This document shows, one piece after another, positions 1 through 64,000 of a stretch of 64,000 nt of DNA. Within the stretch, counting starts at the first letter, position 1, and every line of letters starts with the position of its first letter. The translations under genes and the position numbers were made by a program. Source of the DNA: Escherichia phage vB_EcoS_MM-1. The stretch is from sequence record PV577657. One strand, given 5' to 3'. The notes beneath the pieces are model-generated. The model worked only from the letters and a program-made list of their open reading frames with translations. It was not told the origin of the DNA and ran no database searches.

Positions 1-126
1 TACCAACGTAGCCCCCATGGGTACGAAGATATTACTTGGAGTATTAAACAATATCTTAAAGATGTATACTCTAGTTTTTCTGATGAAGACCTAGAAACAG
101 TTGCAGTGGAGTTTAATAATGACTAA
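1..126 (+). CDS. 3' end of an upstream gene (partial), hypothetical protein
   Basis: Open frame runs from the window edge to TAA at 124-126; no start visible in window. Confidence 0.4.
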   Translation, partial: YQRSPHGYEDITWSIKQYLKDVYSSFSDEDLETVAVEFNND

Positions 127-325
127 GAATGTGAAACACCTTAAATATCGCTTAATTTACAACGGACGTATGGAAACGGAAGACCTGGCCAAATTAGCTA
201 TTAACTCTAATGAGGTTACAGTGCGTGCGCTGGCAATTGAAAAGTTGCGTGCCTCTTATGAAAATCGTGTTATGGAACTAGAGGAGAAACTTTATGGCAT
301 TCTCGAAGCCGATGCTACCAGATAA
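119..325 (+). CDS. hypothetical small protein
   Basis: ATG at 119 preceded by GGAG at 107-110; ORF track frame (track start is TTG at 101). Confidence 0.5.
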   Translation: MTKNVKHLKYRLIYNGRMETEDLAKLAINSNEVTVRALAIEKLRASYENRVMELEEKLYGILEADATR

Positions 326-515
326 GGGTTTAAACGCCGCTTTGGAAAACGCATTAATGCAGCACTGGGAAACTGGCTATAAGGATGGTGTTGAATCCTG
401 CGCTACTATGCTAGAAGTTATTGCTAATACCTTAATGGAGAAAGGCAATAAAGAATTAGCTGAGCTATTAGACAGTATTGGGCAAAACTTCAGAGAACAG
501 GTGAAAAATGCGTAG
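294..515 (+). CDS. hypothetical small protein
   Basis: ATG at 294 with GAGGAG at 281-286; overlaps neighbours in the tight packing typical of phage operons. Confidence 0.55.
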   Translation: MAFSKPMLPDKGLNAALENALMQHWETGYKDGVESCATMLEVIANTLMEKGNKELAELLDSIGQNFREQVKNA

Positions 516-1344
516 ATTAATTATTATTAGCGGTGCAGGTTTGAGTGTTGAAAGTGGTGTACGAGCTTTTCGTACTGATACTGCTAGTGGTAAAGCATTG
601 TGGGATGACTATGATCTAGAAGAAGTATGTAATATTCATGCCTTTCGTGGTAATTTTTATCATAAAACCCACATGTTTTACAACAAGCGTCGTGAAGAGC
701 TAAAAACTGTTGAACCCAATCTTGCGCATTTGCGTATTGGTGAATGGTATAAACAATATCCAGGTCAAGTAGTAAACTTGACTACCAACGTTGATGACCT
801 TATTGAGCGTGCTGGCGTCCCACATAGTGACATTCTGCACATTCACGGATATTTAAAAGAGGTTGTTGTAGCTGATAGCTACAATAGTAGCAATAAACGG
901 ATTATTGATGTAGGATACAATTCTATTGATCCAGATGATTATAAATGGGTTAAACCTAATGTAATCTTCTTTGGAGAGCATGCTCCTGCATACGCAGAAA
1001 TGTATAATGTTTTTGATGGTATTACCAGTCAAGATATGATCATTGTGGTTGGTTGCTCTAACCAAGTAATTAACTTCTACTGGGAATTATTTCCTGTTCT
1101 TAATTTGACTGCTGCGAAACTTATGGTTGTTAACTACTATGATAGTGCCCTCGCAGCGGAACCGGTCTATCAAGGTATGACTCGTAGTGAGATGTACCAG
1201 CTGGAGGAACGCGGTATCCCTTACTGGAGTAAAGGTGCGGTAGATGCTTTCAGTGACCCTGATTTTATTGCTCGTGTAGAAGCTCATTTAGAGGGTAGAC
1301 CTTATGTGTCGAGAAGCAAGAGAAACAGGTATGTCCATAGTTAA
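508..1344 (+). CDS. Sir2-family (sirtuin-like) NAD-dependent protein, no zinc ribbon
   Basis: Sirtuin motifs in order: GAGLSVESGVRAFR (GAGIS-ESGIP-FR), LTTNVDDL..AG (TQNID-L), HIHG catalytic-His motif, PNVIFFGE; no CxxC pairs. Confidence 0.8.
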   Translation: MRRLIIISGAGLSVESGVRAFRTDTASGKALWDDYDLEEVCNIHAFRGNFYHKTHMFYNKRREELKTVEPNLAHLRIGEWYKQYPGQVVNLTTNVDDLIERAGVPHSDILHIHGYLKEVVVADSYNSSNKRIIDVGYNSIDPDDYKWVKPNVIFFGEHAPAYAEMYNVFDGITSQDMIIVVGCSNQVINFYWELFPVLNLTAAKLMVVNYYDSALAAEPVYQGMTRSEMYQLEERGIPYWSKGAVDAFSDPDFIARVEAHLEGRPYVSRSKRNRYVHS

Positions 1345-1513
1345 ATCTGTATATACACATCCCGACGATATATTTGTATGGGCAGATGGTAGTTGGTGCT
1401 ATCGCTGTGAGCTGTGGGAGATGGACTATAAATCCGATGACTATGGTGTTATATATGTTGATACGGTTGAGTATGATACGTTCTTAGAAAGGAACAAAAA
1501 TGGAAATAAGTAA
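1331..1513 (+). CDS. hypothetical small Cys-containing protein (start uncertain, alternative 1304)
   Basis: ORF track 1304..1513; internal ATG at 1331 sits after the Sir2 coding overlap. Confidence 0.4.
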   Translation: MSIVKSVYTHPDDIFVWADGSWCYRCELWEMDYKSDDYGVIYVDTVEYDTFLERNKNGNK

Positions 1514-2006
1514 TACTCCAATTATTTTTCTAGATATTGATGGGGTGCTCAATTCGAGCATCTCCCACCATCATGCACCTGATGACGAAAAGATTTTCTT
1601 TGGAAGTGACTGGGTTTTCAAGCCGCTTCTCAAGGCTTTTCAGGACTTTATTCGTCCTTCTCCAATAATGATTGTTGGAGTATCATCTTGGTTCTCTGTC
1701 AGAAATGAGATGGAGAACGTTCAGATTATGACCGGATTAGGTCTTATCGATCGTTTTCTTGGTACAACGGATTTTACTGGGGGTGGGTTATCTAGGGGTA
1801 ATTCTGTCCTTCGCTTCGTTGAAAAGCATAAGCTCAAACATTGGTGTGTTCTGGATGACGCTGGTGCTATGATGTATCAGTATCCAACGGTTATAGTCAA
1901 CGGTAGAACTGGAATAAATCTTCAAGATTTAATGGCTGTTAGCTATATGTTAGAGTTTAGTCCAGATCTTGAAATGTGTAAATCCTTACAACAATTTAAG
2001 GTGTAA
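1500..2006 (+). CDS. HAD-superfamily-like hydrolase/phosphatase
   Basis: N-terminal IIFLDIDGVLN matches HAD motif I (DxDGV). Confidence 0.6.
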   Translation: MEISNTPIIFLDIDGVLNSSISHHHAPDDEKIFFGSDWVFKPLLKAFQDFIRPSPIMIVGVSSWFSVRNEMENVQIMTGLGLIDRFLGTTDFTGGGLSRGNSVLRFVEKHKLKHWCVLDDAGAMMYQYPTVIVNGRTGINLQDLMAVSYMLEFSPDLEMCKSLQQFKV

Positions 2007-2008
2007 AT

Positions 2009-2437
2009 ATGTTCAATAATGTATTCTCTAAAGAAGCTAACCCAATTTTGGTTAACTTTTGGCGTACTCTCCCAGCTAGCCTGTATAATGAGGCTATTAA
2101 CTCCTTGAAAATATGGTGTGAGAATAACGAAATCTCCTTTGCTTTTAAAGATGATATTGATGAGGCCCCCTGTATTGGTTTAATTGTGCAGGTAGAGGAT
2201 GGTCTTGAAGAGATTGTCGGCTGGAAAGAGTTAGATGAAATGGGCTTAATTTTTGCGTTAAACTATAAGCTGTTTATGCCTGCTAAGCATCGCCTAGTTG
2301 TTAACTATAAAACTAGTGAATCTCCTGGTTTTCAGGTTAATGAACGTTATGGTTGGTCTTACTCACCGGAAGAAGTAAATGAGGGGATTCAGAAACTTCG
2401 ACGTTTCGGGTATATGATCCCAGGTTTAACTGCTTAA
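2009..2437 (+). CDS. hypothetical protein, paralog A of a tandem duplicated pair
   Basis: RBS AAGGTG before ATG; shares the block CIG..(W)(K/N)ELDEMGLI(F/V)ALN..LF.P with the downstream ORF. Confidence 0.65.
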   Translation: MFNNVFSKEANPILVNFWRTLPASLYNEAINSLKIWCENNEISFAFKDDIDEAPCIGLIVQVEDGLEEIVGWKELDEMGLIFALNYKLFMPAKHRLVVNYKTSESPGFQVNERYGWSYSPEEVNEGIQKLRRFGYMIPGLTA

Positions 2438-2446
2438 GGAGGCAGA

Positions 2447-2838
2447 ATGGAACAAGTATATTGGCGTCAGATTGACCCTAGTTTGGTGAAACGTGCGGAG
2501 AAGCTGCTACAACGTTGGTTGTGGGTAAGACAAGCCTCCTTCACTTTTCCGAGCAGCAAACAGATGATCCCTGTATTGGTGTTTTCCTATCCGGCTACGC
2601 CGGGGAATGGGAATTGGATTGGAATGAATTGTCTGCTATGGGTTTAATTGTTGCCCTAAATTTCTCTTTGTTCCATCCACGTGGGTTGGCCATACGTCGT
2701 GTGCCGGGTGATGGTTGTTCGCCCCATTTTTTACAGGTGGAAGATGATATTTGGGAGTACACTCCAGATATTCTCGCAGAAGCTAAAGAACAATTAAATC
2801 GTGTTGGGATTTATGTTCCAGGCCTAAATGATGAATGA
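2447..2838 (+). pseudogene. paralog B of the duplicated pair, interrupted by an apparent 1-nt frameshift (frame of 2447 switches to frame of 2515 near 2545-2551)
   Basis: Strong RBS AAGGAGG at 2434-2440 and ATG at 2447; the conserved domain continues in the 2515..2838 frame; adding one T to the T4 run at 2545-2548 restores ...SFTF-SEQQTDDPCIG, aligning with paralog A ISFAFKDDIDEAPCIG. Confidence 0.5.
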
Positions 2839-2906
2839 TTTTTATTAGCTGAAATTTGTAATCCGGGCTATTAGTGCTCGGATTATTACATAATCTTTTC
2901 AGTCGA

Positions 2907-2960
2907 TTGACAGTCAAAATAAATTGTCGTTGACAATTTGGATGGATTATGTAATAATAT
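2907..2960 (+). promoter_or_regulatory. promoter with two operator-like inverted repeats upstream of the HNH gene
   Basis: TTGACaGTCAA (2907-2917) and ATTGTC-gtt-GACAAT (2923-2937); -35 TTGACA 2931-2936, -10 TAATAT 2955-2960. Confidence 0.45.
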
Positions 2961-2977
2961 ATGTATTGGAGGTGAGG

Positions 2978-3430
2978 ATGTCATTCACACAGCAAGAACT
3001 TTTAGATAACTTCCGATATGAAGATGGTAAGTTATTTAGAACTACAGGAAGAAATGCAGGGAAAGAATGTTGTGTTTCTACAGGTAACGGATATTATCGT
3101 ATATCTCTAGGGAATAGGACTATGCTTCGGCATAGAGCAATATTTTTAATGCATCATGGATACTTACCTGATTTAGTAGATCATGTGAATACTATAAAAG
3201 GTGATGATCGTATTGAAAATCTTAGAGAGCAGACAGTATCCGGTAATCTAAGAAATATCAAATATAAGAAAGGAATGCATGTTTACCCTTCTGGTAGTAA
3301 GAACTGGCAAGTGGTATTTACTATTAACCGTAAACGTATAGTTAAAGGAACATATGACAACTATGAGGTTGCATGTTCTATGGCCAAGATGTTTAGAGGT
3401 CAATTATACGGTAGGGAATCAATCCAGTAA
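2978..3430 (+). CDS. HNH homing endonuclease
   Basis: RBS GGAGGTGAGG then ATG at 2978; motif HRAIFLMHHGYLPDLVDHVN...DDRIENL typical of phage HNH endonucleases. Confidence 0.8.
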   Translation: MSFTQQELLDNFRYEDGKLFRTTGRNAGKECCVSTGNGYYRISLGNRTMLRHRAIFLMHHGYLPDLVDHVNTIKGDDRIENLREQTVSGNLRNIKYKKGMHVYPSGSKNWQVVFTINRKRIVKGTYDNYEVACSMAKMFRGQLYGRESIQ

Positions 3431-3438
3431 AATTTCAT

Positions 3439-3468
3439 TTGCAAGGGAGTATTATTTTATAGTATAAT
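3439..3468 (+). promoter_or_regulatory. sigma70-type early promoter (T5-like)
   Basis: TTGCAA, 18-nt spacer, TATAAT (3463-3468), then ATTCCCATAAATGAGAGA, resembling the PN25 downstream box. Confidence 0.5.
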
Positions 3469-3498
3469 ATTCCCATAAATGAGAGACATTAGTAAAAA

Positions 3499-3528
3499 TT
3501 GATTTTGCTAATTTTTCTTGTTTACAAT
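3499..3528 (+). promoter_or_regulatory. possible second promoter
   Basis: TTGATT, 18-nt spacer, TACAAT. Confidence 0.35.
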
Positions 3529-3534
3529 CCGCGA

Positions 3535-3953
3535 TACGGAACAGTTAGGCTGCCCCATTAAGGGTTGTTTTAACTGTTACGTGTTAGTTTTTAAACAAAT
3601 AGTTAATAGAATACTTAGCGATCTACATCCCGTAGGAACCCTGGTAAGGCCTCGAAGCAACCTAGTGTGAGGTGGTTGTGAAGTGAGACGGGAAGAGTGA
3701 AAAACTCTGAGAAGTGATGACGTAAGGTATACTGCATCTAGTATGAGCTAGTACATGAAGCATTAGGTGAGCAAATCTGGCTTAGCGGCCATCCTCAAGG
3801 ATTTGTGCGGTATAGTGAAGCGGCAGTGTAGCGTGAAAGGGGAAGTTGCCACCCCCCTTCAGTATTTGCGATTAATTTGTTGAGAAATTGACAGTAACAG
3901 TTGTTCTATTCTTTCTGAATAGTCCTAAAGAAAACTTATTTCATTTCCAACAC
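3535..3953 (+). ncRNA. candidate structured untranslated leader or ncRNA (no ORF of 60 aa or more on either strand)
   Basis: About 420 nt between promoters and the RBS at 3954; purine/G-rich composition unlike the AT-rich flanks; hairpins GAGTgaaaaACTC, ATCCTcaAGGAT and GGGG-N11-CCCC. Confidence 0.3.
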
Positions 3954-3965
3954 AGGAGTATTGTT

Positions 3966-6752
3966 GTGTTCTCAATCCTACAAGGTCATGCAGGATTTCA
4001 TCGCGATTTAGCCACAGGCATTTGGCGAGAAGTTAAAGCAGAAGACTATCTTTTTGCTAAAAGATTTTCCTCAAAGCATCCTGAAGGTAAACCAGCTTCA
4101 ATGCCCTTCAAGTTTGATGTAATTGATGAAGTTGATCCTCAAACCCTAGTAGAAATGCTCCCTCTTATGAGACGTTTAACGTCTGACCCTCATATCGTTG
4201 CGGTACGAGGTCGATGTCTTGCACCCAAAAATAATGTGCGGCGTAAGAAGGGCAACTTTAATGTATCTAACCCAAGTCATATAATTGCAATGGACGTGGA
4301 TGGTATTGTAGATACAGGTGGTTGTAACAAGTTTGATCTTGTTGGCATGGCTCGACATATTATTAGAATGTTAAATAGTATTAGTGAGGATATGTTTCCT
4401 CTTGATGCAGGGTTTATTGCTCATGCATCGTCTTCGGCTGGGCTAAAACCAGGTATCCGAATGCACTTAATACTAGAATCTAATGTTAAAGTAACTCAGG
4501 GTCAAATCAAATTCTTATTTACATCTATCAATGAAAGTAGTAGACAAAAGTATGGCTTTGATATTGCCGACTTAGCTTATTACTCTTCCGTACAGCTCCA
4601 TTATTTTGCAGATCCGTTATTTACCGATGGTATAGTAGATCCGTTTAAGGCGGAGGGTGCTTCACGTCTGGTATTTGTTAAGGGTTCTAAAGTAAACTTA
4701 CCTAATAATCTGGTTGACTATGAAACAACTAGAGGTGAGTTTAAGGAGGAGTTTTACTCTTTACTCGATCAAATTAAAGGTAAAAAAGCTGCCTCCGATA
4801 AAGTAGAGGAAACTATCAGCGAACTAGAAGAAGCTGAGGATGGAGTGTATCTACGTATCATACCTAAACTCTATCACAGAGCTTTAGAGGATGGTGTTGA
4901 TTTTGCATGGCTAGAAAAAGAAATCCGTCCAGCCTTATCAGAATATATTGCAACCAAAGATAATAGTCGTAATATTCAAGATTACTTTAATAACGGTCGT
5001 AAACAGGCTCTGAAAGCATTTGTTAATAATTCTAAACGCGATATACCTGATGTTTTAAAAGGTATTCCACTTAAAAAGCTAGAAACTAACTCTCTAGAAA
5101 CTGATAACTTCTTGAAATTAAATACTGTACCACCAGAAGGTTATATGACTTTTGTAAAAGCAAGTCTAGGTACAGGTAAAACTACGGCGGTTGTGCGTTG
5201 GTTAGATTCAGGAGTTATTAAAGGTAATTTCTTAGCAATTACCAATACTCGAGCACTGGTATCTTCAAATGCTAAGAAATTTAGTGCAGGACAATATGAT
5301 AAGTCTGTAGATATGCTTAATTTTAAGCGTGGTGCTATTGACCGTATGTCCACAACTATTCACTCTTTGCATAAGTTCAAGAGTTTTATTGGTCAAATCG
5401 ATGCAATCTTTATAGATGAATGTGATGCTGTAATGAATGACCTATTATTCGCCCCGGTTGTTAAACAACGTCGTGAATGTATTCAGGTTCTTCGGGATAT
5501 TCTTGCAACTGCAAAAATCATTATATTATCTGATGGGGATATTAGTGCAGAAACAATTGAAGCATATGGTTCTTTAATTGAGTTTGATAAACCGGTTGCA
5601 TTTTATAATCATCACCGAAAAATGCTATCAAAAGCTCATGCCTACGAGTTCCCTGATGAATCCAGTATTTGGGTTGCACTTCAGACTTCTCTAGAGATGG
5701 GTGAGAAATCTATCCTAGTATCTGACTGTGGGCCGGATGAACTGAATGAGAAGGGCATGGCGTTGCGTCGTAATACGGGTGCGTTAGTTAAGGAAATCCA
5801 CTCAAACTCTACGTCTGATGTAGATATTCGACGTATTCTGGATTACACAACTAATGAGTTAATTGACCAACAAATTGATTGCTTATTATGTAGTCCATCC
5901 GTAACGAGTGGTGTTGACTTCAACTATTTTGATAACGTATTCGTTATTACTAGAACCAGTAACCAAGCGCCAAACATGCGTTTTCAAGCAATCAGGCGCG
6001 ACCGTGGTGCTCAGAACATTTATTATTTTATTGATAAATCTACGAGTGGATTCTCCGCAGGCTCTGAACAATATAATATTGATGAAGGTTGGCTGGAGTT
6101 AGCACAGCAATTATACGCACGTCGTAGGGAGCTGGAGTCTAGGAACTATACTAGTACTTTACGTTATTACTTGCTTGATCAGGGTGCAACTATTGATATT
6201 TTCAGTGAAAGCTGGGGAACTATCGAAGGTGCAGGTAAAGAGTATACAGAAGAGCGAATCAAAGCCATTTTGTATTCAACTCCTGATTATTGTGCTCCAC
6301 GCCATGCAGATGCATATGAAGCTAAACTACTTCTTGTTCGCTATTATCATCTTGAGTCTATTAAAGATGTAACAGTTGAGCATGTTGAGCAATACATTAA
6401 GGATAAACCGAATGATCGAGCGGCATTCTTCCATAAAATGCACGAGATGTTCTGGGAAGATATTAAGAAGTGTTCAAATGTCACTATCAAACCATTCATA
6501 GAAGCTCTGAAAGGCAAGAAGAAAGATTTCTTCCTTAAAACAGGTCAGAGTGCTAACCCAAAATATGCCAGAATGTATCTTGGTATGATGGGTATTGGCA
6601 AGGATATGAACACGGAGAATATTGTAGACTGGTACAGAACTTATTGTAAAATCGAGTGTATGCCAATTCCTTTCAAATTCATGACAGAGGAAGAGAAGGC
6701 TATGGCAGAAGAAGTACTGTCCGAACTTGGAGCAACTAATGAAGACGCATAA
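3966..6752 (+). CDS. large replication protein: AEP-primase-like N-domain fused to a P-loop helicase domain (possibly the replication-origin-binding type protein of T5-like phages)
   Basis: In-frame GTG at 3966 with AGGAG at 3954-3958 (track start TTG 3888 is less likely); DxD motif IIAMDVDG, GIRMHLIL, Walker A ASLGTGKTT, Walker B IFIDECD. Confidence 0.6.
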   Translation: MFSILQGHAGFHRDLATGIWREVKAEDYLFAKRFSSKHPEGKPASMPFKFDVIDEVDPQTLVEMLPLMRRLTSDPHIVAVRGRCLAPKNNVRRKKGNFNVSNPSHIIAMDVDGIVDTGGCNKFDLVGMARHIIRMLNSISEDMFPLDAGFIAHASSSAGLKPGIRMHLILESNVKVTQGQIKFLFTSINESSRQKYGFDIADLAYYSSVQLHYFADPLFTDGIVDPFKAEGASRLVFVKGSKVNLPNNLVDYETTRGEFKEEFYSLLDQIKGKKAASDKVEETISELEEAEDGVYLRIIPKLYHRALEDGVDFAWLEKEIRPALSEYIATKDNSRNIQDYFNNGRKQALKAFVNNSKRDIPDVLKGIPLKKLETNSLETDNFLKLNTVPPEGYMTFVKASLGTGKTTAVVRWLDSGVIKGNFLAITNTRALVSSNAKKFSAGQYDKSVDMLNFKRGAIDRMSTTIHSLHKFKSFIGQIDAIFIDECDAVMNDLLFAPVVKQRRECIQVLRDILATAKIIILSDGDISAETIEAYGSLIEFDKPVAFYNHHRKMLSKAHAYEFPDESSIWVALQTSLEMGEKSILVSDCGPDELNEKGMALRRNTGALVKEIHSNSTSDVDIRRILDYTTNELIDQQIDCLLCSPSVTSGVDFNYFDNVFVITRTSNQAPNMRFQAIRRDRGAQNIYYFIDKSTSGFSAGSEQYNIDEGWLELAQQLYARRRELESRNYTSTLRYYLLDQGATIDIFSESWGTIEGAGKEYTEERIKAILYSTPDYCAPRHADAYEAKLLLVRYYHLESIKDVTVEHVEQYIKDKPNDRAAFFHKMHEMFWEDIKKCSNVTIKPFIEALKGKKKDFFLKTGQSANPKYARMYLGMMGIGKDMNTENIVDWYRTYCKIECMPIPFKFMTEEEKAMAEEVLSELGATNEDA

Positions 6753-7257
6753 ACCAATGCCTCCTATGGCATTTATCCTAGAAAAGCTTAGGTATGACGA
6801 AAGTACTGGGGACTTAATTTGGTTATCTGGCCCAAGGAAGGGAAAGGTAGCGGGCTCCAAAATGAAAACTGGGAGACAGCTAGAGTTTATGATAAATGGG
6901 GGGCGGACAGCTTACTTAGCCCATAGAATAATCTGGTTTATAAAGACAGGTGAAGATCCTGGAGATAAAACTATTGACCATAAAGACGGTGATAGTTTAA
7001 ACAACTTGTGGGATAATTTACGTAAGGCTACCTATTCCGAAAATGGAAAGAATAAGAAGTGTTCTACTAATTCTACCGGATTCACTGGAGTTGTAAAACG
7101 AGGTAATAGGTATATGGCCTACGCTTACTGCGATGGAAAGCAACATATTTTTGGTAGACGAGATACCCCGGAAGAAGCCCATCAGCTATACCTTAGGGGA
7201 GTTAAAGAGCTGTTTGGTGAATTTAATCCCTCGGAGAGATATGACAGTGAAGAATAA
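6727..7257 (+). CDS. HNH homing endonuclease
   Basis: AYLAHRIIWFIKTGEDPGDKTIDHKDGDSLNNLWDNL; start overlaps the 3' end of the preceding gene. Confidence 0.8.
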   Translation: MEQLMKTHKPMPPMAFILEKLRYDESTGDLIWLSGPRKGKVAGSKMKTGRQLEFMINGGRTAYLAHRIIWFIKTGEDPGDKTIDHKDGDSLNNLWDNLRKATYSENGKNKKCSTNSTGFTGVVKRGNRYMAYAYCDGKQHIFGRRDTPEEAHQLYLRGVKELFGEFNPSERYDSEE

Positions 7258-7474
7258 AAAATGGGAAACAAGGAAGTTTCCAGTAAAAGAACGTAAAGTT
7301 CCTGTTTATGATACTTCGGAGAAGCTATGTAGGGTGGTACCGCACAGATTAGCTGGCATCCCTAACATATCCGAGTGGTTACTTAAACAACGGAGGACTA
7401 GCGTATCCCTTCGCATAGGGTTTGAGTTAGATAAAGTATATGCTGAACTTTCTTCTTTGCTCAAGGAATCGTAA
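7241..7474 (+). CDS. hypothetical basic protein
   Basis: ATG at 7241 with GGAGAG RBS; in frame with track ORF 7133..7474. Confidence 0.4.
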   Translation: MTVKNKKWETRKFPVKERKVPVYDTSEKLCRVVPHRLAGIPNISEWLLKQRRTSVSLRIGFELDKVYAELSSLLKES

Positions 7475-7482
7475 AAATTTAT

Positions 7483-7511
7483 TTGCATAGTGCAAAAAAT
7501 TTCTGTATAAT
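7483..7511 (+). promoter_or_regulatory. PN25-like strong early promoter
   Basis: TTGCAT, 17 nt, TATAAT, then AGATTCATAAATTTGAGAGAGGAG, near-identical to the T5 PN25 core and downstream box; palindrome TTTGCA-tag-TGCAAA overlaps the -35. Confidence 0.75.
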
Positions 7512-7542
7512 AGATTCATAAATTTGAGAGAGGAGTTTAAAT

Positions 7543-8247
7543 ATGGCTGGTTCTCGTAGAAAGAAACATATCCATGAAATCCCGGATGAAGTCTTTAAAA
7601 AGGTTATAGAGCATCTGGAGAACGGTGGTACTAAGAAAGCAGCATGTGAAATGCTCGGCGTATCATCCAATCCAACTATGGAAAGGATGATTGAAGAATG
7701 GCAAGACCGCCAGATTCAAGTTGCCGAAATGAAGAAAAAGAAACGTGGCACACTCATTGAAGGCATTGAGTTAGCTAACGTTATTGAGCAGTATTTATCT
7801 GGTGATTCTTTTGAAGAAATTGCCGATCGTAATTACCGCTCTGTAGCAATGGTTAAATCTGTTCTGGAACGATATGGTGCTCTACTTCGTTTGAACGATA
7901 TTGTAGATCCATTGAATCCTCCAATTATTCCTGATGATGCTGTAGCAGAAGAATTTGCAGTTGGTGAGCTTGTTTGGGTTCCTGGATACCAGTGTATCGG
8001 TGAAATCAAAAAAGCAATGGATAATCCTGTTGGTTGCTACCGTGTATGGCTTCTATCCGAAGGCAAACAACAGAACGTTCATTATATGAATTACGAGCTG
8101 GCTTCTGTTAAACATCTGGAAAAGTTAGGGGTAGACGTAAAATCTCTAGGGTATAAGTGGACTCGTGAAGAAATTATTACGTTGATTAACGAAGCTGTTA
8201 AGGCTGCTCTGAAACTTGATAAAGAAAAAGGAAAACGCCGTGAGTAA
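7543..8247 (+). CDS. helix-turn-helix DNA-binding protein
   Basis: RBS GAGAGGAG; N-terminal GGTKKAACEMLGVS HTH-like segment. Confidence 0.55.
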   Translation: MAGSRRKKHIHEIPDEVFKKVIEHLENGGTKKAACEMLGVSSNPTMERMIEEWQDRQIQVAEMKKKKRGTLIEGIELANVIEQYLSGDSFEEIADRNYRSVAMVKSVLERYGALLRLNDIVDPLNPPIIPDDAVAEEFAVGELVWVPGYQCIGEIKKAMDNPVGCYRVWLLSEGKQQNVHYMNYELASVKHLEKLGVDVKSLGYKWTREEIITLINEAVKAALKLDKEKGKRRE

Positions 8248-8491
8248 GCTAACAGATTTGCTTAAGGATGGTGAAACAAAAACCGTGTATCGTAGAAGCT
8301 GGGATAATGACAATAATGGCTTAGTGTTACTAACTTTAGACGCTGACTCAGATGTAGCTACCCAACATACCTGGGTAGCTGGTAATTATCCCTATAGTGA
8401 GGTTGTTACGTTAACAGTATGCGAAGCTATTGCCGACGATTGGGAGATTGCCAGCATTGATGATATGCTTGCTGTTGGCCTGGTGGAGTAA
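8216..8491 (+). CDS. hypothetical protein (start may be GTG at 8240)
   Basis: ORF track; overlaps upstream gene. Confidence 0.5.
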   Translation: MIKKKENAVSKLTDLLKDGETKTVYRRSWDNDNNGLVLLTLDADSDVATQHTWVAGNYPYSEVVTLTVCEAIADDWEIASIDDMLAVGLVE

Positions 8492-8508
8492 CTACTGAAA
8501 AATTTCAG

Positions 8509-8537
8509 TTGCTTAATCCTATAATTCTTGATATAAT
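8509..8537 (+). promoter_or_regulatory. sigma70-type early promoter
   Basis: TTGCTT, 17 nt, TATAAT. Confidence 0.6.
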
Positions 8538-8594
8538 ATTCTCATAGTTTGAAAGAACTATTCTGTTTAATTCTTAATTAAGGAAATATAAAAT

Positions 8595-9005
8595 ATGACT
8601 ACTCCAACTCAGTGGACTGATGAACTGTTCGAAAAAATGTCTTCCGAATACGTTGCTCGTATGGAGCAATTCCCAGAGGATGAACGTCCGGGTGTTAGCA
8701 TGGAAATTGTTAGCGAAATTGCCCAGGAAAATGGTGTAACTCCGAACGGTTTTCGTATGAAGCTGACTAAAGCAGGTTTGTATATCAAGAAAGCTGCTGG
8801 CTCTGCTTCTAAATCTAGCGCATCTACTGGAGAAAAGGCTTCTGGTGGTTCTCGTACCTCCAAAGCTCAAGCTCATGCCGATCTTCGTTCAGCATTCTCT
8901 GATGCTGGCTTAGCACCGGATTTTCTGGATGATGCAATTATCGATAAACTGACCGGTAAAGCGGCTGCTCATCTGGCAGAAGCAATCCGAGCTATCACTA
9001 AGTAA
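8595..9005 (+). CDS. hypothetical protein with HeH/SAP-like motif; codon usage suggests high expression
   Basis: Motif EIAQENGVTPNGFRMKLTKAG resembles the repeats in 12003..12770; GCT/CTG-rich codon usage. Confidence 0.55.
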   Translation: MTTPTQWTDELFEKMSSEYVARMEQFPEDERPGVSMEIVSEIAQENGVTPNGFRMKLTKAGLYIKKAAGSASKSSASTGEKASGGSRTSKAQAHADLRSAFSDAGLAPDFLDDAIIDKLTGKAAAHLAEAIRAITK

Positions 9006-9041
9006 TTTTTAGATAAATCCACCAACAAAAGGAACACAGTT

Positions 9042-9338
9042 ATGACCAAAGCTGAAATTATCGCACAATGTGAAAAATTTGGTGAGTTTTATCTTCATTA
9101 CGAGAAACTTCGTCAGAAAGGAACCACGTATCTTCAGGGTACGATGGAATTTGATCCAGCCCAAGATAAATATCTAGCTGAGCGTATTAAACGTGAACGT
9201 ATTCGTAAAGCGAAAGATGATGAGATCCTTGTCTTCTCTCGTACTAATGATAGCTTCCGTTTTATTCCTGTCGAAAAAGTCCGTCGTGTGACTAGCCTCC
9301 AATCAGAGTTAGATCGTGCTTCTCCAGTAGGCCGATAA
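9042..9338 (+). CDS. hypothetical protein
   Basis: ORF track; terminator immediately downstream. Confidence 0.55.
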   Translation: MTKAEIIAQCEKFGEFYLHYEKLRQKGTTYLQGTMEFDPAQDKYLAERIKRERIRKAKDDEILVFSRTNDSFRFIPVEKVRRVTSLQSELDRASPVGR

Positions 9339-9348
9339 GAAACCAATT

Positions 9349-9371
9349 AGCCCCTATATGGGGCTTTTTGT
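9349..9371 (+). terminator. rho-independent terminator
   Basis: AGCCCC-tata-GGGGCT followed by TTTTT. Confidence 0.7.
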
Positions 9372-9388
9372 GTATTTGGGATATGTAA

Positions 9389-9697
9389 ATGAGCGAACAG
9401 GTAAATCAAAACTATGAAGGACACGTTGATGACCAGTCCATCATACTTTGGGAGAAGGAGGGAGAACAAGTAAGATTAACAGTATCTGAATTTCGTGGGA
9501 ATCTATACATGGGTATTCGTTACTGGCTTCTTGATATTAATGATGAGTGGTTTCCAACGAAATCTGGCTTCTCTTTTCCTTACACCCTAGAAACAACATC
9601 ACAGCTTTTCTATGCGTTTACACAGATTCTTAGCGAATCTGAGGTTTTACATGAAGTACAGAAACGAGCTGAAGAACTCAAAGCCAAGAATGCCTAG
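9389..9697 (+). CDS. hypothetical protein
   Basis: ORF track. Confidence 0.55.
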   Translation: MSEQVNQNYEGHVDDQSIILWEKEGEQVRLTVSEFRGNLYMGIRYWLLDINDEWFPTKSGFSFPYTLETTSQLFYAFTQILSESEVLHEVQKRAEELKAKNA

Positions 9698-9713
9698 TTC
9701 TTGGCTTTTTCTT
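9683..9713 (+). terminator. rho-independent terminator overlapping the stop codon
   Basis: GCCAAGAA-tgcctag-TTCTTGGC then TTTTT. Confidence 0.65.
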
Positions 9714-9724
9714 TATAAATGTAC

Positions 9725-9753
9725 TTGCTTTCAACTCAGTTTTGTTATATAAT
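9725..9753 (+). promoter_or_regulatory. sigma70-type early promoter
   Basis: TTGCTT, 17 nt, TATAAT, then ATTTATATAAATTAATGAGAGGG. Confidence 0.6.
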
Positions 9754-9783
9754 ATTTATATAAATTAATGAGAGGGTTGCAAA

Positions 9784-10056
9784 GTGAAAAAGATAAGTAT
9801 AAGTACACTTAAACCTTTCCCGTACATCGGACAGCCTCTTATACTTATGTGGGAGGAGAAGATTAATGGGGAAAAGTATACTAAAACTAGAAGTGGGTAT
9901 AAGCTGACTTCACTTCATTACGAAAAAGAAGTATTAGTAGCTGAAATATACTCTCCGTTGTCAGATAGGCTAGTAAAAACTACATATTTGCATCGTTGCA
10001 AAAATTATACATGGCACGGATCCACTAGACAACCCTCATACTGTGAGGCAGAATAA
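9784..10056 (+). CDS. hypothetical protein (GTG start)
   Basis: ORF track. Confidence 0.45.
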   Translation: MKKISISTLKPFPYIGQPLILMWEEKINGEKYTKTRSGYKLTSLHYEKEVLVAEIYSPLSDRLVKTTYLHRCKNYTWHGSTRQPSYCEAE

Positions 10057-11028
10057 ATGACCAATGTAAAAGACTTTATTAAACGCTGTCAAGAAGCATA
10101 TTATCAAGGTATGTCTTTAATCTCTGACGAAGAATATGATCGTCTGATTAAAAGATTTCCGTTAGAAGAAGAGATCGGGCCTAAGGGCGATATTCCACAT
10201 CTGTATCGTATGTATTCTTTACAGAAAGTTTATTATAATCGTGGAGATAAACCCCCGTTTAACCCATTAGGTCAGGTAGAAACTGATAAGTTAGATGGTT
10301 GTGCAATTTCTCTGTTATATATTAATGGCGAATTTGTTCAAGCACTAACTCGTGGTAACGGTATTCTAGGGAATGATGTCACAAGCAACGTAAGATTGCT
10401 GAACATCCCTAAAAAGATTTCCCAAAAAGTACCTACTCAAATCACTGGTGAAGTTCTAATTACAAAAGAAGTAGAAAATAAACGTAACTTTGCCTCTGGT
10501 GCTATTAACCTCAAAGATAGTGATGATTTTGTACAACGTATCGGAGAAGGTGGTTTAATCTTCGTTGCATATGGTATCCAGTGTTCTGCTGAATCTGTAG
10601 GTATTACAGAAGCATATTTAAAAGATATGCTTTGGCTGGAGAATGAGAACTTCTTAACAGTTGTTAATGTGCGTTCTTTCTTTAAATGGATTCCGACGGA
10701 CGGTAAAGTTGTTCGTATTAATGATAACAACAAATTCTTCCGTGAAGGCTGGACTAATAAATTCCCTCGTGGAGCATTCGCTATTAAAGAGGATGAAGAA
10801 GGCGAGATTACAACTCTTACTAAAGTTGAATGGCAGGTAGGAGCTTCTGGTAAAGTAACTCCAGTTGGTTATTTCGAACCGGTAATTATTGATGATGCTA
10901 CAATTGTTAAAGCGACTCTTAATAACGTTGATTATATTAACTCTCTTGATCTAGAGATCGGTTGCCAGATTCGAGTGATTCGTGCTGGTGGTGTAATCCC
11001 GTGCATAGTAGAGCGAGTATATGATTAA
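10057..11028 (+). CDS. NAD-dependent DNA ligase, adenylation and OB-fold part (subunit A of a split ligase)
   Basis: KxDG adenylation motif (KLDGCA), TRGNGILGNDVT, OB-fold end IRAGGVIPCIVERV. Confidence 0.85.
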   Translation: MTNVKDFIKRCQEAYYQGMSLISDEEYDRLIKRFPLEEEIGPKGDIPHLYRMYSLQKVYYNRGDKPPFNPLGQVETDKLDGCAISLLYINGEFVQALTRGNGILGNDVTSNVRLLNIPKKISQKVPTQITGEVLITKEVENKRNFASGAINLKDSDDFVQRIGEGGLIFVAYGIQCSAESVGITEAYLKDMLWLENENFLTVVNVRSFFKWIPTDGKVVRINDNNKFFREGWTNKFPRGAFAIKEDEEGEITTLTKVEWQVGASGKVTPVGYFEPVIIDDATIVKATLNNVDYINSLDLEIGCQIRVIRAGGVIPCIVERVYD

Positions 11029-11068
11029 TACATAGCCCTTTGCTACCCATCTACCATATCGGAATTAT

Positions 11069-11097
11069 AAAGTGGTTATTGACATTTTCGCCGCTTA
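11069..11097 (+). promoter_or_regulatory. sigma70 promoter inside the ligase spacer
   Basis: TTGACA, 17 nt, TATACT. Confidence 0.55.
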
Positions 11098-11171
11098 GGT
11101 ATATACTATTATCATTCAGTTGAGGGATAGAAAGTTATGGCGAGGGTAAGCAAAGTTAGTTAAAATTGTAG

Positions 11172-11200
11172 TTGCTAAATGCTTAAATACTTGTTATAAT
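11172..11200 (+). promoter_or_regulatory. sigma70-type early promoter
   Basis: TTGCTA, 17 nt, TATAAT, then ATTTATATAAATTGA. Confidence 0.6.
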
Positions 11201-11230
11201 ATTTATATAAATTGATAAGGAAGAAATTTG

Positions 11231-12010
11231 ATGAAAATCGAAATTCCAACACAATGTCCCTCTTGTGGTTCTAAGCTAGATCTTGTCAACGGACAATTAT
11301 TTTGTCGGAATAAGTCCAACTGTCCAGCGCAATCAAGTAAGTTAATTGAGAACTTCTGTACAAAAATGAAGTTAAAGGGCTTTGGTCCAAAAACTATTGA
11401 AAAGCTGGAGCTGACGAAGATCTCAGAACTATTTTACCTAACCGAAGAAGATTTGGTTAGAGCCGTGGGTAGCAAGGTTGCCGCTAAGTTAATTAGCGAA
11501 TTAAATACTAAAGTTCGCGGAGACATTGACTTTGGTTCAGTTCTCGGTTCTTTAGGAATCCCTCTAATTGGAGAGGTTGCAGCAAAGAAATTATCCCAAA
11601 ATTGCACTAGCTTCCACGATGTGAAGGCTGACGGCAAGGCTGGAGAAAACTACAAAGCCTGGCTAAATTCCCCGCAAGGCAAGGATGTTATCGAACTACC
11701 GTGGAAATTCTCAACTGGTATTAAGGGCACTAAAGCTGACGTCATCATTACAGATGAATTAGTTGCCCAGCCAAATGGAATCGCGGTATGTATTACCGGA
11801 TCTTTGCAAGATTTTGCAAATCGAACGGATGCAACAAACTATTTAGAAAGTCTAGGGTATACGGTTAAGAAATCCGTTACCAAAGACGTAAAATACCTGA
11901 TCTGTGAGGATGAATCAAAACGTTCTTCCTCATCTTATAAGAAAGCCGAAACGAATGGGATAGAAATCCTGTCGATTAAAGAACTATTGGAGAAAAATAA
12001 TAATGTCTAA
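11231..12010 (+). CDS. NAD-dependent DNA ligase, Zn-finger/HhH/BRCT part (subunit B)
   Basis: CPSCGSKLDLVNGQLFCRNKSNCPAQ matches the LigA zinc finger; BRCT-like C-terminus; RBS AAGGAAG. Confidence 0.85.
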   Translation: MKIEIPTQCPSCGSKLDLVNGQLFCRNKSNCPAQSSKLIENFCTKMKLKGFGPKTIEKLELTKISELFYLTEEDLVRAVGSKVAAKLISELNTKVRGDIDFGSVLGSLGIPLIGEVAAKKLSQNCTSFHDVKADGKAGENYKAWLNSPQGKDVIELPWKFSTGIKGTKADVIITDELVAQPNGIAVCITGSLQDFANRTDATNYLESLGYTVKKSVTKDVKYLICEDESKRSSSSYKKAETNGIEILSIKELLEKNNNV

Positions 12011-12770
12011 ACTGAACTGGAACGTAGAAGGTGTAACCGAGTCTCTGAAAGCAAAAGCCACTGCTCTGGGTGTTTCTGTAATCTCTCAAGAACAAGTAGC
12101 TGCTATCGCTGCTGAACTGGCTGCTGAAACTGGCAAAGATGTTACTGCTCGCTCTGTTGGCTCTAAACTGCGTAAAGAAGGTTTTGAAGTACAGAAAGCT
12201 AACGAAGTACAGAAATCCCCGTGGACTCCTGAGCAGGAAGCTGAACTGGTTGATTTCCTGAACGCTCATGCTGGTCAGTATACCTATGCTGAAATCGCTG
12301 CTGCTGTAGCTGGTGGTCAGTTCGGTGCTAAACAGGTACAGGGTAAGATCCTGAGTCTGGAAATGACCGCTTCTGTTAAACCAACTGAAAAAGCTGCTGC
12401 TGTTCGTTCCTTTACTCCGGATGAAGAAACTGATTTTGTTAATCAGGTTGTTGCTGGTGCTACTATTGAAGCTATCGCTGCTCACTTCGGTCGTAATATC
12501 AAGCAGATCCGTGGTAAAGCTCTGAGCCTGCTTCGTGAAGGTCGTATCGCTGCTATGCCGGTACAGGAAACTTCCAGTGCTAAAACTCGTGAAGATCTGT
12601 TAGAAGGTCTGGATCTGGTTAACATGACTGTTGCTGAGATCGCTGAGAAAACTGGTAAGTCTGAGCGCGGTGTTAAATCTATGCTGTCTCGTCGTGGTCT
12701 GGTTGCTAAGGACTATGATGGTGCCGCTAAGCGTGCTAAACTGGATGCAAAAGCTGCGGCTGCTGAATAA
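12003..12770 (+). CDS. abundant DNA-binding-like protein with three HeH/SAP-like repeats (possibly the D5-type protein)
   Basis: Internal repeats (VTARSVGSKLRKEG / AKQVQGKILSLE / IKQIRGKALSLLREG / ERGVKSMLSRRG); strongly biased GCT/CTG codon usage; size about 28 kDa. Confidence 0.5.
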   Translation: MSKLNWNVEGVTESLKAKATALGVSVISQEQVAAIAAELAAETGKDVTARSVGSKLRKEGFEVQKANEVQKSPWTPEQEAELVDFLNAHAGQYTYAEIAAAVAGGQFGAKQVQGKILSLEMTASVKPTEKAAAVRSFTPDEETDFVNQVVAGATIEAIAAHFGRNIKQIRGKALSLLREGRIAAMPVQETSSAKTREDLLEGLDLVNMTVAEIAEKTGKSERGVKSMLSRRGLVAKDYDGAAKRAKLDAKAAAAE

Positions 12771-12786
12771 TCTGGTAAATTAAACC

Positions 12787-12820
12787 TAAGGGGAGGGGGC
12801 TATGCTCCTTCCCCTTTTTG
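12787..12820 (+). terminator. rho-independent terminator
   Basis: AAGGGGA ... TCCCCTT stem followed by TTTTT. Confidence 0.6.
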
Positions 12821-12852
12821 CATTTAGAAGGCACGAAAGCGTGCAAAGGAGA

Positions 12853-14325
12853 ATGACCTTGTTTAACGTGCAAGCTGTAGTGTTGAAGATGCTTCTAGCT
12901 TCTGAACAGAAGCAAATAGCATTGGAAACATTCTCAAAACTGCATAAAGATCATTTTAATGACGCTTTCTCCTCAATTTACCAAGCCGTCCAGAATTATT
13001 ATAAAAAATATAACACAATGCCGTCCATTGACGCACTGATGCTTGAGGCTAATAGGAACGCCCGCCTTTCTCAAGCTCTAGTCGTTTTAGCTAACACTCA
13101 AATTCCAGAAGTGAGCATGGAACAGGCACTTGAAGTCCTAGAGGCCGAATATACACAGGATTTATTCCTAAAGCTTCTAGAAACAGACGTGCTTCAAGAT
13201 TTAACAATGCTGGATCAGGGAGAAATTCTCAACCGAGTTGCCTCCCTTCACTTAAAATTAGAAGAGAAAGTAACGAATACTGGAAAAGTATTCAACGCAG
13301 ATAACATGCGTATTTTCCAGAGAGAAGAAGATACCAAACTGAACCTAATCGCTCTTGGTATTTGTAATGAGTTCGACGCTCAAATTGGTTTAGCTCGCAC
13401 AGAAACGTTACTGCTTGGTGGTTGGCGTGGTACTGGTAAATCCATTATCTGTTCAAACATACAGGTTCAGCAATATTTGAATGGAGATATTGCTCCATAC
13501 TTCTCAATTGAGATGAAAGAACATGAAGTATTTAGACGTAATCTAGCCATGCTAGCTGGTGTATCAGCACTAGCAATGCGTAATAATACTCTAGAAGGTG
13601 CAGCTCTGTTGAGACTAGCCAGAACTAGAGCTAGGATGTTCAACGGTGGTGAAGAGCTTTTCGATAACTTCGTTAAACAGTATACAATGGCTAAGATGAG
13701 TGATTTCTACGATATGGAGAGTAAGCTAATAGAAGGGTATGAGCTACATACTCCTATGATTATTGTTTATGACCCTGAGTTGTCTATTACAACAGTTGAC
13801 GTAGAATTAAATAAATTAGTTGCTAGATATGGTGATAAAGTTACAGTAGCTCTACTTGACTATATTAACCAAACCCGACTTCCAGACTCTAAAACCATTG
13901 ATATGTATGACTGGAAAGAACAGATGGTTGTTAGCTCGTCTTTCAAATCTATCTGCCAGAAACATAACGTGGCTGGCGTAGCTCCTTACCAGATCGATCA
14001 AGACGGTAGAACACGTATGTCAAAGGGGATTCTTGATTCCGCAGACATGGCTGCTAATCTTAATGCTGCAAAAGCTGATAATGGTCAAGGTGCTATTATG
14101 TTTGACTTCGTTAAGACTCGTTCTTCTGATAGCGTGAAGTTTATGCCTAAAATGAACTGGGAAACTCTGCGAATGGATAACACTACCAACCTAGCAATGG
14201 AAGATATATCTCAAATGGAAGCTGAGTTCGTTATCCCTATTGAGAAGGATAAGCCGGCTCAACCTAAACGTGCTAAGAAAGACAAAGCTGAAAATTCAAC
14301 AGGTGAACAGGCCAGCGATATATGA
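12853..14325 (+). CDS. DnaB/gp4-like replicative helicase (RecA-fold)
   Basis: Walker A GGWRGTGKS; ATG 12853 with AAAGGAGA RBS (track start 12802 lies inside the terminator hairpin). Confidence 0.7.
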   Translation: MTLFNVQAVVLKMLLASEQKQIALETFSKLHKDHFNDAFSSIYQAVQNYYKKYNTMPSIDALMLEANRNARLSQALVVLANTQIPEVSMEQALEVLEAEYTQDLFLKLLETDVLQDLTMLDQGEILNRVASLHLKLEEKVTNTGKVFNADNMRIFQREEDTKLNLIALGICNEFDAQIGLARTETLLLGGWRGTGKSIICSNIQVQQYLNGDIAPYFSIEMKEHEVFRRNLAMLAGVSALAMRNNTLEGAALLRLARTRARMFNGGEELFDNFVKQYTMAKMSDFYDMESKLIEGYELHTPMIIVYDPELSITTVDVELNKLVARYGDKVTVALLDYINQTRLPDSKTIDMYDWKEQMVVSSSFKSICQKHNVAGVAPYQIDQDGRTRMSKGILDSADMAANLNAAKADNGQGAIMFDFVKTRSSDSVKFMPKMNWETLRMDNTTNLAMEDISQMEAEFVIPIEKDKPAQPKRAKKDKAENSTGEQASDI

Positions 14326-14855
14326 TAACACAGGAAAGGCTAAAAGAGTTATTTGATTACTCCCCAGGAACTGGGGAGTTTACTAGAAAAGTATCTAGAG
14401 GTAATCAGAAAGCTGGTAGTATAGCTGGTTCTTTAAGAAAAGATGATTATATATGTATATGGGTAGATGGAAAGCCTTACTATGCGCATCAACTAGCTTT
14501 TCTCTATATGGAAGGTTATTTACCTGAAGAAGTAGACCATATAAACCGTATACGAAGTGATAATCGTTGGGTTAACCTTAAAGATTCTTCTCACCAAGAG
14601 AATAGCAGGAATAAAGCAGCTAAAAGTAAATCAGGGTATATAGGAGTTAGTTGGAATAAACAAAGGCAAAAATGGCAAGTTCAACTAAGAGATACCAATA
14701 AAAAGAAAATATTCGGTGGATATTTTGAGTACCAGAATTTAGAATCAGCAGTAGATAAGATTAATAATCTACGATTACAATTTCATGGGGAAAATGCTAT
14801 TCAAGAAATATTCGACCCGTCTAATTATCCTGCATTAGAGGAGATAAATTCATGA
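14322..14855 (+). CDS. HNH homing endonuclease
   Basis: YAHQLAFLYMEGYLPEEVDHINRIRSDNRWVNL; overlaps both helicase end and primase start. Confidence 0.8.
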   Translation: MITQERLKELFDYSPGTGEFTRKVSRGNQKAGSIAGSLRKDDYICIWVDGKPYYAHQLAFLYMEGYLPEEVDHINRIRSDNRWVNLKDSSHQENSRNKAAKSKSGYIGVSWNKQRQKWQVQLRDTNKKKIFGGYFEYQNLESAVDKINNLRLQFHGENAIQEIFDPSNYPALEEINS

Positions 14856-15742
14856 GTAGAATAACAGAATTACTTGATCTTAAGGGAATTGAGTATAAAG
14901 ATACTGGTGGAGATATTTTAATCTGTTGCTTAAATCCATATCATGATGATAAACACCCAAGTTTGCGTATTGATCCTGAAACCGGGATTATGCACTGCTT
15001 GAGTTGCGGTTTTGGCAAAGGTATACCTAGTATTTATCATTATTTTAATGAGACTCAATATAGACAATCTCCAAGACTATCCCAAGTACGTAAAAAGATT
15101 TCAGAGATTAGAAATGGATCTACGAATCTTGCAATCCCAGAATCTGCCTGCCTTTTCGAAGGTGATTTCCGAGGTATAAGTTCTAAGACCTTGAAGAAAT
15201 ATTTTGCTTTCCAACACCAAGAGAACTGGGAAGGCAGAATTGTATTCCCAATCACAGATGCTGTTGGACGCAATATCCTATTTTTGGGTCGTTCTATAAA
15301 CAGTTCTGCCCCTCCTAAATACTTAGTAAAACCAAAACAGGTTTCACCACCAATTTTCCCTGTACGATATAATACTCCAGTTCTTATTCTAGTTGAAGGT
15401 ATCTTTGATATGCTGAACCTAGAGGATAGTGGTATAGACTATGCTTCTTGCTGCTTTGGTACACATCAGTTTACTTCAGACAACATTGCAGATAAGTTCA
15501 GTCCGTACATTATTGCTGGTGTTAAAGTTGTTGTTATCTTACTAGATAATGATGCTTCTGGTAATAAAGCTGCACAAGCACTGGCCAAGCTAATTCGTAC
15601 AAAAACGCGTTTAACACCTGTAGTTGCTAACTTTCTTCTGCCTGAAGGTAAAGACCCAGGTGACTTAAATAAAGAAGAAATTGATATGTTAGCAAAACGT
15701 ATTGAAATTTTAGTTGCTGAATCGCTTAAAGATTTGGTATAA
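14852..15742 (+). CDS. DnaG-like DNA primase (zinc-binding domain plus Toprim)
   Basis: CCLNPYHDDKHPSLRIDPETGIMHCLSCGFGK zinc-binding motif; Toprim-like LVEGIFD and LLDNDASG. Confidence 0.85.
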   Translation: MSRITELLDLKGIEYKDTGGDILICCLNPYHDDKHPSLRIDPETGIMHCLSCGFGKGIPSIYHYFNETQYRQSPRLSQVRKKISEIRNGSTNLAIPESACLFEGDFRGISSKTLKKYFAFQHQENWEGRIVFPITDAVGRNILFLGRSINSSAPPKYLVKPKQVSPPIFPVRYNTPVLILVEGIFDMLNLEDSGIDYASCCFGTHQFTSDNIADKFSPYIIAGVKVVVILLDNDASGNKAAQALAKLIRTKTRLTPVVANFLLPEGKDPGDLNKEEIDMLAKRIEILVAESLKDLV

Positions 15743-15768
15743 TAGTCCTAAATAACTGAGGAGTTACT

Positions 15769-16098
15769 ATGGAATATGTATATATTTATGCGGATGTTCC
15801 AGTGTATGATAGTATAACACACAAAGAGGTTAAACTAGAGCGGTTTACAACACTGGAGTCCCTTAACAAACGAAAGAATTTCCATTTATTTGGTGATCCT
15901 AAATTACCTGCATCTTATATTTACTTTAAAGTAAAAGATACAGGTCAAGAGGTATACCTAACATATGATTGGGCTGTTGTAGAAAATACTGAGCAATCTA
16001 TGAAAGCGCTAGATGCTTTTCTGCGCATAGATGAAGAATTTCGGGTACTAGAAAAGCAGCGCAATGAAATGCGTAAATTACTTCACACATATAAATAG
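15769..16098 (+). CDS. hypothetical protein
   Basis: ORF track; RBS GAGGAG. Confidence 0.55.
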   Translation: MEYVYIYADVPVYDSITHKEVKLERFTTLESLNKRKNFHLFGDPKLPASYIYFKVKDTGQEVYLTYDWAVVENTEQSMKALDAFLRIDEEFRVLEKQRNEMRKLLHTYK

Positions 16099-16101
16099 TA
16101 T

Positions 16102-16130
16102 TTGCTATTATCCCAATATTTTGATATAAT
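16102..16130 (+). promoter_or_regulatory. sigma70-type early promoter
   Basis: TTGCTA, 17 nt, TATAAT. Confidence 0.6.
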
Positions 16131-16191
16131 ATATTGGTAAGTTAGAGAAGAAACACTGAAGTTATACTTACTTACCAAGAGGAGATTAAAT

Positions 16192-18759
16192 TTGAAAATC
16201 GCAGTAGTTGATAAAGCTCTAAATAACACTCGTTACGATAAACATTTCCAGCTATATGGCGAGGAAGTTGATGTATTTCATATGTGTAACGAGAAGTTAT
16301 CTGGTCGTTTGCTTAAAAAGCACATTACTATTGGAACACCAGAAAACCCATTTGATCCGAATGATTACGATTTTGTTATACTAGTAGGTGCTGAACCTTT
16401 CCTGTATTTCGCAGGTAAGAAAGGCATTGGTGACTATACTGGTAAACGTGTAGAGTATAATGGATATGCTAACTGGATTGCGAGTATCAGCCCAGCCCAG
16501 TTACACTTTAAACCTGAAATGAAACCAGTTTTCGATGCAACAGTAGAAAATATCCACGATATTATCAATGGTCGTGAGAAGGTTGCAAAAGCTGGTGATT
16601 ACCGTCCTATTACTGACCCTGACGAGGCGGAAGAATATATCAAGATGGTGTATAATATGGTTATCGGACCTGTCGCATTCGACTCCGAAACCTCAGCACT
16701 ATACTGTCGAGATGGTTATCTGCTTGGTGTTTCTATGTCTCACCAAGAGTATCAGGGTGTATATATCGATTCTGATTGTCTCACCGAGGTTGCAGTATAT
16801 TATCTCCAGAAAATTCTGGATAGTGAAAACCACACTATTGTTTTTCACAACCTGAAGTTTGATATGCACTTTTATAAGTACCATCTGGGACTTACTTTTG
16901 ATAAAGCGCATAAAGAACGCAGGCTCCATGATACTATGTTGCAGCATTATGTTCTAGATGAACGTCGTGGTACTCATGGCTTGAAATCTCTAGCAATGAA
17001 GTATACCGATATGGGTGACTATGACTTCGAACTAGATAAGTTCAAAGAGGATTACTGCAAAGCACATAAAATCAAGAAAGAAGATTTCACCTATGATTTA
17101 ATTCCGTTTGATATTATGTGGCCTTACGCTGCGAAAGATACCGATGCTACCATACGTTTGCACAACTTCTTCTTACCAAAAATTGAGAAGAATGAAAAAC
17201 TTTGTAGTCTGTATTATGATGTCCTAATGCCTGGTTGTGTATTTCTCCAGCGTGTTGAGGATCGTGGTGTACCTATTTCTATTGATCGTTTAAAAGAAGC
17301 TCAGTACCAGTTAACCCATAATCTGAATAAAGCTCGTGAAAAACTGTATACTTATCCAGAAGTCGTTCAGCTAGAGAAAGATCAGAACGAAGCGTTTAAC
17401 CCAAACTCTGTTAAACAACTCCGTGTTCTTCTGTTTGATTATGTTGGCTTAACTCCAACAGGTAAATTGACGGATACTGGAGCAGATTCTACAGATGCAG
17501 AAGCTCTGAACGAATTGTCTACGCAGCATCCAATTGCTAAGACTCTACTAGAGATTCGTAAGCTAACTAAGCTGATCTCTACTTATGTTGAGAAGATTCT
17601 TCTGAGTATTGATGCAGATGGTTGCATTCGTACTGGTTTCCACGAACATATGACTACTTCTGGTCGTCTGAGTTCTTCCGGTAAACTGAACTTGCAACAG
17701 TTACCTCGTGATGAATCTATTATCAAGGGTTGTGTAGTAGCTCCTCCTGGGTATCGTGTAATCGCATGGGACTTAACAACTGCGGAAGTTTATTATGCTG
17801 CTGTTCTATCTGGTGATAGAAATATGCAACAAGTATTTATCAACATGAGAAATGAACCAGATAAATACCCCGACTTCCACTCTAACATCGCACACATGGT
17901 ATTTAAGCTCCAATGCGAGCCTCGTGATGTTAAAAAGTTATTCCCAGCTCTGCGTCAAGCAGCTAAAGCAATCACCTTTGGTATTCTGTATGGTTCTGGC
18001 CCAGCTAAAGTAGCTCATTCTGTTAACGAAGCTCTTCTGGAACAGGCTGCTAAGACAGGCGAACCGTTTGTAGAGTGTACGGTTGCAGATGCTAAAGAGT
18101 ATATAGAAACTTACTTCGGTCAGTTCCCGCAGCTTAAGCGTTGGATTGATAAGTGCCATGATCAGATCAAGAATCATGGATTTATCTATAGTCACTTTGG
18201 TCGTAAACGTCGTCTGCATAATATCCACTCCGAAGACCGTGGTGTTCAAGGTGAAGAAATCCGTTCTGGATTTAACGCAATCATTCAGTCTGCTTCTTCT
18301 GATAGTCTCCTTTTAGGTGCTGTAGATGCAGATAATGAGATCATTTCTCTTGGCCTAGAACAAGAGATGAAGATTGTTATGCTGGTTCACGACTCCGTAG
18401 TTGCTATTGTTCGTGAGGATTTGATCGACCAATACAATGAAATCCTAATTCGTAATATTCAGAAAGACCGCGGTATTAGTATTCCTGGCTGTCCGATTGG
18501 TATTGATTCAGATTCTGAAGCTGGAGGTTCTCGCGACTACTCTTGTGGTAAGATGAAGAAACAGCACCCATCAATCGCTTGTATTGATGATGATGAATAT
18601 ACTCGTTATGTCAAGGGTGTATTACTTGATGCAGAATTCGAGTATAAGAAACTAGCTGCAATGGATAAAGAGCATCCAGATCATAGCAAATACAAGGATG
18701 ATAAGTTTATTGCTGTATGTAAAGATTTGGATAACGTGAGAAGGATTCTCGGTGCTTGA
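16192..18759 (+). CDS. family-A DNA polymerase with 3'-5' exonuclease domain (T5 D7-D9 type)
   Basis: 855 aa (T5 polymerase size); TTG start after AAGAGGAG; polymerase motifs RRLHD, QLPR, KAITFGILYG, LVHDSV. Confidence 0.9.
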   Translation: MKIAVVDKALNNTRYDKHFQLYGEEVDVFHMCNEKLSGRLLKKHITIGTPENPFDPNDYDFVILVGAEPFLYFAGKKGIGDYTGKRVEYNGYANWIASISPAQLHFKPEMKPVFDATVENIHDIINGREKVAKAGDYRPITDPDEAEEYIKMVYNMVIGPVAFDSETSALYCRDGYLLGVSMSHQEYQGVYIDSDCLTEVAVYYLQKILDSENHTIVFHNLKFDMHFYKYHLGLTFDKAHKERRLHDTMLQHYVLDERRGTHGLKSLAMKYTDMGDYDFELDKFKEDYCKAHKIKKEDFTYDLIPFDIMWPYAAKDTDATIRLHNFFLPKIEKNEKLCSLYYDVLMPGCVFLQRVEDRGVPISIDRLKEAQYQLTHNLNKAREKLYTYPEVVQLEKDQNEAFNPNSVKQLRVLLFDYVGLTPTGKLTDTGADSTDAEALNELSTQHPIAKTLLEIRKLTKLISTYVEKILLSIDADGCIRTGFHEHMTTSGRLSSSGKLNLQQLPRDESIIKGCVVAPPGYRVIAWDLTTAEVYYAAVLSGDRNMQQVFINMRNEPDKYPDFHSNIAHMVFKLQCEPRDVKKLFPALRQAAKAITFGILYGSGPAKVAHSVNEALLEQAAKTGEPFVECTVADAKEYIETYFGQFPQLKRWIDKCHDQIKNHGFIYSHFGRKRRLHNIHSEDRGVQGEEIRSGFNAIIQSASSDSLLLGAVDADNEIISLGLEQEMKIVMLVHDSVVAIVREDLIDQYNEILIRNIQKDRGISIPGCPIGIDSDSEAGGSRDYSCGKMKKQHPSIACIDDDEYTRYVKGVLLDAEFEYKKLAAMDKEHPDHSKYKDDKFIAVCKDLDNVRRILGA

Positions 18760-19249
18760 TTTCAAATTGCCCGTATATGCTTTACGGGCTTTTGTATCAA
18801 TTGAGCAAGAAGGTGATTATTCCGTAATTACAACAAGATATAATAAATATGTACTAGATAACAGGAAGTTGCCTGGCACTTTTTCTCAACGTAGGCTTAT
18901 TCTATTTGAGAAACGGAAAGAATTACCATATAAGCTCTATCCTATTAGGGGCAGAATATCCATGTTGTCTCAATTAGTTGGGTCAAAGCGTAGCCAATTT
19001 ATAGATTCTGATGGAAATCTTATTAACTGGAAGAAAACTACGTTTTATGATGTTGTCACCTCTAAAGTTTTGCATTCAGCTAGAATTTACAACGGAAAAT
19101 ACCAATGCTATGTAGCTAAAGTTCCATATCCATTTGTATTATCCTATGTTCCAGCTTATATAAGCTATATTCTGGTAAATAATAGCCCTGTTATTTACCA
19201 AGTCCATCAAGAGGAGCCTGAAATTCCTAGACTTAGAATAAAATTATGA
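18752..19249 (+). CDS. hypothetical protein
   Basis: ORF track; coupled to flanking genes. Confidence 0.5.
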   Translation: MLDFKLPVYALRAFVSIEQEGDYSVITTRYNKYVLDNRKLPGTFSQRRLILFEKRKELPYKLYPIRGRISMLSQLVGSKRSQFIDSDGNLINWKKTTFYDVVTSKVLHSARIYNGKYQCYVAKVPYPFVLSYVPAYISYILVNNSPVIYQVHQEEPEIPRLRIKL

Positions 19250-20598
19250 AGGTTGTTATATCTAATAAAGCCTATTTCAAGCCCGATGATGAACTTTGGG
19301 ATTATTGTAGTAAACAAACCACTTATCACATTGAGACAATGACTAGTAAATACCCTATTATGTATAAGAATAGTGGTGTTGTTGCCAAAGAGATTAAGTG
19401 GATTCCTATCACGCGTCTGGATTTACTAGATGCTAAAGGAGTAAAATACGAATTAGTCGATAAACGCACATTAGCTCCAGTAGATATACCAAGACCTAAG
19501 TTCAAGCTGCGTGAAGAAGACCAGCTCCCAATATATGAAGAGTGCGATGATACCTGTATTATTAATGGTAAGCCTGGATTTGGCAAAACTATCCTAGCCC
19601 TGGCACTTGCGTATAAATTTGGCCAGAAAACTTTGGTAATTTGTACCAACACATCTATTCGTGAAATGTGGGCGGCAGAAGTTCGTAAATGGTTTGGGTT
19701 TGAACCAGGTATCATAGGTTCTGGAAAATACAATATTGATCCACCAATTGTGGTCAGTAATATTCAAACAGTGAATAAACATGCGAATAATCTTTCTAAA
19801 GTATTCGGTACTGTTATAGTTGATGAAGTTCACCATTGTGTGGCTACAACTTTCACTAACTTCCTAGAAATATCATGTGCTCGCTATAAGATTGGGCTAT
19901 CTGGAACATTAAAACGTAAAGATGGTCTACAAGTTATGTTCAAAGATTTCTTTGGATATAAGATCTTTAGCCCACCGGTTAATAATACTGTTGCACCTAC
20001 AATCCATAGGTATTCCGTACCTGTTGAGTTATCAGGAAATCAGAATGTGCCATGGGCATTACGTGCTAACGATGTATACAACCATCCTGAGTATCGAGAG
20101 ACTATTATAAATCTAGCACATTTATACGTGAATATGGGACATAAAGTACTCATTGTAAGTGATAGAACAGAGCTAATCCAAACAGTACTAGAAGCTCTTA
20201 CACAACGTGGTGTTACAACGTATGAAATTATAGGGGCAACCCACTTGGATGACCGATTAAAAATTCAGGAAGATATAGCAAAAGGTGGACCTTGTGTACT
20301 TGCAGCCGCTCAAAGTATCTTCTCTGAAGGTATTTCTCTTAATGAGTTGTCTTGTTTAATAATGGGAAGTCTTATTAATAATGAGTCTCTCATTGAACAG
20401 CTTGCAGGTCGTGTTCAACGTATTGTTGATGGTAAACTCGACCCGATTGTTGTAGATCTAATTATGAAAGGTGGCACTGGGCTAAGGCAGGCTTCTGGAC
20501 GTATGGCAGTATATCGTAACAACGGGTGGAAAACTATTACTATGACTCCAGAGAAAGCAGTTCAATTAGCTAAAATTGCATTTGGCAACAGCTCATAA
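19246..20598 (+). CDS. SF2 DEAD/DEAH-box helicase (T5 D10-like)
   Basis: Walker A GKPGFGKT, DEVH box VIVDEVHH; 450 aa. Confidence 0.8.
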   Translation: MKVVISNKAYFKPDDELWDYCSKQTTYHIETMTSKYPIMYKNSGVVAKEIKWIPITRLDLLDAKGVKYELVDKRTLAPVDIPRPKFKLREEDQLPIYEECDDTCIINGKPGFGKTILALALAYKFGQKTLVICTNTSIREMWAAEVRKWFGFEPGIIGSGKYNIDPPIVVSNIQTVNKHANNLSKVFGTVIVDEVHHCVATTFTNFLEISCARYKIGLSGTLKRKDGLQVMFKDFFGYKIFSPPVNNTVAPTIHRYSVPVELSGNQNVPWALRANDVYNHPEYRETIINLAHLYVNMGHKVLIVSDRTELIQTVLEALTQRGVTTYEIIGATHLDDRLKIQEDIAKGGPCVLAAAQSIFSEGISLNELSCLIMGSLINNESLIEQLAGRVQRIVDGKLDPIVVDLIMKGGTGLRQASGRMAVYRNNGWKTITMTPEKAVQLAKIAFGNSS

Positions 20599-20610
20599 AT
20601 GATGTATAAT
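20582..20610 (+). promoter_or_regulatory. sigma70-type promoter
   Basis: TTGGCA, 17 nt, TATAAT, then ATATACATAAATTTGAGAGAG. Confidence 0.5.
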
Positions 20611-20681
20611 ATATACATAAATTTGAGAGAGAAAGTTTCGGATTGATAAGAAAGTCCGAAGCAGAAAAATAAAAATTTTAG

Positions 20682-20711
20682 TTGCTAAATTCTCTCGAAA
20701 TCTAGTATAAT
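20682..20711 (+). promoter_or_regulatory. sigma70-type promoter
   Basis: TTGCTA, 18 nt, TATAAT, then ATATACATAAATTCGAGGAG. Confidence 0.55.
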
Positions 20712-20818
20712 ATATACATAAATTCGAGGAGAAAACAAAAATTAAATTCTTCGATTATGAAAAGCTATACTTACTAGCTAGAGGAAATTCCGACCTAATT
20801 ATTAAGTTATTCAAAAGA

Positions 20819-21103
20819 ATGCTTACAGAGCCTGATGCTCACCAATTGTTGGTCGGTTCCTCATTCATTTTGAATGAATCAACTATTGTTGATAATCCAA
20901 ATAAATTGTCTAATAGACAACTGGCAGAATATCTAGGAATTTTAAGTCTACGAAATTATGCCGAATACAAGTTTACAAACGATCCTAGTTTGGACATGCA
21001 ATATGTTCCAGTATGGATACCACGTTTAGTAATCGACACTAACCCATTAATCGCAATTAACAAATCAAAATTAATCTTTAAAGAGGAAATAAAATATGGC
21101 TAA
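20819..21103 (+). CDS. hypothetical protein (weak)
   Basis: ORF track only; poor RBS. Confidence 0.35.
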   Translation: MLTEPDAHQLLVGSSFILNESTIVDNPNKLSNRQLAEYLGILSLRNYAEYKFTNDPSLDMQYVPVWIPRLVIDTNPLIAINKSKLIFKEEIKYG

Positions 21104-21869
21104 GTCTTGGGGCGAAACTACTGGCGGTTCTAACGATAAAATCGAATTCCTGAAGTTCAACAACGGTATCACTCGTGTTCGTATCGTTTCTGGTGTTCTT
21201 CCACGTTATGTCTATTGGCTGACTAATAAAGAGGGTAACGTAGCTCCTTTCGAATGTCTCCGTTTTAATCGTGACAAAGAGAGCTTCGTTCGCGGTAAAG
21301 CTGATCCGGTTCATGAGATGGGCTTCTTCGAGAAAGAGCTGGATAAAGATGGTAATCGTGTTCCGCTGAAACCGAAGAAAAACTATATCGCTTTTGTTAT
21401 CGATCGCTCTGATAACAAACTGAAAGTAATGGAAGTCAAGGCTACTATTCTGAAAGGCATCCAGTCTATCATGAAGCAGTTGAGTCTGGCAACTCCGTTT
21501 GATATTGATATTTCTATCGAGAAAAAAGGTAAAGGTTTCGATACTGAGTATGATGTACAGCAGATTGCTGCTATGCAGTTCCAGATTAAGCTGCAAGATC
21601 CTAACAGTGCAGAATCTAAGCAATATGCTGCAGATGTAGATCTGATCGGTGAAGCTATGTGTGATGAAGATGGCGACATCATTAAGTTCGAAAAAGTTCC
21701 TTCTCTGGAACAAACCTATCCGGTTCCTACCTATGAAGAGCAGAAAGAAGCAATTCTAGCCTTCATGGAGGGTCGTGAGAATAAAGATGATGATGCCAAA
21801 TCTGGTAATAGCAATGCAGGCTCCCAGAAAGGTATTGACACAGAAGCTGCAAGCGATCTGGACGACTAA
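21096..21869 (+). CDS. putative single-stranded DNA-binding protein (gp2.5-like)
   Basis: Strong RBS AAAGAGGAAAT; acidic C-terminal tail EAASDLDD; position within replication genes. Confidence 0.5.
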   Translation: MAKSWGETTGGSNDKIEFLKFNNGITRVRIVSGVLPRYVYWLTNKEGNVAPFECLRFNRDKESFVRGKADPVHEMGFFEKELDKDGNRVPLKPKKNYIAFVIDRSDNKLKVMEVKATILKGIQSIMKQLSLATPFDIDISIEKKGKGFDTEYDVQQIAAMQFQIKLQDPNSAESKQYAADVDLIGEAMCDEDGDIIKFEKVPSLEQTYPVPTYEEQKEAILAFMEGRENKDDDAKSGNSNAGSQKGIDTEAASDLDD

Positions 21870-21875
21870 TAAATA

Positions 21876-21901
21876 GAGGGGCTTCGGCCCCTTTCTTTTT
21901 A
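21876..21901 (+). terminator. rho-independent terminator
   Basis: AGGGGC-ttcg-GCCCCT followed by a T-run. Confidence 0.7.
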
Positions 21902-21905
21902 ACCA

Positions 21906-22883
21906 ATGAGAATATTATTTAGTGCTGATCATCATATCAAACTAGGACAAGATAAAGTTCCAAAGGAATGGCAGAAGCGTCGCTTCCTGATGCTAGGAGA
22001 ACGGTTAAATGATATATTCCATAATCATAACTGTGATCTTCATATTGCTGGTGGTGATATACTTGATGTTGCCGACCCGTCATCAGAAGAAGTAGAACTG
22101 CTTGAACAGTTCATGTCAAGACTTGACCATCCAGGCAAAATCTTTACTGGAAATCATGAAATGTTAACGAAAACCATTTCATGCCTATATCATTATGCAG
22201 GAGTTATTAATAAAGTAACGAGTGGTAAGTGGGAAGTAATTACCAAACCATATCGTTCCCCTGAATTTGATATTGTTCCGTATGACGAAATCCATAAATC
22301 TAAGTGGAAACCATCTGAATCAAAACTATGTTTCACGCATGTTCGCGGTGAAATCCCTCCGCATGTAAAACCAGAAATTAATCTAACTAAGTACAACTGT
22401 TATGATACTGTAATTGCTGGTGATTTACATTCTTATACTAATAGCCAGACTATCGGGTCTACTAGACTCCTCTACCCAGGGTCTCCATTAACTACATCGT
22501 TCCATAGAGAACGCACAAAAGGTACAAATGGTTGCTTTATAGTTGATACCGACACATTAAAAGTAGAATGGATTGAACTCGGTGATTTACCACAACTGAT
22601 TCGTAAAACAATCGGAGCTGGTGAAGAGATGGAACCTAGTGATTATGATCGTGTAGTCTATGAAGTTACTGGTGACGTTGTTCAATTAAAGTCTATCAAA
22701 GACTCTGATTTATTAGATAAGAAGATTAACCATCGAGTTACTAAAGACGCTAAGTTAAATCTTGTTGATCTTGATATGTTAGGCGAACTTGAACTTTACT
22801 TCCGTGAAGTTGAGAAGCTATCTCAAGGTGACATTGATAGAATCTTGGCTAGAGCTGCGAAATATGTCAAAGATTACAATTAA
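21906..22883 (+). CDS. SbcD/Mre11-like metallophosphoesterase nuclease
   Basis: Calcineurin-like motifs FSADHH, GGDILD, GNHE. Confidence 0.8.
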   Translation: MRILFSADHHIKLGQDKVPKEWQKRRFLMLGERLNDIFHNHNCDLHIAGGDILDVADPSSEEVELLEQFMSRLDHPGKIFTGNHEMLTKTISCLYHYAGVINKVTSGKWEVITKPYRSPEFDIVPYDEIHKSKWKPSESKLCFTHVRGEIPPHVKPEINLTKYNCYDTVIAGDLHSYTNSQTIGSTRLLYPGSPLTTSFHRERTKGTNGCFIVDTDTLKVEWIELGDLPQLIRKTIGAGEEMEPSDYDRVVYEVTGDVVQLKSIKDSDLLDKKINHRVTKDAKLNLVDLDMLGELELYFREVEKLSQGDIDRILARAAKYVKDYN

Positions 22884-24702
22884 GACACTAAAATTTAGTA
22901 ACGTTATGTCTTACGGTAAGGACATCGTAATTCATTTCGACAAGAATCCAGTTACTCAACTAATTGGTGGCAATGGGCTAGGGAAATCCACCATCGCTAC
23001 GGTTATCGAGGAATTGTTTTATAACAAGAACTCACGGGGTATTAAGAAGGATGCTCTGTTCTCTTGGTCTTCTCCGAAAAAAGAGTATGATATGCACGCT
23101 TACTTCTCAAAAGATGAAGATGAGTATGAATTGCATAAAGTAGTTAAATCAACTGCTAAAGTAACCCTTATTAAGAATGGAGAAGATATTAGTGGACACA
23201 CGGCGACCCAAACATACAAGATGATTGAAGAAATTATGGGTGGTGACTTCCAAACATTCACCAAACTTATTTATCAATCAGTGGGTTCTAATCTAGACTT
23301 TCTAAAAGCAACAGATGCAACACGTAAGGCTTTTCTTGTCAACTTGTTCAATCAAGAACAGTACAAAGAAATGTCAGAAACTATTAAGGCTGACCGTAAA
23401 GAAATAGCAAATACCTTAAATAATTTGCAGGGCCAAATGGCTGTAATTACGAAAATTCTTAATGGAAAGAATAACTTGGGAACTTTGCAGGAACCTGTAG
23501 AAGTACCGGAGTTTGATGAAGAGCCGTTAGCACAAGAACTTACTGAATCGAAAATTAAGGCGGCATTAGCCAAGTCTCAAGAGGCTAATATTACTAAATT
23601 GCGTAATTTGGACAAAGCTGTACAAGTTGCCGAACAATCTTTCGAGCCTTTCAAAAATTTACCCGCGCCCACTGACCAAAATGAAGAGATCTCGAGTGTT
23701 ACGCGTGACCTAACGATTGTGACCTCACGTGCGAGCGAAGTTAAGAAACGTTATCAGAAGTTCAAGCAAGAGGCTTCAAATACTGAATGTCCTACCTGTG
23801 GTACTCATCTGGATACAACTGCTGCGCAAAAAGCAATGGATATGGCTAGAACAGAATATGATCCTCTGTTCAAAGAGAAGCAATCTCTTGAAGCTAAGCT
23901 AGAACAGTTGAAGAAGGAACAACTTGAGTACGTTGCGTATACTAGAGCAAAGGATGCTTTGGATAAGGCAGTGGTAGCTAGAGACGAGTTCAAAAATTCA
24001 ATGAGTGATGCTTCTTTTGAAGAACTCAATGTGCAAATCCTACAGGTGCAAATCCGACAATTAGAACAGGAAATAGCTGATGGACGTTCTAAGGTTGCAA
24101 TTGCTAAAGAACATAATGCAAATATTGAGTTAGCCAATGCAAAATATAAGGCGAAACTAGAACAGATTGAGAAAGCTGAGGCAGAAATGTCTGAGATTAC
24201 ATCCAAACTGGATGGAGTATCAGAAGCTGTTGCTGATCTCGATATTCTGATTGCTGCATTAAAGAATCTAGTAGGATATAAGCTAGAGCATAGTGTGAAA
24301 GTATTTGAAGAACTTATCAATAAATACCTTTCTATTATGACTGGCGGTAAGTTCGCACTTGGATTTGAACTTGATGAAACGAAATTGCAAGTAGTAATCT
24401 TCAATGATGGAAACCGTACCAGTATGGAGAATTGCTCTACTGGTCAGCAAAGTCGAATCAACCTAGCAACTCTGTTAGCTATTCGAATGCTACTAACATC
24501 TATTAGTAAAGTTAATATTAATCTTCTATTCCTTGATGAAGTAATTAGCTTTATTGATACTAAAGGACTTGACACCCTTGTTGAATTATTAAATGAGGAA
24601 GAAAGTCTAAATTCTATCATTGTTTCTCATGGGCATACGCATCCATTAGCCCATAAGATTACTGTCAAAAAAGATGCAGAAGGATTTTCCTACTTAGAAT
24701 AA
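22864..24702 (+). CDS. SbcC/Rad50-like ATPase
   Basis: Walker A GGNGLGKST, zinc-hook CPTCGT, Walker B LLFLDEV, long coiled-coil middle; ATG 22864 gives the typical MSKITIKTLKF N-terminus. Confidence 0.8.
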   Translation: MSKITIKTLKFSNVMSYGKDIVIHFDKNPVTQLIGGNGLGKSTIATVIEELFYNKNSRGIKKDALFSWSSPKKEYDMHAYFSKDEDEYELHKVVKSTAKVTLIKNGEDISGHTATQTYKMIEEIMGGDFQTFTKLIYQSVGSNLDFLKATDATRKAFLVNLFNQEQYKEMSETIKADRKEIANTLNNLQGQMAVITKILNGKNNLGTLQEPVEVPEFDEEPLAQELTESKIKAALAKSQEANITKLRNLDKAVQVAEQSFEPFKNLPAPTDQNEEISSVTRDLTIVTSRASEVKKRYQKFKQEASNTECPTCGTHLDTTAAQKAMDMARTEYDPLFKEKQSLEAKLEQLKKEQLEYVAYTRAKDALDKAVVARDEFKNSMSDASFEELNVQILQVQIRQLEQEIADGRSKVAIAKEHNANIELANAKYKAKLEQIEKAEAEMSEITSKLDGVSEAVADLDILIAALKNLVGYKLEHSVKVFEELINKYLSIMTGGKFALGFELDETKLQVVIFNDGNRTSMENCSTGQQSRINLATLLAIRMLLTSISKVNINLLFLDEVISFIDTKGLDTLVELLNEEESLNSIIVSHGHTHPLAHKITVKKDAEGFSYLE

Positions 24703-24705
24703 AAC

Positions 24706-25188
24706 ATGGCTGTAGATAGTAGAGAGAAAGGTAAACGTGGTGAATATCAGGTAAGAGATATTCTACGTGAGCGTACAGGTCTTGAGTGGGAACGTGTTCC
24801 TGGCTCTGGTGCTTTTGGCCAGAGCCACGGACTGAAGGGTGACATCTACCTTCCACCACAAAGTGGACACATTAGTAAATACTGCTTCGAAGTTAAGTGG
24901 TATAAAGATGATAATATCTCAAGTAATTTATTTAATGTTGGTGAATCCACTCTAGAGAAGTGGTGGCAGCAGTGCTCACGTGAAGGTGAGCAGATGAACT
25001 CCAAACCTGCATTAATATTCAAAAAAGACAGAGGACAGTGGTTAATAGCTTTGGATAGCTCAGACCCGATGGTTGACAACTTAATGAGTCGTACCCATAT
25101 GGTGTTAAATAAAAAAGACATGGAAATCGTAATTGGTTTATTTGAGCCGTGGCTACATCATGCATCTGTTGAGGACTTAATTAAATAA
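24706..25188 (+). CDS. PD-(D/E)xK nuclease, Hjc-like Holliday junction resolvase candidate
   Basis: KGKRGEYQVRDIL...GSG...GDI...FEVK matches the Hjc-type pattern. Confidence 0.5.
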   Translation: MAVDSREKGKRGEYQVRDILRERTGLEWERVPGSGAFGQSHGLKGDIYLPPQSGHISKYCFEVKWYKDDNISSNLFNVGESTLEKWWQQCSREGEQMNSKPALIFKKDRGQWLIALDSSDPMVDNLMSRTHMVLNKKDMEIVIGLFEPWLHHASVEDLIK

Positions 25189-26063
25189 TGAGTAAATCCT
25201 GGGGAAAATTTATTGAAGAAGAGGAAGCTGAAATGGCTTCCCGTCGTAACCTAATGATTGTCGATGGAACTAACTTAGGCTTTCGCTTCAAACATAACAA
25301 TAGTAAAAAACCATTTGCCTCAAGTTATGTTTCCACTATTCAGTCTCTAGCAAAATCTTATTCTGCTAGAACTACAATAGTTTTAGGAGATAAGGGGAAG
25401 TCTGCATTCCGCTTAGAGCATTTACCTGAGTATAAGGGTAATCGAGATGAGAAATACTCTCAGCGTACGGAAGAGGAGAAAGCGTTAGATGAGCAGTTCT
25501 TCGAGTATTTGAAAGATGCTTTCGAGTTATGTGAAACTACATTCCCAACTTTCACTATTCGGGGTGTAGAAGCAGATGATATGGCAGCTTATATTGTTAA
25601 ACTGATCGGGCATCTATATGATCACGTTTGGCTGATTTCTACTGACGGTGACTGGGATACTTTATTAACTGATAAAGTATCTCGCTTCTCTTTCACAACA
25701 CGTCGTGAATACCATCTTCGTGATATGTATGAGCATCATAATGTTGACGATGTAGAGCAGTTTATCTCCCTGAAAGCAATTATGGGTGATTTAGGGGATA
25801 ATATCCGAGGTGTTGAAGGTATTGGGGCAAAGCGCGGGTATAATATTATTCGTGAATTTGGTAACGTTCTGGATATTATTGATCAGCTTCCACTGCCTGG
25901 AAAACAGAAATATATACAGAATTTAAATGCTTCGGAAGAATTGCTTTATCGAAACCTAATTCTGGTTGATTTACCTACCTACTGTGTGGATGCTATTGCT
26001 GCTGTAGGTCAAGATGTATTAGATAAATTTACAAAAGATATTTTGGAGATTGCAGAACAATGA
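25188..26063 (+). CDS. 5'-3' flap endonuclease/exonuclease (T5 D15-like)
   Basis: 291 aa (T5 FEN size); LMIVDGTNL, VEADD, H3TH-like GDLGDNIRGVEGIG. Confidence 0.85.
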   Translation: MSKSWGKFIEEEEAEMASRRNLMIVDGTNLGFRFKHNNSKKPFASSYVSTIQSLAKSYSARTTIVLGDKGKSAFRLEHLPEYKGNRDEKYSQRTEEEKALDEQFFEYLKDAFELCETTFPTFTIRGVEADDMAAYIVKLIGHLYDHVWLISTDGDWDTLLTDKVSRFSFTTRREYHLRDMYEHHNVDDVEQFISLKAIMGDLGDNIRGVEGIGAKRGYNIIREFGNVLDIIDQLPLPGKQKYIQNLNASEELLYRNLILVDLPTYCVDAIAAVGQDVLDKFTKDILEIAEQ

Positions 26064-26506
26064 TTAAAATTAAATTAACTCATCCAGATTGTATGCCTAA
26101 GATTGGTTCCGAAGATGCCGCAGGTATGGATCTGCGAGCATTCTTTGGTACTAATCCTGCCGCAGACTTACGCGCTATTGCACCAGGCAAATCTCTTATG
26201 ATTGACACCGGTGTCGCGGTAGAAATTCCGCGAGGTTGGTTCGGTTTGGTAGTTCCGCGTAGTTCTTTAGGTAAACGCCATTTGATGATTGCAAATACCG
26301 CAGGAGTGATTGACTCAGACTATCGTGGAACTATTAAGATGAATCTGTTTAACTACGGTTCTGAAATTCAAACTCTGGAGAATTTTGAAAGACTTTGTCA
26401 GCTAGTAGTAGTACCACACTACTCAACTCATAATTTTGAAATCGTTGACGAACTAGGGGAGACTGATCGTGGGGAAGACGGATTTGGAAGTTCAGGAAGC
26501 AAATAA
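26060..26506 (+). CDS. dut: dUTP pyrophosphatase
   Basis: dUTPase motifs AGMDLRA, GVIDSDYRG, C-terminal RGEDGFGSSG. Confidence 0.85.
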   Translation: MIKIKLTHPDCMPKIGSEDAAGMDLRAFFGTNPAADLRAIAPGKSLMIDTGVAVEIPRGWFGLVVPRSSLGKRHLMIANTAGVIDSDYRGTIKMNLFNYGSEIQTLENFERLCQLVVVPHYSTHNFEIVDELGETDRGEDGFGSSGSK

Positions 26507-26732
26507 TTTTACTGATCCTAATATGATAGGTATTGATACTAATATGTCAACTTATCAGATTAAAACTGCTGAACCAGAAACGTTTGTGCTAAAAACAGAT
26601 AAAGAAGGTAATGTTACTTTCTGGGACCCTGAAGGTTTTGTAGAGCTTTGTACTAATACGGATAATGAGCATTTAAAACTACTATTAGCTATTTATAATC
26701 TTGGTATTATAGAAGGTTGTAGAAGCAAGTAA
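26469..26732 (+). CDS. hypothetical protein
   Basis: ORF track; start uncertain. Confidence 0.4.
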   Translation: MGKTDLEVQEANNFTDPNMIGIDTNMSTYQIKTAEPETFVLKTDKEGNVTFWDPEGFVELCTNTDNEHLKLLLAIYNLGIIEGCRSK

Positions 26733-26735
26733 TAG

Positions 26736-26772
26736 AAAAACCCCGGTGGATTTTGTCCACCGGGGTTTCTTT
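26736..26772. terminator. bidirectional rho-independent terminator between convergent early and late blocks
   Basis: CCCCGGTGGA-tttt-GTCCACCGGGG flanked by A-run upstream and T-run downstream. Confidence 0.8.
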
Positions 26773-26788
26773 GTACTATGTATATGTA

Positions 26789-29557
26789 CTATGAGTTATC
26801 TGGCTTAATAAGCTCGCTAACAAGTTTCTTCAGTTCGGTTAATTCTTGCTCAAGTTTGTTAACTTTATCAGCTTGATAACGAAATGCGCAAGCTAGGTCT
26901 GCCATAATGACGTTGTTATCAAGCGCTAATGTGTCATCTGCTTTGTCAACAACAATTTGACGATCTACATATTCTTCACCTTCATCGTTAACACCTACAA
27001 CATCTGCAAAAATATCACCTCCCGGGATTAATTTTACGTATTCGGGATCTATTTTTAGCAGGTCTTGGGCTATTAAGCCGAATCGTTGGATATCGCTACC
27101 GTTGTATTTAAACATCGTTGGCAACCACTGCATAACTCGGTCATAGCTTTCTTTTCCATCTGTATAAATTATATCGTGCTTTAAATCTCTGTCAGAGTTA
27201 GCGGCCTTTTGAAAAATGAAATTTCCACTTGATGACCATGTGGTTATATCGTTTGAGGCTGGCTGAAACTGGAAGTTACAGAAAAAATTACCATCACCAC
27301 GAAGTCTTAGCGAGCAAAAAGGCCAAGCATTATTTCCCTGTGGGATAAGTCCCCAAGTTGCGCGAATTGGATAACCACCAGTGGATTGTGTACCCCATGA
27401 AAGGCCAGGTGCCCATCCACCATCATTGTTAGCAATAGTCTCACCCCAAACAAGAGCATTACCCCAATAGTTAGGAGCATCCCATCCCATTTGTTGGGTT
27501 TTGCCAGTGTATTGAGCAGAATGCGTTCTGCCGTCAGGGTAAAACTTGTGCATATAGGACCGTATCCCTGCTTGATACAACTCTATTCCAAAAGATTCAA
27601 CGTGTGTGTCGCCTCTTCTGATTAAACCAGCGATAGCGTAATCGTCATACCAGTTGTAACGACTTACACCAGTCCATGTGTTTATTGGTGGATTCATGAT
27701 TGAAAATAGTTGTGACGCATTGCGTTCATTCCCATCTGCATAAATACCAGCCCCAGGAGCTAAGGAAATACTTTTCGCTCCTGAAAAAGTACCATTTTCA
27801 TTAAACTGATAATACTGTGATGCCCCATTATGAAATACGCCTATTGTATGCTTTCCTACGCCTACTTGAGTCTCAAAATAAGACTGAGAAGAACCAATAT
27901 CTTCGCCTTGTGTATTCTTTAATTTTGAATGATATATACCTGCATTTGCAGTAGTTGCATTTTCCGTTTCGTTTTCAACATTAAGACTTAGGAACTTTGG
28001 TGCATGTTTCTCACCAAGCCCTATATTATTTCTGATACCATTCGCATCCTTAGCACCTGTACCACCAAATTGAATACCTAGTGGTAGCCATTGATTGGTT
28101 GTAGCATCATAAACGCCCCAATGATCCCCACCATCTGGAATGGTTAGATACTTGTTTTTATTTGGAGAATATAAAATTGTTTCACCAGAATTCTGAAACA
28201 GCCTATCAACTCCTAAATTATATCTAGCACCTTCAGGAGTATCTGCTCCTGTACCACCAGCCGCAGTTGATAATGGAAGAGTTTCCCATGATATTCCATC
28301 ACCTTTTGTATCTCTCTGAAGTACAATAAGACCATCATCTCTAATAACAAATCTATATAATCTATTATGTGAATATAGAAAAGTATGAACCCCATCTTGT
28401 ACAAGTGAGTCTATAAGGAGTGTCTGACGAGAAGCATTGATATTTGACAGATCTGAGAGATTATTTTCTTTTAGTAACGATTTACTAATGATACCTTCAG
28501 CTTTTCCAGCAGCTACTTCCGCACGCCCAGCGTCTGTAGATGCACTTTGTGCGCTACCAGCAGCATTGCTAGCTTGTTGTCCTGCTTCGGTAGCGCTATT
28601 ACTTGCTTGTGCAGCCGAGGCTGCAGCAGCATCTTTTAGCACTGTAGTTTCCGTTACCGCACTATCCTTAATACCTTGTGTGTCTGTTTTTAATTGCTCA
28701 ACATCAGATTTTAAAGCCGTTGTTTCACCTATAGTGCTGTCTTTAATTAGTTGAGTATCTGTTTTTAATTGCTCAACATCTGATTTTAAGCCTTGAATAG
28801 TAGTTACTGATTGGTTAGCTGAGGCTGCGGAATGGGCTGCATTAGTCTCACTAGTTTTTGCATTGGTTTCACTAGTTTTTGCATTGGCTTCACTAGCTTT
28901 TGCATTAGTTTCCGAGGTTTTTGCAGCGGATGCTGATGCGGCGGCTTGTGCAGAGAATATTTCTGCCCCATCTCTATAGCCTTTAGAATCCGAAGCAGAA
29001 GCAGCAGCATTAGTTTCACTAGCCTTTGCCTTATCTTCACTAGTCTTTGCTGCAATAGCAGAAGCAGCAGCATTAGTTTCACTAGCCTTTGCCTTATCTT
29101 CGCTAGCCTTTGCATTAGTCTCACTAGTTTTTGCGTTAGTCTCACTAGTTTTTGCATTAGTTTCACTAGCCTTTGCCTTATCTTCGCTAGTTTTAGCATT
29201 AGTCTCAGATATTTTAGCTGCAGCTGCTGATTCCTCCGATTTAGTAGCTGATGCAGCAGATTGAGTAGCAGATGTAGCGGACTGAGTGGCAGAGGCTTCA
29301 GAAGCTCCAGCAGAAATAGCAGCTTCCTGTTCAGAGTTCTTAGCATTAAGCTCCGAAGTTTTAGCCGCTATCTCAGAATCTTTTGCAGCTGCAGCAGACT
29401 TAGCTGCAGCCTCAATAGAAGATACTAACTCACTTGCAGTAATAGAGCTAATAGAATTACCTAGAGTTACTGTATATCTAGGAAACTTACTAGCAGTAGC
29501 TTTAGTATCATCAATATTTAATATTTGTTGTACAATAATTTTAGTAGTTACTGCCAT
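26789..29557 (-). CDS. L-shaped tail fibre (pb1-like) with C-terminal intramolecular-chaperone domain
   Basis: N-terminal Ala/Ser-rich heptad repeats (TSETNAK); C-terminal SDRDLKHDIIYTDG...FGLIAQDLLKIDPEYV resembles the S74 auto-processing chaperone domain. Confidence 0.75.
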   Translation of the reverse strand: MAVTTKIIVQQILNIDDTKATASKFPRYTVTLGNSISSITASELVSSIEAAAKSAAAAKDSEIAAKTSELNAKNSEQEAAISAGASEASATQSATSATQSAASATKSEESAAAAKISETNAKTSEDKAKASETNAKTSETNAKTSETNAKASEDKAKASETNAAASAIAAKTSEDKAKASETNAAASASDSKGYRDGAEIFSAQAAASASAAKTSETNAKASEANAKTSETNAKTSETNAAHSAASANQSVTTIQGLKSDVEQLKTDTQLIKDSTIGETTALKSDVEQLKTDTQGIKDSAVTETTVLKDAAAASAAQASNSATEAGQQASNAAGSAQSASTDAGRAEVAAGKAEGIISKSLLKENNLSDLSNINASRQTLLIDSLVQDGVHTFLYSHNRLYRFVIRDDGLIVLQRDTKGDGISWETLPLSTAAGGTGADTPEGARYNLGVDRLFQNSGETILYSPNKNKYLTIPDGGDHWGVYDATTNQWLPLGIQFGGTGAKDANGIRNNIGLGEKHAPKFLSLNVENETENATTANAGIYHSKLKNTQGEDIGSSQSYFETQVGVGKHTIGVFHNGASQYYQFNENGTFSGAKSISLAPGAGIYADGNERNASQLFSIMNPPINTWTGVSRYNWYDDYAIAGLIRRGDTHVESFGIELYQAGIRSYMHKFYPDGRTHSAQYTGKTQQMGWDAPNYWGNALVWGETIANNDGGWAPGLSWGTQSTGGYPIRATWGLIPQGNNAWPFCSLRLRGDGNFFCNFQFQPASNDITTWSSSGNFIFQKAANSDRDLKHDIIYTDGKESYDRVMQWLPTMFKYNGSDIQRFGLIAQDLLKIDPEYVKLIPGGDIFADVVGVNDEGEEYVDRQIVVDKADDTLALDNNVIMADLACAFRYQADKVNKLEQELTELKKLVSELIKPDNS
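28810..29260 (-). repeat. in-frame 21-nt tandem repeats encoding the TSETNAK heptads of the tail fibre
   Basis: Repeated GCATTAGTTTCACTAGCCTTT-type units on the plus strand. Confidence 0.7.
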
Positions 29558-29979
29558 TATTTAGTTACCCCATCACTGATAAATACTTTACCCTCCATTA
29601 TACGAAAGGAGCTAATTGCAGATCCTATAACATCTCTAGTCATAATTATATCATAGTATCCTGCGAATCGCTGACGAGGGTTATATTTATCTCTATCTTT
29701 AGATGCTCTAGCCCCTATATTTTCCACAGATTCTACTGGCAAACTTATAGCTACAGCCCCTTGAGCAGCATCAATAATATTAGTAGTAAAGGATGCTAAT
29801 ATCTCCGCATTCTCATCTAGGCTATTTTTTATAGTACCCCTTAGAGAATACCCGGTTAAGTTAACGGGGGTATTTGTAGGTGGATAAGTACTATCATCAA
29901 CATCTAAGAACCGCATCATTAAACCATATGGTACTTTCTCATCTATTACTAAATCTATAACTCTATTTTCAGTACTCAT
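29557..29979 (-). CDS. tail/collar protein (T5 p140-like by size and position)
   Basis: 140 aa, between pb4-like and fibre genes. Confidence 0.5.
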
Positions 29980-29982
29980 TAT

Positions 29983-32055
29983 TTACCTTATATGGATGTA
30001 CCCGTTTTGCAGGTCTATCTTCATTCTGTAATAGGCTTCCGGATTATCAGATAATGCAGCGTTTCTATCATAAATAACGTTAACACCGATCTGAGATAAG
30101 AAGGCATTATTTGCTACAATCTTACTGGCGGTTACCGTACCATTAACTATCATATCGCCATGCAGTACCATTGCTGGGTTAACCCAACCGGAACCATTCC
30201 ATTGACGAGTAAATGCAGATTGCGGAGCATTACTATTAAACTCTGTCAATACATCATATCTAACTGGAGGACTACCAAAGTTATTCTGGAAGAAGGCATT
30301 AGCCTGCCCATCATCCCAACCACCAAGACCAGGAATACCTAAGGAATACATTCCAGGACCACGTTGTCCATCATGTCCTATAGTACCTTCAGTACCACTC
30401 CACTGAACTACATCAGACCAGCTAGTACCTGCAAGTAGCTTATTAGTAACTGGGTCAAGTGTACCCGTAGTCGCATAGATATTTTGTGTCATATCTGTAC
30501 GATTAGGTGGAGTTTTTGACCAACCAGGAGGCGGATAATCTTGTTCTAGTGGCTTTGCTGGAAGTGCAGTTGATATCTTATAAACAAATACTGTTTGCTT
30601 GCCCTGTATACCTGTTTGGATATCTACATCGCCATTTGGTGTTCCAATTACTACTCCACTAGAAATACGTAGTACATCACCATCATAACGAATCCACTGT
30701 GTGGCATTACCAATGTCTAACTTAGCTTTGGCAGAGGTATTATCCATGCCCATCCAAATACCGGAGTTATTATCCCCCCAAGATTTACCTTGAGTGTAAA
30801 TTGCTGGATTATCCTTACCGGATAAGTTAGTCATGATAAAATTCGCAGCATTAATATCTCTAGTAATTACTTTACCATCAACGTTAACAACACGGTTTAT
30901 AGGATCAAAAGAAATAGGTGCTTTTCCCTCTTCATCTAGCAGACCAATGTTAATAGCACCAGTAGCTGCATCGATTAAGAATGTCTGTCTCCAGATTTCT
31001 CCATCTTTCATGCTGCCCTTAATAAAGGCATAGTTAACATCAATACCAGTCTCATTGACAAAGCTGTTATCTAGAGGAGTATCTTCATTCAATATAAATG
31101 TTACAGGAGCTGATTCTGTTATATCTTGTTTATTTGGTCCCCAGGCAATTGATGATACCTTAAAGGTATGTTCAACTTTCCATGGGAATGATATAATTGT
31201 TGCAGCTCTGGCAGCACCAACGTTTATCTTTTGAGCTTTAGCCCAGCCAGTCTTAGCGTATTCTTCAGAATTTATATATGTAACCAAGAACTCACGAACA
31301 TTAGCACCACCACCGCGTTCCCAATCCCACTCAATTCTAACATCATATCGTTCTTTACCATCAGCAATTCGTGCAGCTTTAAAAACAATATTGATAGGTG
31401 CAGTAGGAGGAACAAAATTATAAGCTACTGTTAAAATATTAGGGAATTCATAGTACCCAGAAGAATCAACTGTAACACCATCAGGCATAGTTACTTGACC
31501 AGATATTCTGATCTTATAATCTCCGATAGGAACTCCACCAAATTTAATAGTAGAACCTAAAGCCCCAATGTAATACTTAGTCCAAGGACTGTCTTCAGTA
31601 GCTGTACTTTTTAACTCAATAGTACAGTAGCTTGCTTCACCAGTTGTTTCTACGACAACTATCGGTGCACCTACCCCAACATCCACAGGTTCTGATTCAG
31701 ATCTTGCTGCAACAATTATTGGCTTCTCTTTTGTCCTAAAGTTAGTCTCATTAGAGAGATTGATACCAATCTTAGCCTCTAGCAGTTCAGAATCAATAAT
31801 AGAGTCGTAGAAAGCCCCTTGAATCTCGTAAGAGGTTGAAGGGGTCAGGTTATTAATCATTATGAAGAAAGTATCTATACCAGTATAATCACGTCTATCT
31901 ATACTTTCTCCTGTCTTTAACCAAAAAGATCTACCAATAACGTCATAGTCAGTATATATAGAGTGCTGGACATATGCCATTGTATATCCAGTCATTATAC
32001 TATTTAAAACCATTTTGGCTGGTGCATTATTCGAAATCATTAAATGGATGCCCAC
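29983..32055 (-). CDS. baseplate/tail-tip protein (pb4-like)
   Basis: 690 aa, follows the baseplate hub as in T5. Confidence 0.6.
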   Translation of the reverse strand: MGIHLMISNNAPAKMVLNSIMTGYTMAYVQHSIYTDYDVIGRSFWLKTGESIDRRDYTGIDTFFIMINNLTPSTSYEIQGAFYDSIIDSELLEAKIGINLSNETNFRTKEKPIIVAARSESEPVDVGVGAPIVVVETTGEASYCTIELKSTATEDSPWTKYYIGALGSTIKFGGVPIGDYKIRISGQVTMPDGVTVDSSGYYEFPNILTVAYNFVPPTAPINIVFKAARIADGKERYDVRIEWDWERGGGANVREFLVTYINSEEYAKTGWAKAQKINVGAARAATIISFPWKVEHTFKVSSIAWGPNKQDITESAPVTFILNEDTPLDNSFVNETGIDVNYAFIKGSMKDGEIWRQTFLIDAATGAINIGLLDEEGKAPISFDPINRVVNVDGKVITRDINAANFIMTNLSGKDNPAIYTQGKSWGDNNSGIWMGMDNTSAKAKLDIGNATQWIRYDGDVLRISSGVVIGTPNGDVDIQTGIQGKQTVFVYKISTALPAKPLEQDYPPPGWSKTPPNRTDMTQNIYATTGTLDPVTNKLLAGTSWSDVVQWSGTEGTIGHDGQRGPGMYSLGIPGLGGWDDGQANAFFQNNFGSPPVRYDVLTEFNSNAPQSAFTRQWNGSGWVNPAMVLHGDMIVNGTVTASKIVANNAFLSQIGVNVIYDRNAALSDNPEAYYRMKIDLQNGYIHIR

Positions 32056-34889
32056 TCCACAGACTGTTCTCCATCATCTCCTTCTGCTCTAATACGAAAA
32101 TATAGTTTTCTATTTATTCCTAGAGCATCACTGTTATGAAGAGCAAAATCTGCCTTATTATACATTAATAAATAGTCATAAGTATACTGATTTTCAATAC
32201 GTACACTTCTTAGCATTCTATTCTGGGAGTCATAGATTTCCAGAGTATAGAATATACTTTCTATTATATCTTCTTCTGGTATCCTATCCCAAGCTAGTTT
32301 TACATCTGGGCCTACAAATTCAGTTACATCCCCAGAAGCCGTATTAGTTACCCTAAAATTAGATACTATACTTAGGTTTTTAGCAGAGTTAAGTTCTATA
32401 GATAAGGTTACTGGAGAACTTCTTCTACCATTTATATCCACAGCCCTTATTTCAAATATCGCTAAGCCTGCAGGCTCTCCAATTATCTCTTGGATCATGC
32501 GTTCATTGGGATTTGTTTCTAGTTGCTGCACAATATAAGGCTCAGCATGCCCGGAATGCACGATAGAGTAATAAACTACGTTATTAGTTAAGCTTGGAAG
32601 CCAAGATAACTCACCATTTTTTCCTATAGAACCAACTAAACCACCGGGTGTAGGAGTATATTTAAAATCTCTAGGAGGAAGAACGTTGTTACTAATATCT
32701 GGTATATCATTACCACTATTATCTACTTGATCAGAGTTGATAAATACATCTTCCCCATACTCCTGTAGAGTAACATTTATCTTTCCTTCTCTAGAGTTTT
32801 CGACTTCATCTACTAAAAAGTACTTCTTATCCCATCCGTAACGGTCGTATGTAAATGCAATAGCATCGTTAGGCTCAATACCAATGAATTGATATGGTAA
32901 AGAAAATGAGAGGGTTCTAGAATACCTAGATTTCTTAAGTTCTCTGTCTGCAAAACTTCTAGCAGTATAGTAGTTAGTTATATTTGCAAAAGATAATTGT
33001 AATTTTTTATCTAAATTTTTATCCTGCTCTTTATATTTAGAGTTATAAAAGGTAATAGAGTTAGTTTTCCAGCTAAGAGCTGGGTCTACTATGGATGCTT
33101 GAACTGAGTTGAATTTATTTCTACCAGTAGTATCTGATAGCTCTAAATCACCATAAGTATCCAGAAAATTAATCTCTAATGGAGTATTAGAATATTTTTC
33201 TACAGTAATCCTATATTGACCAGATAAGTTGTTAATAGCCCCACCGTAGGATTCTAGTAAACCTTGCACATTTTTAAATACTGATTCAGATGTATCTAGA
33301 ATAGTATTCATTTGTACTATTTGTCTATTTTCTGCTAATGGATCAGTCCACCCAACATATCTCCAGTATGGCTGCCAGGATACTTGGTAAGATTCATCTA
33401 TAATATCTAAGATAGCAGCTTCTTGTACCAATTGTTGTAGGGGGAACTGATCAATAGCAATGTTTGCACCATACCTATCTGAAGTTAAGTAGTCAAGTGT
33501 TTGCCAAATACCATTTAAACTAGTACTATTAGCAGTTACTCTACCATCAGGATGATAGATTTTTATCTTCTTACCCTGAATCTCAGCACTAACTTCTGGA
33601 ATCTCAGTTCTATTTTCATTAATAGTAAAGCGTACTACCGCGTATGCAGTATCTAATAGTTTATATCTAGCATCCCAGTACTCAGGCCCATTACCGTTCA
33701 TATTTTGGAGATAGAACCCACGTTCCTTCGCTATATTTACTAATACTTCAGAAGCCGTTTGATCAGCTTTTCCATGATAAGTCCAAATCCTTATATCACC
33801 ATTACCATCATTATATTTATATTCCTGACCGTGCACAGAAGGACTACTAGAAGATATTCCTGATGCTATTCTTTGCATGGTGTCTCCTGCTACTTTTTTA
33901 ACACCGAAACAGGTTCTAGCAGAGCTATCATTAGAGTCCATACAAATCATAGGGTTATCCCCAAAGGAAAAGTCAAGAAAACCGTCTATCTCTCCTTCAG
34001 CAAAAGCGTATACTACGTAAACTATATTAGGATTGTGTAATTCCGTATCCGCAAAAATAGGTATTCCCGGTATTTTCTGTACACCATAAACTACTGGTAT
34101 ATACTTAGCAGCAAGGTTAAAATCTATATCTACTTCTTTAGTAACAGTCTCATAATACTTTTTAAGACTATAACTTCTAGATAGTCCAAATAGCTTTTTC
34201 TTAGACTTTAGCTTGTATCTTTCTTCCTGTACCTGATACTTTGCTAGAATAGAGATACTTTTATTGGCATGAAAGAACCCATAATCTTCCTGGTACTCAA
34301 GTCTTTTAGCCCCGTTAGATGGAACTAATTGTCCTGCTACAACCTCAAGCCCTCTATGAGAAGCATCATCAGTAAACCTACCGTTAACCCTATCAAAATC
34401 ATAGAATTGGTTAGAACAATTCCAAGTAATTGTAGAGGTTCCAACCCCAGAAGTACTAATGTTGTCCTTAATACCTCCACCAGTAATTCTCCCTCTAAAG
34501 TATAATAAAGGGCCATTTGTGTCTGGGTCTACAGGTAAAATAGAACCATCCTCTGTAATAATTGCTTGATGAATTGATACTAGTCTATCTAAAAAGGACA
34601 CACCATTCTGCACTAATTTCAGTACTTCATCCTGCGCTGTACCTGTAATAGTAAAGGATAGGCTGCCAATAGATAAATCTCTATTTTGTTTATGTGTGCT
34701 AATAGACTTAACTTTACCGGCCTGGTACAAAATACCATTATATAGTACATCTCTAAAATAGTCAGTTAAGTAAATAAAAGCAGTACTAGTACCAGTAGAG
34801 CCGGGTAATTCTAGAGAAATTAGACTAGCAGTTTTTATTCTGCTATTATTTTTTAAGTAGTTTCTAGCACTATCTAATATTTTTTTCAT
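32040..34889 (-). CDS. baseplate hub / tail-tip protein (pb3-like)
   Basis: 949 aa, same as T5 pb3; downstream of distal tail protein. Confidence 0.7.
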   Translation of the reverse strand: MKKILDSARNYLKNNSRIKTASLISLELPGSTGTSTAFIYLTDYFRDVLYNGILYQAGKVKSISTHKQNRDLSIGSLSFTITGTAQDEVLKLVQNGVSFLDRLVSIHQAIITEDGSILPVDPDTNGPLLYFRGRITGGGIKDNISTSGVGTSTITWNCSNQFYDFDRVNGRFTDDASHRGLEVVAGQLVPSNGAKRLEYQEDYGFFHANKSISILAKYQVQEERYKLKSKKKLFGLSRSYSLKKYYETVTKEVDIDFNLAAKYIPVVYGVQKIPGIPIFADTELHNPNIVYVVYAFAEGEIDGFLDFSFGDNPMICMDSNDSSARTCFGVKKVAGDTMQRIASGISSSSPSVHGQEYKYNDGNGDIRIWTYHGKADQTASEVLVNIAKERGFYLQNMNGNGPEYWDARYKLLDTAYAVVRFTINENRTEIPEVSAEIQGKKIKIYHPDGRVTANSTSLNGIWQTLDYLTSDRYGANIAIDQFPLQQLVQEAAILDIIDESYQVSWQPYWRYVGWTDPLAENRQIVQMNTILDTSESVFKNVQGLLESYGGAINNLSGQYRITVEKYSNTPLEINFLDTYGDLELSDTTGRNKFNSVQASIVDPALSWKTNSITFYNSKYKEQDKNLDKKLQLSFANITNYYTARSFADRELKKSRYSRTLSFSLPYQFIGIEPNDAIAFTYDRYGWDKKYFLVDEVENSREGKINVTLQEYGEDVFINSDQVDNSGNDIPDISNNVLPPRDFKYTPTPGGLVGSIGKNGELSWLPSLTNNVVYYSIVHSGHAEPYIVQQLETNPNERMIQEIIGEPAGLAIFEIRAVDINGRRSSPVTLSIELNSAKNLSIVSNFRVTNTASGDVTEFVGPDVKLAWDRIPEEDIIESIFYTLEIYDSQNRMLRSVRIENQYTYDYLLMYNKADFALHNSDALGINRKLYFRIRAEGDDGEQSVEWASI

Positions 34890-35500
34890 AGACTTTCCCG
34901 TAAATTTAATGAGATGTTGGAGTATGTTCCGTTATTATTTAGTGTAGATCCAAAAGCATCACCATTCATGAGTTTTGTTCTAAATAGTATTCCATTAAAT
35001 ACTGGCTTCTCCGCTCCAGTAGTAGTTATAAATAAATCAGGGTATAAGTTTATGGACCATGTATTACCTGATTTGTTAAATGATGTTATTTTATATACTT
35101 TTGGGTGGTTAGACAGCTTAAACAGATCTCCCGGTTTTGGAGTACCTGTAAGAAGTCCTTTTGTATCCATAGTTATATTAGAACCTTTCTGTCCAGCAGG
35201 TATATTTACTAGACTAGTATTACCTCTAACTCTAAAAGCTTCGTATTGGGGTAATATAACATCTATATAACCACCAGTCCTTTTGTATTCTAGAATAAAA
35301 GCATCTAGAACACTATATTCATCTGGAAATAATTCTGGATAAGAAATATTTATACCCCAGTATTGAGCAGATACCTTAACTTCGTTAACTTTACCATTTG
35401 GTAACTCATCACGAATTACTGGGTCATTATCAATCAGGTTAACACTTTCGAATCCTAAGCCTGAAAGTTCTGGATTCGTGTATGGGTCTGGTAATCTCAT
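34886..35500 (-). CDS. distal tail protein (pb9-like)
   Basis: 204 aa, immediately after the tape measure gene. Confidence 0.6.
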   Translation of the reverse strand: MRLPDPYTNPELSGLGFESVNLIDNDPVIRDELPNGKVNEVKVSAQYWGINISYPELFPDEYSVLDAFILEYKRTGGYIDVILPQYEAFRVRGNTSLVNIPAGQKGSNITMDTKGLLTGTPKPGDLFKLSNHPKVYKITSFNKSGNTWSINLYPDLFITTTGAEKPVFNGILFRTKLMNGDAFGSTLNNNGTYSNISLNLRESL

Positions 35501-35569
35501 AGTTAATTTCTCCTCTTTAATAACAATATTATAATAGTATTAGAAAATTTTATCAAGAAATTTTTATTT

Positions 35570-35603
35570 TTCCATAAAGAAAAGGAGGACTCAAAGTCCT
35601 CCT
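35570..35603 (-). terminator. hairpin terminator/attenuator after the tape measure gene
   Basis: AGGAGGACT-caaa-GTCCTCCT with T-run on the minus strand. Confidence 0.5.
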
Positions 35604-35609
35604 CCAGTT

Positions 35610-38600
35610 TTAAGAGTTTCCTAATGTTTTCAGACTAGCACCGTTCTCATTCAGAGCTAATTCTACTGCGTCTCTTAGAGCACTACTATTACTAGAAGCA
35701 AACTCTCTGAAACTTGCGGCATCCATAGCACTAATATTCAAGATGATAGGTCTTCCTGAAGTTGAGTTAGATGAGGCTTTTAGCTCATCATTAGGTGTAG
35801 CTTTCATAGGAACCATAGGGGTAACTACTTCTGTACCATGTTCACCCATTTGGTAACTAACCCCTGGGTACATATTACCACCTTCAGCACGAGGAACGAA
35901 AGAGTTGGCACTACCTATACCTTGATCGCCACGAATATAAGATAGTTCACCTGCATTAGCAGACATGGACACATCTATATTCTTTTGACGCTCTCCTAAG
36001 GTTAAGTAACTAGTTGTATCAGCTCCCGAATCAGCAATACTCGACATACTCGATGCAGAGGATGCTTGGGCGAGGGCCAGAGCACCTGCCAAACCTGCCG
36101 CTACCATCAGAGGGATAGAGAACGGGTATGGAACAGCTGTTGCCGCCTGCATTACAGCTACTGCAGTTTGGATGATAATCTGCTTCTTAGCTGCGTCTTG
36201 TTGAATCTTCAGCTTTTCAGCTTCTAACTTTTTCAGTTTAGCTTTAGATGCCTCAGATTTACCATCTCGTTTCTGCTCTGCTGCAATAGCCTGATCAATT
36301 GCACTAACCTGTTGACTAGTACTATATTGAATCATAGAGGCCACAGTCTGCATACCTGAAGCAATCATAGATGTAGTATCTAAAGATCCCTGGGAGAATT
36401 GAATCATAGCATTGGTTAGGTTACCCATGCTTTGAGCTACAGCGGTTGCTTCAGAGTTTAGCTCAGATAGTTTAGAGATTGCCTGATCATAAGAAGCCAT
36501 TCTATTTTGCATATCAGCAAAATCTTTATCTTCTCCAGATAATCCAGTTGTAGGGGTATACACAGCACCTACAGAAGACCCTACCTGTTGCTGCATCTGG
36601 CTATCTCTCTGTTTTCTAAGCTGTTCTAAGGCTGCTGAAGTTTTATAAATCTCATTACGATATTTAATTTCTTCTTCAGTATTACCTTTAGACAGCTCCA
36701 GCTGCTGCTGCAGAATAGATAACCTTTCAGTGAGAATCTGGGACTGACCAGTGACATTTCTCTGCGTTTGGCTAACCTCTAAGGCATCCATAAGGGCGGA
36801 TACATGAGTAGCAGTAGCTTGTTTCTCTGCTTCCCATAACTCTCTACTTATCTGTGCTTGAGCACGTCTAGACTGTTCTGCCTCTTTTTGTTTATCCGCT
36901 TGTTTTAAGTACCACTCATATTTTTCTTCCTCTATAGTTAGTTCTAGCTTTAACTGTGCTAATCTATACTGAGTGCTAGTCATAGTACGGTCATTCAGAA
37001 GAGCTATCTCACGATCTACACCCAGAATTTTATCTGTGTAATCCTTGACCTTTTTCTGGGCTTCCATACCCTGATTAGTAAGCTTAAGTTTCTCCAGCTG
37101 AATTTTTTCAATTTCTTTCTCAACAGCTTTATTTCCCTGGTTTGTTTGAAGAACACGGCGTAAAGCAGCTTCTTGCTCTTCTAACTGTTGGAGTTCTAAA
37201 TGCCTACCAGCTTCCTGTGCTTTTTCTTTATCCTTAGTTTGGTTATATACATCAGCTATCTTCTGTTGAACTGCTAACTGATTTTTAGTTTCATTACCAG
37301 TTAGTTTAACATACTCAGATAGAGCCTGAGATGCAGTTTTCATTTCAGATAGGGTGTTAAACCCTAAGTTGAGACTTTTAACGTACTCATCAGCACTCTT
37401 ACCAGTTCCTGCGGATAGAGACGATACGTTTTTAATTACTTCTTCAAAAGTTGCACTGGTTTTAGCGGCAGTATCTGTGCTAGTAGCTATATTTTGAAAG
37501 TCATTAGCTAAATCACTAGACGTTTTCTTAGTTTGGTTATATGCTTTTTGTTGCTCTGTCAGACCCTTTAGAGCAGCAGAATTAAAGTCATATACAGCAT
37601 CTGGGTCATATACATCTTTCTGTAGATTAATCTGTTTCTGGAACTCCGGATTAGCCTTTGCAGCAGCAGCTCCTGCAGTTTGGAAGGCCGATTTCCAAGC
37701 AGTAAGGTTTTCAGTAGAATCTTCTACTTCTTTATCTAACCTACTTACTTGTAGACCCATAGCGGCGGTTTCTGCTACAAATTGCTTATTGGCCTCCGAA
37801 GCACCTGCTGCTGCAAGACCAACAGGAATACCTTCACCAACTTGACGTATAGCTAGTTTTGTATAGAAATCTGCTTGTTCCATTCGTTTATCGAACTCAG
37901 ATTTTAGCTTATTACGCTTATCAAGAGATTCCTTATACATATCTAGAGCTTTATTATAGCCTTCTTCAGAAGCAGCTAAACTTAAAGCAACAGCACCAAC
38001 GTTGGTAGGGTCTATCTGTCTATTAGTTTTTTCTTGGGCCCTAGCTGCCTCAGCAGATATAGAAGCCTGAGATGTATAAAATACTGTGTTGATAGCATCA
38101 ATTACTGGCCCTAAATACTTAGCAGCAGCTTGTTGTATTTTTCTTAGTGCAGCATCTGCATTAGCAGCAAATTGCTCCCATGGGGTTGCACGTAGTACTT
38201 CATCTAGGTAGCCAAACCGCTTAGTAGATTCAGCAATTACCGCGTTAGCATATGCTTGTTGTTTCTGGAAAGTGGTAAGACTATTAACATTATATGTTAT
38301 ACCTGTGTTTGCAGCATTTAACTGTTTAACATAATCAGCGTATGCGTCATTAAGACGGATGGTGACACCAAGTTCATCCAGAAGTTCAATTTCTTGTTTA
38401 GATACGCCCTTAATTACACGGTTAAGTGCATCAGTCATATCAACGCCAAGAACAGCAGCAGCACGACGAGCTACTAAACCAAATTTATTAAGTTGTTCAG
38501 CATCAAATCCATAAGCAGATGCTGAAGATGCCTGTCTCATTGCTTCCTCAAAAGAAATAGCATATCCAGCAGCTTCTTGTAGTGATCTAGCAAGGGTCTG

Positions 38601-39290
38601 AACAGGAGTACCTGTCTGAGTACCTACTATAACACCAAATTTTTCTAGACGATTTAGCTGATCACCTAGTTTAAGTTGTTCAAATGCTGATTGCAAAACG
38701 AAGATGTTGGAAGCAAGAGCTGCGTACATAATAGGTAAACTACCACCTATCTTAGCCATTGCCGCAAAATCACGAGTTGCACCACGTGCTGAACCAGAAG
38801 TATTACCAATAGCTCTAGAAGCTCTACCAGCGGCACCAGCAGTGTCGTTAAAACCTCTAGCTGTACCACCTAATGCTCTATTAGTATCGTATAATCTATC
38901 CTGGACTTTTTCTGTTGCAGCTGCAACATCATTACCCATTGTTTTAACAGATCTAGAAACTCCATCAAATCCGACTTCTAATTTATCTGCTACTTCAATC
39001 ATTGTAATAGCGAGGTCGTCTAACTTAGCCCCTATATCATTAATAGATTTAGTAACACTAAGCATACCCCTACTAGCTTGCATTTTAGTAAGACTTTTCG
39101 CTGCTCTGTCTGCTGCCCTCTCAATGGAATAAAGAGTTCTGGGCATTTTACCTAACTGCTCATTTGTCAGTTCGGAAGCAGCAGCAGCATTTTCCAACGC
39201 ATCAGATACGTTTTCAATAGACTTTGCAGTACGAGTTGCCCCCTTCTGTTTAACGTCTATTAGTAATTCTCGTATTAGCTTATCAGTCAT
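35610..39290 (-). CDS. tail tape measure protein (pb2-like)
   Basis: 1226 aa; long coiled-coil middle, hydrophobic Ala-rich segments. Confidence 0.85.
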   Translation of the reverse strand: MTDKLIRELLIDVKQKGATRTAKSIENVSDALENAAAASELTNEQLGKMPRTLYSIERAADRAAKSLTKMQASRGMLSVTKSINDIGAKLDDLAITMIEVADKLEVGFDGVSRSVKTMGNDVAAATEKVQDRLYDTNRALGGTARGFNDTAGAAGRASRAIGNTSGSARGATRDFAAMAKIGGSLPIMYAALASNIFVLQSAFEQLKLGDQLNRLEKFGVIVGTQTGTPVQTLARSLQEAAGYAISFEEAMRQASSASAYGFDAEQLNKFGLVARRAAAVLGVDMTDALNRVIKGVSKQEIELLDELGVTIRLNDAYADYVKQLNAANTGITYNVNSLTTFQKQQAYANAVIAESTKRFGYLDEVLRATPWEQFAANADAALRKIQQAAAKYLGPVIDAINTVFYTSQASISAEAARAQEKTNRQIDPTNVGAVALSLAASEEGYNKALDMYKESLDKRNKLKSEFDKRMEQADFYTKLAIRQVGEGIPVGLAAAGASEANKQFVAETAAMGLQVSRLDKEVEDSTENLTAWKSAFQTAGAAAAKANPEFQKQINLQKDVYDPDAVYDFNSAALKGLTEQQKAYNQTKKTSSDLANDFQNIATSTDTAAKTSATFEEVIKNVSSLSAGTGKSADEYVKSLNLGFNTLSEMKTASQALSEYVKLTGNETKNQLAVQQKIADVYNQTKDKEKAQEAGRHLELQQLEEQEAALRRVLQTNQGNKAVEKEIEKIQLEKLKLTNQGMEAQKKVKDYTDKILGVDREIALLNDRTMTSTQYRLAQLKLELTIEEEKYEWYLKQADKQKEAEQSRRAQAQISRELWEAEKQATATHVSALMDALEVSQTQRNVTGQSQILTERLSILQQQLELSKGNTEEEIKYRNEIYKTSAALEQLRKQRDSQMQQQVGSSVGAVYTPTTGLSGEDKDFADMQNRMASYDQAISKLSELNSEATAVAQSMGNLTNAMIQFSQGSLDTTSMIASGMQTVASMIQYSTSQQVSAIDQAIAAEQKRDGKSEASKAKLKKLEAEKLKIQQDAAKKQIIIQTAVAVMQAATAVPYPFSIPLMVAAGLAGALALAQASSASSMSSIADSGADTTSYLTLGERQKNIDVSMSANAGELSYIRGDQGIGSANSFVPRAEGGNMYPGVSYQMGEHGTEVVTPMVPMKATPNDELKASSNSTSGRPIILNISAMDAASFREFASSNSSALRDAVELALNENGASLKTLGNS

Positions 39291-39302
39291 GTTTTATTTT
39301 TC

Positions 39303-39337
39303 CCAATAAAAAAGGCTCTGGGCAAATCACCCAGAGC
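39303..39337 (-). terminator. hairpin terminator/attenuator upstream of the tape measure gene
   Basis: GGCTCTGGG-caaatca-CCCAGAGCC with T-run on the minus strand; flank TTTTCCCAATAAAAAAGG shared with the 44306..44337 element. Confidence 0.55.
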
Positions 39338-39373
39338 CAAGCCTCATCGTGGAACGCCCATTGGAGGAAACTT

Positions 39374-39742
39374 TTACCGTGCACGAGATCTAGCATGTGG
39401 CTTAACGTTAGGAATCCTTCCGTTTTGCGGTTTATGCTTCTCAGCACGTTTACGTGCAGCATCTACAGCTTTAGCATCAAATATATTGATAATGTGTAGA
39501 ACAAATTCTTTTTCTATAGGATCAGTAATCCCATAAATATCAAATAAAACACCTAGTGCAGCCTTATCCTTACCTATAAAAATAGGAAAGTCACCCGGTA
39601 TGAAACAGTCAATCAGACTGTTATAAATATTCATACTAATAGATACAATAGGTGGAAAATCTTCGAGTTCAACGGGCATAGCCTTAGGATCAGGCTCTAT
39701 ACCCATTGACTCGCAAAGTATTAAATATTGTTGTTTAGTCAT
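39374..39742 (-). CDS. tail assembly chaperone-like protein (by position), possible frameshift extension product
   Basis: Lies just upstream of the tape measure gene; its frame is open upstream to 39829, overlapping the end of 39804..40208. Confidence 0.45.
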   Translation of the reverse strand: MTKQQYLILCESMGIEPDPKAMPVELEDFPPIVSISMNIYNSLIDCFIPGDFPIFIGKDKAALGVLFDIYGITDPIEKEFVLHIINIFDAKAVDAARKRAEKHKPQNGRIPNVKPHARSRAR

Positions 39743-39803
39743 TTTAGATGCTGAGCTTTTAATACATTTGTCTGCAAAATCAGCAACAGCATCTAGAAGT
39801 TCT

Positions 39804-40208
39804 TTACGCTTTTGAGCTACGAAAAGTGTCTAAGTGGAACACTGTCTGGTTGATCCAAGAATCAAACGCAGCAGAGTTCTGCATGAGCATTACAGCATTA
39901 TCGCGGCTAAAAGGAACTTCAGTAGCAGGATCAGCATCTGTTTCAATCAGCATCAGTTTTTCAACGTCACCTACAGTCAAACCAGTCCAACCTTTAATAG
40001 CTGCGTCAACAAAGGCTTCAATGAACTTATCATCATCCTGTACCTGAACCAAAGTACCATTAACCCATTCATCGCGTTTAGCAGAAGAAATAACACGTTT
40101 AGAGGTAGCACGAGACATATAGTTAAGTTCTAGTTTAAAGTTCGGCATACCTGGGTAGGAAAGAGTAATAGTACGAGTATCAAGAGTAATATCTTTTAAA
40201 TTAATCAT
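39804..40208 (-). CDS. tail assembly chaperone-like protein (by position)
   Basis: 134 aa between tube and tape measure genes. Confidence 0.45.
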   Translation of the reverse strand: MINLKDITLDTRTITLSYPGMPNFKLELNYMSRATSKRVISSAKRDEWVNGTLVQVQDDDKFIEAFVDAAIKGWTGLTVGDVEKLMLIETDADPATEVPFSRDNAVMLMQNSAAFDSWINQTVFHLDTFRSSKA

Positions 40209-41104
40209 TTTTTAATTTCTCCAAAGAAATCTATTCTCACTGGGTCTGAAGAAGCAGTAGGTATAATGTCCCACTCAACTCTATACACATCTGAGAACTC
40301 TAGGCGTTTTGTAATACGTGCTGAAGGAAAATCTATAGAAATATTATTATTTCTTATCGTTAAAGGTAGATCTGTCTCCGGTTCGATAGTGTAAACCATA
40401 TCTCCTGCAAAACGTTTTAAGTAATATAGAGAAATGGTTGCCGAAGCATTCATTTCATTTACATAAGCTCTTTTATTATTATAAATTTTATTTATATCAA
40501 AAACACTCTTATCTTCTCTCCAAGAGCACTGCTGTTGGAAAGATAAAGAGGCAGAAATAAGACCGGGTAAGATGCTGCCATTAGTAGAAGCTATTACTGG
40601 GCTGTAAGACATTACTTCACCCTGTATAATAGAAGCTGCTTCTCTATACGTAGATACTTCGGAAAATTTTCCCGATTCAATACCAACATTAAGAATTGGT
40701 ATGTTCTTATCTAAAGAAAAATCTACCGTAGATACATAACAGTTTTCAAAATATACACAGTTATTATCTTTATTTACTATATAGATATTGAACATAATAG
40801 GTTCAATATTACTACTATATAGTGGGAGTAAGAAAGTATTACCTTTTCTATCAAAACCTAACCATTCAAAGAAGTTAGCCTCAGTAAGAGTATTACTGAA
40901 ATTTACTGCTAGAGAGATAGAAGAGGGGGTTTGAGCATTTATAATAGAGTCTGCATAGTTAGTTCTACGATGAACAGTCCTACGAAGAGTCTTGAATTCC
41001 TCGTAGGAAGTCTGTATATCATAGTTTGATAGGGCATCAAAATGAAATGCCCTACCATCATACTCAACTATAACTTTTGACTCTCTCATTAGAGAGTAGT
41101 ACAT
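40205..41104 (-). CDS. tail protein, function unknown
   Basis: 299 aa, immediately after the tube gene. Confidence 0.5.
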   Translation of the reverse strand: MYYSLMRESKVIVEYDGRAFHFDALSNYDIQTSYEEFKTLRRTVHRRTNYADSIINAQTPSSISLAVNFSNTLTEANFFEWLGFDRKGNTFLLPLYSSNIEPIMFNIYIVNKDNNCVYFENCYVSTVDFSLDKNIPILNVGIESGKFSEVSTYREAASIIQGEVMSYSPVIASTNGSILPGLISASLSFQQQCSWREDKSVFDINKIYNNKRAYVNEMNASATISLYYLKRFAGDMVYTIEPETDLPLTIRNNNISIDFPSARITKRLEFSDVYRVEWDIIPTASSDPVRIDFFGEIKK

Positions 41105-41108
41105 TTAA

Positions 41109-42503
41109 TTAGCCACCTGCTGTTACAGTAATCTGTTTAGTACCTTTAACTCCAGAACCATCTTTAGCAGTAGCTTCTACAGTAACTGCACCAGTTTTAC
41201 TAGCATCTGCTGTTAACAGTCCGGTCGCACTGATAGTAGCTGCATCGCCGGCAGTGATAGCCCAAGTAACTTCCTTATTCTTTGCGGAAGAAGGAGTAAC
41301 TTCAACACTCATTTGAAGAGTAGCCGAGTTGTTTACTGTAGTAGCATCACCAGCAGATTTAACAGTAATTGCGGTTACAGCATTAGTAGCACCATCACCA
41401 TTAACAATCAAGTTATTAATAGTTGTTTTGGTATATTTACTAGAGAAGCCTAAGTAACCTTCATCACCAGCATCCAGATCAGATGGAATAGCTTTAAACT
41501 CTACTGAAGTACCAAGTACATCATCAGTTTCAATAGTAGGAATATTAACGTGTGCTTGTTTAGCTACCAAAATAGCCGCAGGACGTTCTTCATCGTATTC
41601 GCCACCAAGTACTAGAGCAATTTCGAAGCGGTTAACTACCTTCAGAGTTTTGATAAGATCTTTATACAGCTCCATAGAACCAAGAGATTTATCATTCAGA
41701 TAAGCAGTTAATGAACCAGTTAGTTCAAATGCGCCAGTAAATGAACCGATCGGAATATTTACACGGGACATAATATTTGGGGTTAGATACGTGATATTAT
41801 TATTAATGGTGAAAGTACCACCAGTAATAGGTATGTCATAAGACTTATTGGTATCCATATCCTTAATTTTCAAGATAGTCAGTTTGTTCTTAATATAAGA
41901 ACCCTGGATAGTCATATAAGTTTCATCATCAATACCTACCTCATCTGGATCAAATGGTTGCTCATCCAGAGGAATAAGCTGATTACCATTACCAGACCAA
42001 GTTACACGGCCAATATCTTCAATATCAACATTAACTTCTGCCTGATTAATCTGACAGGAATCAATATAACTCCATGCTTTATCAGTCAGAATATAAATAT
42101 GTAACATTGCTAACTCGTGATAAGAGTTATCTTTGAAGTTAACCATAAAGTTAGCTTCGTTATTGTGTGCCCCTGTATTACCCCCTAAGTTAATAGCTTT
42201 ACCACTAGAAAGTGCATGCCATAACATATAGTCAGGAACGATTTGCTTCTGATCCTCTTTATTGATATAGGGCAGGATGTAAGTGGAGAAACTCCACTCA
42301 GCTGCGTTTAAAGAGTCATTAAAACGTTTAGAACCACGAGTTGGACGCGGACCAGCTTCATTAACAGTAATATCTGTTGAGTTACTGTCCTGACCCCAAG
42401 AAATATCATCCTGAACTAGAATCTCTTGCGTGTTGGTCTTATTATGACCAGTCTTAACCGTAGACACGAAGATTCGAGTATTACGTAATAGTTGTAAAGA
42501 CAT
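41109..42503 (-). CDS. major tail tube protein (pb6-like) with C-terminal Ig-like (Big_2) domain
   Basis: 464 aa, same as T5 pb6; C-terminal Ig-like segment. Confidence 0.8.
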   Translation of the reverse strand: MSLQLLRNTRIFVSTVKTGHNKTNTQEILVQDDISWGQDSNSTDITVNEAGPRPTRGSKRFNDSLNAAEWSFSTYILPYINKEDQKQIVPDYMLWHALSSGKAINLGGNTGAHNNEANFMVNFKDNSYHELAMLHIYILTDKAWSYIDSCQINQAEVNVDIEDIGRVTWSGNGNQLIPLDEQPFDPDEVGIDDETYMTIQGSYIKNKLTILKIKDMDTNKSYDIPITGGTFTINNNITYLTPNIMSRVNIPIGSFTGAFELTGSLTAYLNDKSLGSMELYKDLIKTLKVVNRFEIALVLGGEYDEERPAAILVAKQAHVNIPTIETDDVLGTSVEFKAIPSDLDAGDEGYLGFSSKYTKTTINNLIVNGDGATNAVTAITVKSAGDATTVNNSATLQMSVEVTPSSAKNKEVTWAITAGDAATISATGLLTADASKTGAVTVEATAKDGSGVKGTKQITVTAGG

Positions 42504-42529
42504 TTAATTATTTTCTCCTAATCTGTAAC

Positions 42530-43015
42530 TTATCTGCGAAGTGACCTACGTGGAGGCTGATACCTCACTGTTACATTTATTTCTGCTAAACCATATGGGG
42601 CCAGTAGACCCTCATCTGTACTAACTGATGTAATGATCATATCAGTTGCCTCACATGGGAAGGTCGATCCATTAGGTTTACTAACAGTATATTCTAAATT
42701 TCCACCTGTGTCAATAACGGTTTTTATATCCGCTACGAGTTTTTCAAGTTGCTCTTGAATGTCTGTTTTCTCTTTATCGTACACCAGGATTGGAAGTTCT
42801 AAAAACATCCACTGTTGGCCCGAAGGAAGATACTGCCCAGTTTCAGTTCCGATATGGACTGCCACATAAGGAAACTCTCGTATTTCCTCAAATTTATAAG
42901 TTTGACGAGAAACGTTTCCATATAGGTTATTAAAATATTCATCAGGTTGAGAGCCATCCAACTGTTTAGATATACGGTCAACCAGAGCTTGTGCAATACT
43001 TGTTCTATGATCCAT
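42530..43015 (-). CDS. tail completion/terminator protein
   Basis: 161 aa, upstream of the tube gene. Confidence 0.5.
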   Translation of the reverse strand: MDHRTSIAQALVDRISKQLDGSQPDEYFNNLYGNVSRQTYKFEEIREFPYVAVHIGTETGQYLPSGQQWMFLELPILVYDKEKTDIQEQLEKLVADIKTVIDTGGNLEYTVSKPNGSTFPCEATDMIITSVSTDEGLLAPYGLAEINVTVRYQPPRRSLRR

Positions 43016-43018
43016 TTA

Positions 43019-43786
43019 TTAGGTTCCTTGATTAACCTTGATTTTATATCTAGAGTGAATCAGGTCTCTTGCAGCTTTTGCTATAGCCTCACCAATAAGT
43101 TTTTGGGGGTTTCTAGCGCCTGGGTAAGGTCGTAGAGATAATCTTCGATATGTAGATACTGCTGGATTAAATACAGAATATGGACGTACCATATAATTAT
43201 ACGTCACGTTTAGTTCGGGGGCACCTTTACTAGTCTCTGCATCCCTAAGCATAACATCTTTAATTTTTAGAGAATTTGCAAATCTACCAGTTCTAAACTT
43301 TAATGGCGCTCCTGCCTTTTTCATATCTTTTATCAAATATTCCTTAGCAACTATTTCAAGAATAGTACGCATATTACTATTTGATACAAAACGACCGGAA
43401 GCACCTGTTACTGCACCAGAATAACCATCTTCCACATCTCTAGGATCACCGAAGTTTACCTGTACTCTACCTGTAGAACGTTTTTTACCTACAGCAGATT
43501 TTTTACCCGCGGTTGCTTGTATTAAGTTCTCTAGAGCACCTAAATCTCCCGAAAGATCTAAACTAGAGGATACCGCTTTTAGTATAGAGGCTGTTCTAAC
43601 ATCAAGAAGATCTTGTGATACGGGTTTTGAAAACTTAAAAGATACTTGAGCAACAGTACCATCTCTGGTAGGATCTTTTAACCCTGTCTCAACAGAGTAC
43701 ACAACAGTATTCTTATTATTTTCAGATCGTCCTGCAGTATCTAGCTGCTCTTTAATAATTTGTTTAGCTAGATCGGAAAGAGACAT
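43019..43786 (-). CDS. head-tail joining protein
   Basis: 255 aa, between capsid and tail genes. Confidence 0.45.
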   Translation of the reverse strand: MSLSDLAKQIIKEQLDTAGRSENNKNTVVYSVETGLKDPTRDGTVAQVSFKFSKPVSQDLLDVRTASILKAVSSSLDLSGDLGALENLIQATAGKKSAVGKKRSTGRVQVNFGDPRDVEDGYSGAVTGASGRFVSNSNMRTILEIVAKEYLIKDMKKAGAPLKFRTGRFANSLKIKDVMLRDAETSKGAPELNVTYNYMVRPYSVFNPAVSTYRRLSLRPYPGARNPQKLIGEAIAKAARDLIHSRYKIKVNQGT

Positions 43787-44298
43787 TATACTCTCCTGTA
43801 TACTTCAATAATAGTACGAATATGCTCTGGAATACCAGACTTAGTGCTATTGAAGGTTACTGTTTCACCACCAATTGTTTTAGCTTGGCGATAATCTTGT
43901 TTATGCCAATGATCTACTAGCATACACGCTGCTAACTTAAGATCTTCAGGCACTGGGTTAAATCCACCTTGTGTATACGCTACGTCCATATAACCTTCTG
44001 GAGGATTAAATTTGAGAAGGATAATACCGTCAGAGTATAGTTTATACTGCTCTGGGTCAATCTCATTATCATTAATCGTCACTTTAGTTACGGAGGTAGC
44101 AGATGGTGAACTCAGAAAATATTTCCTACGTGTAGGTTTTGTATTGATTAACTGGTCTACCGCATCAGCATCATCCATGCCTAGAAGGCTCGTAATCAGC
44201 GCATTGGCAGCAGTAATCATCATTTCTACACCGGATTCTAGTTCAGGTCGCTTTAAGCTACCATATAATCTATAGTCTTCGGCTGTAATGATTTGCAT
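43786..44298 (-). CDS. head completion/adaptor protein
   Basis: 170 aa, follows the major capsid gene. Confidence 0.45.
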   Translation of the reverse strand: MQIITAEDYRLYGSLKRPELESGVEMMITAANALITSLLGMDDADAVDQLINTKPTRRKYFLSSPSATSVTKVTINDNEIDPEQYKLYSDGIILLKFNPPEGYMDVAYTQGGFNPVPEDLKLAACMLVDHWHKQDYRQAKTIGGETVTFNSTKSGIPEHIRTIIEVYRRV

Positions 44299-44305
44299 TT
44301 ATTTT

Positions 44306-44337
44306 TCCCAATAAAAAAGGAGAGCCGAAGCTCTCCT
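44306..44337 (-). terminator. hairpin terminator/attenuator after the major capsid gene
   Basis: AGGAGAGC-cgaa-GCTCTCCT with T-run on the minus strand. Confidence 0.55.
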
Positions 44338-44357
44338 TATCGGCTGAAAAGCCTGTA

Positions 44358-45734
44358 TTAAGATGCAGCGTAAGCACCAGATACAACGCCGTTATTAAAG
44401 TAACGTTGCAGGTTAACACGCTGAGTAACGTAGTACGCATCACGCTGTTTACCAGCTTGGCGCTCACGTTCAACAGTAACAGCACGCTGACGCGGCATTA
44501 CGAAGTTATCTTTATAAACAATAACTGCGAACTCTGCAGAGTTAGCTTTAGCCGGGAAGAACTCAGAAACTACAACCGGCAGACCGTAAATACGACCAAC
44601 CTGACCTTGCAGTTTAACAGCATCATTACCAACTTGGGCAACATCCTGCCATTCTTCATCTTCCAGCAGATCGTAATAAGCATCCATAGATACAATCAGT
44701 ACCAGTTTGCTCAGTTTCAGACCATGACGGCCCAGTTTACGGCGCAGTTTAGAGATAGTTTTAGCAGTTACCAGAACAGAACCATCAGCTTTAGCTTCAG
44801 TAATAACTTTAGCACTATCGCCTTCAGCCAGTTTCAGCAGACCCTTAGGCTTACCAGTACCGTCACCAGTCATGAAAGCTTCTTCGATAGAAACAGCGTG
44901 TGCTTCAATCAGACGCTTACGCAGCAGCGGTAGCAGGGAGAAGATTGCATCTTCTTCAGTTTCATCAGTAATGAAGGACTTAGCAGCCAGTTTATAGGTT
45001 TTGAACTGAATTTCAGTCAGAGCACCTTTAACTTCGTCACCAGTAGTAGCATCAGTACCATATGCGCTAGCATCTACCCAAGTAGCTTTACCAGCATCTG
45101 GTTCAACCAGCATAGTAAGAATTTTGCTGGACATTGGCAGTTCTTCAAACAGAGCACCAACTACTAGTTCTTTCTGCAGGTCACGAATAATACGCTGGGA
45201 GAAAATAGTTTCGTAGCTTTCACTAGAAACTTCTACTGAAGAGGACTGGTTTACAGTTTTCAGGTGTCTCTGGCCATGTTCGGTATCAAATACACCTTTT
45301 TCCATCACGTAAGACAGAAGAACCAGTTTTTCAACTTCATCTTCAAAGTTTTCCTGAGTACCGTACAGTGCTTTAGTTACGCTATCACCAACGAAGGAAC
45401 GACCTTCACGAGCTGCTAGCAGAGATTTGATTTCGTCCTGAAGACCAACAATAGTTTCCTGCTGTTTTTCTACAGTCTGTGCAAACAGTTCTGCGCTCTT
45501 CTTAGATTTCTCATCCAGGGATTTAACCAGTTCCAGAGCTTCTTCTAGCTTCTGACGATCTTCGCCAACTGCTTTAGAAACCAGGTCATTCATACGAGCC
45601 AGTTCTTTTTCTTCCTGCTCTTTACGCATACGTTCAGCTTCAGCAGCTTTCTGAGCAGCGGTCAGACCTTCCAGAGATTTAGCCAGATCACCCAGACCAA
45701 GTTCTTCTTTCAGCTTATTAATATCAATAGTCAT
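44358..45734 (-). CDS. major capsid protein precursor (HK97 fold, pb8-like) with N-terminal scaffolding delta domain
   Basis: 458 aa, same as T5 pb8; coiled-coil N-terminus (EELGLGDLAKSLEGLTAAQKAAEAERMRKEQEEKEL). Confidence 0.85.
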   Translation of the reverse strand: MTIDINKLKEELGLGDLAKSLEGLTAAQKAAEAERMRKEQEEKELARMNDLVSKAVGEDRQKLEEALELVKSLDEKSKKSAELFAQTVEKQQETIVGLQDEIKSLLAAREGRSFVGDSVTKALYGTQENFEDEVEKLVLLSYVMEKGVFDTEHGQRHLKTVNQSSSVEVSSESYETIFSQRIIRDLQKELVVGALFEELPMSSKILTMLVEPDAGKATWVDASAYGTDATTGDEVKGALTEIQFKTYKLAAKSFITDETEEDAIFSLLPLLRKRLIEAHAVSIEEAFMTGDGTGKPKGLLKLAEGDSAKVITEAKADGSVLVTAKTISKLRRKLGRHGLKLSKLVLIVSMDAYYDLLEDEEWQDVAQVGNDAVKLQGQVGRIYGLPVVVSEFFPAKANSAEFAVIVYKDNFVMPRQRAVTVERERQAGKQRDAYYVTQRVNLQRYFNNGVVSGAYAAS

Positions 45735-45751
45735 TTTTAAATAATTCTCCG

Positions 45752-46384
45752 TTATTCTTTAACGTAGCCTAAAGCTATCGCAAGTTTTTCTAGTTCAGAA
45801 AGATTACGTTCTTGAGCTGGGACAGCTTTAGAACTTATTGCAGTAAAAGATTTACGCCATTCAGTATAATCATGACCATTCATACTCTTAGCGAGATTGA
45901 ATGTTGAGTCCTGATTACAAGGTACAGAAACTACCGAAACTTCGTATAGTTCTAAATCTTTAATAATAAATATATCAGTAGCTTCATCCCACTCTGCATC
46001 TAGGCAGCGGAATCCGATACTAAAAGTTTTCAGTACACCGTTTTTAATTAGCGAAAAGATAGCCGGGTCAGAACTTTCATAGATCTCACATTCGATTTCG
46101 AGACCCATTTCAGTAGGATTAAGATCAATACACTTGCCGATTGGACGACGATGGTCGTGTCCGAAAAGAATAATCGGGTTTTTCATGTAGTTAGCAAGTG
46201 CATTAGATGTTTTCCATGCAGAGGCAGGAATTACATCACCAGCGCGATCTTTACTAATTGTATTAGCGAATCCACGGATTTTTACAACACCCTCTTTGGA
46301 TTCGCTATCAATAGATTTAATATAAGCATCTAAATGAACCGGTGCTGATTTTAACTTGTTATAGTCAATAGCAGCTTGTGTCAT
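45752..46384 (-). CDS. prohead protease (pb11-like)
   Basis: 210 aa, same as T5 pb11; between decoration/portal and capsid genes. Confidence 0.7.
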   Translation of the reverse strand: MTQAAIDYNKLKSAPVHLDAYIKSIDSESKEGVVKIRGFANTISKDRAGDVIPASAWKTSNALANYMKNPIILFGHDHRRPIGKCIDLNPTEMGLEIECEIYESSDPAIFSLIKNGVLKTFSIGFRCLDAEWDEATDIFIIKDLELYEVSVVSVPCNQDSTFNLAKSMNGHDYTEWRKSFTAISSKAVPAQERNLSELEKLAIALGYVKE

Positions 46385-46387
46385 TTA

Positions 46388-46870
46388 TTAGCCTCCAACA
46401 CCGGGATTAACCGTTACTGTGCATGCAGTAGAAGGTTTACTAACTTTCTTGCTATCTGTAACCGTTACTTTATAGACTCCCGAATCATCAGTAGCTGCTG
46501 CAGGCTTAGTATAGGTAGCTCCTGAAGCATCTGGAATAGGAGAACCATCTTTAGTCCATGCATAAGTATATGGACCAGTACCGCCGGTTGCAGTAACTGA
46601 AAGGGTTAATGCTGCTCCCTCTTCAACGGACATGCTAGCAGTTAAATCTTTAGAAAGAGTTAATGGTGGAGCAGGAGGAACTGCTTTACCATATGCCTCT
46701 ACAAATTTCTTCCATACTTTACGGTTAGTATGCGCAGATGAAAGTCCTAGTTCTCTACGCAGAAAAGCGTAACTAGGAACATATTTATGCGCAGCAACCG
46801 TAGCAAAGAAGATATGAGATTCTGGCAGTTTTTCACCAAAAATGGTCTTTAGACCATTATAATCAATCAT
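46388..46870 (-). CDS. capsid decoration protein with Ig-like domain (pb10-like)
   Basis: C-terminal Ig-like segment TYAWTKDGSPIPDASGATYT. Confidence 0.6.
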   Translation of the reverse strand: MIDYNGLKTIFGEKLPESHIFFATVAAHKYVPSYAFLRRELGLSSAHTNRKVWKKFVEAYGKAVPPAPPLTLSKDLTASMSVEEGAALTLSVTATGGTGPYTYAWTKDGSPIPDASGATYTKPAAATDDSGVYKVTVTDSKKVSKPSTACTVTVNPGVGG

Positions 46871-48084
46871 TCTTTATCTCCCTCGGTGGAACCTTGAGGT
46901 CTACCACCTTCTTGACCAGACACACCTGTTGCAGAACCAGCAACGTTAGCAGGAATACGAATCTTATCCATCTGCTCATCATCTAAAGGTTCAAGGTTCA
47001 GCTCTAAACGAGCTTCGTTACCAGTCATAATACCATTATTAACCAATGAGGTTAAATGTTTAGCCTCAGCTTCTTTATCTGGTGTTAATGCAGCTACTTC
47101 CTTAGTATTAGGAGTAATCTTATAACCAAAAAAGAAAGTAAGAGAACTAGTCAGTTTGTTCAGCATAGGAATGATAGTCATGTAATAGAACAGTTCGATA
47201 TTTGGTCGAATGTTCGCGTTATTACCACCATCAAGTAACACTTGCGGAACACCAAAGGCTAGACAGATAGATTTATTAAATCCTTCAATGTCTTCCTTAA
47301 AGTCTAGATCTTTAAAAGAGGATATTTGGGAGTACGGTTTAGCTTTCATACCACCATCTAGAATCAGGACAGAGGACTGACCAGTACTAGGATTATAATC
47401 TAGTTGTAATTCTTCTTGTTTACGCTCACGCAATTTCTTGTTCAGGATTTCATCCGTCTCAAGAATAAGTCCAATCACGGTTCCGTTATCGAGGAATTTC
47501 TCTTTAAAGTTAAGCATCTTAGAACGCTTCTCAAGAGAATCAATAACAGTAGCAACACGAGATTGTCCAGAAATTTGAGAATTTGTGCCACACACGTAAC
47601 TGTTATCCTTTATAAAGATAATCTCATCTACGCGATAGTCTATCTGGTTATTAAATATAAATTTTTTGATAAACTTATTGGCATCTGCCTCTACTTGCAT
47701 TAATGCAGCAGGGACATGGTAAAGTGCTGTGCCATCCCAATAGATGTATGCACAACCTTCAAAAAGTAGGTCAGTGACTACAAGTCTACGGAATGTGCTT
47801 ATATCCATGAATGGATTAGGTCGTACATTTAAGAGAGTGTCTAGAGTCTTTGCCTTGATGCCATTGGCATACGTGACAATATTATATTTATCTCCGACAG
47901 TATAAGAACACTCCGCCGCACTATCTATAACCATATTAGCAGTTCTATTGAGAATCTCAATTTTACTGTAGGCTTGTCCAGTGGTAAAAGGCTTACGGTT
48001 AGTGCGATGACTAACTGGTTCCATGTCTCTTATAATACGTTGACCCGGATTTAGCTTTTCAGTAATCCAGCTTTTAAAACCCAT
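46867..48084 (-). CDS. portal protein (pb7-like)
   Basis: 405 aa, directly downstream of terminase/HNH. Confidence 0.8.
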   Translation of the reverse strand: MGFKSWITEKLNPGQRIIRDMEPVSHRTNRKPFTTGQAYSKIEILNRTANMVIDSAAECSYTVGDKYNIVTYANGIKAKTLDTLLNVRPNPFMDISTFRRLVVTDLLFEGCAYIYWDGTALYHVPAALMQVEADANKFIKKFIFNNQIDYRVDEIIFIKDNSYVCGTNSQISGQSRVATVIDSLEKRSKMLNFKEKFLDNGTVIGLILETDEILNKKLRERKQEELQLDYNPSTGQSSVLILDGGMKAKPYSQISSFKDLDFKEDIEGFNKSICLAFGVPQVLLDGGNNANIRPNIELFYYMTIIPMLNKLTSSLTFFFGYKITPNTKEVAALTPDKEAEAKHLTSLVNNGIMTGNEARLELNLEPLDDEQMDKIRIPANVAGSATGVSGQEGGRPQGSTEGDKE

Positions 48085-48521
48085 TATAAGAACCTTGCGA
48101 ATCCTGATTTTGTTTCAGTCTTGACTTGTGTCTTTTCTTGAGGATTCTGTAATTTGTCTTTCTGCTTTTGAACCCACACTTTTTGCTTATTAGCAGAAAA
48201 TAAAGGAGGTTCTTTTGTGTAAACCTTATGTAATAATTGGTGATGGTGTACACAAAGGGTAACAGTGTCTTCTACTAGCTCATGCCTATATCGATCATAG
48301 AATGCCGTCCTATTTGAAAGGACTATTTCTTCGTCAGTGAAATCCAATTGGAGTTCTTTAGCAAATTTTTTAACTAGTAGAGACACCGTATGGTAATGAT
48401 GAAGCTCTAATTCTTCAGCACAACCGCAGATAGCACATTGAGAGTCTTTTTTATATTGACTTTTTATTCCGTCTCTCATAAGGGATATAGCATCGCGTTT
48501 ATATTTTATATTGCTTGCCAT
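48084..48521 (-). CDS. HNH endonuclease inserted between terminase and portal genes
   Basis: CAICGCAEELELHHYH...CVHHHQLLHK; start taken at MASNIK with GGAGAA RBS (track start 48608). Confidence 0.7.
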   Translation of the reverse strand: MASNIKYKRDAISLMRDGIKSQYKKDSQCAICGCAEELELHHYHTVSLLVKKFAKELQLDFTDEEIVLSNRTAFYDRYRHELVEDTVTLCVHHHQLLHKVYTKEPPLFSANKQKVWVQKQKDKLQNPQEKTQVKTETKSGFARFL

Positions 48522-48635
48522 AGTGTTCTCCTCAACTGTATGAATATAGTATACATAATCGTATCGAATTTGTAAAGGGGATTTTAAAATGCAGGAATGG
48601 GATACCAACTGAGTAGTATCCCTTCCTATACTTAT

Positions 48636-49952
48636 TTATTTACCACGGGAAATAGAGTAAATTCCATAGCGCAGAGCATCACAGAGGTGAGAGTTAGCAT
48701 CATGACGTGGTTTTTCACGTGATAATTTTTCTTCACCTTCTTGGAAATCCCACTTGTAATTCTGCAATGCGTGAATTAATGAGGAACATGAAGCATCCAC
48801 AATAATCTTGCCTTGTTGGAATAGTGCTTGTAAACATGCTAATCCATCTAGGACAGATTTTTTAGCTGGAGCCGATGCAATTTCATGTTCATAAGCTAAG
48901 TCCTGACGGAACTGAGCTGCGGCAGAGTCAACAAAAACACGATCAACTTTATAACGATCTATACAGTGCTGAATGTAAGCCGCATGCTGAGCTGTGGTTT
49001 TCTCCGCCTGCTGGTACTCTTCTAATACATAGTAGGTATCTGTATCATAGTGGTACTTAATAGTAAGAACTGCTGTAGGATCACGATAACCAACGTCAAT
49101 ACCAAGCAACGTTTCGAATGCTTCATCATCTTTAAAGAAGTGACGCATACCTTTAAGGTCTTTAACATGGTCTATAGCATTAAAGGTATCAAAGATCTGA
49201 CCTTCGAATACAGAGAAGTCAGCCTCATATTCCTGACGAAAGTAGTTTTTACTAACTGTACGACGTGCTTCTTCGATATCATTCAGATCAGCACGTGGGT
49301 TATCACGATACGTACCATGAATAGATACCCAGTTAGGTAATGTATCATCAAATCCATAGGCATAAAACTCTTTAAACCAGTTACCACCACGAGGAGTAGA
49401 GATAAATAGAGCCTTAGAGTTTGGTTTATCTAGGGTAGGACGCAACTGAACTCTAAAGGCATCACCACCCACATCGGAAATTGCCGCCTCATCAAAGATG
49501 ATAAAGTCATATGAACGCCCAACTGCGGAGTCAGCCTGCGCCGCAGAAGCTAGTTTAAACAGAGAACCATTAGCTAACTCAATCTCTTTATCTTTAGCAT
49601 TCTCACGTTCGGTTTGTAGGCCATATTTTTTAATAAGACCACGAATCTGAGACCATCCGATGTTGGCCAGTGAGTAGTTAGGAGCAACTACTAGCACCTT
49701 TACGTTAGGCTCCAGCAACTTTAGAAACCCAAGTGTGTATGCGATGAAGGATTTACCTACACGGCGTGATACACACGCCGTTACAAAACGATGTCTAGGG
49801 TCTTCTAGCGCATTGATAATCGCTATTTGAGGACCATTAGGTGTAATACCCTCTTGAGCTAGTATTCCTGAAACAGGTAGACGAAAGAAACGTTTGTCTA
49901 TTCCGAAATCAATAACATCAACTGTGTTAACGTAGGGTCTTGATACTTCCAT
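48636..49952 (-). CDS. terminase large subunit
   Basis: 438 aa; Walker A-like CVSRRVGKS; C-terminal nuclease-like region. Confidence 0.85.
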   Translation of the reverse strand: MEVSRPYVNTVDVIDFGIDKRFFRLPVSGILAQEGITPNGPQIAIINALEDPRHRFVTACVSRRVGKSFIAYTLGFLKLLEPNVKVLVVAPNYSLANIGWSQIRGLIKKYGLQTERENAKDKEIELANGSLFKLASAAQADSAVGRSYDFIIFDEAAISDVGGDAFRVQLRPTLDKPNSKALFISTPRGGNWFKEFYAYGFDDTLPNWVSIHGTYRDNPRADLNDIEEARRTVSKNYFRQEYEADFSVFEGQIFDTFNAIDHVKDLKGMRHFFKDDEAFETLLGIDVGYRDPTAVLTIKYHYDTDTYYVLEEYQQAEKTTAQHAAYIQHCIDRYKVDRVFVDSAAAQFRQDLAYEHEIASAPAKKSVLDGLACLQALFQQGKIIVDASCSSLIHALQNYKWDFQEGEEKLSREKPRHDANSHLCDALRYGIYSISRGK

Positions 49953-50434
49953 TACTTCTTACCTCCAGTAGCTAGGGAAGTAATTAAGTCCATGTAGTTT
50001 TGATCCCCAGCTCCAGCAATAATATTATTCTGGATATTGGTCTGATTAGCAGGAGCACGGACGGCAGCTTTAGCTTTTTCTAGCTCCACCATCATTTTCA
50101 TCTCTTCCATCTTCATTTTATGTGCCTTCCAGAGAATATCCATAATATCCTGGTCAGAACCCATGCCAGTTTCTTCCAGTTCCTCCAGCTTACGTTTAAT
50201 AACTTCATCTAGAACACCGAACAAACGATCTCTGTTACGGAATCCACTCTCCATAAAAATATCGTTCAAGTAATTCTTAACTTCACTACGATTCATAATA
50301 TCTCGGAAAGCAATTTCAGACATTCCAAGACTACGTGCGGCAGAAGGCACATCGCTACCGCACTGTAAATAAGCTTCAATCACATCCATCCCTTCAGGGG
50401 ACATAAGATCTGGTACTAATATATCATTTGCCAT
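49952..50434 (-). CDS. terminase small subunit candidate (HTH)
   Basis: 160 aa immediately upstream of the large subunit; HTH-like [17 protein letters not shown]. Confidence 0.5.
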
Positions 50435-50444
50435 ATTTCCTCCT

Positions 50445-52202
50445 TTAGGTAAGGCGTTGAACTGTTACTCTTAATCTAGGTAGAAAAACTGCACTACCTA
50501 AACTTACGTGCATAACTACCCCTAACTCTACATTTCCATTCCCCAGATTTTTAGCAGTATATATAAAACTATTTCTACTTAGGGCATTGTTAGGTGTGTA
50601 TCTAAAAGCAGATGTAGTATGAAAAGGTACTAAATACCCTACTGGTAATGTTAAAATCTGGTGGAATATCGCGTCACCATTACTATAACTATATGCTCTT
50701 CTTCCTTGCACCTGAAACACACCGTTATTCCATGTATTAGCAGGGACACCTGCACAGTTAAGATTACCTGATATAACTTCAGTGGTAAGAATTACTGTAG
50801 CATTGCCACCCGGTATACCTAGCCCAATAGTTGATAAACCAACGTATCTATCTCCTGTTCCTGGGTAGCTGGGGGTAATATCATCTCCCATATAAGAACT
50901 ACCTACATTTCCACCAAAAAGTCGTAATGGAACTGCTGATGGTCCCCAAACAACCCCGTGTTCATTACCGATAGTATTATCATTAGAGTTTACGTACCAT
51001 TGCTTACCAGCTCCGAATTTGTAAATACTAATTTGAGACTTAGCCCCTCCATAGTCCACAGGAGACCATAAACTCCCGTTACTAGAACCTACAAGTTCAC
51101 ACCTTGCGGTGGTATCCCCAAAGGCCCCAGTATATGCTGCATTATTTCCAATATATTCCATATCTGGTCTATAACCTAAGTTACCGAAAGCGTTCTGGTT
51201 AATAAACTTGTATCCAGTATTGGGAAGACTAACCCCTTTAATTATGAAATTAGAAGGAGATATAAGAATATCTGAACCAGTAAAAGGATTACCAGAGATA
51301 CTCATACCACCATTTGAGTATCTTAAATTCAAAACGTACCAAATAACTTTAGTAGGAGTTATGTTATACCAATCTTGTAGTATTGTAGAATCACCAGATT
51401 GATTAGCTAAATTAGTTGTAGAACCCCTACAAACAAACCTATTACCCCCATCATGATACATAGTATTTACATTACCAGGAAGACCTTGTCTTACCCCACC
51501 ATACCCACGTATGTTAGAGTTACAAACATAGAACCAATCGTGCCCTCTGTGTGCTGATCCTAAAGGAGACATCCATCCTGGGTCCCAGTAATTTTGGTTA
51601 TTCCCATCTATAGGTACTGTACTACTATTAGTAGGGAATCCTAACTGTGCAAAAGCTTCTGCAACAGTAACCCCTACTGGAGCTCCTGCACCTGGCCTAA
51701 CTATACCATGATACGTACTATGTAGGGTAGTTCCACCAGTACCATTCCTAGAAATAGATTCTTCATGCCCTATAGATGGATTATAGTTATATGTACCAGA
51801 TGCCAGGCTATTACCAAATGCAAATCCACTAGTCTGGGAAACACTAGCAAAAGATCTAAAAGGATCTGCTTGAGTGGCAACTATAGTTTGACCCACCTTA
51901 CTCTGAGTACCATTAAGAAAAGCTCTGTGAGTACCATTAATCTCAATAGCAGTTAATATAACTCTACCAGGATCGTTAGATTTAATATTTATTATGTCAG
52001 AGGGCATCTGACATACAAAAAACCCATTTCCGGCATTTCCTAACCCAGCCTCATAAGTACCATCAACTAGGACAAATGGCATATCACTATGAAAAATACT
52101 ATTGGCATTTGGACTATAGTGACGATTAATGTCACCACCAGATTCAGTATTTAAAGATAGTACGGTCTTACCATCGCTATATTTTCCAGCGAAAAAACCC
52201 AT
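50445..52202 (-). CDS. receptor-binding tail protein (pb5/Oad-like)
   Basis: 585 aa, Gly/Asn-rich, divergently adjacent to the llp-like lipoprotein as in T5. Confidence 0.6.
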
Positions 52203-52227
52203 ATAATCTCCTATTATAAAAATGTAT

Positions 52228-52256
52228 TTGCTTTCATCCCTCTATTTTGCTATAAT
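52228..52256 (+). promoter_or_regulatory. PN25-like early promoter driving llp
   Basis: TTGCTT, 17 nt, TATAAT, then AGATTCATAAATTAGAAATGGAGAG. Confidence 0.65.
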
Positions 52257-52287
52257 AGATTCATAAATTAGAAATGGAGAGATAAAT

Positions 52288-52554
52288 ATGAAAAAGTTTG
52301 TGATTGCACTAGTTGCCGCAGTTATGTTATCTGGTTGTGCACCTGCTCCCAAACCATTTTGTACTGGATTTGTAAAATCTTTTGGTGGTGCGGGAGAAGA
52401 ACATTACGGCCTCAAGGTTCAAAAAGTTCGTATTAAGGGAGATCGCTTCCCAGTAGTACAGCTCCGTACTAAGTTTGGATGGTGGGATCTCAGTCAGTTT
52501 GACCTTAAATATGGTGATTGTAAATTTAAACTAGAGCAATCTAACTACATGTAA
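52288..52554 (+). CDS. llp: lytic-conversion lipoprotein (Llp-like), receptor-blocking superinfection exclusion
   Basis: Signal peptide with lipobox LSGC; small size; divergent from the receptor-binding gene. Confidence 0.7.
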   Translation: MKKFVIALVAAVMLSGCAPAPKPFCTGFVKSFGGAGEEHYGLKVQKVRIKGDRFPVVQLRTKFGWWDLSQFDLKYGDCKFKLEQSNYM

Positions 52555-52731
52555 TTAGTATAAAGCAAAAAGACATCTAAGTAAACTAAATTTTTTATTT
52601 TTTGGATGGTATATTGGCAGAAACCACTATGTAAGAAAATGAGAAGTCCTTCTAGGAAGTCACAAGCATGGTTGGTTATATACAAATTATAAAATATTTT
52701 AAAATACCATACTCATAGGAGCAAGAAAGAT

Positions 52732-52860
52732 ATGTCAAATAAAAGAAAGAACAGACGCGGAGAAGTGTACGAAGCGTGGATTAATATTTACGGATTTGGT
52801 TTTGTATTATTCCTAATCTTCGTAGGTTTTTGGTTAGCAGCTATGGCGGGGTGGATTTAA
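52732..52860 (+). CDS. small basic protein with one C-terminal transmembrane helix (42 aa)
   Basis: RBS AGGAGCAAGAAAG then ATG; MSNKRKNRRGEVYEAWINIYGFGFVLFLIFVGFWLAAMAGWI. Confidence 0.45.
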   Translation: MSNKRKNRRGEVYEAWINIYGFGFVLFLIFVGFWLAAMAGWI

Positions 52861-53015
52861 TGGAATGGGTAATTATTGGCATATTCGTCTTATTGATACT
52901 TCTCTTTGTAGGCTTACGTGTAATAGATACCTCTGTAACCCAAACAGAAATTAAATTAATGCAGTTGAGTAATAGATTATCTAGAATTGAAACTTTATTA
53001 GAGGAGCGTAAATAA
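52860..53015 (+). CDS. small single-pass membrane protein, paralog 1 (51 aa)
   Basis: ATG overlaps previous stop (TAATGG); MEWVIIGIFVLLILLF...RIETLLEERK. Confidence 0.5.
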   Translation: MEWVIIGIFVLLILLFVGLRVIDTSVTQTEIKLMQLSNRLSRIETLLEERK

Positions 53016-53122
53016 TGGAATGGGTAATTATTGCACTACTGGGGATTGTGATTATTGGGCAATGTATTTTAGATAATTATTTAGCTAGAATTGAAACCTT
53101 ACTATCGGAGAAACGTAAATGA
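53015..53122 (+). CDS. small single-pass membrane protein, paralog 2 (35 aa)
   Basis: ATG overlaps previous stop; MEWVIIALLGIVIIGQ...RIETLLSEKRK. Confidence 0.45.
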   Translation: MEWVIIALLGIVIIGQCILDNYLARIETLLSEKRK

Positions 53123-53313
53123 TGGAAGTGGGAATTACACTAATAGTAATATTAGTCTGGGTAATCCTCATTGTCTCTCGTATAGTGTATCTCCGCCTAA
53201 AAACTCTAGAAGCTCAGGTGAAACAACAACAAGTTATTCTAGAAAAGTTAGTACTACTGCAACGTTGTGATAGCACCCGTATTCTGCAAATTGAGAGGGA
53301 ATTAGATGTTTAG
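53119..53313 (+). CDS. small single-pass membrane protein, paralog 3 (64 aa)
   Basis: ATGA overlap with previous gene; MMEVGITLIVILVWVILIV then amphipathic helix. Confidence 0.5.
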   Translation: MMEVGITLIVILVWVILIVSRIVYLRLKTLEAQVKQQQVILEKLVLLQRCDSTRILQIERELDV

Positions 53314-53551
53314 TATTGTAATTGCTTTTATTATCGGGATACTTGCGGGAGTTTTCGGGACAACTGCGGCAATCAACAAGCATCGTAAATATATTGCGGA
53401 AGTATCGCGGGAGATTGCGGAAAGGGAGCGGAAGTTTGACGAGAAACGTGCGGAGTTTGAGCGGGAGTGGTCGGACGGATCTCGGGCGTCGCGGAAGAGA
53501 TTCCGTGAGTTCAGACCAGAACACAGGTTTGATGACCATTCTATGCGCTAA
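53306..53551 (+). CDS. small membrane protein with Arg/Glu-rich C-terminal tail (81 aa)
   Basis: 8-nt overlap with previous gene; N-terminal TM helix MFSIVIAFIIGILAGVFGTTAA. Confidence 0.5.
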   Translation: MFSIVIAFIIGILAGVFGTTAAINKHRKYIAEVSREIAERERKFDEKRAEFEREWSDGSRASRKRFREFRPEHRFDDHSMR

Positions 53552-53716
53552 TTTGACTTTTGCCAAATTTCATAAGATTACACATGGAGGTGTGTCCAGT
53601 GGGTCGGGGGAGAATACTTAGTCTGCTAACCGCCACCCCCCGTTACTATTATCATGGTAATTGTTTCACCCTGCAATTAAAATGGTTGCAGGGTGAAACA
53701 ATTTCAACTTTAATTA

Positions 53717-54493
53717 TTACGCAACTTTTAATTTCTCGATATATTGTTGCGGGCTGCAACTATATTCTGCGCGTTCTTCCTCGGTCATACCTTCCCAACA
53801 TAATTTCAAACGATCAGCTAGGAATTGATAATCATTATCATCATCGAGGGATTCATCAATAAAGGTTTCACCTATCAATGCCACGCCGATTGATAGAATA
53901 TCGTTAACGGCTTGCGCGTCCAGCGTTTTAAATCCGTATGATGCCGCCGCTGATAGTACACCCTTATGATCATCAATCATTGTAAAATCAGCGTTCGGAT
54001 ATAACTGTTTAAATAATTCAAAATAATAAGATTTATAAACTGCGTCTTTGCTGTGGTATATCTCGCTAACTTTATCAGCCTCAAAATATTTATGCAGTGT
54101 ATCGCGAGAAAACACGCGGATATTACTATCACCACGACCGCGCAAGCCTTGTTTGCGCAAATAATAATAGTCCGACTTGCTCATTAGTCGAGCGGTACAA
54201 ATAATGTTTAAAGTATTTGCGTCATTCATGCACTGGCGCATATATGTAACAAGGGGCAATAAAGTATCTTGCATTATTAAATCATGTTTGCAGGCTTCAT
54301 TTTTATACTTATTTAAATCTAAATTGCCCTCGCTATCAAAGCAAGGCGCTACACGATGGAAAGAATTAATGATAGTGCCGTCCAGATCCCAAATCATGAC
54401 GCGGGAAATATGCGGGAAATTACGGGTAATATTCATTTTAACTTGATTCATTTTGTTACGTTCTCCATTAAAGGGATTTAGTTTATCCAGCAT
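53717..54493 (-). CDS. dmp: HAD-family 5'-deoxyribonucleotidase-like protein (Dmp-like)
   Basis: HAD motif I MIWDLDGTIINS; first gene of the pre-early-like block. Confidence 0.65.
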   Translation of the reverse strand: MLDKLNPFNGERNKMNQVKMNITRNFPHISRVMIWDLDGTIINSFHRVAPCFDSEGNLDLNKYKNEACKHDLIMQDTLLPLVTYMRQCMNDANTLNIICTARLMSKSDYYYLRKQGLRGRGDSNIRVFSRDTLHKYFEADKVSEIYHSKDAVYKSYYFELFKQLYPNADFTMIDDHKGVLSAAASYGFKTLDAQAVNDILSIGVALIGETFIDESLDDDNDYQFLADRLKLCWEGMTEEERAEYSCSPQQYIEKLKVA

Positions 54494-54531
54494 TACCCGC
54501 TATTTATAAGCGGGTAATAATAAATCAACTA

Positions 54532-54924
54532 TTAAAGACCATAAGCCAACGCATCAGCGATAAAACTAACATCCTCACCGGATACGCTAGAACGAATCCC
54601 CGCGCAGGTGTATACCTTTGCGCTCGCTAGCTGATCATCAAGGCAAGCGGGGCAAGGCGCGACAACTGCAAAGGCTAGACCAGATTTTACCGCGTCAATA
54701 ATGATTGTTTCTTGTTTCATCGTGTCAACATAAACGCCTTTTGCTTTAATATGGCTGGTTAGTTTGCCTTGCGTATAGGCAAAGGTAGTAACCTGTAAAG
54801 CGTCATTGAAATCTAATAATTCATCAATAACGTGCCCCGCCTCGACGTGGTAACGTTCACCATTAGAATAAACCAGAACAATGGAAGACTGAGCGCGATC
54901 GAATGGAATATTTTGCTTTTTCAT
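54532..54924 (-). CDS. hypothetical pre-early protein
   Basis: ORF track; terminator hairpin downstream. Confidence 0.5.
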   Translation of the reverse strand: MKKQNIPFDRAQSSIVLVYSNGERYHVEAGHVIDELLDFNDALQVTTFAYTQGKLTSHIKAKGVYVDTMKQETIIIDAVKSGLAFAVVAPCPACLDDQLASAKVYTCAGIRSSVSGEDVSFIADALAYGL

Positions 54925-54963
54925 ACTTATAAAACTCCAATTAGTTTAATATAGGGATTTAAT

Positions 54964-55254
54964 TTATTTGATAATAATCTGCATCTGGTACGGCGTTAAT
55001 TCACCGTTTACGGGTAAATTATTATCGCTTAGCCACTCATAAAAAGCGCCATCATCATCAAAAGGAACAACATCATTATCACGATAATCGATGGAAATAA
55101 TGCCATCCGTATTAGTTTTGGCGGCTAGGATAGGCCCAAAGCTGTAAACTTTATCGGATTCCATTTCATCCGGTGAGATGAATGCTTTTTCGTCCAATGT
55201 TTTGGGTAATGTAACTTTCATTTTTTGACTCCTGTAATAGCGGCTATATTTCAA
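54964..55254 (-). CDS. hypothetical pre-early protein
   Basis: ORF track. Confidence 0.5.
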   Translation of the reverse strand: MKYSRYYRSQKMKVTLPKTLDEKAFISPDEMESDKVYSFGPILAAKTNTDGIISIDYRDNDVVPFDDDGAFYEWLSDNNLPVNGELTPYQMQIIIK

Positions 55255-55274
55255 GCCGCTAGGGGATAATTTAA

Positions 55275-56939
55275 TTACGCGAAAAATTTACCGTTTTTAA
55301 AGTCAATCAAAGTGCGCTGACCGTTTGCATAGGTAATTAAATGCGTTTGCGTCCAGCTTGACGCGCCAACGTTGTAACCCATATCCAGACTACCAGCTAC
55401 GCCAGCGGTATAAACGCCACCGTAAATGCTAGCGGTATGGGTGTGTCCCGTGTTTAGCTTGCCCAATTTCTTAAACTGTTTAGGATTGCCACGACTGCCG
55501 TTAATGCCGTTGTGACCGTGTACGCCGCACTCAATGCCTGCAATCTTGAAAGATTGATCAGTGGTTAGGAAAATGGCGTTAAACTCACAACCTGCAACCT
55601 TGCGCAGCGCATAATCTAGCACGTTAAAAGTATCATCATGATCACTGATCGCCGCGTAAATTGCAGCATTCAGGCGGTGATATAGTTCGGCGTTGGCTGG
55701 ATCGTCTTTGATGTTAGCATTACGATCATCTAACCAGCGGGATAGCGCCAAATCGTGATTAGATTCAACAATGATTGTTTGAGAGAAATCACGTTCCATT
55801 GATTCCAGCACGCGCCCCGTATCGATAAGATCATCCAGAACTTTATCACGTCCAGCGGCATACTGTTTTGCTAGGAATACACCGGATGCACGGTTATGAT
55901 GATTGCGCGATGTAAAATCATGCACGTCATGGATAAACTGATATTTTGGTTTAAGAATATCAAGCAAGCTATTTTCGCCAGCCCATGACGCAACGGCACA
56001 ATCATCATCTAATTTTTCCGCATGAATATCGCCATACTGCAAGCCTAAAACATGCCCCGATGTTTCATAGCATCCGGCAGGAGTAGCGCAAACATTCAGA
56101 TCATAAAACACCCCGCTTTCGTCCATTGTTTCAAGCTGGCGAACAAAAAATTCCCCGTCCTCGTCGAACTCAACAATCAGCGCGCCGAAGTTATGCAGAG
56201 CTTCCGCTTTTTGTCCTGCTTTCTGCTGAATATAGTTTTTAAGCGTTGCCGTTCCGGTTGAATACATACGGCGCACTACTTCACCTTTTAAAGCTGGCAC
56301 GCTTTCAGCGGTGATTTTAGCGTGACCAATTGCCAGCCCCTCAATATTGAGCGCCGTTGCAGTTTCTGCAAATCCTGAAAGCGGGTAATCTGCGGTTGGC
56401 AAAACATTAATTTCAGCCATGAAAGCAAAACGGCGGTTATTTAAAAACACGTTTTTGCTGCAAATATATTTATCAAATGCGGGATCGTATTTGATACCGT
56501 CTGCACCTTCTTCATTCTGGAAGCCATTTTTATTATAAATATACTTAGAAACAAGCAAATCAGCACCGATATATTCAGCGAATTTTTCCAGACTTGCTAA
56601 AAAGTTTTTATGCGGGAAAGTATTATTTTGAATCGACGTAATAATAAAGCGTTTACCCTGTTTTACTTCCCATTGCTCAACCGTACTAGAAACAATTCCC
56701 GCCGCTTCTGGGCGCTCATCGTTTTTAATGGCTTTTGCTACTTTTGCCGCTTTCGGTTTAGCTGGTTTATTTGCTTCCAGCCAGTCGCAGATAGCGGTTG
56801 AATGCTTCGTTGTATCGTAGACCGCTTTTGATATATCGTCGCAGACTTCCAGTTTAGTAGCGCGCAGACGTTTACCATAGAAATTAAAGTCAGCGGCCAT
56901 TTTCAGGATAACGGTTTGTTTTTCTGCGGAAATAATCAT
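55275..56939 (-). CDS. A1: A1-like pre-early protein, metallophosphatase fold
   Basis: 554 aa (T5 A1 is 556); phosphoesterase motifs GDIHAE and GHTHTASI. Confidence 0.7.
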   Translation of the reverse strand: MIISAEKQTVILKMAADFNFYGKRLRATKLEVCDDISKAVYDTTKHSTAICDWLEANKPAKPKAAKVAKAIKNDERPEAAGIVSSTVEQWEVKQGKRFIITSIQNNTFPHKNFLASLEKFAEYIGADLLVSKYIYNKNGFQNEEGADGIKYDPAFDKYICSKNVFLNNRRFAFMAEINVLPTADYPLSGFAETATALNIEGLAIGHAKITAESVPALKGEVVRRMYSTGTATLKNYIQQKAGQKAEALHNFGALIVEFDEDGEFFVRQLETMDESGVFYDLNVCATPAGCYETSGHVLGLQYGDIHAEKLDDDCAVASWAGENSLLDILKPKYQFIHDVHDFTSRNHHNRASGVFLAKQYAAGRDKVLDDLIDTGRVLESMERDFSQTIIVESNHDLALSRWLDDRNANIKDDPANAELYHRLNAAIYAAISDHDDTFNVLDYALRKVAGCEFNAIFLTTDQSFKIAGIECGVHGHNGINGSRGNPKQFKKLGKLNTGHTHTASIYGGVYTAGVAGSLDMGYNVGASSWTQTHLITYANGQRTLIDFKNGKFFA

Positions 56940-57029
56940 AGTAATAAAACTCCATTAAAGGGATTAGATTAATAACGGCAATATTGCCAAATATAACGCC
57001 TCAAATAATAGGCGTTATAATTTGCAACA

Positions 57030-57227
57030 TTAATTTAAAGGCACTAGGCTAGAACTAACACCACAAGCAACGGCAGCGATAAAACAAAGCAAGCCCAAAC
57101 GTTTTGCTAATTTAGATTTACGTTTAAAATAATATGAATCTAAATCATTTTGAAAATAAGCGAACAATAACGAGGGCGCCATAATAAACAAGCCTAGAAT
57201 TAATGATTCAGTAGGATAAAAGATCAT
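57030..57227 (-). CDS. small hydrophobic protein
   Basis: ORF track; two hydrophobic segments. Confidence 0.4.
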   Translation of the reverse strand: MIFYPTESLILGLFIMAPSLLFAYFQNDLDSYYFKRKSKLAKRLGLLCFIAAVACGVSSSLVPLN

Positions 57228-57284
57228 TTTAAAAACTCCTGATTTAAGGGAAGAAAATAACTATCGCTAAACAGTTATATTATT

Positions 57285-57315
57285 GCCCCCTCACTAAAAA
57301 AAGGGGGGCAAGGTA
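57285..57315 (-). terminator. hairpin terminator after the A2-like gene
   Basis: GCCCCCT-cactaaaaaa-AGGGGGGC. Confidence 0.55.
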
Positions 57316-57321
57316 TAACTA

Positions 57322-57729
57322 TTATTCGCCTGCGGCTTGTTTTACTTCCTCGGCAACGCCTAACAATTGCGCTACTGCGTCCAGCGTTTCAAGTTTTGCA
57401 CTTTCAAGGCTTGCCAGATCATCGGCATCTTTGATAATGCCGGAATCGATAGCGTGTTTTGCAATAACGCGTACATAATGAGCTTTGCGGATTGAACTAC
57501 CGCCGCCAACTTTGCGGGGCTTACCGCTTTTTTGATATGCTTTTGCGCTGGTCAATTTTGACCGAACGGATACGGGAGAAGCCGCGCCTACTGCTTTTGC
57601 AATCTCTTTCAGGCCGTCGCTATTTGCGAAATCTAAACCGTTTTCATTAATTAACTGTTGATACATGGAAACAGCTTTCTGAGTGTTTTCTTCATTCCAT
57701 GCGAATTTTGCGGTTTTAGCGTTAGTCAT
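57322..57729 (-). CDS. A2: A2-like pre-early DNA-binding protein
   Basis: 135 aa, basic centre (KSGKPRKVGGGSSIRKAH), adjacent to A1-like gene. Confidence 0.55.
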   Translation of the reverse strand: MTNAKTAKFAWNEENTQKAVSMYQQLINENGLDFANSDGLKEIAKAVGAASPVSVRSKLTSAKAYQKSGKPRKVGGGSSIRKAHYVRVIAKHAIDSGIIKDADDLASLESAKLETLDAVAQLLGVAEEVKQAAGE

Positions 57730-57825
57730 GATGTAACTCCTATTAGTTTAATTTAAGGGATTAGATTAACTTAATGTTAATCGTTATATCCCCCTGAAAT
57801 AAGGGGATATAAAGTTAACACTAAT

Positions 57826-58077
57826 TTACAATACAGCTTCCCATTTTTCGTTGCGTTGAACAACCTTTACAACATCGCCGGATTTAACGCGAACGCTAAA
57901 AACGGGCTTGCCGTTGTTACTACGTTCATTTTCAGCGTATACCGCGTCGATTGTATCGAACGGCATAAGCGCCGCACCTTTAATACGTTCGGCCTTTCCG
58001 GTTAATTCATCCGTTTTAGTAACGAAAGGAATGAAGACGAATTGACCAACTTTCGGCGCGGTAATAACGTTTTGCAT
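57826..58077 (-). CDS. hypothetical pre-early protein
   Basis: ORF track; hairpin TATATCCCC-N9-GGGGATATA downstream. Confidence 0.5.
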   Translation of the reverse strand: MQNVITAPKVGQFVFIPFVTKTDELTGKAERIKGAALMPFDTIDAVYAENERSNNGKPVFSVRVKSGDVVKVVQRNEKWEAVL

Positions 58078-58307
58078 AATATAAACTCCTAGTTATTTGG
58101 GGATTGTTCCGCATTACCTGCTAGAAAGTAACAGCAGGTAATAAGTAACAATCCGCTCGCCAATATAATCAATTTTAAAGAACTCCACGTAGGCCGCTAT
58201 ATCCCGTTAGGGGGCGGGATGCATTATGGTAAGCACCGACCGTCAAATTTTATCAAGTTATCGCTCTTATCGAACTGGGTACATCTTAAAACCTATCGGC
58301 TAGGTTG

Positions 58308-58511
58308 TCAAACAATTTTTTGCAATTTTTTATGATTTTCTTTTAGGTCAATCATAATATTTCGCCAGATCATTTCCAGACCTTGCTGGCGACCTTTCTT
58401 GTACTGCGTGAATCTATATCTTACTGATCTTTGAGCTACTGTCAACAAATTTTTTGTTTTGCTATCTAGTGCCTTAATAGGCTTGCCAGTGATCAAAAGC
58501 GTTTGTTTCAT
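58308..58511 (-). CDS. small basic protein
   Basis: RBS AAGGAA on the minus strand before ATG. Confidence 0.45.
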   Translation of the reverse strand: MKQTLLITGKPIKALDSKTKNLLTVAQRSVRYRFTQYKKGRQQGLEMIWRNIMIDLKENHKKLQKIV

Positions 58512-58956
58512 ATCGTCGATTCCTTATAATGAATAAGTTTACCGCCGATAGGCTTTAAGATGTACCCAATTTTTAAAGAGCGTGGCGGTAAACTTCCCGC
58601 CGTGTAGTTCGTCATTGCCGCCCTACGAGATAAATAATAGGGGATTCCCGAAAATGGCGCAACCTTATTTTTGTAAAGAAATGTAAAGGTAAAACTCACC
58701 GGACACCGTGCGGCGACGGCCTAAAATTAAAAGAAACGGGCGCGCGAATACCACAAAATAAAGCAAATAGGCAAGTAATTTTTTCATTTATATTTGCTTT
58801 GCCCTACTTGACAAAATCTAAAAAGCTCGTGGTAACGATAAACGGCTTATCCCCTTATGATGGGATGGCTAAAAACTTTATTGCGTTCTGGAGCGTTTTA
58901 GGCGCATTCTAGCCTTGTTGATAACTTATCCCCAAAAGCAAAAATGAAATTTTCCT

Positions 58957-58993
58957 AGTTATCCACTTGACTTTTATTTTCCAGTGGATAACT
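58957..58993. promoter_or_regulatory. inverted pair of DnaA-box-like sites
   Basis: AGTTATCCACT ... AGTGGATAACT flanking TGACTTTTATTTTCC. Confidence 0.5.
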
Positions 58994-59255
58994 ACTTATT
59001 TTATGAAATAAATTAATTGACTTTTATTTGTTAGTATGCATCGGAAAGATAGCAGACTAATAATTGCTAGAATGATAATCATGCTGGTGGATTGTAACGA
59101 CCTGAATTATTAGCAGACTATTAATCACGGAAAAATCTCATTAGCCAACTAACTATTTCATGATATATAATATACATATAAATTAATGAGAAATAATAAC
59201 TATAAGAAATCATCTAGCTAAGTGAGAACCACTATCATTTAAGTTATACACAAAG

Positions 59256-59264
59256 TTATCCACA
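59256..59264 (+). promoter_or_regulatory. consensus DnaA box
   Basis: TTATCCACA exact 9-mer. Confidence 0.5.
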
Positions 59265-59333
59265 GCACTTTTTGACTTGACACGATAGGCGGCGATATAA
59301 GGACTTTTACACAGACTTATCTACAGGTTATTC

Positions 59334-59353
59334 CACTGTATAAATATACAGGG
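59334..59353. promoter_or_regulatory. LexA (SOS) box-like palindrome
   Basis: cACTGTATAAATATACAGgg = CTGT-N8-ACAG with AT-rich core. Confidence 0.55.
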
Positions 59354-59618
59354 TAAAAAGGTAGTGTTAACAACTGCAATCAATTTTAAGCGGCTTAAAT
59401 CGCATTCTAACGAGCTAAACGCTGCGGGGTAATATTAAAGTAAAGCCTTAATGCGTCGCCCTGGTGGCTTCGCCGTGGTTTGCTCTTTATTGCACCGCTG
59501 CGCGGTTAGCATAAAAATAGGCGCTAGGCAAGGAAAATAAAAAGGTAAAATAATATTTGCCTATGCTAGAAATTTACCTTTATCATTCACTCACCGATTA
59601 ACGAGGGAGGCCGAACAA

Positions 59619-60398
59619 ATGAGGCTTTATAAACCTGATAATGCCACCGTTTTAAAAGGTGCATTGCGCAACCTGCTGGATGGTAGCAAGTCAACCAGCA
59701 TTAAACATTTTATTAACAAGATTGAAACTATTCATCAAAACTTTTTTGATGATTATGACGCTTATGATATGGATAGTTTTCTACCCTTATATAGACAAGG
59801 GGCAACGCTAGTTTTATATAATCGGGATTGCCATATCTTTACAGGCAGGGGAGCGGGGCCGGATACCGATTTTATTGTTGCGCAGGGTAATAATATTGTT
59901 GCGTATCATAGCAATTCAGGCCGTCAATCATTTAATATAAATAGTTTTGAGCTTATTGGACTTGATCTGATAAATGGACTTTCTAGCATTGAGGGATTTT
60001 TAGATGTTATCTGGAAGTATTTACCCGCTGGATGGCATAAGCCGGATAACGACGGATCTCAATATACCGGTATAATGGCTTTTGATGGCGACGGTAATTT
60101 TTTGTTACCACGGGAGCTATACCCATATATTTATGATGGGGATATAGAAAGCGCTGGTTTTTCTTTCTGGAAAGATGAAGATCAGATTATTGACAGCGTA
60201 GAAAACCATGCTGTAAATTCTAACACTCAAAGCGTTAACACTCAAACTACTGAAAACAAAGGAAAAAACACTATGACCAAGATTGCTAACATCGTTGCCG
60301 CTAATAAATCCGCCGTTGTAAATGCTGCAAAACTGGAAGCGGGTAAAATTGCACTGACTCAAATCACGAAAGTAGCGGCTAAAAAGCACCGTTCATGA
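59619..60398 (+). CDS. hypothetical protein
   Basis: Strong RBS GAGGGAGG; 259 aa. Confidence 0.6.
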   Translation: MRLYKPDNATVLKGALRNLLDGSKSTSIKHFINKIETIHQNFFDDYDAYDMDSFLPLYRQGATLVLYNRDCHIFTGRGAGPDTDFIVAQGNNIVAYHSNSGRQSFNINSFELIGLDLINGLSSIEGFLDVIWKYLPAGWHKPDNDGSQYTGIMAFDGDGNFLLPRELYPYIYDGDIESAGFSFWKDEDQIIDSVENHAVNSNTQSVNTQTTENKGKNTMTKIANIVAANKSAVVNAAKLEAGKIALTQITKVAAKKHRS

Positions 60399-60628
60399 TT
60401 AAAGGCTATATTGATACGCCGATTGGTCGAGTAGTGATTGCTAACCTGCTAAGTGTAGCGGTTGACCAGTACGCACCGACTAACCAGAAAGCGAAAGCGG
60501 TAGCAGGGGCGGCTATGGAAGCGGCAATGCTGGAAATGGTGCAAAGTTTTAACATCGCTGAAATGATTGATGAAATGGTGAAAGGTATTGATATTTCTAC
60601 TTTTACCACTAGCACCGAAATCGAGTAA
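60395..60628 (+). CDS. hypothetical protein
   Basis: ATGA overlap with previous gene; terminator hairpin AGTGGGGA-ttatt-TCCCCACT after stop. Confidence 0.5.
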   Translation: MIKGYIDTPIGRVVIANLLSVAVDQYAPTNQKAKAVAGAAMEAAMLEMVQSFNIAEMIDEMVKGIDISTFTTSTEIE

Positions 60629-60693
60629 TAATATTTAGTGGGGATTATTTCCCCACTTTACTACTCCCTTGTTAATTAATAGGAGGCTAACTA

Positions 60694-61188
60694 ATGGCTG
60701 AGGAAAAATACGGCTTCTCGCTAGGAGAAGTGAGCACGGCTAAACATGATATGATCATTTTAGTCGATTGTCATACTGGCTATTGCGGAGAAGGGAACAC
60801 CGAAGAATACTTTGTTCCTGCTGGTACGGATCTGGACGCTTTCGCTCATGAAATGGCTATTGATAATGCTTCTCGTTTTGGTAGCGATGGCTATGAAGAC
60901 GAAGAAACTGGCGAATGGTATGAAAATGAAAACGTATATGCAAGCCTTTATCATTATCAGCTAAGTAAATCCGGCACATATGTAAACGGCGGCGATCCTA
61001 TTAATTCCGTCATGAAATTAATTATTAAATATGGTGGCGTCGAGATAATTGATAACAAAGCGGTAATATACGCAAACCGATTAAAACAGCTTGTTTATAT
61101 TCCTGATAGTACCCGATGGGATGAATACGCTGTTTTGCATGACGAATTGAAACGATGTTTCAATATTGAATCCCTGCAAGTAGTCTAA
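60694..61188 (+). CDS. hypothetical acidic protein
   Basis: Strong RBS AGGAGG; 164 aa. Confidence 0.6.
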   Translation: MAEEKYGFSLGEVSTAKHDMIILVDCHTGYCGEGNTEEYFVPAGTDLDAFAHEMAIDNASRFGSDGYEDEETGEWYENENVYASLYHYQLSKSGTYVNGGDPINSVMKLIIKYGGVEIIDNKAVIYANRLKQLVYIPDSTRWDEYAVLHDELKRCFNIESLQVV

Positions 61189-61293
61189 TGTAAAGTTTTG
61201 TAAAGGTCGCCTTTTATGGTGGCCTTTTTTGTTATAATGCTTTTACACCAAAACGGTGGATTGAAAATTTTCCCAAAAATTTGGAGGCTTAAA

Positions 61294-61524
61294 ATGGTTG
61301 CTTATTCTTCTGCTAGTCATCTGTTTACCGCGCAAGGCTGGGTATCTAATCGTGCTGTCATCTATGAAATGGTGCAGGAGTTCGGCATTGCTAAAACTTA
61401 TAATACCATTCAGGAACTATATAACGCCGATAAAATCGATCAGCAAACGGCTGGCTTTTTACTGGATACCCTGAAAGCTGAACATTGCACTAAAAAACAA
61501 GCCGCTAAAATTGTTTTAATGTAA
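61294..61524 (+). CDS. hypothetical protein
   Basis: ATG 61294 with GGAGG RBS (track start 61216); terminator CGGGGCG-ttacttt-CGCCCCG downstream. Confidence 0.5.
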   Translation: MVAYSSASHLFTAQGWVSNRAVIYEMVQEFGIAKTYNTIQELYNADKIDQQTAGFLLDTLKAEHCTKKQAAKIVLM

Positions 61525-61573
61525 TTAATAACGGGGCGTTACTTTCGCCCCGATAACTAGGAGGCTATCACAA

Positions 61574-61723
61574 ATGGTTATTTTTCGATCTATTTTAGCG
61601 GGTATCTTGGGCGCTATTTTATCGTTATTTGCGATAGCTTTCGGCGTTCACGCTGTTATTATTGGCGCTGGCATTGCTGCGTTTTCTTATCTGCTGGGCT
61701 GCATGACTAGTAAAGGAGAATAA
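61574..61723 (+). CDS. small two-helix hydrophobic protein (49 aa)
   Basis: RBS AGGAGG; Gly/Ala-rich TM segments; below ORF-track length cutoff. Confidence 0.45.
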   Translation: MVIFRSILAGILGAILSLFAIAFGVHAVIIGAGIAAFSYLLGCMTSKGE

Positions 61724-61725
61724 AA

Positions 61726-61938
61726 ATGATCCGCAACGTTTCCCTTGCACGTTCGAAAGGCTTTAAGCTGGTGGATGTTAACACGTTCGAGTGGGAAGAT
61801 TGTAAAATCGAATATGTAGCACGTAACAAAAATGCCTTTCGTGTTACCGAGAAAAAATTTGATAAGCGCGGCAACGTGATAGCTGAAACAGTTAAACATT
61901 TTGCCACCTTTTACGCTGCTTTCCGTGGGGTATTATGA
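61726..61938 (+). CDS. hypothetical protein
   Basis: RBS AAAGGAGAA. Confidence 0.5.
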   Translation: MIRNVSLARSKGFKLVDVNTFEWEDCKIEYVARNKNAFRVTEKKFDKRGNVIAETVKHFATFYAAFRGVL

Positions 61939-62057
61939 TTCAGCAAATTAAAACGGCTTTTCGTTTTTGGGGCGTCCTGCCTTCAATTGGTTTTATTCTG
62001 ATAATTATTAGTCAGCTAATGATCATCGGCGGAACTATTTGGGAGCTATGCAAATGA
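61935..62057 (+). CDS. small hydrophobic protein (40 aa)
   Basis: ATGA overlaps at both ends. Confidence 0.35.
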   Translation: MIQQIKTAFRFWGVLPSIGFILIIISQLMIIGGTIWELCK

Positions 62058-62398
62058 TAATTTATGAAGGCAATCGCTTTGTTGCTAATTGCCGTCCGGC
62101 ATTATTAGCAAACTATTTAAACCAGCTTTCCCCAGCTTATAAGGGCGTTATTAATATTTATGAGGGAAAGGCGCATTATAAAATTAATGCGGTCGTTGCC
62201 CGTGAACTAGCATTTCAATTTTTGACCTTTGCATCTTGTGACGTTCAGGTTATGGGTGAGGCATTAATCGCGGAAAATGAAGAGGATTTTATTAATATTT
62301 TCCGTAAGGTATGCACTGAGCGCTTGATAATGAAAGGCGCGTATATTCAATCAACTGCGGAAAGTATTGAAACAGCATTTCGAAAGGTGGCGCAATGA
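62054..62398 (+). CDS. hypothetical protein
   Basis: ATG 62054 (track start TTG 62039); 114 aa. Confidence 0.5.
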   Translation: MIIYEGNRFVANCRPALLANYLNQLSPAYKGVINIYEGKAHYKINAVVARELAFQFLTFASCDVQVMGEALIAENEEDFINIFRKVCTERLIMKGAYIQSTAESIETAFRKVAQ

Positions 62399-62498
62399 GA
62401 TTATATATTTTCGTTGGTAATGTTAAGGCAGCTAATGATTCCGCTGGTGGCGACAACGTTCGCCACCATTGGCAAAAATATATTTACTAGGAGTTATT

Positions 62499-62606
62499 AT
62501 GTCTGGTTTAATGTTTACCTTATTAGTAGTTTATAGCATAATTACGGCAGGAATAGTAACTTATGTTACTAGTAAAATTTGGCCGGGAATATATGGTAAT
62601 TTTTAA
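62499..62606 (+). CDS. small hydrophobic protein (35 aa)
   Basis: RBS AGGAG; single TM helix. Confidence 0.35.
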   Translation: MSGLMFTLLVVYSIITAGIVTYVTSKIWPGIYGNF

Positions 62607-62621
62607 TAACGGAGCGTTATT

Positions 62622-62825
62622 ATGAGCAATAAAATTATTGTAACCAAAATCAGTACAATGGTTGATGTTTTTTACGTGCCAGATACGCCGGAGAATCGGC
62701 AAGCGGTCGAGCGGGGCGAATATGATAAAGTGATTTATGATCACGATGGTTATTATCAGTATTTGGTGGATTCCTACGGGGAGGAGGAGAAGATCACGCA
62801 TCGACTACCGGAGGAGGGTTTATGA
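62622..62825 (+). CDS. hypothetical acidic protein
   Basis: RBS ACGGAG; 67 aa. Confidence 0.5.
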   Translation: MSNKIIVTKISTMVDVFYVPDTPENRQAVERGEYDKVIYDHDGYYQYLVDSYGEEEKITHRLPEEGL

Positions 62826-62980
62826 AACGATGGTTTAATCACTGGTACAAGCGGTTTTTAGTACGCCGTCGCAAGTCTAGGCATCAAGATGAGTGGCGGG
62901 AGTGGGCAAAGCGTAACGGTTGCCCGCTACTATAATAATCACGGGGCGCAACTATCGGGAAGTGCCCCCAATTCTCAAAT

Positions 62981-63001
62981 GAGAATCATTCTCATTTGAC
63001 C
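62981..63001. repeat. perfect 21-bp palindrome
   Basis: AAATGAGAAT-C-ATTCTCATTT; partial copies recur at the ends of the 67-bp repeats. Confidence 0.8.
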
Positions 63002-63192
63002 GCGCCCGCGATGGTTAGCCTGCTAATGATTAGGGTGTTACGTGTCGCCTTGTGTGATCGTTAGCGAGCTAACTAATTTTCAAGCCTCCTCCAATTTTGC
63101 CCTTGTTTTAGTATCTCCACCAAAATTAAACGCGTTAGAATGCGATCTAGGACGTTTTAACGCTATATTAGAATTATTCACTGCGTAGGAAT

Positions 63193-63212
63193 ACTGTATA
63201 TTTATACAGTAG
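63193..63212. promoter_or_regulatory. LexA (SOS) box-like palindrome
   Basis: TACTGTATATTTATACAGTA. Confidence 0.6.
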
Positions 63213-63219
63213 GATAAGC

Positions 63220-63302
63220 TGTGGATAAGTCTGTTAATAACACCCCAAAATGGCTAGGATTCTGTCAAGTCAAATCGTGCTGTTAATAAGTCTGTGGATA
63301 AC
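63220..63302. promoter_or_regulatory. two consensus DnaA boxes within an inverted motif pair
   Basis: TGTGGATAA at 63220-63228 and 63294-63302, each linked to GTCTGTTAATAA. Confidence 0.5.
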
Positions 63303-63317
63303 TTAAATAATAGTGTT

Positions 63318-63488
63318 TCTCACTTCCGTTCTTAAATACGAATCACTATCATTTGCGTTCCACTTTCTAAATGAGAATCATTCTGCTTTTTAAAGGAGAA
63401 TCGTTTCACTTCCTGAATAATTCTCACTTCCATTCTTAAATGCGAATTATTATCATTCTCATTCCGCTTTTTAAATGAGAATCATTCT
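63318..63488. repeat. two about 67-bp direct repeats, each ending in the AAATGAGAATCATTCT half-palindrome
   Basis: Units at 63318-63384 and 63422-63488 are near-identical. Confidence 0.75.
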
Positions 63489-63511
63489 CATTATCATTCG
63501 CATTCAGGCGA

Positions 63512-63529
63512 GCAGGGCAATTGCCCTGC
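63512..63529. repeat. perfect 18-bp palindrome
   Basis: GCAGGGCAA-TTGCCCTGC. Confidence 0.7.
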
Positions 63530-63535
63530 GCTTTT

Positions 63536-63758
63536 GTGCAAATCCGACATTGCTCCACGGGTGTTACGTGCGGGCGTGTATGTGCGAATCCGACAATTTT
63601 TGGTAGTGTGCAAATCCGACCCGAAAAATTTTTATAGTGTGCAAATCCGACAATGAATTTTCCTAAAAACTCCAGCAATCACGAACTGCGTTCGAATCCT
63701 GTGGGGTATGTGCAAATCCGACACGGTTTTTCTAGGATTAAGATGTGCGAATCCGACA
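63536..63758 (+). repeat. array of six direct copies of GTGC(A/G)AATCCGAC(A), irregularly spaced, each followed by a T-rich tract
   Basis: Copies at 63536, 63582, 63608, 63638, 63710 and 63745. Confidence 0.8.
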
Positions 63759-64000
63759 AGATTTTTGTGACTTCGATTGGAGGGTGTGTGATTGTGTGAG
63801 TTTGGGGAGAAGTTGAGAGAGCGAGAAAAATTTGAGGGAACTGCGGGAGGGGCGCATGTTTGGTGCGGAGCACCTGATTTGCGGGGATTTTGGGGAAGAG
63901 TTGAGAAGATTTGGGTTAATTTGAGATTAGTGCAGAAAAAGTAAAATTTTATTAGCTAAATGGAGCAAAATAGCTTGACAAGTGAAAATTCTTGTGGCTC

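What the first reader, a model, noticed from the sequence alone, without database searches (positions are those of the whole stretch)
508..2006. Phage-encoded Sir2-family protein lacking the zinc ribbon, followed by a HAD-like phosphatase
ORF 508..1344 has the sirtuin motif set (GAGLSVESGVRAFR, TTNVDDL..AG, HIHG, PNVIFFGE) but no CxxC zinc-binding pairs. In bacteria, Sir2 domains act both as deacylases and as NAD-depleting effectors of anti-phage systems (Thoeris ThsA, DSR, Sir2-HerA). A free-standing Sir2 in a virulent phage early region, next to a HAD-type hydrolase, suggests manipulation of host NAD or ADP-ribose metabolism or of protein acylation. Whether it is NADase, deacylase or ADP-ribosyltransferase cannot be told from sequence.
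Basis: partly seen in the sequence, partly recalled or inferred. Interest (0 to 1): 0.6.

Follow-up and report, generated by a model that had tools for sequence, protein, structure and literature searches.

The report
Zinc-less phage sirtuin with HAD phosphatase
A T5-like phage carries a real CobB-like sirtuin that has lost its zinc-binding cysteines, next to a small HAD phosphatase; this gene pair is already annotated in hundreds of phages and was described in 2022 as a predicted RNA-repair module, but nobody has tested what it does.

Summary
ORF 508..1344 is a sirtuin (Pfam SIR2, E 8e-25). It keeps every NAD-binding and catalytic motif and has no zinc-ribbon cysteines. None of 120 homologues has a CxxC pair. 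ORF 1500..2006 is a HAD phosphatase (HAD_SAK_2, E 4e-20) with all four catalytic motifs.

The window is a Tequintavirus, 100% identical over 3.5 kb to Escherichia phage vB_EcoS_MM-2. By sequence and predicted fold the sirtuin is closest to E. coli CobB and SIRT5 (class III deacylases). It keeps their Y-x-x-R anion-binding motif. It does not resemble ThsA, DSR or Sir2-HerA (no PADLOC hit).

The family is phage-only and widespread: at least 839 phage records hold a near full-length copy. Iyer et al. 2022 already described this sirtuin + "Swiss-army-knife" HAD neighbourhood in phage SP15, a close relative. They predicted Tpt1/KptA-like removal of RNA 2'-phosphates.

My context survey supports an RNA-repair link only in part. 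I found no experimental work. Phage DT57C has deleted both genes, so the module is dispensable.

Verdict: real and already known; the function is an open question of moderate interest.

The parts
508..1344 (+). Zinc-less class-III-like sirtuin (278 aa), the T5 'Sir2-like protein' orthologue. Catalytic His113. NAD motifs G9-A-G-x-S13, F21-R22, T93-N94-V-D96, G182-C-S184, N209. Anion-binding Y58-x-x-R61.
   Evidence: Pfam SIR2 E 8.1e-25. phrog_2162 E 1.4e-121. CobB 1s5p E 1.9e-17 with the single sequence and 2e-30 with the family profile. AF2 pLDDT 88.4; Foldseek top hits are CobB with TM 0.83-0.85. Invariant residues across 60-120 homologues.
1304..1513 (+). Small conserved ORF (69 aa from ATG 1304; 60 aa from ATG 1331) that overlaps both neighbours. 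It carries a W-x-D/N-G-S/T-W-C-Y motif and its function is unknown. It is a frequent downstream partner of the sirtuin gene.
   Evidence: phrog_5116 E 9.5e-30, with the match starting at residue 15. It follows the sirtuin in T5-like loci and also in L034/35, L041-44 and L054/55. 489 phage records hold it. It is absent from L008 and L010-12, where the HAD gene overlaps the sirtuin gene directly.
1500..2006 (+). Minimal-cap HAD phosphatase (168 aa) of the HAD_SAK_2 family ('Swiss-army-knife' RNA-repair HAD). Catalytic D12/D14, S62/S63, R99, D119/D120.
2009..2437 (+). DUF7415 protein (T5.106 homologue). It follows the module in all T5-like loci; whether it belongs to the module functionally is unproven.
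   Evidence: Pfam DUF7415 E 2.9e-35. Synteny in L003-L025, L033, L041-44 and L053-55.
2447..2838 (+). Second DUF7415 paralogue (T5.107 homologue), split here by a 1-nt deletion at about 2551/2552 into ORFs 2447..2647 and 2515..2838. A syntenic neighbour; membership in the module is unproven.
   Evidence: phrog_2502 E 3.4e-44. 36% identity to the first paralogue. The alignment with T5 and DT57C shows CCG-AGC against CCGGAGC.

Best explanation
Shown: ORF 508..1344 encodes a folded sirtuin of the CobB/SIRT5 lineage that very probably binds NAD+. All zinc-ribbon cysteines are gone, although the small beta-module is still predicted. It belongs to a phage-only clade. In T5-like phages it lies, co-directionally and with overlapping reading frames, beside a 60-69-aa ORF and a minimal-cap HAD phosphatase of the RNA-repair-associated HAD_SAK_2 family. 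The cassette can be lost, as in DT57C. Inferred (the proposal of Iyer et al. 2022, which I adopt as most likely): the sirtuin uses NAD+ in Tpt1/KptA-like chemistry on RNA. A 2'-phosphate (or terminal phosphate) left on RNA cut by a metal-independent nuclease would attack C1'' of NAD+ and release nicotinamide. His113 would then activate the ribose O2'' to resolve the phospho-ADP-ribosyl adduct into a clean 2'-OH and ADP-ribose cyclic phosphate. This mirrors the two steps of sirtuin deacylation, with phosphate in place of the acyl oxygen. The invariant Y58-x-x-R61(R62), which binds the succinyl carboxylate in SIRT5 and CobB, would hold the phosphate. The HAD enzyme would remove the remaining terminal phosphate or dephosphorylate the ADP-ribose product. 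Together they would heal tRNA or mRNA ends damaged by host anticodon nucleases or toxins. The stated confidence refers to this functional model. That the protein is a zinc-less class-III-type sirtuin is about 0.95 certain.
For: Fold and family. The active site is intact and invariant in 120 homologues. Y58/R61 align with CobB Y-N-A-R. The HAD is HAD_SAK_2 with all motifs. Its fold is closest to capless HADs that act on macromolecules (MDP-1, Scp1/Fcp1, UBLCP1). Orthologues 50-63% identical sit inside Metallophos..Rnl1-cREC-AAA_33 kinase-Sir2-ligase clusters in about 145-kb enterobacterial phages. More distant homologues lie near Rnl1 (L061), Thg1 (L060) or HAD_SAK_2 (L058, L033). In a survey of 80 Rnl1 loci, cREC was found in 10, all from phages that also carry this sirtuin. 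Published prediction for exactly this neighbourhood: PMC9503650. Some Tpt1 enzymes heal terminal 2'/3'-phosphates without any ligase step (PMC6573784), which makes a ligase-free version in T5 chemically plausible. T5-like phages carry about 23 tRNA genes, so tRNA integrity matters to them.
Against: There is no experimental evidence at all. No sirtuin has been shown to accept a phosphate nucleophile. The T5-like genome has no detectable Rnl1, cREC or AAA_33 kinase (tblastn), so there is no phage-encoded sealing step. The Rnl1/kinase/Metallophos cassette has no sirtuin within 6 kb in 69 of 80 phage loci, and KptA never takes the sirtuin's place (0 of 80). In some phages the sirtuin lies about 30 kb from the cassette (L038/L040 against L073/L072). 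Several sirtuin loci have no RNA-repair neighbour (L036, L045, L048, L049, L052, L059). Much of the adjacency may reflect shared ancestry of related phages rather than independent recurrence. The closest characterised relatives are all protein lysine deacylases.
Confidence: 0.4

Rival explanations
1. A CobB-like protein lysine deacylase (deacetylase or desuccinylase). The phage brings its own class III sirtuin to strip acyl groups from host or phage proteins during early infection, such as acetyl-phosphate- or succinyl-CoA-modified enzymes, RNA polymerase or ligases. The HAD neighbour would then be functionally unrelated, or would dephosphorylate proteins.
For: The nearest relatives by sequence and fold are the deacylases CobB, Af1/Af2-Sir2 and SIRT5. 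The catalytic His, the FGE loop and the SIRT5/CobB Y-x-x-R succinyl-binding motif are invariant. Capless HADs related to the neighbour include protein phosphatases. In the 145-kb phages the sirtuin gene abuts an ATP-dependent ligase gene. A Sir2-ligase/Ku link is reported in mycobacterial NHEJ (title of PMC3102665).
Against: The Zn ribbon, which helps form the peptide cleft in the solved deacylase sirtuins that rank highest, has lost all its cysteines. The TQNID Gln is Thr in every family member, and the GTS..VxP segment is GCS..VINF. The recurring neighbours are RNA-end enzymes, not protein-modification enzymes. The host already supplies CobB.
Confidence: 0.3
2. A mono-ADP-ribosyltransferase that modifies host protein, DNA or RNA as part of host takeover or superinfection exclusion. 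This would resemble SirTM or SIRT4/6-type activity, or the T4 Alt/Mod logic achieved with a different fold.
For: Sirtuin chemistry allows ADP-ribosyl transfer (general knowledge, reviewed in PMC9503650). The gene is expressed with early genes, when host takeover happens. The active-site changes (Q->T, loss of Zn) suggest a non-canonical acceptor.
Against: No Macro domain partner lies in the neighbourhood, unlike SirTM systems. The catalytic His that drives the second, O2''-dependent step is invariant, which pure ADP-ribosyl transfer does not need. No similarity to toxin-type or defence-type sirtuins.
Confidence: 0.12
3. A plain NADase, or a manipulator of the host NAD+/ADP-ribose pool. It would deplete NAD+ to shut down the host or exclude competing phages. 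The HAD enzyme would process the ADP-ribose-phosphate or NMN products.
For: Some homologues lie near NAD salvage genes: NAMPT in L059, and PRPS-like + NAPRTase and NADAR in Ro1-like phages. This shows a link to NAD economy.
Against: No similarity to the NADase-type SIR2 of ThsA, DSR or Sir2-HerA (0 PADLOC hits; no SIR2_2 hit). T5-like phages depend on NAD+ for their own NAD-dependent DNA ligase (my knowledge of T5, not tested here). Salvage genes nearby are equally expected for any enzyme that consumes NAD+. The HAD family is annotated for RNA ends, and its fold is the capless, macromolecule-type HAD.
Confidence: 0.08

Closest known systems
Phage sirtuin + 'Swiss-army-knife' HAD neighbourhood of Escherichia phage SP15 (type 3 sirtuin-centred RNA-repair system; Iyer, Burroughs, Anantharaman, Aravind, Viruses 2022, PMC9503650)
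   Same: The same genes in the same order. SP15 matches window 1-3500 at 93.8% nucleotide identity. The paper names the sirtuin-HAD pairing explicitly and proposes KptA-like 2'-phosphate removal.
   Different: Nothing essential differs. This report adds four points. The loss of the Zn ribbon holds across all 120 homologues examined; a search of the paper's text found no mention of a zinc ribbon. The SIRT5/CobB Y-x-x-R motif is retained. The small ORF between the two genes is a conserved partner. The link to Rnl1 cassettes is only partial (11 of 80 loci).
E. coli CobB / human SIRT5 / Archaeoglobus Sir2-Af1 (class III sirtuin lysine deacylases)
   Same: Best sequence matches (1s5p E 1.9e-17; family profile 2e-30) and best fold matches (TM 0.83-0.85 normalised to CobB). 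Shared GAGxS, FR, NxD, HG, FGE and GxS motifs and the Y-x-x-R anion pocket.
   Different: No zinc-binding cysteines. Thr replaces the Gln of TQNID. GCS..VINF replaces GTS..VYPA. There is a 4-residue insertion in the cofactor-binding loop and an extra C-terminal helical extension of about 60 residues. Distribution is phage-only and the gene context is RNA repair.
Tpt1/KptA RNA 2'-phosphotransferase
   Same: The proposed chemistry only. A phosphate attacks NAD+ C1'' and releases nicotinamide, and the ribose O2'' then resolves the adduct (PMC6573784). Both are associated with RNA ligase and end-healing enzymes.
   Different: The fold is unrelated (ART-type against Rossmann sirtuin), so this protein is not a member of that family. 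The activity is untested for any sirtuin. KptA was not found replacing the sirtuin in any of 80 phage Rnl1 loci.
Defence-associated SIR2 NADases (ThsA, DSR1/2, Sir2-HerA, SPARSA)
   Same: Both have a Sir2-type Rossmann NAD-binding core. They also lack a canonical zinc ribbon (my knowledge, not tested here).
   Different: No PADLOC model matches at E<=1 and there is no SIR2_2 match. There is no fused sensor domain and no HerA, TIR or pAgo partner. None of them appears among the top 50-60 PDB matches by fold or by profile.
T4 polynucleotide kinase-phosphatase (HAD-type 3'-phosphatase domain) and capless HADs (MDP-1, Scp1/Fcp1)

Membership tests
Sirtuin / SIR2 (Pfam PF02146) | Profile match above the curated cut-off across the whole catalytic core | tested here: met
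   88.2 bits against a cut-off of 24, E 8.1e-25, profile positions 1-178 of 180.
Sirtuin / SIR2 (Pfam PF02146) | NAD-binding motifs (GAGxS, FR, xNxD, GxS, N) and the catalytic His of the HG motif | tested here: met
   G9-A10-G11-S13, F21-R22, N94-D96, H113-G114, G182-S184 and N209 are invariant in 60-120 homologues and align with CobB.
Sirtuin / SIR2 (Pfam PF02146) | Cys4 zinc ribbon (two CxxC pairs) in the small domain | tested here: not met
   No Cys between residues 114 and 150, and only C41 and C183 in the protein. 0 of 120 homologues has a CxxC. AF2 still predicts a three-stranded beta-module there, with pLDDT of 90 or more.
Sirtuin / SIR2 (Pfam PF02146) | Sirtuin fold | tested here: met
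   Foldseek against the PDB: CobB 6rxm/1s5p at E 1e-17 with TM 0.83-0.85 (target-normalised); 288 hits at E<=1e-3.
Class III sirtuins (CobB/SIRT5) | Y-x-x-R motif that binds the acyl carboxylate | tested here: met
   Y58-N-K-R61 aligns with CobB Y-N-A-R and is invariant in the family. The role of the motif in SIRT5/CobB is from my knowledge of the literature.
Class III sirtuins (CobB/SIRT5) | NAD+-dependent lysine deacylase activity | not testable with these tools
   Needs enzyme assays. The active-site Gln of TQNID is Thr93 in all members, so the activity cannot be assumed.
Defence-associated SIR2 NADases (ThsA, DSR, Sir2-HerA) | Match to SIR2_2 or PADLOC defence models, and a fused or adjacent sensor or partner (SLOG, HerA, TIR, pAgo) | tested here: not met
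   0 PADLOC families at E<=1. Only PF02146 was reported by Pfam at E<=1. The neighbours are a small ORF, a HAD, DUF7415 proteins and an HNH endonuclease.
SirTM (Macro-linked ADP-ribosylating sirtuins) | Adjacent Macro-domain gene | tested here: not met
   No Macro domain in the five flanking ORFs scanned or in the annotated region.
Tpt1/KptA RNA 2'-phosphotransferase | KptA/Tpt1 (ART-type) fold and sequence family | tested here: not met
   The protein is a Rossmann-type sirtuin. Only a functional analogy is proposed.
Tpt1/KptA RNA 2'-phosphotransferase | NAD+-dependent removal of RNA 2'-PO4 | not testable with these tools
   Needs a biochemical assay with 2'-PO4 RNA substrates.
HAD superfamily, HAD_SAK_2 (PF18143) | Profile match above the cut-off, and the four HAD motifs | tested here: met
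   73 bits against a cut-off of 27.5, E 4e-20. D12 invariant and D14 nearly invariant, S62/S63, R99, D119/D120.
HAD superfamily, HAD_SAK_2 (PF18143) | HAD Rossmannoid fold | tested here: met
Phage sirtuin-centred RNA-repair neighbourhoods (Iyer et al. 2022), type 3 | A sirtuin of the phage clade adjacent to a stand-alone SAK-type HAD | tested here: met
   The window arrangement. The same arrangement occurs in 27 T5-like loci (L003-L025, L041-L044) and in L033. The prototype SP15 is hit H5 at 93.8% identity.
Phage sirtuin-centred RNA-repair neighbourhoods (Iyer et al. 2022), type 3 | An RNA ligase or other sealing enzyme available in the same genome | tested here: not met
   tblastn with Ro1 Rnl1, cREC, AAA_33 kinase and ATP-dependent ligase found nothing at E<=0.01 in the whole T5-like genome. 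This search has single-sequence sensitivity only.

The most novel reading that the evidence does not exclude
The phage sirtuin is the first Rossmann/sirtuin-fold enzyme that takes a nucleic-acid phosphate as nucleophile, making it a non-homologous analogue of Tpt1/KptA. With the capless HAD and the small partner ORF, it would form a ligase-independent RNA end-healing device. That device would let T5-like phages restore tRNA or mRNA ends cut by host anticodon nucleases or toxin RNases, and so would act as a counter-defence module.
Probability: 0.3. Interest if true: 0.7.

Novelty: already known. Interest (0 to 1): 0.3.

Why it matters
If the published prediction is right, sirtuin chemistry would extend from acyl-lysine to RNA phosphates. 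Phages would then have a second, unrelated solution to the Tpt1 reaction, which bears on how T5-like phages cope with tRNA-cleaving defences. If the protein is instead a CobB-like deacylase, it would be a case of a virulent phage editing the host acylome. Either result would be new biochemistry. The gene, its family, its neighbour and the leading hypothesis are all already in databases and in print, so this window adds no discovery. What it adds are sharper test points: the Zn-less small domain, the invariant Y-x-x-R, the Thr replacing Gln, the conserved small partner ORF, and natural deletion mutants such as DT57C that could serve as controls.

Tried and rejected
1. Defence-type Sir2. PADLOC gave no hit for the sirtuin, the HAD or the small ORF, so I rejected it.

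2. A solved homologue of the HAD by sequence. None was found with the single sequence or with the profile. Only the fold search was informative.

3. Non-orthologous displacement test. I asked whether KptA occupies the sirtuin's slot in phage Rnl1 cassettes that lack the sirtuin. In 80 loci, KptA was found in none and the sirtuin in 11. This gives no support from displacement. It also shows that the Rnl1/kinase/Metallophos cassette occurs without a nearby sirtuin in most loci. The KptA search used one E. coli sequence, so distant phage KptA proteins could have been missed.

4. An RNA ligase, cREC or kinase in the T5-like genome. None was found by tblastn.

5. Whether the T5-like 'phosphoesterase' matches the Ro1 cassette Metallophos. 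The match is only 23% identity at E 2e-6, which shows the same superfamily and nothing more.

6. The phage phosphatases that counter RES-type NAD+ cleavage (bioRxiv 2026.01.28.702374). These are Macro-domain enzymes, unrelated to this HAD.

7. Remote homologues of the small ORF. There are 220 representatives, mostly stand-alone proteins of 50-60 aa. The large multi-repeat hits look like compositional or repeat artefacts. Two are fused to HTH_31 or MazE/AbrB DNA-binding domains. No function could be assigned.

8. The 'nicotinamide mononucleotide transporter' annotated next to the sirtuin in phage PSa2. It is a 64-aa protein and looks like a mis-annotation.

9. Promoter and terminator scan of 1..4200. 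The counts do not exceed the shuffled controls, and no terminator lies inside the cassette. This is consistent with co-transcription but is not evidence for it.

10. Residue-level inspection of the model's active-site pocket was not possible, because model coordinates are not exposed to the scripting tool.
Full report
WHAT IS THERE. The window is from a T5-like phage. Bases 1-3500 are 100% identical to Escherichia phage vB_EcoS_MM-2 (Tequintavirus, PV577658.1), and 446 phage records match this stretch. In that record the region lies between nrdD and the origin-binding/helicase gene. All genes there are on the + strand, in the early-gene block.

It matches Pfam SIR2 over the whole catalytic core (E 8.1e-25, 88 bits against a cut-off of 24) and phrog_2162 (E 1.4e-121). 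It has two cysteines (C41, C183), and neither is where a sirtuin zinc ribbon should be.

ORF 1500..2006 (168 aa) matches Pfam HAD_SAK_2, 'HAD domain in Swiss Army Knife RNA repair proteins' (E 4e-20). Between the two lies a 69-aa ORF (1304..1513) that overlaps both. Its PHROG match starts at residue 15, so ATG 1331 is the likelier start. Two DUF7415 paralogues and an HNH endonuclease follow.

THE SIRTUIN. By sequence, the closest solved structures are E. coli CobB (1s5p, E 1.9e-17), Archaeoglobus Sir2-Af1/Af2 and SIRT5. With a profile of 60 family members, CobB rises to E 2e-30. No defence-type sirtuin appears among the 60 best hits.

An AlphaFold2 model built on that alignment is confident (pLDDT 88.4, pTM 0.86). 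Its best Foldseek matches in the PDB are again CobB (E 1e-17, TM 0.83-0.85), Af1 and SIRT5. PADLOC has no model that matches at E<=1. The protein is therefore a class-III-type sirtuin, not a ThsA/DSR/Sir2-HerA-type NADase.

Across 120 homologues (50-97% identity, all on phage-sized contigs) the following are invariant or nearly so: G9-A-G-x-S13, S16-G17, F21-R22, N94-x-D96, H113-G114, K149-P150, F154-F155-x-E157, G182-x-S184 and N209. None of the 120 has a CxxC pair. The model still predicts a three-stranded beta-module at 114-152, with pLDDT of 90 or more. So the zinc is gone but the small domain is not.

Three further points come from the alignments with CobB.
- Y58-N-K-R61 aligns with CobB Y-N-A-R. 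This is the motif that binds the succinyl or malonyl carboxylate in SIRT5 and CobB (its role is from my knowledge of the literature). It is invariant in the family.
- The Gln of the TQNID motif is Thr93 in every member.
- GTS..VYPA is replaced by GCS..VINF.

The enzyme thus looks competent to bind NAD+ and an anionic group, with a remodelled acceptor site.

DISTRIBUTION AND PRIOR KNOWLEDGE. tblastn finds the sirtuin in at least 1000 phage records, 839 of them near full-length. These are mostly T5-like phages and 135-150-kb Escherichia, Salmonella and Klebsiella phages, plus jumbo phages. The gene is usually already annotated 'Sir2-like'. The HAD is in 498 records and the small ORF in 489.

Iyer, Burroughs, Anantharaman and Aravind (Viruses 2022, PMC9503650) describe a distinct phage sirtuin clade with three neighbourhood types. 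[quoted passage not shown] They propose that the sirtuin acts like KptA to remove RNA 2'-phosphates. SP15 matches this window at 93.8% identity.

Four literature searches found no experimental study of any member. The finding is therefore already known as a computational observation, and the function is still untested.

MY OWN CONTEXT TEST. I examined 59 viral loci that encode the sirtuin.
- The T5-like loci have Sir2-(small ORF)-HAD-DUF7415-DUF7415. In four of them the small ORF is missing and the HAD gene overlaps the sirtuin gene by 19 nt.
- Orthologues 50-63% identical, in phages of about 145 kb, sit in Metallophos..Rnl1-cREC-AAA_33 kinase-Sir2-ATP-ligase clusters. NARP1-like PRPS and NAPRTase genes lie upstream and NADAR downstream.
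- More distant homologues lie near Rnl1 (L061), Thg1 (L060), HAD_SAK_2 (L058, L033) or NAMPT (L059).
- Several groups have no recognisable RNA-repair neighbour (L036, L045, L048, L049, L052).

I then turned the question round and took 80 phage loci that encode Rnl1. The sirtuin is within 6 kb in only 11 of them. E. coli KptA-like proteins are found in none. The kinase and Metallophos partners are nearly universal.

cREC was found in 10 of the 80 loci, all from phages that also carry the sirtuin. In two of these the sirtuin lies about 30 kb away (L072/L073 are on the same contigs as L040/L038).

The sirtuin is therefore an optional addition to a heal-and-seal cassette that usually occurs without it. 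It tracks with cREC. The linkage is real but partial, and phage relatedness confounds it.

The T5-like genome has no detectable Rnl1, cREC or AAA_33 kinase. It does carry about 23 tRNA genes.

DISPENSABILITY. Phage DT57C has a 273-bp 'defective sir2'. It is a chimera of sirtuin residues 171-216 and HAD residues 128-168. Two deletions have removed the sirtuin core, the small ORF and most of the HAD. PSa2 has a split sirtuin gene. The module is accessory, and in DT57C its parts were lost together.

HOW IT MOST LIKELY WORKS. Sirtuin deacylation and the Tpt1 reaction share their logic. An oxygen nucleophile attacks NAD+ at C1'' and nicotinamide leaves. The ribose O2'' then attacks the adduct. In sirtuins, the catalytic His activates that O2''. 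The Tpt1 steps are described in PMC6573784.

This protein has an invariant His113, an invariant anion-binding Y-x-x-R and a remodelled small domain. Its HAD neighbour belongs to a family defined by RNA-repair contexts. Given these features, I adopt the published model as the most likely one: NAD+-dependent removal of a 2'-phosphate (or terminal phosphate) from damaged RNA. The HAD would clear the remaining terminal phosphate or the ADP-ribose phosphate product.

Some Tpt1 enzymes heal terminal 2'/3'-phosphates without a ligation step. That makes the ligase-free T5 version conceivable.

I put this model at about 0.4. Its steps are inferred; none is shown.

The main rival is a CobB-like lysine deacylase, at about 0.3. 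Every characterised close relative has that activity, and it uses the same Y-x-x-R motif. Against it stand the loss of the zinc module, the Q-to-T change and the gene context. ADP-ribosyl transfer to a macromolecule (about 0.12) and plain NAD+ hydrolysis (about 0.08) remain possible.

VERDICT. The gene pair is real and correctly spotted. It is already annotated in hundreds of genomes and already interpreted in the literature. The interest lies in the untested biochemistry, not in the finding itself.

Noticed in passing
window 1500..2006; PV577658.1 CDS0139: GenBank and pharokka label the HAD phosphatase 'Sir2 NAD-dependent deacetylase'. The cause is phrog_18062, a 92-residue family labelled Sir2 that matches HAD residues 77-168 (E 3.8e-57). 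It appears to have been seeded by DT57C-like Sir2-HAD deletion chimeras. The wrong label recurs in many T5-like records.
   Followed up: yes
L063 (Escherichia phage DT57C) 2480..2752: The 'defective sir2' gene is a fusion of sirtuin residues 171-216 and HAD residues 128-168. It arose from two deletions that correspond to window 318-1000 and 1144-1897. It is a natural null for the whole cassette. SHSML-45 and SelmaRatti also show truncated HAD matches.
   Followed up: partly
window 1304..1513: The small ORF (phrog_5116) has a W-x-D/N-G-S/T-W-C-Y motif. It follows the sirtuin gene in several phage groups. It has 220 remote relatives among 1.8 billion representatives, mostly proteins of 50-60 aa. 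Two are fused to HTH_31 or MazE/AbrB DNA-binding domains. Its function is unknown; it may be a partner or regulator.
   Followed up: partly
window 2447..2838 (indel at about 2551/2552): The T5.107 homologue (second DUF7415 paralogue) carries a 1-nt deletion relative to T5 and DT57C (CCG-AGC against CCGGAGC). The deletion splits it into two ORFs, which are annotated as two separate hypothetical proteins in the GenBank record. This could be a pseudogene, a sequencing error or a frameshift site.
   Followed up: partly
window 2924..3430: An HNH_3 endonuclease (E 2.9e-11) lies between the DUF7415 genes and the origin-binding protein gene. Several close relatives align to this stretch in two pieces, which suggests a mobile homing-endonuclease insertion.
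   Followed up: no
L002 (Raoultella phage Ro1) 1..2209 and 14608..15114: The 145-kb phages that place the sirtuin in an Rnl1-cREC-kinase cluster also carry a PRPS-like + NAPRTase pair about 6 kb upstream and a NADAR gene about 6 kb downstream. The pair resembles the NARP1 NAD+ reconstitution pathway. NAD-consuming and NAD-rebuilding genes thus lie in one region.
   Followed up: no
L064 (Escherichia phage PSa2) 2807..3815: The sirtuin gene is split into two CDSs (a frameshift). The 64-aa ORF upstream is annotated 'nicotinamide mononucleotide transporter', which is implausible for a protein of that size.
   Followed up: no

What the first reader, a model, noticed from the sequence alone, without database searches (positions are those of the whole stretch)
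2009..2838. Tandem duplicated gene pair; the second copy is split by a 1-nt frameshift in a T4 run
ORF 2009..2437 and the downstream locus share a conserved domain. The second copy begins with a strong RBS and ATG at 2447 in one frame, but the conserved domain continues in the frame of ORF 2515..2838. Inserting one T in TTTT (2545-2548) gives a continuous protein that aligns residue-for-residue with paralog A (SFTFSEQQTDDPCIG versus ISFAFKDDIDEAPCIG). This is either a sequencing error, a recently inactivated paralog, or slippage-dependent expression.
Basis: seen in the sequence. Interest (0 to 1): 0.45.

Follow-up and report, generated by a model that had tools for sequence, protein, structure and literature searches.

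The report
One-base deletion splitting a T5 accessory gene
In this T5-like coliphage, the second of two old neighbouring sister genes of unknown function has lost a single G, so it reads as two fragments; every related phage checked lacks this deletion, which makes it an ordinary strain-specific lesion or sequencing slip, not a programmed frameshift.

Summary
The window is a Tequintavirus, identical here to Escherichia phage vB_EcoS_MM-2. ORF 2009..2437 is the T5.106 homolog. The split locus 2447..2838 is the T5.107 homolog. Both belong to Pfam DUF7415 / phrog_2502 and are 35% identical (E=1e-21), so the tandem paralog pair and the 1-nt frameshift are real.

The missing base is not in the T4 run. 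Relatives read TTTTCCGGAGCAG and the window reads TTTTCCGAGCAG, so one G of CCGG is lost at 2551. The ancestral junction is SFTFPEQQ, not SFTFSEQQ.

None of the roughly 90 distinct other phage genomes I checked carries this deletion. All 28 IMG/VR loci encode an intact 129-136 aa protein. The deletion allele has no exact match in IMG/VR or JGI metagenomes, while the intact allele has 21 and 2.

No X_XXY_YYZ slippery site lies in the frame overlap, and the downstream RNA folds no better than shuffles (z=-1.07). Programmed frameshifting is therefore not supported.

It is the only uncompensated frameshifting indel found in the roughly 45 kb of the window alignable to T5 and AKFV33. The downstream frame is still open, so the change is recent. 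Reads are needed to separate a true mutation (favoured, about 0.55) from a consensus error (about 0.38). The finding is ordinary and of low interest.

The parts
2009..2437 (+). Paralog A: intact 142-aa homolog of T5.106 (DUF7415 / phrog_2502)
   Evidence: ORF list. Pfam PF24187 E=2.9e-35, phrog_2502 E=1.3e-62. Annotated as the T5.106 homolog in AKFV33 and T5. 87-99% identical in the close loci and 74-75% in the four divergent loci among 28 IMG/VR loci.
2436..2442 (+). Shine-Dalgarno sequence AAGGAGG serving ATG 2447
   Evidence: Read directly from the sequence. Conserved in AKFV33, T5 and Kenya-K18.
2447..2647 (+). 5' remnant ORF of paralog B (T5.107 homolog). Codons 1-35 (2447-2551) are native, followed by 31 out-of-frame codons and TAA.
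   Evidence: Annotated as a separate 'hypothetical protein' CDS in PV577658.1.
2551..2551 (+). Site of the 1-nt deletion: a single G where relatives have GG (CCGGAG becomes CCGAG)
   Evidence: DNA alignments A1 and A2. blastn gap lists against T5 and AKFV33.
2551..2838 (+). 3' part of paralog B in the -1 frame: residues 36-130 plus TGA, still fully open and carrying the DUF7415 core
   Evidence: Translation. Repaired protein 89-95% identical to single-frame orthologs in the 24 close IMG/VR loci.
2638..2838 (+). The CDS that GenBank annotators called for the 3' fragment (66 aa). Its ATG overlaps the 0-frame stop (ATGGGTTTAA).
   Evidence: Annotation of PV577658.1 and sequence. It lacks the invariant W and E of the DUF7415 core (columns W72 and E74 of alignment A3).
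2860..2884 (+). Inverted repeat (9-bp stem) just after the gene pair, near where the T5 record annotates a putative rho-independent terminator
   Evidence: Sequence and T5 annotation directly after T5.107. The equivalence to the T5 feature is my inference. The simple terminator scan did not call it.
1500..2006 (+). Upstream neighbour in the same gene string: HAD-family protein (T5.105 homolog)
   Evidence: Pfam PF18143 HAD_SAK_2, E=4e-20. Labelled 'Sir2' in records.

Best explanation
The locus is the conserved tandem pair T5.106/T5.107 of T5-like phages (Markadamsvirinae). These are two old paralogs of the DUF7415 family, of unknown function, at the end of an early-region gene string. In this phage lineage alone, the T5.107 ortholog has lost one G from a CCGG tetranucleotide (window 2551).

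Expected consequences (inferred):
- Ribosomes starting at the strong RBS and ATG 2447 make 35 native residues plus 31 out-of-frame residues, then stop at 2645-2647.
- The conserved DUF7415 core (2551..2838) is then not made in its normal form, so this paralog is inactivated or severely crippled. Paralog A stays intact.
- The event is recent, because the downstream 96 codons are still open and the repaired protein is about 95% identical to its closest intact orthologs.

I favour a real mutation in a dispensable accessory gene over an assembly error, but only reads can settle that.

Shown here: paralogy, the position of the deletion, its absence from the genomes and collections checked, and the absence of recoding signals. 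Inferred: loss of function, dispensability, and that the deletion is in the phage DNA and not only in the consensus.
For: - Orthologs are intact single-frame genes of 393 nt in AKFV33, JLBYU40, ECOP18 and T5.
- The gap sits at CCGG/CCG.
- A 76-nt query across the site hit 211 phage records. Only the source record reaches 99% identity or more. All 59 other records in the best list span 77 nt, so they carry the extra base. In the spread list the full-length matches also span 77 nt, and the shorter 74- and 66-nt matches likewise span one extra base. The one exception is Kenya-K18. The two lists overlap, giving roughly 90 distinct genomes.
- All 28 IMG/VR loci encode an intact 129-136 aa B next to an intact A, including a 63-75% identical subgroup. 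The pair is therefore old and normally maintained.
- The deletion allele has 0 exact matches in IMG/VR and JGI metagenomes. The intact allele has 21 and 2.
- Over roughly 45 kb aligned to T5 and AKFV33, position 2551 is the only uncompensated non-3n indel found in sequence that the relatives annotate as coding. The other two, at 3580 and 26735, lie in intergenic sequence. The assembly is therefore not generally indel-prone.
- The window-private substitutions in B are 3 nonsynonymous and 0 synonymous (G26W, at a Gly conserved in every B-type sequence compared; C84R; L95F). HAD has 0N/3S and A has 1N/0S.
- The gene tolerates lesions elsewhere. Salmonella phage Kenya-K18 has an independent 1-nt deletion in the G5 run 29 nt upstream. 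Database fragments P0087, P0108 and P0036 are frameshifted or deleted versions of B and A.
Against: - There is only one assembly lineage and no reads, so a consensus error cannot be excluded.
- The 3N:0S versus 1N:3S contrast is not significant (one-sided Fisher p about 0.11, my calculation). Other phages also show 3:0 or 4:1 in this gene.
- Loss of function is inferred, not shown. An N-terminally truncated product from TTG 2515 or ATG 2638 cannot be ruled out.
Confidence: 0.55

Rival explanations
1. Sequencing or assembly artefact. The phage DNA really has CCGG and an intact T5.107 ortholog, and one G was dropped from the consensus.
For: - The lesion is a singleton. It is absent from all other phage records checked, from 28 IMG/VR loci, and from exact-pattern scans.
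- It sits in a low-complexity stretch of short runs (TTTTCCGG).
- The rest of the gene is perfectly open.
- The comparable Kenya-K18 lesion lies in a G5 homopolymer, a classic error site.
- The window and PV577658.1 differ by a 1-nt G indel at 63223 and a repeat-copy difference near 63592-63697. At least the terminal-repeat consensus of this genome is therefore not fully stable.
Against: - A GG dinucleotide is not a typical homopolymer-error site.
- No other uncompensated coding indel appears in roughly 45 kb compared with two relatives.
- The same gene carries three private nonsynonymous changes, one at a Gly conserved in all B-type sequences compared, which hints weakly at relaxed constraint.
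Confidence: 0.38
2. Recoding. A full-length protein is still made, either by -1 ribosomal slippage of tRNA-Phe on U_UUU (2545-2548), giving SFTFSEQQ, or by transcriptional slippage.
For: - T_TTT_C allows P-site re-pairing of tRNA-Phe in the -1 frame.
- The site lies inside the 2482..2647 overlap where both frames are open.
Against: - There is no X_XXY_YYZ heptamer anywhere in the overlap.
- The downstream 92 nt fold no better than shuffles (z=-1.07, 30 of 200 shuffles as good).
- The two-frame arrangement is not conserved. Relatives carry the same T4 run inside a single-frame gene, so nothing has selected for a shift site.
- A T4 run is far shorter than the A/T runs of about 8-9 or more known to drive transcriptional slippage (general knowledge).
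- Any slippage would be at background level.
Confidence: 0.03
3. Functional gene fission. The 3' part is expressed separately, by re-initiation at ATG 2638 (which overlaps the TAA at 2645-2647) or from TTG 2515, and it acts as a stand-alone DUF7415 protein like the 70-110 aa single-domain members of the family.
For: - Many family members consist of the roughly 55-aa core alone.
- ATGGGTTTAA is a stop/start overlap of the kind that permits translational coupling.
- The annotators called 2638..2838 as a CDS.
Against: - The ATG-2638 product starts after the invariant W and E of the core (WNELS; A3 columns W72 and E74). Stand-alone members always include these (for example P0039 and P0045).
- No Shine-Dalgarno sequence precedes 2638.
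- TTG 2515 has only a GGAG 14 nt upstream, which is too far.
- The arrangement was found in no other genome, so it is not a selected architecture.
Confidence: 0.04

Closest known systems
Phage T5 genes T5.106 (YP_006934.1) and T5.107 (YP_006935.1); Pfam PF24187 DUF7415; PHROG phrog_2502
   Same: - Same position and order: after the Sir2 and HAD (T5.105) genes and before the replication-origin-binding protein gene.
- Same lengths (142 aa, and 130 aa once repaired).
- About 92-98% identity in most close relatives.
- Both pass the Pfam gathering score.
   Different: Here the T5.107 ortholog lacks one G (2551) and is split into two annotated fragments. An HNH endonuclease gene follows the pair, as in AKFV33, and is absent at this spot in T5.
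K18_105 locus of Salmonella phage Kenya-K18 (OQ291031.1)
   Same: The same gene is disrupted by an independent 1-nt deletion, and the annotators likewise called only the 3' ORF starting at the equivalent TTG.
   Different: The site differs (G5 to G4 run, 29 nt upstream). That record also has GTG where the others have the ATG start.
Programmed -1 ribosomal frameshifting (E. coli dnaX; the phage tail-chaperone G/GT type)
   Same: Two overlapping frames encode parts of one conserved protein, with a short U run in the overlap.
   Different: There is no X_XXY_YYZ heptamer, no significant stimulatory structure, and no conservation of the two-frame layout. In true cases the frameshift is conserved across relatives, whereas here relatives are in a single frame.

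Membership tests
DUF7415 (PF24187) / T5.106-T5.107 family | Significant match to the family profile above Pfam's gathering score | tested here: met
   A scores 120.7 bits and repaired B 101.3 bits, against a cut-off of 27. phrog_2502 gives E=1e-62 and 4e-59.
DUF7415 (PF24187) / T5.106-T5.107 family | Syntenic tandem A-B arrangement as in T5 | tested here: met
   The same order and a spacer of about 9-12 nt are seen in T5, AKFV33 and 28 IMG/VR loci.
Programmed -1 ribosomal frameshift site | Slippery heptamer X_XXY_YYZ in the zero frame within the frame overlap | tested here: not met
   None occurs in 2482..2647. Only X_XXN tetramers are present (TTTG, TTTT, CCCT, GGGG).
Programmed -1 ribosomal frameshift site | Downstream stimulatory RNA structure | tested here: not met
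   Region 2549-2640 has MFE -26.1 kcal/mol against a shuffle mean of -22.7, z=-1.07. Thirty of 200 shuffles fold as well.
Programmed -1 ribosomal frameshift site | The two-frame organisation is conserved in related genomes | tested here: not met
   Roughly 90 distinct other phage genomes carry the extra base here, and all 28 IMG/VR loci encode B in a single frame. The only other split copy (Kenya-K18) is broken at a different site.
Programmed -1 ribosomal frameshift site | A trans-frame protein product is detected | not testable with these tools
   This needs proteomics or a reporter assay.
Transcriptional slippage site | A long A or T homopolymer (about 8-9 nt or more, general knowledge) | tested here: not met
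   The longest run in the overlap is 4 nt. The longest in the gene is T6 at 2727, downstream of the break.
Recent pseudogene (strain-specific frameshift) | Intact orthologs in close relatives, a disrupted frame here, and a downstream frame not yet decayed | tested here: met
Recent pseudogene (strain-specific frameshift) | The lesion is present in the DNA itself (supported by reads) | not testable with these tools
   No reads are available. The exact 66-aa product is not on record in any other assembly.

The most novel reading that the evidence does not exclude
The deletion is real, and the phage still gets some T5.107 activity. This would come from low-level -1 slippage of tRNA-Phe on U_UUU_C (2545-2549), or from separate expression of the DUF7415 core. 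Either would make the locus a natural example of a 'leaky' frameshift allele or an incipient gene fission in a phage accessory gene.
Probability: 0.05. Interest if true: 0.3.

Novelty: already known. Interest (0 to 1): 0.08.

Why it matters
It matters little beyond annotation hygiene. The two 'hypothetical protein' CDSs at 2447..2647 and 2638..2838 in this genome are fragments of one conserved gene, the T5.107 ortholog, and should be annotated as a frameshifted pseudogene or corrected after a read check.

Two minor points have some value:
- T5.107 appears dispensable, at least for propagation on E. coli K-12. There are two independent frameshift alleles in sequenced isolates, provided they are real.
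- DUF7415 is a widespread small phage module of about 55 aa. In distant relatives it is fused to a dATP/dGTP pyrophosphohydrolase domain and to a thymidylate kinase domain, which may guide future work on its function.

Tried and rejected
- Insertion of a T in the T4 run: rejected, because alignments place the gap at CCGG.
- Programmed frameshift: no heptamer, no significant structure, no conservation.
- Looking for the deletion allele elsewhere: 0 exact matches in IMG/VR and JGI metagenomes, and the exact 66-aa product is not on record. The intact allele served as a positive control and was found.
- Literature: no papers mention vB_EcoS_MM-2, DUF7415 or T5.107.
- Relaxed-selection test on private substitutions: 3N:0S in B against 1N:3S in the neighbours. 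This is suggestive but not significant.
- The first run_python call failed on a wrong file name and was repeated.

Full report
**Identity of the window.** Region 1900-2950 is 100% identical to Escherichia phage vB_EcoS_MM-2 (PV577658.1; Tequintavirus, Demerecviridae). It is 60-97% identical to 434 other T5-like phage records. Window 400-4450 is base-for-base identical to that record. In GenBank the locus is annotated as three 'hypothetical proteins': window 2009..2437, 2447..2647 and 2638..2838.

**The observation.**
- ORF A (2009..2437, 142 aa) and a repaired reading of 2447..2838 (130 aa) align over 124 residues at 35% identity, E=1e-21. The similarity runs across both sides of the frame break.
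- Both proteins match Pfam PF24187 (DUF7415) far above the gathering score, and both match phrog_2502.
- AAGGAGG at 2436-2442 precedes ATG 2447.
- The ATG frame ends at TAA 2645-2647 after 66 codons. The -1 frame is open from 2482 to TGA 2836-2838.
- The tandem paralogs and the 1-nt frame break are therefore real and well beyond chance.

**Where the lesion is.**
- AKFV33, JLBYU40, ECOP18 and T5 each annotate a single 393-nt gene here, T5.107 or its homolog.
- DNA alignment shows one gap. Relatives read CTTTTCCGGAGCAG and the window reads CTTTTCCGAGCAG. blastn gap lists against T5 and AKFV33 agree.
- The T run is T4 in all sequences. The lost base is one G of GG, window G2551.
- The ancestral protein reads ...SFTFPEQQTDDPCIG.
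- G2551 is now both the third base of Pro35 in the start frame and the first base of Glu36 in the -1 frame. That gives 35 native codons (2447-2551) plus 95 codons and a stop (2551-2838), which adds up to the 130-aa ortholog.

**How common it is.**
- A 76-nt query across the site finds 211 phage records, and only the source record reaches 99% identity or more.
- All 59 other records in the 'best' list span 77 nt. In the evenly spaced 'spread' list the full-length matches also span 77 nt, and the shorter 74- and 66-nt matches likewise span one extra base. So all of them carry the extra base, with one exception. The two lists overlap, giving roughly 90 distinct genomes.
- The exception is Salmonella phage Kenya-K18. 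It has an independent 1-nt deletion in a G5 run 29 nt upstream, and its annotators also called only the 3' ORF.
- All 28 IMG/VR loci encode an intact single-frame B of 129-136 aa directly after an intact A. This includes a subgroup only 63-75% identical, so the duplication is old and both copies are normally kept.
- An exact-pattern scan for the deletion allele found 0 contigs in IMG/VR and 0 in JGI metagenomes. The intact allele found 21 and 2.
- The exact 66-aa truncated product is not on record in any assembly.

**Programmed recoding.**
- Within the 2482..2647 overlap there is no X_XXY_YYZ heptamer. Only X_XXN tetramers are present, including T_TTT at 2545.
- The 92 nt downstream fold at -26.1 kcal/mol against -22.7 for shuffles (z=-1.07).
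- The longest homopolymer in the overlap is 4 nt. That is too short for transcriptional slippage, by general knowledge.
- Relatives carry the same T4 run inside a single-frame gene, so there is no sign of a selected shift site. I rate recoding at about 3%.

**Real mutation or consensus error.** This cannot be decided without reads.
- Against a generally error-prone assembly: over roughly 45 kb alignable to T5 and AKFV33, 2551 is the only uncompensated non-3n indel found in sequence that the relatives annotate as coding. Against AKFV33 the only others are a 2-nt gap at 3580 and a 1-nt gap in an A run at 26735, both in intergenic sequence.
- A weak hint of relaxed constraint: the three window-private substitutions in B are all nonsynonymous. 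They are G26W (at a Gly conserved in every B-type sequence compared; the paralog A row differs), C84R and L95F. The neighbouring HAD gene has 0N/3S and A has 1N/0S. One-sided Fisher p is about 0.11 by my calculation, and some other phages show similar ratios, so this is only suggestive.
- For an error: the allele is a singleton and sits in a stretch of short runs. The window also differs from PV577658.1 by a 1-nt G indel at 63223 and by a repeat-copy difference in the terminal repeat. Some positions of this genome's consensus are therefore unstable between versions.
- My estimate is real mutation 0.55 and artefact 0.38.

**Consequences if the deletion is real (inferred).**
- The main product would be a 66-aa peptide with 35 native residues. 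In the AlphaFold2 model of paralog A (pLDDT 86.8), that corresponds to only the first strand-helix-strand.
- The 3' fragment called by the annotators starts at ATG 2638, which overlaps the stop codon (ATGGGTTTAA), so re-initiation is conceivable. It would lack the invariant Trp and Glu (WNELS) that open the DUF7415 core in every family member, including the stand-alone ones.
- TTG 2515 has no properly spaced Shine-Dalgarno sequence.
- Loss of function of this paralog is therefore the most likely outcome, with paralog A intact.
- Fragments in the protein databases show that both paralogs are occasionally found broken: P0087 (a Kenya-K18-type fragment of B), and P0108 and P0036 (a frameshifted and an internally deleted A). 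This fits non-essential accessory genes.

**What the genes are.** Function is unknown.
- A profile search of 1.84 billion representatives gave 163 hits. Most match only the C-terminal core of about 55 aa (W-x-E-L/M-S-x-x-G-L-I...H-P-x-G-L-A...S-P...D-D-x-W-E-Y). That core occurs alone in 70-110 aa proteins, or fused to other domains.
- Pfam scans of ten hits showed DUF7415 fused to a dATP/dGTP pyrophosphohydrolase domain (PF04447) in P0093 and to a thymidylate kinase domain in P0078.
- No papers mention DUF7415, T5.107 or this phage.
- The genes lie in the T5 early region after a Sir2 gene and a HAD_SAK_2 gene (T5.105 homolog). An inverted repeat at 2860-2884 follows them, near where T5 annotates a putative terminator.

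**Verdict.** The finding has low interest and is already-known biology.

Noticed in passing
L035 (OQ291031.1, Salmonella phage Kenya-K18) about 701-720; alignment A2 column 93: An independent 1-nt deletion in the same gene, in a G5 run (TTGGGGGT to TTGGGGT). That record also has GTG where other phages have the ATG start. Its annotators called only the 3' ORF.
   Followed up: partly
window 2978..3430: An HNH homing-endonuclease gene sits between the T5.107 homolog and the replication-origin-binding protein gene. It is present in AKFV33, JLBYU40 and ECOP18 but absent at this spot in T5. Other HNH presence/absence differences are visible around 14325-14852.
   Followed up: no
window 63223 and 63592-63697; window end 63893-64000: The window is not byte-identical to PV577658.1 in the terminal repeat. 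There is a 1-nt G indel at 63223 and a repeat-copy difference of about 100 nt in an array with a 31-nt period. The window also runs 108 nt past the end of the record. The last 1.5 kb matches ECOP18 at 99.9%. The window may come from another version or arrangement of this genome.
   Followed up: partly
window 1500..2006: The T5.105 homolog is labelled 'Sir2 (NAD-dependent deacetylase)' in several records. It actually matches Pfam HAD_SAK_2, the HAD domain of 'Swiss Army Knife' RNA-repair proteins (E=4e-20). The real Sir2 is 508..1344. Labels such as 'exonuclease' and 'tail tube protein' on T5.106/T5.107 homologs in JLBYU40, ESCO40 and others have no support here.
   Followed up: partly
P0093, P0078 (distant DUF7415 proteins, not in the window): The DUF7415 core is fused to a dATP/dGTP pyrophosphohydrolase domain (PF04447) and to a thymidylate kinase domain. 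This is a possible link to nucleotide metabolism.
   Followed up: no
window 2009..2437 and 2447..2838 (protein level): Pfam reports two DUF7415 stretches in each paralog. The AlphaFold2 model of A shows a roughly repeated strand-helix-strand-strand unit followed by a C-terminal helix. Each protein may itself be an internal duplication of the module.
   Followed up: no
window 3936/3946, 7472/7536, 9006/9035, 14700/14713, 14770/14778: These are pairs of compensating non-3n indels relative to the T5 reference, that is, short frame-shifted stretches. Only the 3936/3947 pair is also seen against AKFV33, so the others may be peculiarities of the T5 reference sequence.
   Followed up: no
L024 (IMGVR_UViG_2706796320, 108050 nt; same length as Shigella phage SHSML-45) HAD gene: There are 75 private nonsynonymous against 5 synonymous differences in the HAD (T5.105) gene. 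This suggests a frameshifted or replaced segment in that phage.
   Followed up: no

What the first reader, a model, noticed from the sequence alone, without database searches (positions are those of the whole stretch)
3431..3965. About 500-nt promoter-fed, purine-rich untranslated region upstream of the giant replication gene
Two early-type promoters (-10 elements at 3463 and 3523) sit more than 400 nt upstream of the first credible RBS/start (AGGAG 3954, GTG 3966). The intervening sequence contains no ORF of 60 aa or more on either strand, is markedly G/purine-rich against an AT-rich genome, and has several stable hairpins. This looks like a structured leader (translational control or RNA thermosensor) or an independent ncRNA; an intron-like origin next to the HNH gene was considered and not supported.
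Basis: seen in the sequence. Interest (0 to 1): 0.5.

Follow-up and report, generated by a model that had tools for sequence, protein, structure and literature searches.

The report
Conserved large structured RNA in T5-like phages
The 500-nt gap in front of the replication helicase gene of this T5-like phage encodes a previously undescribed, roughly 375-nt, intricately folded RNA whose fold is kept by compensatory mutations across several phage genera; its function is unknown, and it lies near where T5's never-pinpointed replication origin was mapped.

Summary
The window is a T5-like phage (Tequintavirus). Positions 3431-3965 contain two tandem sigma-70 promoters, no conserved ORF and a G-rich core, upstream of the origin-binding-protein (OBP) helicase gene (GTG 3966).

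The region is one closed, multi-helix RNA spanning about 3536-3910. An imperfect long-range duplex (3572-3616 with 3860-3902) encloses a branched core (3618-3834). That core carries an invariant hairpin, GGC-UUAGCG-GCC.

On 37 homologs from Tequintavirus, Epseptimavirus, Sugarlandvirus, Myunavirus and Hongcheonvirus:
- 97% of cells pair.
- 31 of 65 pairs show compensatory double changes, against 9-15 in slid controls.
- There are 442 G.U cells against 9 A.C cells, so the folded strand is the transcribed one.

Two alleles of the core are only about 40% identical but have the same length and helices. No Rfam family matches, and I found no host or plasmid homolog and no paper describing it.

Function is inferred, not shown. 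My best guess is a stable RNA module released from the early transcript by RNase III and acting as an RNA. The rivals are a purely cis-acting leader and an origin or primer RNA. Thermosensor and intron readings are not supported.

The parts
3439..3468 (+). Promoter P1 (-35 TTGCAA 3439-3444, -10 TATAAT 3463-3468). The -35 and spacer come from the HNH cassette. Homology to phages without the HNH gene resumes at 3463.
   Evidence: Consensus scan. The CTTGCAAT..TATAATAT arrangement is conserved across genera. Annotated as a promoter in the T5 and AKFV33 records. Junction position.
3499..3528 (+). Promoter P2 (-35 TTGATT, 18-nt spacer, -10 TACAAT). The predicted transcription start, about 3534-3536, lies at the start of the most conserved block.
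   Evidence: Consensus scan, 9/12. The position is conserved, with a TACAAT or GCTAAT -10, in Markadamsvirinae and in the Pectobacterium phages. The start site is inferred, not mapped.
3534..3558 (+). Most conserved block, AUACGGAACAGUUAGGCUGCCCCAU. It contains the 5' strand of helix H1 (GGAAC 3538-3542).
   Evidence: Nearly all positions are invariant in 37 sequences from five genera.
3536..3910 (+). The whole structured RNA module, about 375 nt. The model derived from the consensus has 96 base pairs in this span, plus 5 more in the ribosome-binding-site (SD)/start hairpin.
   Evidence: RNAalifold and pair counts.
3538..3542 (+). H1 5' strand, GGAAC. It pairs with GUUCU 3903-3907 and closes the whole module.
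   Evidence: 98% of cells pair, but the helix is nearly invariant, so it has no covariation support within this set (helix 1).
3548..3569 (+). 5' side hairpin, GGCUGCCC with GGGUUGUU. It is rich in conserved G.U pairs.
   Evidence: helix 2. The hairpin is shorter or absent in My1 and DU_PP_V.
3572..3616 (+). 5' arm of the long-range closing duplex (AACUGUUAC..GUUAGUUUUUAAACAAAUAGUU..GAAUACU).
   Evidence: Helices 3-5 carry 10 pairs with compensatory changes, for example G:C to A:U at A4 columns 56/398. About 38 bp in the type-A consensus fold and duplexfold; the cross-genus consensus retains 21 bp. Reported as inverted repeats I1 and I5.
3860..3902 (+). 3' arm of the closing duplex.
   Evidence: Same evidence as for the 5' arm.
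3618..3834 (+). Branched core domain. It is closed by GCG/CUACAU (3618-3628) pairing with GUGUAG/CGU (3826-3834). Sub-helices: 3629-33 x 3688-92; 3651-54 x 3684-87; 3657-62 x 3674-79; 3694-98 x 3704-08; 3728-34 x 3808-14; 3735-42 x 3762-69.
   Evidence: The closing helix reads CUACA/UGUAG, CUGCG/CGCAG, CUGUG/CACAG or CUAGA/UCUAG in different phages. In the core, 30 of 54 pairs have compensatory changes, against 6-16 in slid controls.
3771..3806 (+). UUAGCG module. An 8-bp stem (3771-78 x 3799-3806) and an asymmetric 3' internal loop lead to the hairpin GGCU-UAGC-GGCC (3779-3790). The UUAGCG sequence (3782-3787) is invariant.
   Evidence: Seven of 8 stem pairs covary. CUUAGCGG is invariant in all 37 sequences, and My1 has GAC/GUC in place of GGC/GCC. 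Covariance model R1 scores 78 bits here. It is the only such hairpin in the 64-kb window.
3837..3859 (+). 3' side hairpin, AAGGGG-loop-CCCCUU. The T5 allele has AUAUGA..UCAUAU at the same place.
   Evidence: Compensatory replacement between alleles.
3906..3922 (+). Small conserved hairpin, CUAUUC-UUUCU-GAAUAG. It overlaps the H1 3' strand by 2 nt and has no U-tract after it, so it is not called as a terminator.
   Evidence: Read from the sequence. Sugarland has CUAUC..GAUAG at this position. No terminator was called in 2700-4300 apart from one at 2706.
3949..3970 (+). Translation-start region of the OBP gene: AACAC (3949-53) pairs with GUGUU (3966-70), the AGGAG ribosome-binding site (3954-58) sits in the loop, and the GTG start is at 3966.
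   Evidence: helix 12. Covariation is weak: 2 sequences with a double change and 7 with a one-sided change.
3966..6752 (+). Downstream gene (context): a 928-aa superfamily-2 helicase annotated as 'replication origin binding protein'. The first 390 residues match no family.
   Evidence: Pfam Herpes_ori_bp at residues 394-533. NCBIfam CyRepA1 at 393-722. PHROG 3712. PDB matches to herpesvirus origin-binding proteins cover residues 388-532 only.
2978..3430 (+). Upstream gene (context): a free-standing HNH homing endonuclease cassette. It is not part of the RNA.
   Evidence: Pfam HNH_3. Absent from T5, EPS7, DT57C and most relatives.

Best explanation
The region encodes a previously undescribed, evolutionarily conserved structured RNA of about 375 nt (3536-3910, + strand). 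Host RNA polymerase transcribes it from two tandem early promoters (P1, P2) as the first part of the transcript that continues into the OBP helicase gene.

The RNA folds into a closed module. A terminal helix and an imperfect long-range duplex (about 38 bp in this phage's allele) bring the two ends together. They enclose a branched, purine-rich core whose loops include the invariant UUAGCG hairpin.

Proposed mechanism (inferred):
- The long duplex is a processing stem cut by host RNase III.
- The cut releases a stable RNA module and leaves an OBP mRNA with a short, defined leader.
- The module then works as an RNA, with its invariant loops binding a protein or another nucleic acid. It probably acts in the early/replication programme of the phage.

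Shown here: non-coding status, the folded strand, the helices and their covariation, promoter conservation, the absence of a terminator, and cassette-like replacement of the core between lineages.

Inferred only: transcription start sites, RNase III processing, RNA stability, and any trans-acting function.
For: Identity and distribution:
- The window is a Tequintavirus (100% identical to phage MM-2).
- A gap of 500-600 nt lies upstream of the OBP gene in each Tequintavirus, Epseptimavirus, Sugarlandvirus, Myunavirus and Hongcheonvirus genome examined.

Structure, on 37 sequences (alignment A4):
- 65 consensus pairs, 97.3% of cells paired (87% in shuffles, 37-48% with slid partners).
- 31 pairs with changes on both sides (9-15 in slid controls).
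- Covariation score 0.36 against 0.04-0.10 in slid controls, with 0 of 500 shuffles reaching it.
- In the core domain, 30 of 54 pairs are compensatory.
- 442 G.U cells against 9 A.C cells, so the folded strand is the one transcribed from P1 and P2.

Non-coding: the small ORFs are not conserved.

Invariant single-stranded or loop blocks (AUACGGAACAGU..GGCUGC, CUUAGCGG) argue for specific contacts.

The closing duplex is long enough for RNase III: about 38 bp in this allele's fold (21 bp in the cross-genus consensus).

Allele replacement: the window and T5 alleles are 100% identical over the first 55 nt and 91% at the 3' end. They are only 34-57% identical in the arms and 40% in the core, yet they keep the same length and helices.

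Separate transcription units in relatives (homology not proven):
- Proteus phage Stubb has perfect consensus promoters on both sides of its ~700-nt noncoding region.
- Aeromonas phages have a ~1.25-kb structured region with two UUAGCG-loop hairpins. By inspection it ends in a conserved hairpin followed by a U-tract, about 95 nt before the OBP gene.
Against: - No experimental data on transcripts, RNA ends, processing or stability were available, and I found no paper on this region.
- In this phage nothing separates the RNA from the OBP gene: no terminator and no internal promoter. A purely cis role is therefore equally compatible with the local anatomy.
- Homology to the Proteus, Aeromonas, Providencia and Vibrio regions is not established. 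nhmmer and a covariance model of the UUAGCG module give no significant hits there. Those loci can only count as analogies.
- The consensus structures were predicted from the same alignments on which the pairs were counted, which inflates the contrast with slid controls.
- Many of the A-versus-B differences are one ancient event inherited by many sequences.
- Helix H1 is invariant, so covariation does not test it.
Confidence: 0.5

Rival explanations
1. Purely cis-acting leader. The fold exists only to control the OBP mRNA. It could set the mRNA's 5' end and half-life, couple translation to binding of a phage protein (autoregulation by OBP or another early protein), or bind a metabolite as an unusually large riboswitch. 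It would have no role once detached from the mRNA.
For: - It always lies directly upstream of the OBP gene.
- There is no terminator or promoter between it and the gene in the T5 group.
- The H1 3' strand overlaps a conserved hairpin (3906-3922).
- The start codon sits in a small conserved helix with the ribosome-binding site in its loop (helix 12).
Against: - 375 nt with about 15 conserved helices is far more than known translational operators or RNase III sites need.
- The structure ends about 60 nt before the ribosome-binding site and does not mask it.
- No expression platform is visible, neither a terminator/antiterminator nor an anti-Shine-Dalgarno sequence.
- No known aptamer matches.
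- In Proteus phage Stubb the OBP gene has its own perfect promoter downstream of the noncoding region, though homology is unproven.
Confidence: 0.25
2. Origin-associated RNA. Transcription from P1 and P2 activates the primary replication origin of the phage. The structured transcript would serve as primer or R-loop former, as ColE1 RNA II does, or as a loading platform for the adjacent helicase.
For: - In T5 the element lies at 59.0-59.5 kb of 121.75 kb, about 48.5% of the genome. T5 replication origins were placed near the centre of the molecule by older work, as summarised in bioRxiv 10.1101/866236.
- It adjoins the presumed initiator helicase.
- Tandem strong promoters feed into it, as at the T7 primary origin (from my own knowledge).
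- The transcript is G-rich, which favours RNA-DNA hybrids.
- Structure is conserved while sequence is free to vary, as in RNA II of ColE1-type plasmids (from my own knowledge).
Against: - No iterons and no DnaA boxes occur at the locus.
- No antisense promoter was found.
- A tightly self-paired RNA is a poor R-loop former.
- The 'OBP' name rests only on helicase-domain similarity.
- The central position and the synteny could be coincidence, because T5-like genomes are collinear.
- The Aeromonas counterpart appears to terminate before the gene (by inspection).
Confidence: 0.15
3. DNA-level element. The inverted repeats would act in single-stranded or cruciform DNA, for example as a primosome or primase entry site, and not in RNA.
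For: AT-rich inverted repeats flank the core. The element lies next to a replication gene.
Against: - 20% of paired cells are G.U (G.T in DNA) on the + strand only, with almost no A.C cells. This is the signature of an RNA, or at least of a single-strand-specific fold.
- A 375-nt multi-branch ssDNA fold has no precedent that I know of.
- The element sits directly downstream of conserved promoters facing into it.
Confidence: 0.03
4. No function: spacer DNA, or a decayed gene, whose apparent structure is an artefact of alignment.
For: Single-sequence folding energy is only marginally below shuffles.
Against: - Length is conserved.
- Sequence blocks are invariant across genera.
- About 60 pairs show compensatory changes, and every shuffle and slid control is beaten.
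- No ORF is conserved.
Confidence: 0.02

Closest known systems
Large 'ornate' bacterial and phage ncRNAs of unknown function (GOLLD, ROOL, OLE, raiA)
   Same: - Several hundred nucleotides long.
- Many helices supported by covariation, interspersed with invariant nucleotides.
- Phage-associated, as GOLLD and ROOL are.
- No known function.
- Purine-rich junctions.
The class is described in PMC12286853.
   Different: - No sequence or structure homology: no Rfam match.
- Smaller than GOLLD and ROOL.
- Not next to tRNA genes; it is fused to the 5' end of a replication-gene transcript.
- Restricted, as far as shown, to T5-like phages of enterobacteria.
- Oligomerisation is untested.
ColE1 RNA II (plasmid replication primer)
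   Same: A structured RNA of about 400-550 nt, driven by a promoter and placed at a replication locus. Its secondary structure is conserved while its sequence diverges between lineages.
   Different: No antisense RNA I promoter was found. No origin has been mapped immediately downstream, because a protein gene follows. R-loop formation and RNase H cleavage are untested.
RNase III processing stems (T7 early mRNA sites, the lambda N leader, stems flanking pre-rRNA)
   Same: Long-range pairing of sequences on either side of a structured RNA gives an imperfect duplex (about 38 bp in this allele's fold), upstream of a phage early gene.
   Different: T7 and lambda sites are simple hairpins of 50-60 nt. 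Here the stem encloses a conserved 215-nt branched domain, which resembles rRNA precursors more than mRNA processing sites. Cleavage is untested.
phi29 pRNA (phage-encoded RNA subunit of a molecular machine)
   Same: A phage-encoded, early-transcribed, structured RNA whose helices covary among related phages while its loops are conserved.
   Different: pRNA is about 120-174 nt, works in DNA packaging and lies near the genome end. There is no homology, and no evidence here for binding to a machine.
RNA thermometers and riboswitch leaders
   Same: The element lies in the 5' untranslated region of an mRNA.
   Different: There is no melting hairpin that masks the ribosome-binding site, no known aptamer and no expression platform. 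The element is several times larger than either class.

Membership tests
Any Rfam 15 family (4227 models, including riboswitches, 6S, RNase P, tmRNA, group I/II introns, GOLLD, ROOL, OLE, raiA, HEARO) | Covariance-model score at or above the family's gathering threshold | tested here: not met
   The best hits in 2800-4600 are chance-level snoRNA and miRNA matches (E = 0.4-6.5, 17-20 bits against thresholds of 30-94). Ten homologous loci gave nothing relevant. No hit reaches a gathering score anywhere in the window.
tRNA / tmRNA | Cloverleaf or tRNA-like domain detectable by ARAGORN | tested here: not met
   ARAGORN finds 0 genes in the whole window.
RNA thermometer | Short, imperfect hairpin that base-pairs with the ribosome-binding site and/or start codon and melts with temperature | tested here: not met
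   The conserved fold (3536-3910) ends about 45 nt before the AGGAG site. The only local helix (3949-53 with 3966-70) leaves that site in the loop. Temperature response cannot be tested here.
Riboswitch | Conserved aptamer coupled to an expression platform (terminator/antiterminator, or sequestration of the ribosome-binding site) | tested here: not met
   No known aptamer matches. No terminator lies between the RNA and the gene. No alternative pairing with the ribosome-binding site appears in the consensus model.
Riboswitch | Specific ligand binding | not testable with these tools
   Needs in-line probing or ITC.
Group I / group II intron (with HNH homing endonuclease) | Catalytic core, and insertion within a gene with exon continuity | tested here: not met
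   No intron model matches. The element lies between genes. The HNH ORF lies outside it and is absent from most relatives that keep the RNA.
ColE1 RNA II-type primer | Structured RNA, driven by a promoter, at a replication locus | tested here: met
   Promoters P1 and P2. Covarying fold. Adjacent to the presumed initiator helicase.
ColE1 RNA II-type primer | Antisense regulator (RNA I) transcribed from the opposite strand | tested here: not met
   No minus-strand promoter-like site lies within 3470-3965.
ColE1 RNA II-type primer | Persistent RNA-DNA hybrid cut by RNase H at the origin | not testable with these tools
   Needs DRIP or primer-extension mapping during infection.
RNase III substrate | About 20 bp or more of nearly continuous double-stranded RNA | tested here: met
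   3572-3616 pairs with 3860-3902: about 38 bp with small interruptions in this allele's fold, 21 bp in the cross-genus consensus. Covariation is found in helices 3-5.
RNase III substrate | Cleavage in vivo or in vitro | not testable with these tools
   Needs a comparison of rnc mutant and wild-type hosts, or an in-vitro assay.
6S RNA | Rod of about 180 nt with a large central bubble that mimics an open promoter | tested here: not met
   The centre is a multi-branch domain of at least 8 helices, not a bubble. No 6S model matches.
One RNA family across all Demerecviridae (Providencia, Proteus, Aeromonas and Vibrio T5-like phages) | Significant sequence or structure similarity to the T5-group RNA | tested here: inconclusive
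   All of them have noncoding regions of roughly 370-1600 nt upstream of the OBP gene, several of them visibly structured. Providencia, Proteus and Aeromonas also have a UUAGCG-loop hairpin. nhmmer gives E = 6-8. Covariance model R1 gives only 9 bits (E = 9) in Providencia and nothing elsewhere.

The most novel reading that the evidence does not exclude
The RNA is the missing cis/trans component of T5 replication initiation. It would be a structured 'origin RNA', made from tandem early promoters next to the initiator helicase at the genome centre, that primes or organises the first round of replication. The two divergent core alleles would act as replicon-specificity determinants, as the RNA I/RNA II loops do in ColE1 plasmids. 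A neighbouring reading with similar weight is that it is a new class of ornate phage RNA that forms an RNA-protein or RNA-only assembly, as ROOL and GOLLD do.
Probability: 0.15. Interest if true: 0.9.

Novelty: new variant of a known kind. Interest (0 to 1): 0.7.

Why it matters
T5 is a classical model phage, and T5-like phages are widely used for biocontrol and in defence-system studies. This locus is nevertheless left blank, or filled with spurious 38-50-aa 'hypothetical proteins', in hundreds of deposited genomes.

A ~375-nt RNA whose fold is held by dozens of compensatory changes across five genera is very unlikely to be functionless. That places it among the few large structured RNAs known in phages.

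It sits beside the presumed initiator helicase, close to where T5's origin was mapped by electron microscopy but never defined at sequence level. This gives a concrete, mutable candidate for studying T5 replication initiation and early gene control.

The cassette-like exchange of two very different core alleles between otherwise near-identical genomes suggests specificity or conflict. That pattern is typical of elements that interact with a partner.

Practically, the family merits an Rfam entry and corrected genome annotation.

Tried and rejected
1. Known RNA families. Rfam with permissive E-values on the locus, on 10 homologous loci and on the whole window, plus ARAGORN: nothing.
2. Thermodynamic stability of single sequences. 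z is only -1.9, -2.2 and -1.4, and does not discriminate between strands. I abandoned this in favour of covariation.
3. Local hairpin AACAGUU/AACUGUU (3536-47 with 3571-82, repeat I2). Rejected as the conserved pairing: type-B phages would carry a C.A mismatch there, whereas the long-range partner 3894-3902 changes in step. It may still be a co-transcriptional intermediate.
4. The type-A-only fold of the UUAGCG region. Rejected in favour of the family-wide helix 9/10 model.
5. Coding potential. The small ORFs are not conserved and have no Pfam match.
6. Origin hallmarks. No iterons and no DnaA boxes at the locus.
7. Host or plasmid ancestry. No blastn match in 5,426 E. coli genomes or 72,556 plasmids.
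8. Extension to distant genera. nhmmer, covariance model R1 and duplexfold of the ends (z about 0 for Proteus, Aeromonas and Vibrio) gave no significant support.
9. Metagenome pattern scan. Of the 8 matches with a downstream UUAGCGG motif, 5 were T5- or Sugarland-like; L087 was checked and rejected, and L138 and L168 looked like chance matches.
10. A pseudoknot between the UUAGCG loop and UGCUAA in the P1-P2 spacer. Not conserved in Sugarland, so dropped.
11. Similarity of the 5' block to the herpesvirus UL9 box (GTTCGCAC). Not conserved in T5 itself, and the OBP similarity is limited to the helicase domain, so dropped.
12. Box C/D or kink-turn reading of CUGA..UGAUGA. The Rfam hit is at chance level, so it was left as an observation only.
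13. Full-length covariance model. Not attempted, because a model of about 375 positions exceeds the tool's calibration limit.
14. Literature. Six searches found no description of this RNA.
Full report
WHAT THE WINDOW IS

The 801 bases around the finding are 100% identical to Escherichia phage vB_EcoS_MM-2 and 96-99% identical to many other T5-like phages (Demerecviridae, Tequintavirus). The finding is the gap between two genes. Upstream is a free-standing HNH endonuclease gene (2978-3430; Pfam HNH_3). Downstream is the 928-aa 'replication origin binding protein' (OBP; GTG 3966 to 6752). OBP is a superfamily-2 helicase whose only detectable similarity is in the helicase core, to herpesvirus origin-binding proteins and to CyRepA1 plasmid replication proteins. 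Its first 390 residues match nothing.

CHECKING THE OBSERVATION

- Both promoter-like sites exist: P1 at 3439-3468 and P2 at 3499-3528.
- The AGGAG/GTG start at 3954/3966 is the annotated one.
- No ORF longer than 50 aa lies in the gap.
- The core 3585-3885 is G-rich: 27.9% G (98th percentile of the window), 57.5% purine (94th) and 44.5% GC (93rd).

Two caveats apply. The promoter scan as a whole is not enriched over shuffles (7 found, 5.5 expected), so the case for P1 and P2 rests on conservation and on earlier annotation. Single-sequence folding energies are only marginally better than shuffles on either strand.

THE GAP IS CONSERVED AND THE HNH GENE IS NOT PART OF IT

Relatives without the HNH gene rejoin the window at 3463, inside P1. 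T5, EPS7, oselot, AKFV33, TrudiGerster, DT57C, GEC_vB_N3, S132, Klebsiella phage Sugarland and Pectobacterium phages My1 and DU_PP_V all have a gap of 500-600 nt at the same place. The two small 'hypothetical proteins' annotated inside the gap in MM-2 are not conserved, even among 91%-identical relatives.

IT IS A STRUCTURED RNA

Aligning the gap shows an unusual pattern. The first ~55 nt after P2 and the last ~100 nt are nearly identical between the window and T5, but the ~310 nt in between are only 34-57% identical. The length is the same, and islands such as GGCUUAGCGGCC are invariant. The differences are compensatory.

Whole module, 37 distinct sequences from five genera (alignment A4):
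- RNAalifold predicts 65 pairs, of which 31 have changes on both sides that keep the pair.
- An independent count gives 97.3% of cells paired. The figure is 87.3% after shuffling partners among sequences and 37-48% when partners are slid by 1-3 columns.
- The covariation score is 0.36 against 0.04-0.10 in slid controls, and 0 of 500 shuffles reach the observed values.

Examples:
- The helix closing the core reads CUACA/UGUAG in the window, CUGCG/CGCAG in closely related type-A phages and EPS7, CUGUG/CACAG in T5 and CUAGA/UCUAG in Sugarland.
- The long-range helix AACUGUUAC/GUAACAGUU becomes AACUAUUAC/GUAAUAGUU in type-B phages.

Core domain alone (type-A phages plus DU_PP_V, My1 and Sugarland): 54 pairs, 30 of them compensatory, against 6-16 in slid controls.

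Strand: 442 paired cells are G.U and only 9 are A.C. The fold therefore belongs to the + strand, the strand transcribed from P1 and P2. On the other strand only 77% of cells would pair.

Caveats:
- The structures were predicted from the same alignments that were then counted.
- Much of the A-versus-B signal is one old event shared by many sequences.
- However, independent changes occur within type A (CCCGU/ACGGG to CCCAU/AUGGG; AGAG/CUCU to GGAG/CUCC) and in three other genera.

ANATOMY IN WINDOW COORDINATES

- H1: GGAAC 3538-42 pairs with GUUCU 3903-07. It is invariant, so covariation does not test it.
- 5' side hairpin: 3548-69.
- Closing duplex: 3572-3616 with 3860-3902, about 38 bp in four segments in the type-A fold.
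- Core: 3618-3834, closed by 3618-28 with 3826-34. It contains a three-helix arm (3629-3692), a small hairpin (3694-3708), a purine-rich joining strand (GAGAAGUGAUGACGUAAGG) and a second arm (3728-3814). That second arm branches into hairpin 3735-69 and the UUAGCG module (3771-3806).
- 3' side hairpin: 3837-59.

Downstream come a small conserved hairpin (3906-22, with no U-tract), then the AGGAG ribosome-binding site and the GTG start. No terminator or promoter separates the RNA from the gene.

The most conserved nucleotides are the first 25 of the predicted P2 transcript (AUACGGAACAGUU.GGCUGCCCCAU) and CUUAGCGG.

IS IT KNOWN?

- No Rfam 15 family matches the locus, ten homologous loci or the rest of the window.
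- There is no tRNA or tmRNA.
- Nothing similar exists in 5,426 E. coli genomes or 72,556 plasmids.
- Six full-text literature searches found no description.

HOW FAR DOES IT EXTEND?

All more distant T5-like phages examined also have a long noncoding region before the OBP gene.
- Providencia: about 710 nt, with a ~20-bp long-range duplex and a CCACCUGC-UUAGCG-GCG...AGGUGG module of the same geometry.
- Proteus phage Stubb: about 700 nt, flanked by two perfect 12/12 promoters.
- Aeromonas: about 1.25 kb, with many compensatory hairpins between two phages that are 62% identical. It has two UUAGCG-loop hairpins and, by inspection, a conserved hairpin plus U-tract before the OBP gene. The scan tool did not call that terminator because its loop is too long.
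- Vibrio: about 370-1100 nt.

Homology of these regions to the T5-group RNA is not established. nhmmer gives E = 6-8 and the covariance model gives 9 bits at best. I treat them as suggestive only.

HOW IT PROBABLY WORKS

Shown: a conserved, non-coding, + strand RNA fold. It has specific invariant loops, lies directly downstream of conserved tandem promoters and is co-linear with the OBP gene.

Inferred, and my best guess (confidence about 0.5): the long closing duplex is an RNase III processing stem of the kind that flanks pre-rRNA. It would release a stable module that acts as an RNA and leave the OBP mRNA with a short leader.

Arguments for a role beyond simple leader control:
- The size and number of conserved helices.
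- The invariant loops.
- The cassette-like exchange of two core alleles between otherwise near-identical genomes.
- The apparently autonomous units in Proteus and Aeromonas phages.

Rivals:
- A purely cis-acting leader (0.25). It fits the local anatomy equally well.
- An origin-associated RNA (0.15). In T5 the element lies at 48.5% of the genome, and T5 origins were mapped near the centre of the molecule (bioRxiv 10.1101/866236). It adjoins the presumed initiator and is fed by tandem strong promoters. Against this, there are no iterons, DnaA boxes or antisense promoter, and a tightly folded RNA is a poor R-loop former.
- A DNA-level element (0.03), disfavoured by the G.U asymmetry.
- No function (0.02), contradicted by the covariation.

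The thermosensor, riboswitch, intron and 6S readings each fail a defining feature (see the membership table).

VERDICT

The element is best described as a new family of large structured phage RNA of unknown function, closest in kind to the ornate RNAs GOLLD and ROOL and, by position, to primer or leader RNAs. Interest is 0.7. The structure is solid, but the function is open and needs experiments.

Noticed in passing
L008 (DT57C) about 660-760; same place in DT571/2, SP3, phC17, vB_EcoS-26175I and a S.Hadar fragment; corresponds to window ~3517: A ~97-nt insertion between P1 and P2, flanked by a TTTTTCTT direct repeat, is present in at least six T5-like records. It may be a small mobile element or an extra RNA hairpin.
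   Followed up: no
window 2978-3468: The HNH endonuclease gene is a free-standing cassette. Its right end lies inside promoter P1: homology to HNH-less phages resumes at 3463, and the cassette supplies its own -35. It occurs in phages with either core allele, for example the window (type A) and AKFV33 and S132 (type B).
   Followed up: partly
window 3432-3456 and 3938-3962: A 25-nt direct repeat, 76% identical. The 3' flank of the HNH cassette resembles the type-A sequence just upstream of the OBP start. This may be a trace of where the cassette came from.
   Followed up: no
window 3583-3893 compared with T5 (L002): A sharp mosaic boundary. Identity to T5 is 100% over the first 55 nt of the RNA and 91% at its 3' end, but 34-57% in the arms and 40% in the core. 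The window's allele is closer to Pectobacterium phage DU_PP_V (50%) than to T5. Of 445 matching phage records, 163 carry the window's type.
   Followed up: partly
L004 (oselot) 1542-1572: A triplicated ATTTTGCTA unit lies between P1 and P2 and is annotated as a repeat_region. Other phages have one copy.
   Followed up: no
window 59244-59313 (+) and 63220-63301 (-): A cluster of exact DnaA-box consensus sites (TTATCCACA and variants). This fits the DnaA-box arrays described for the T5 terminal-repeat injection-stop region in bioRxiv 10.1101/866236.
   Followed up: no
window 3706-3720; L059 about 1745-1765: A CUGA...UGAUGA (box C/D-like, possible kink-turn) motif lies in the purine-rich joining strand. 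A UGAUGA..CUGA motif also occurs in the Vibrio phage noncoding region. The Rfam C/D-box hits are at chance level.
   Followed up: no
phage records OR848287.1 ('Listeria phage LM 4-14-1') and 'Campylobacter' entries: Short records labelled as Listeria or Campylobacter phages match this T5-like locus at about 97-98% identity.
   Followed up: no
window 3518-3670 and 3767-3883: Two 'hypothetical protein' CDSs annotated in PV577658 (50 and 38 aa) lie inside the RNA. They are not conserved and are almost certainly spurious gene calls. Sugarland, GEC_vB_N3 and Vibrio phage D360 carry similar calls.
   Followed up: yes
window 6727-7257: A second HNH endonuclease gene directly follows, and slightly overlaps, the OBP gene in this phage.
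   Followed up: no
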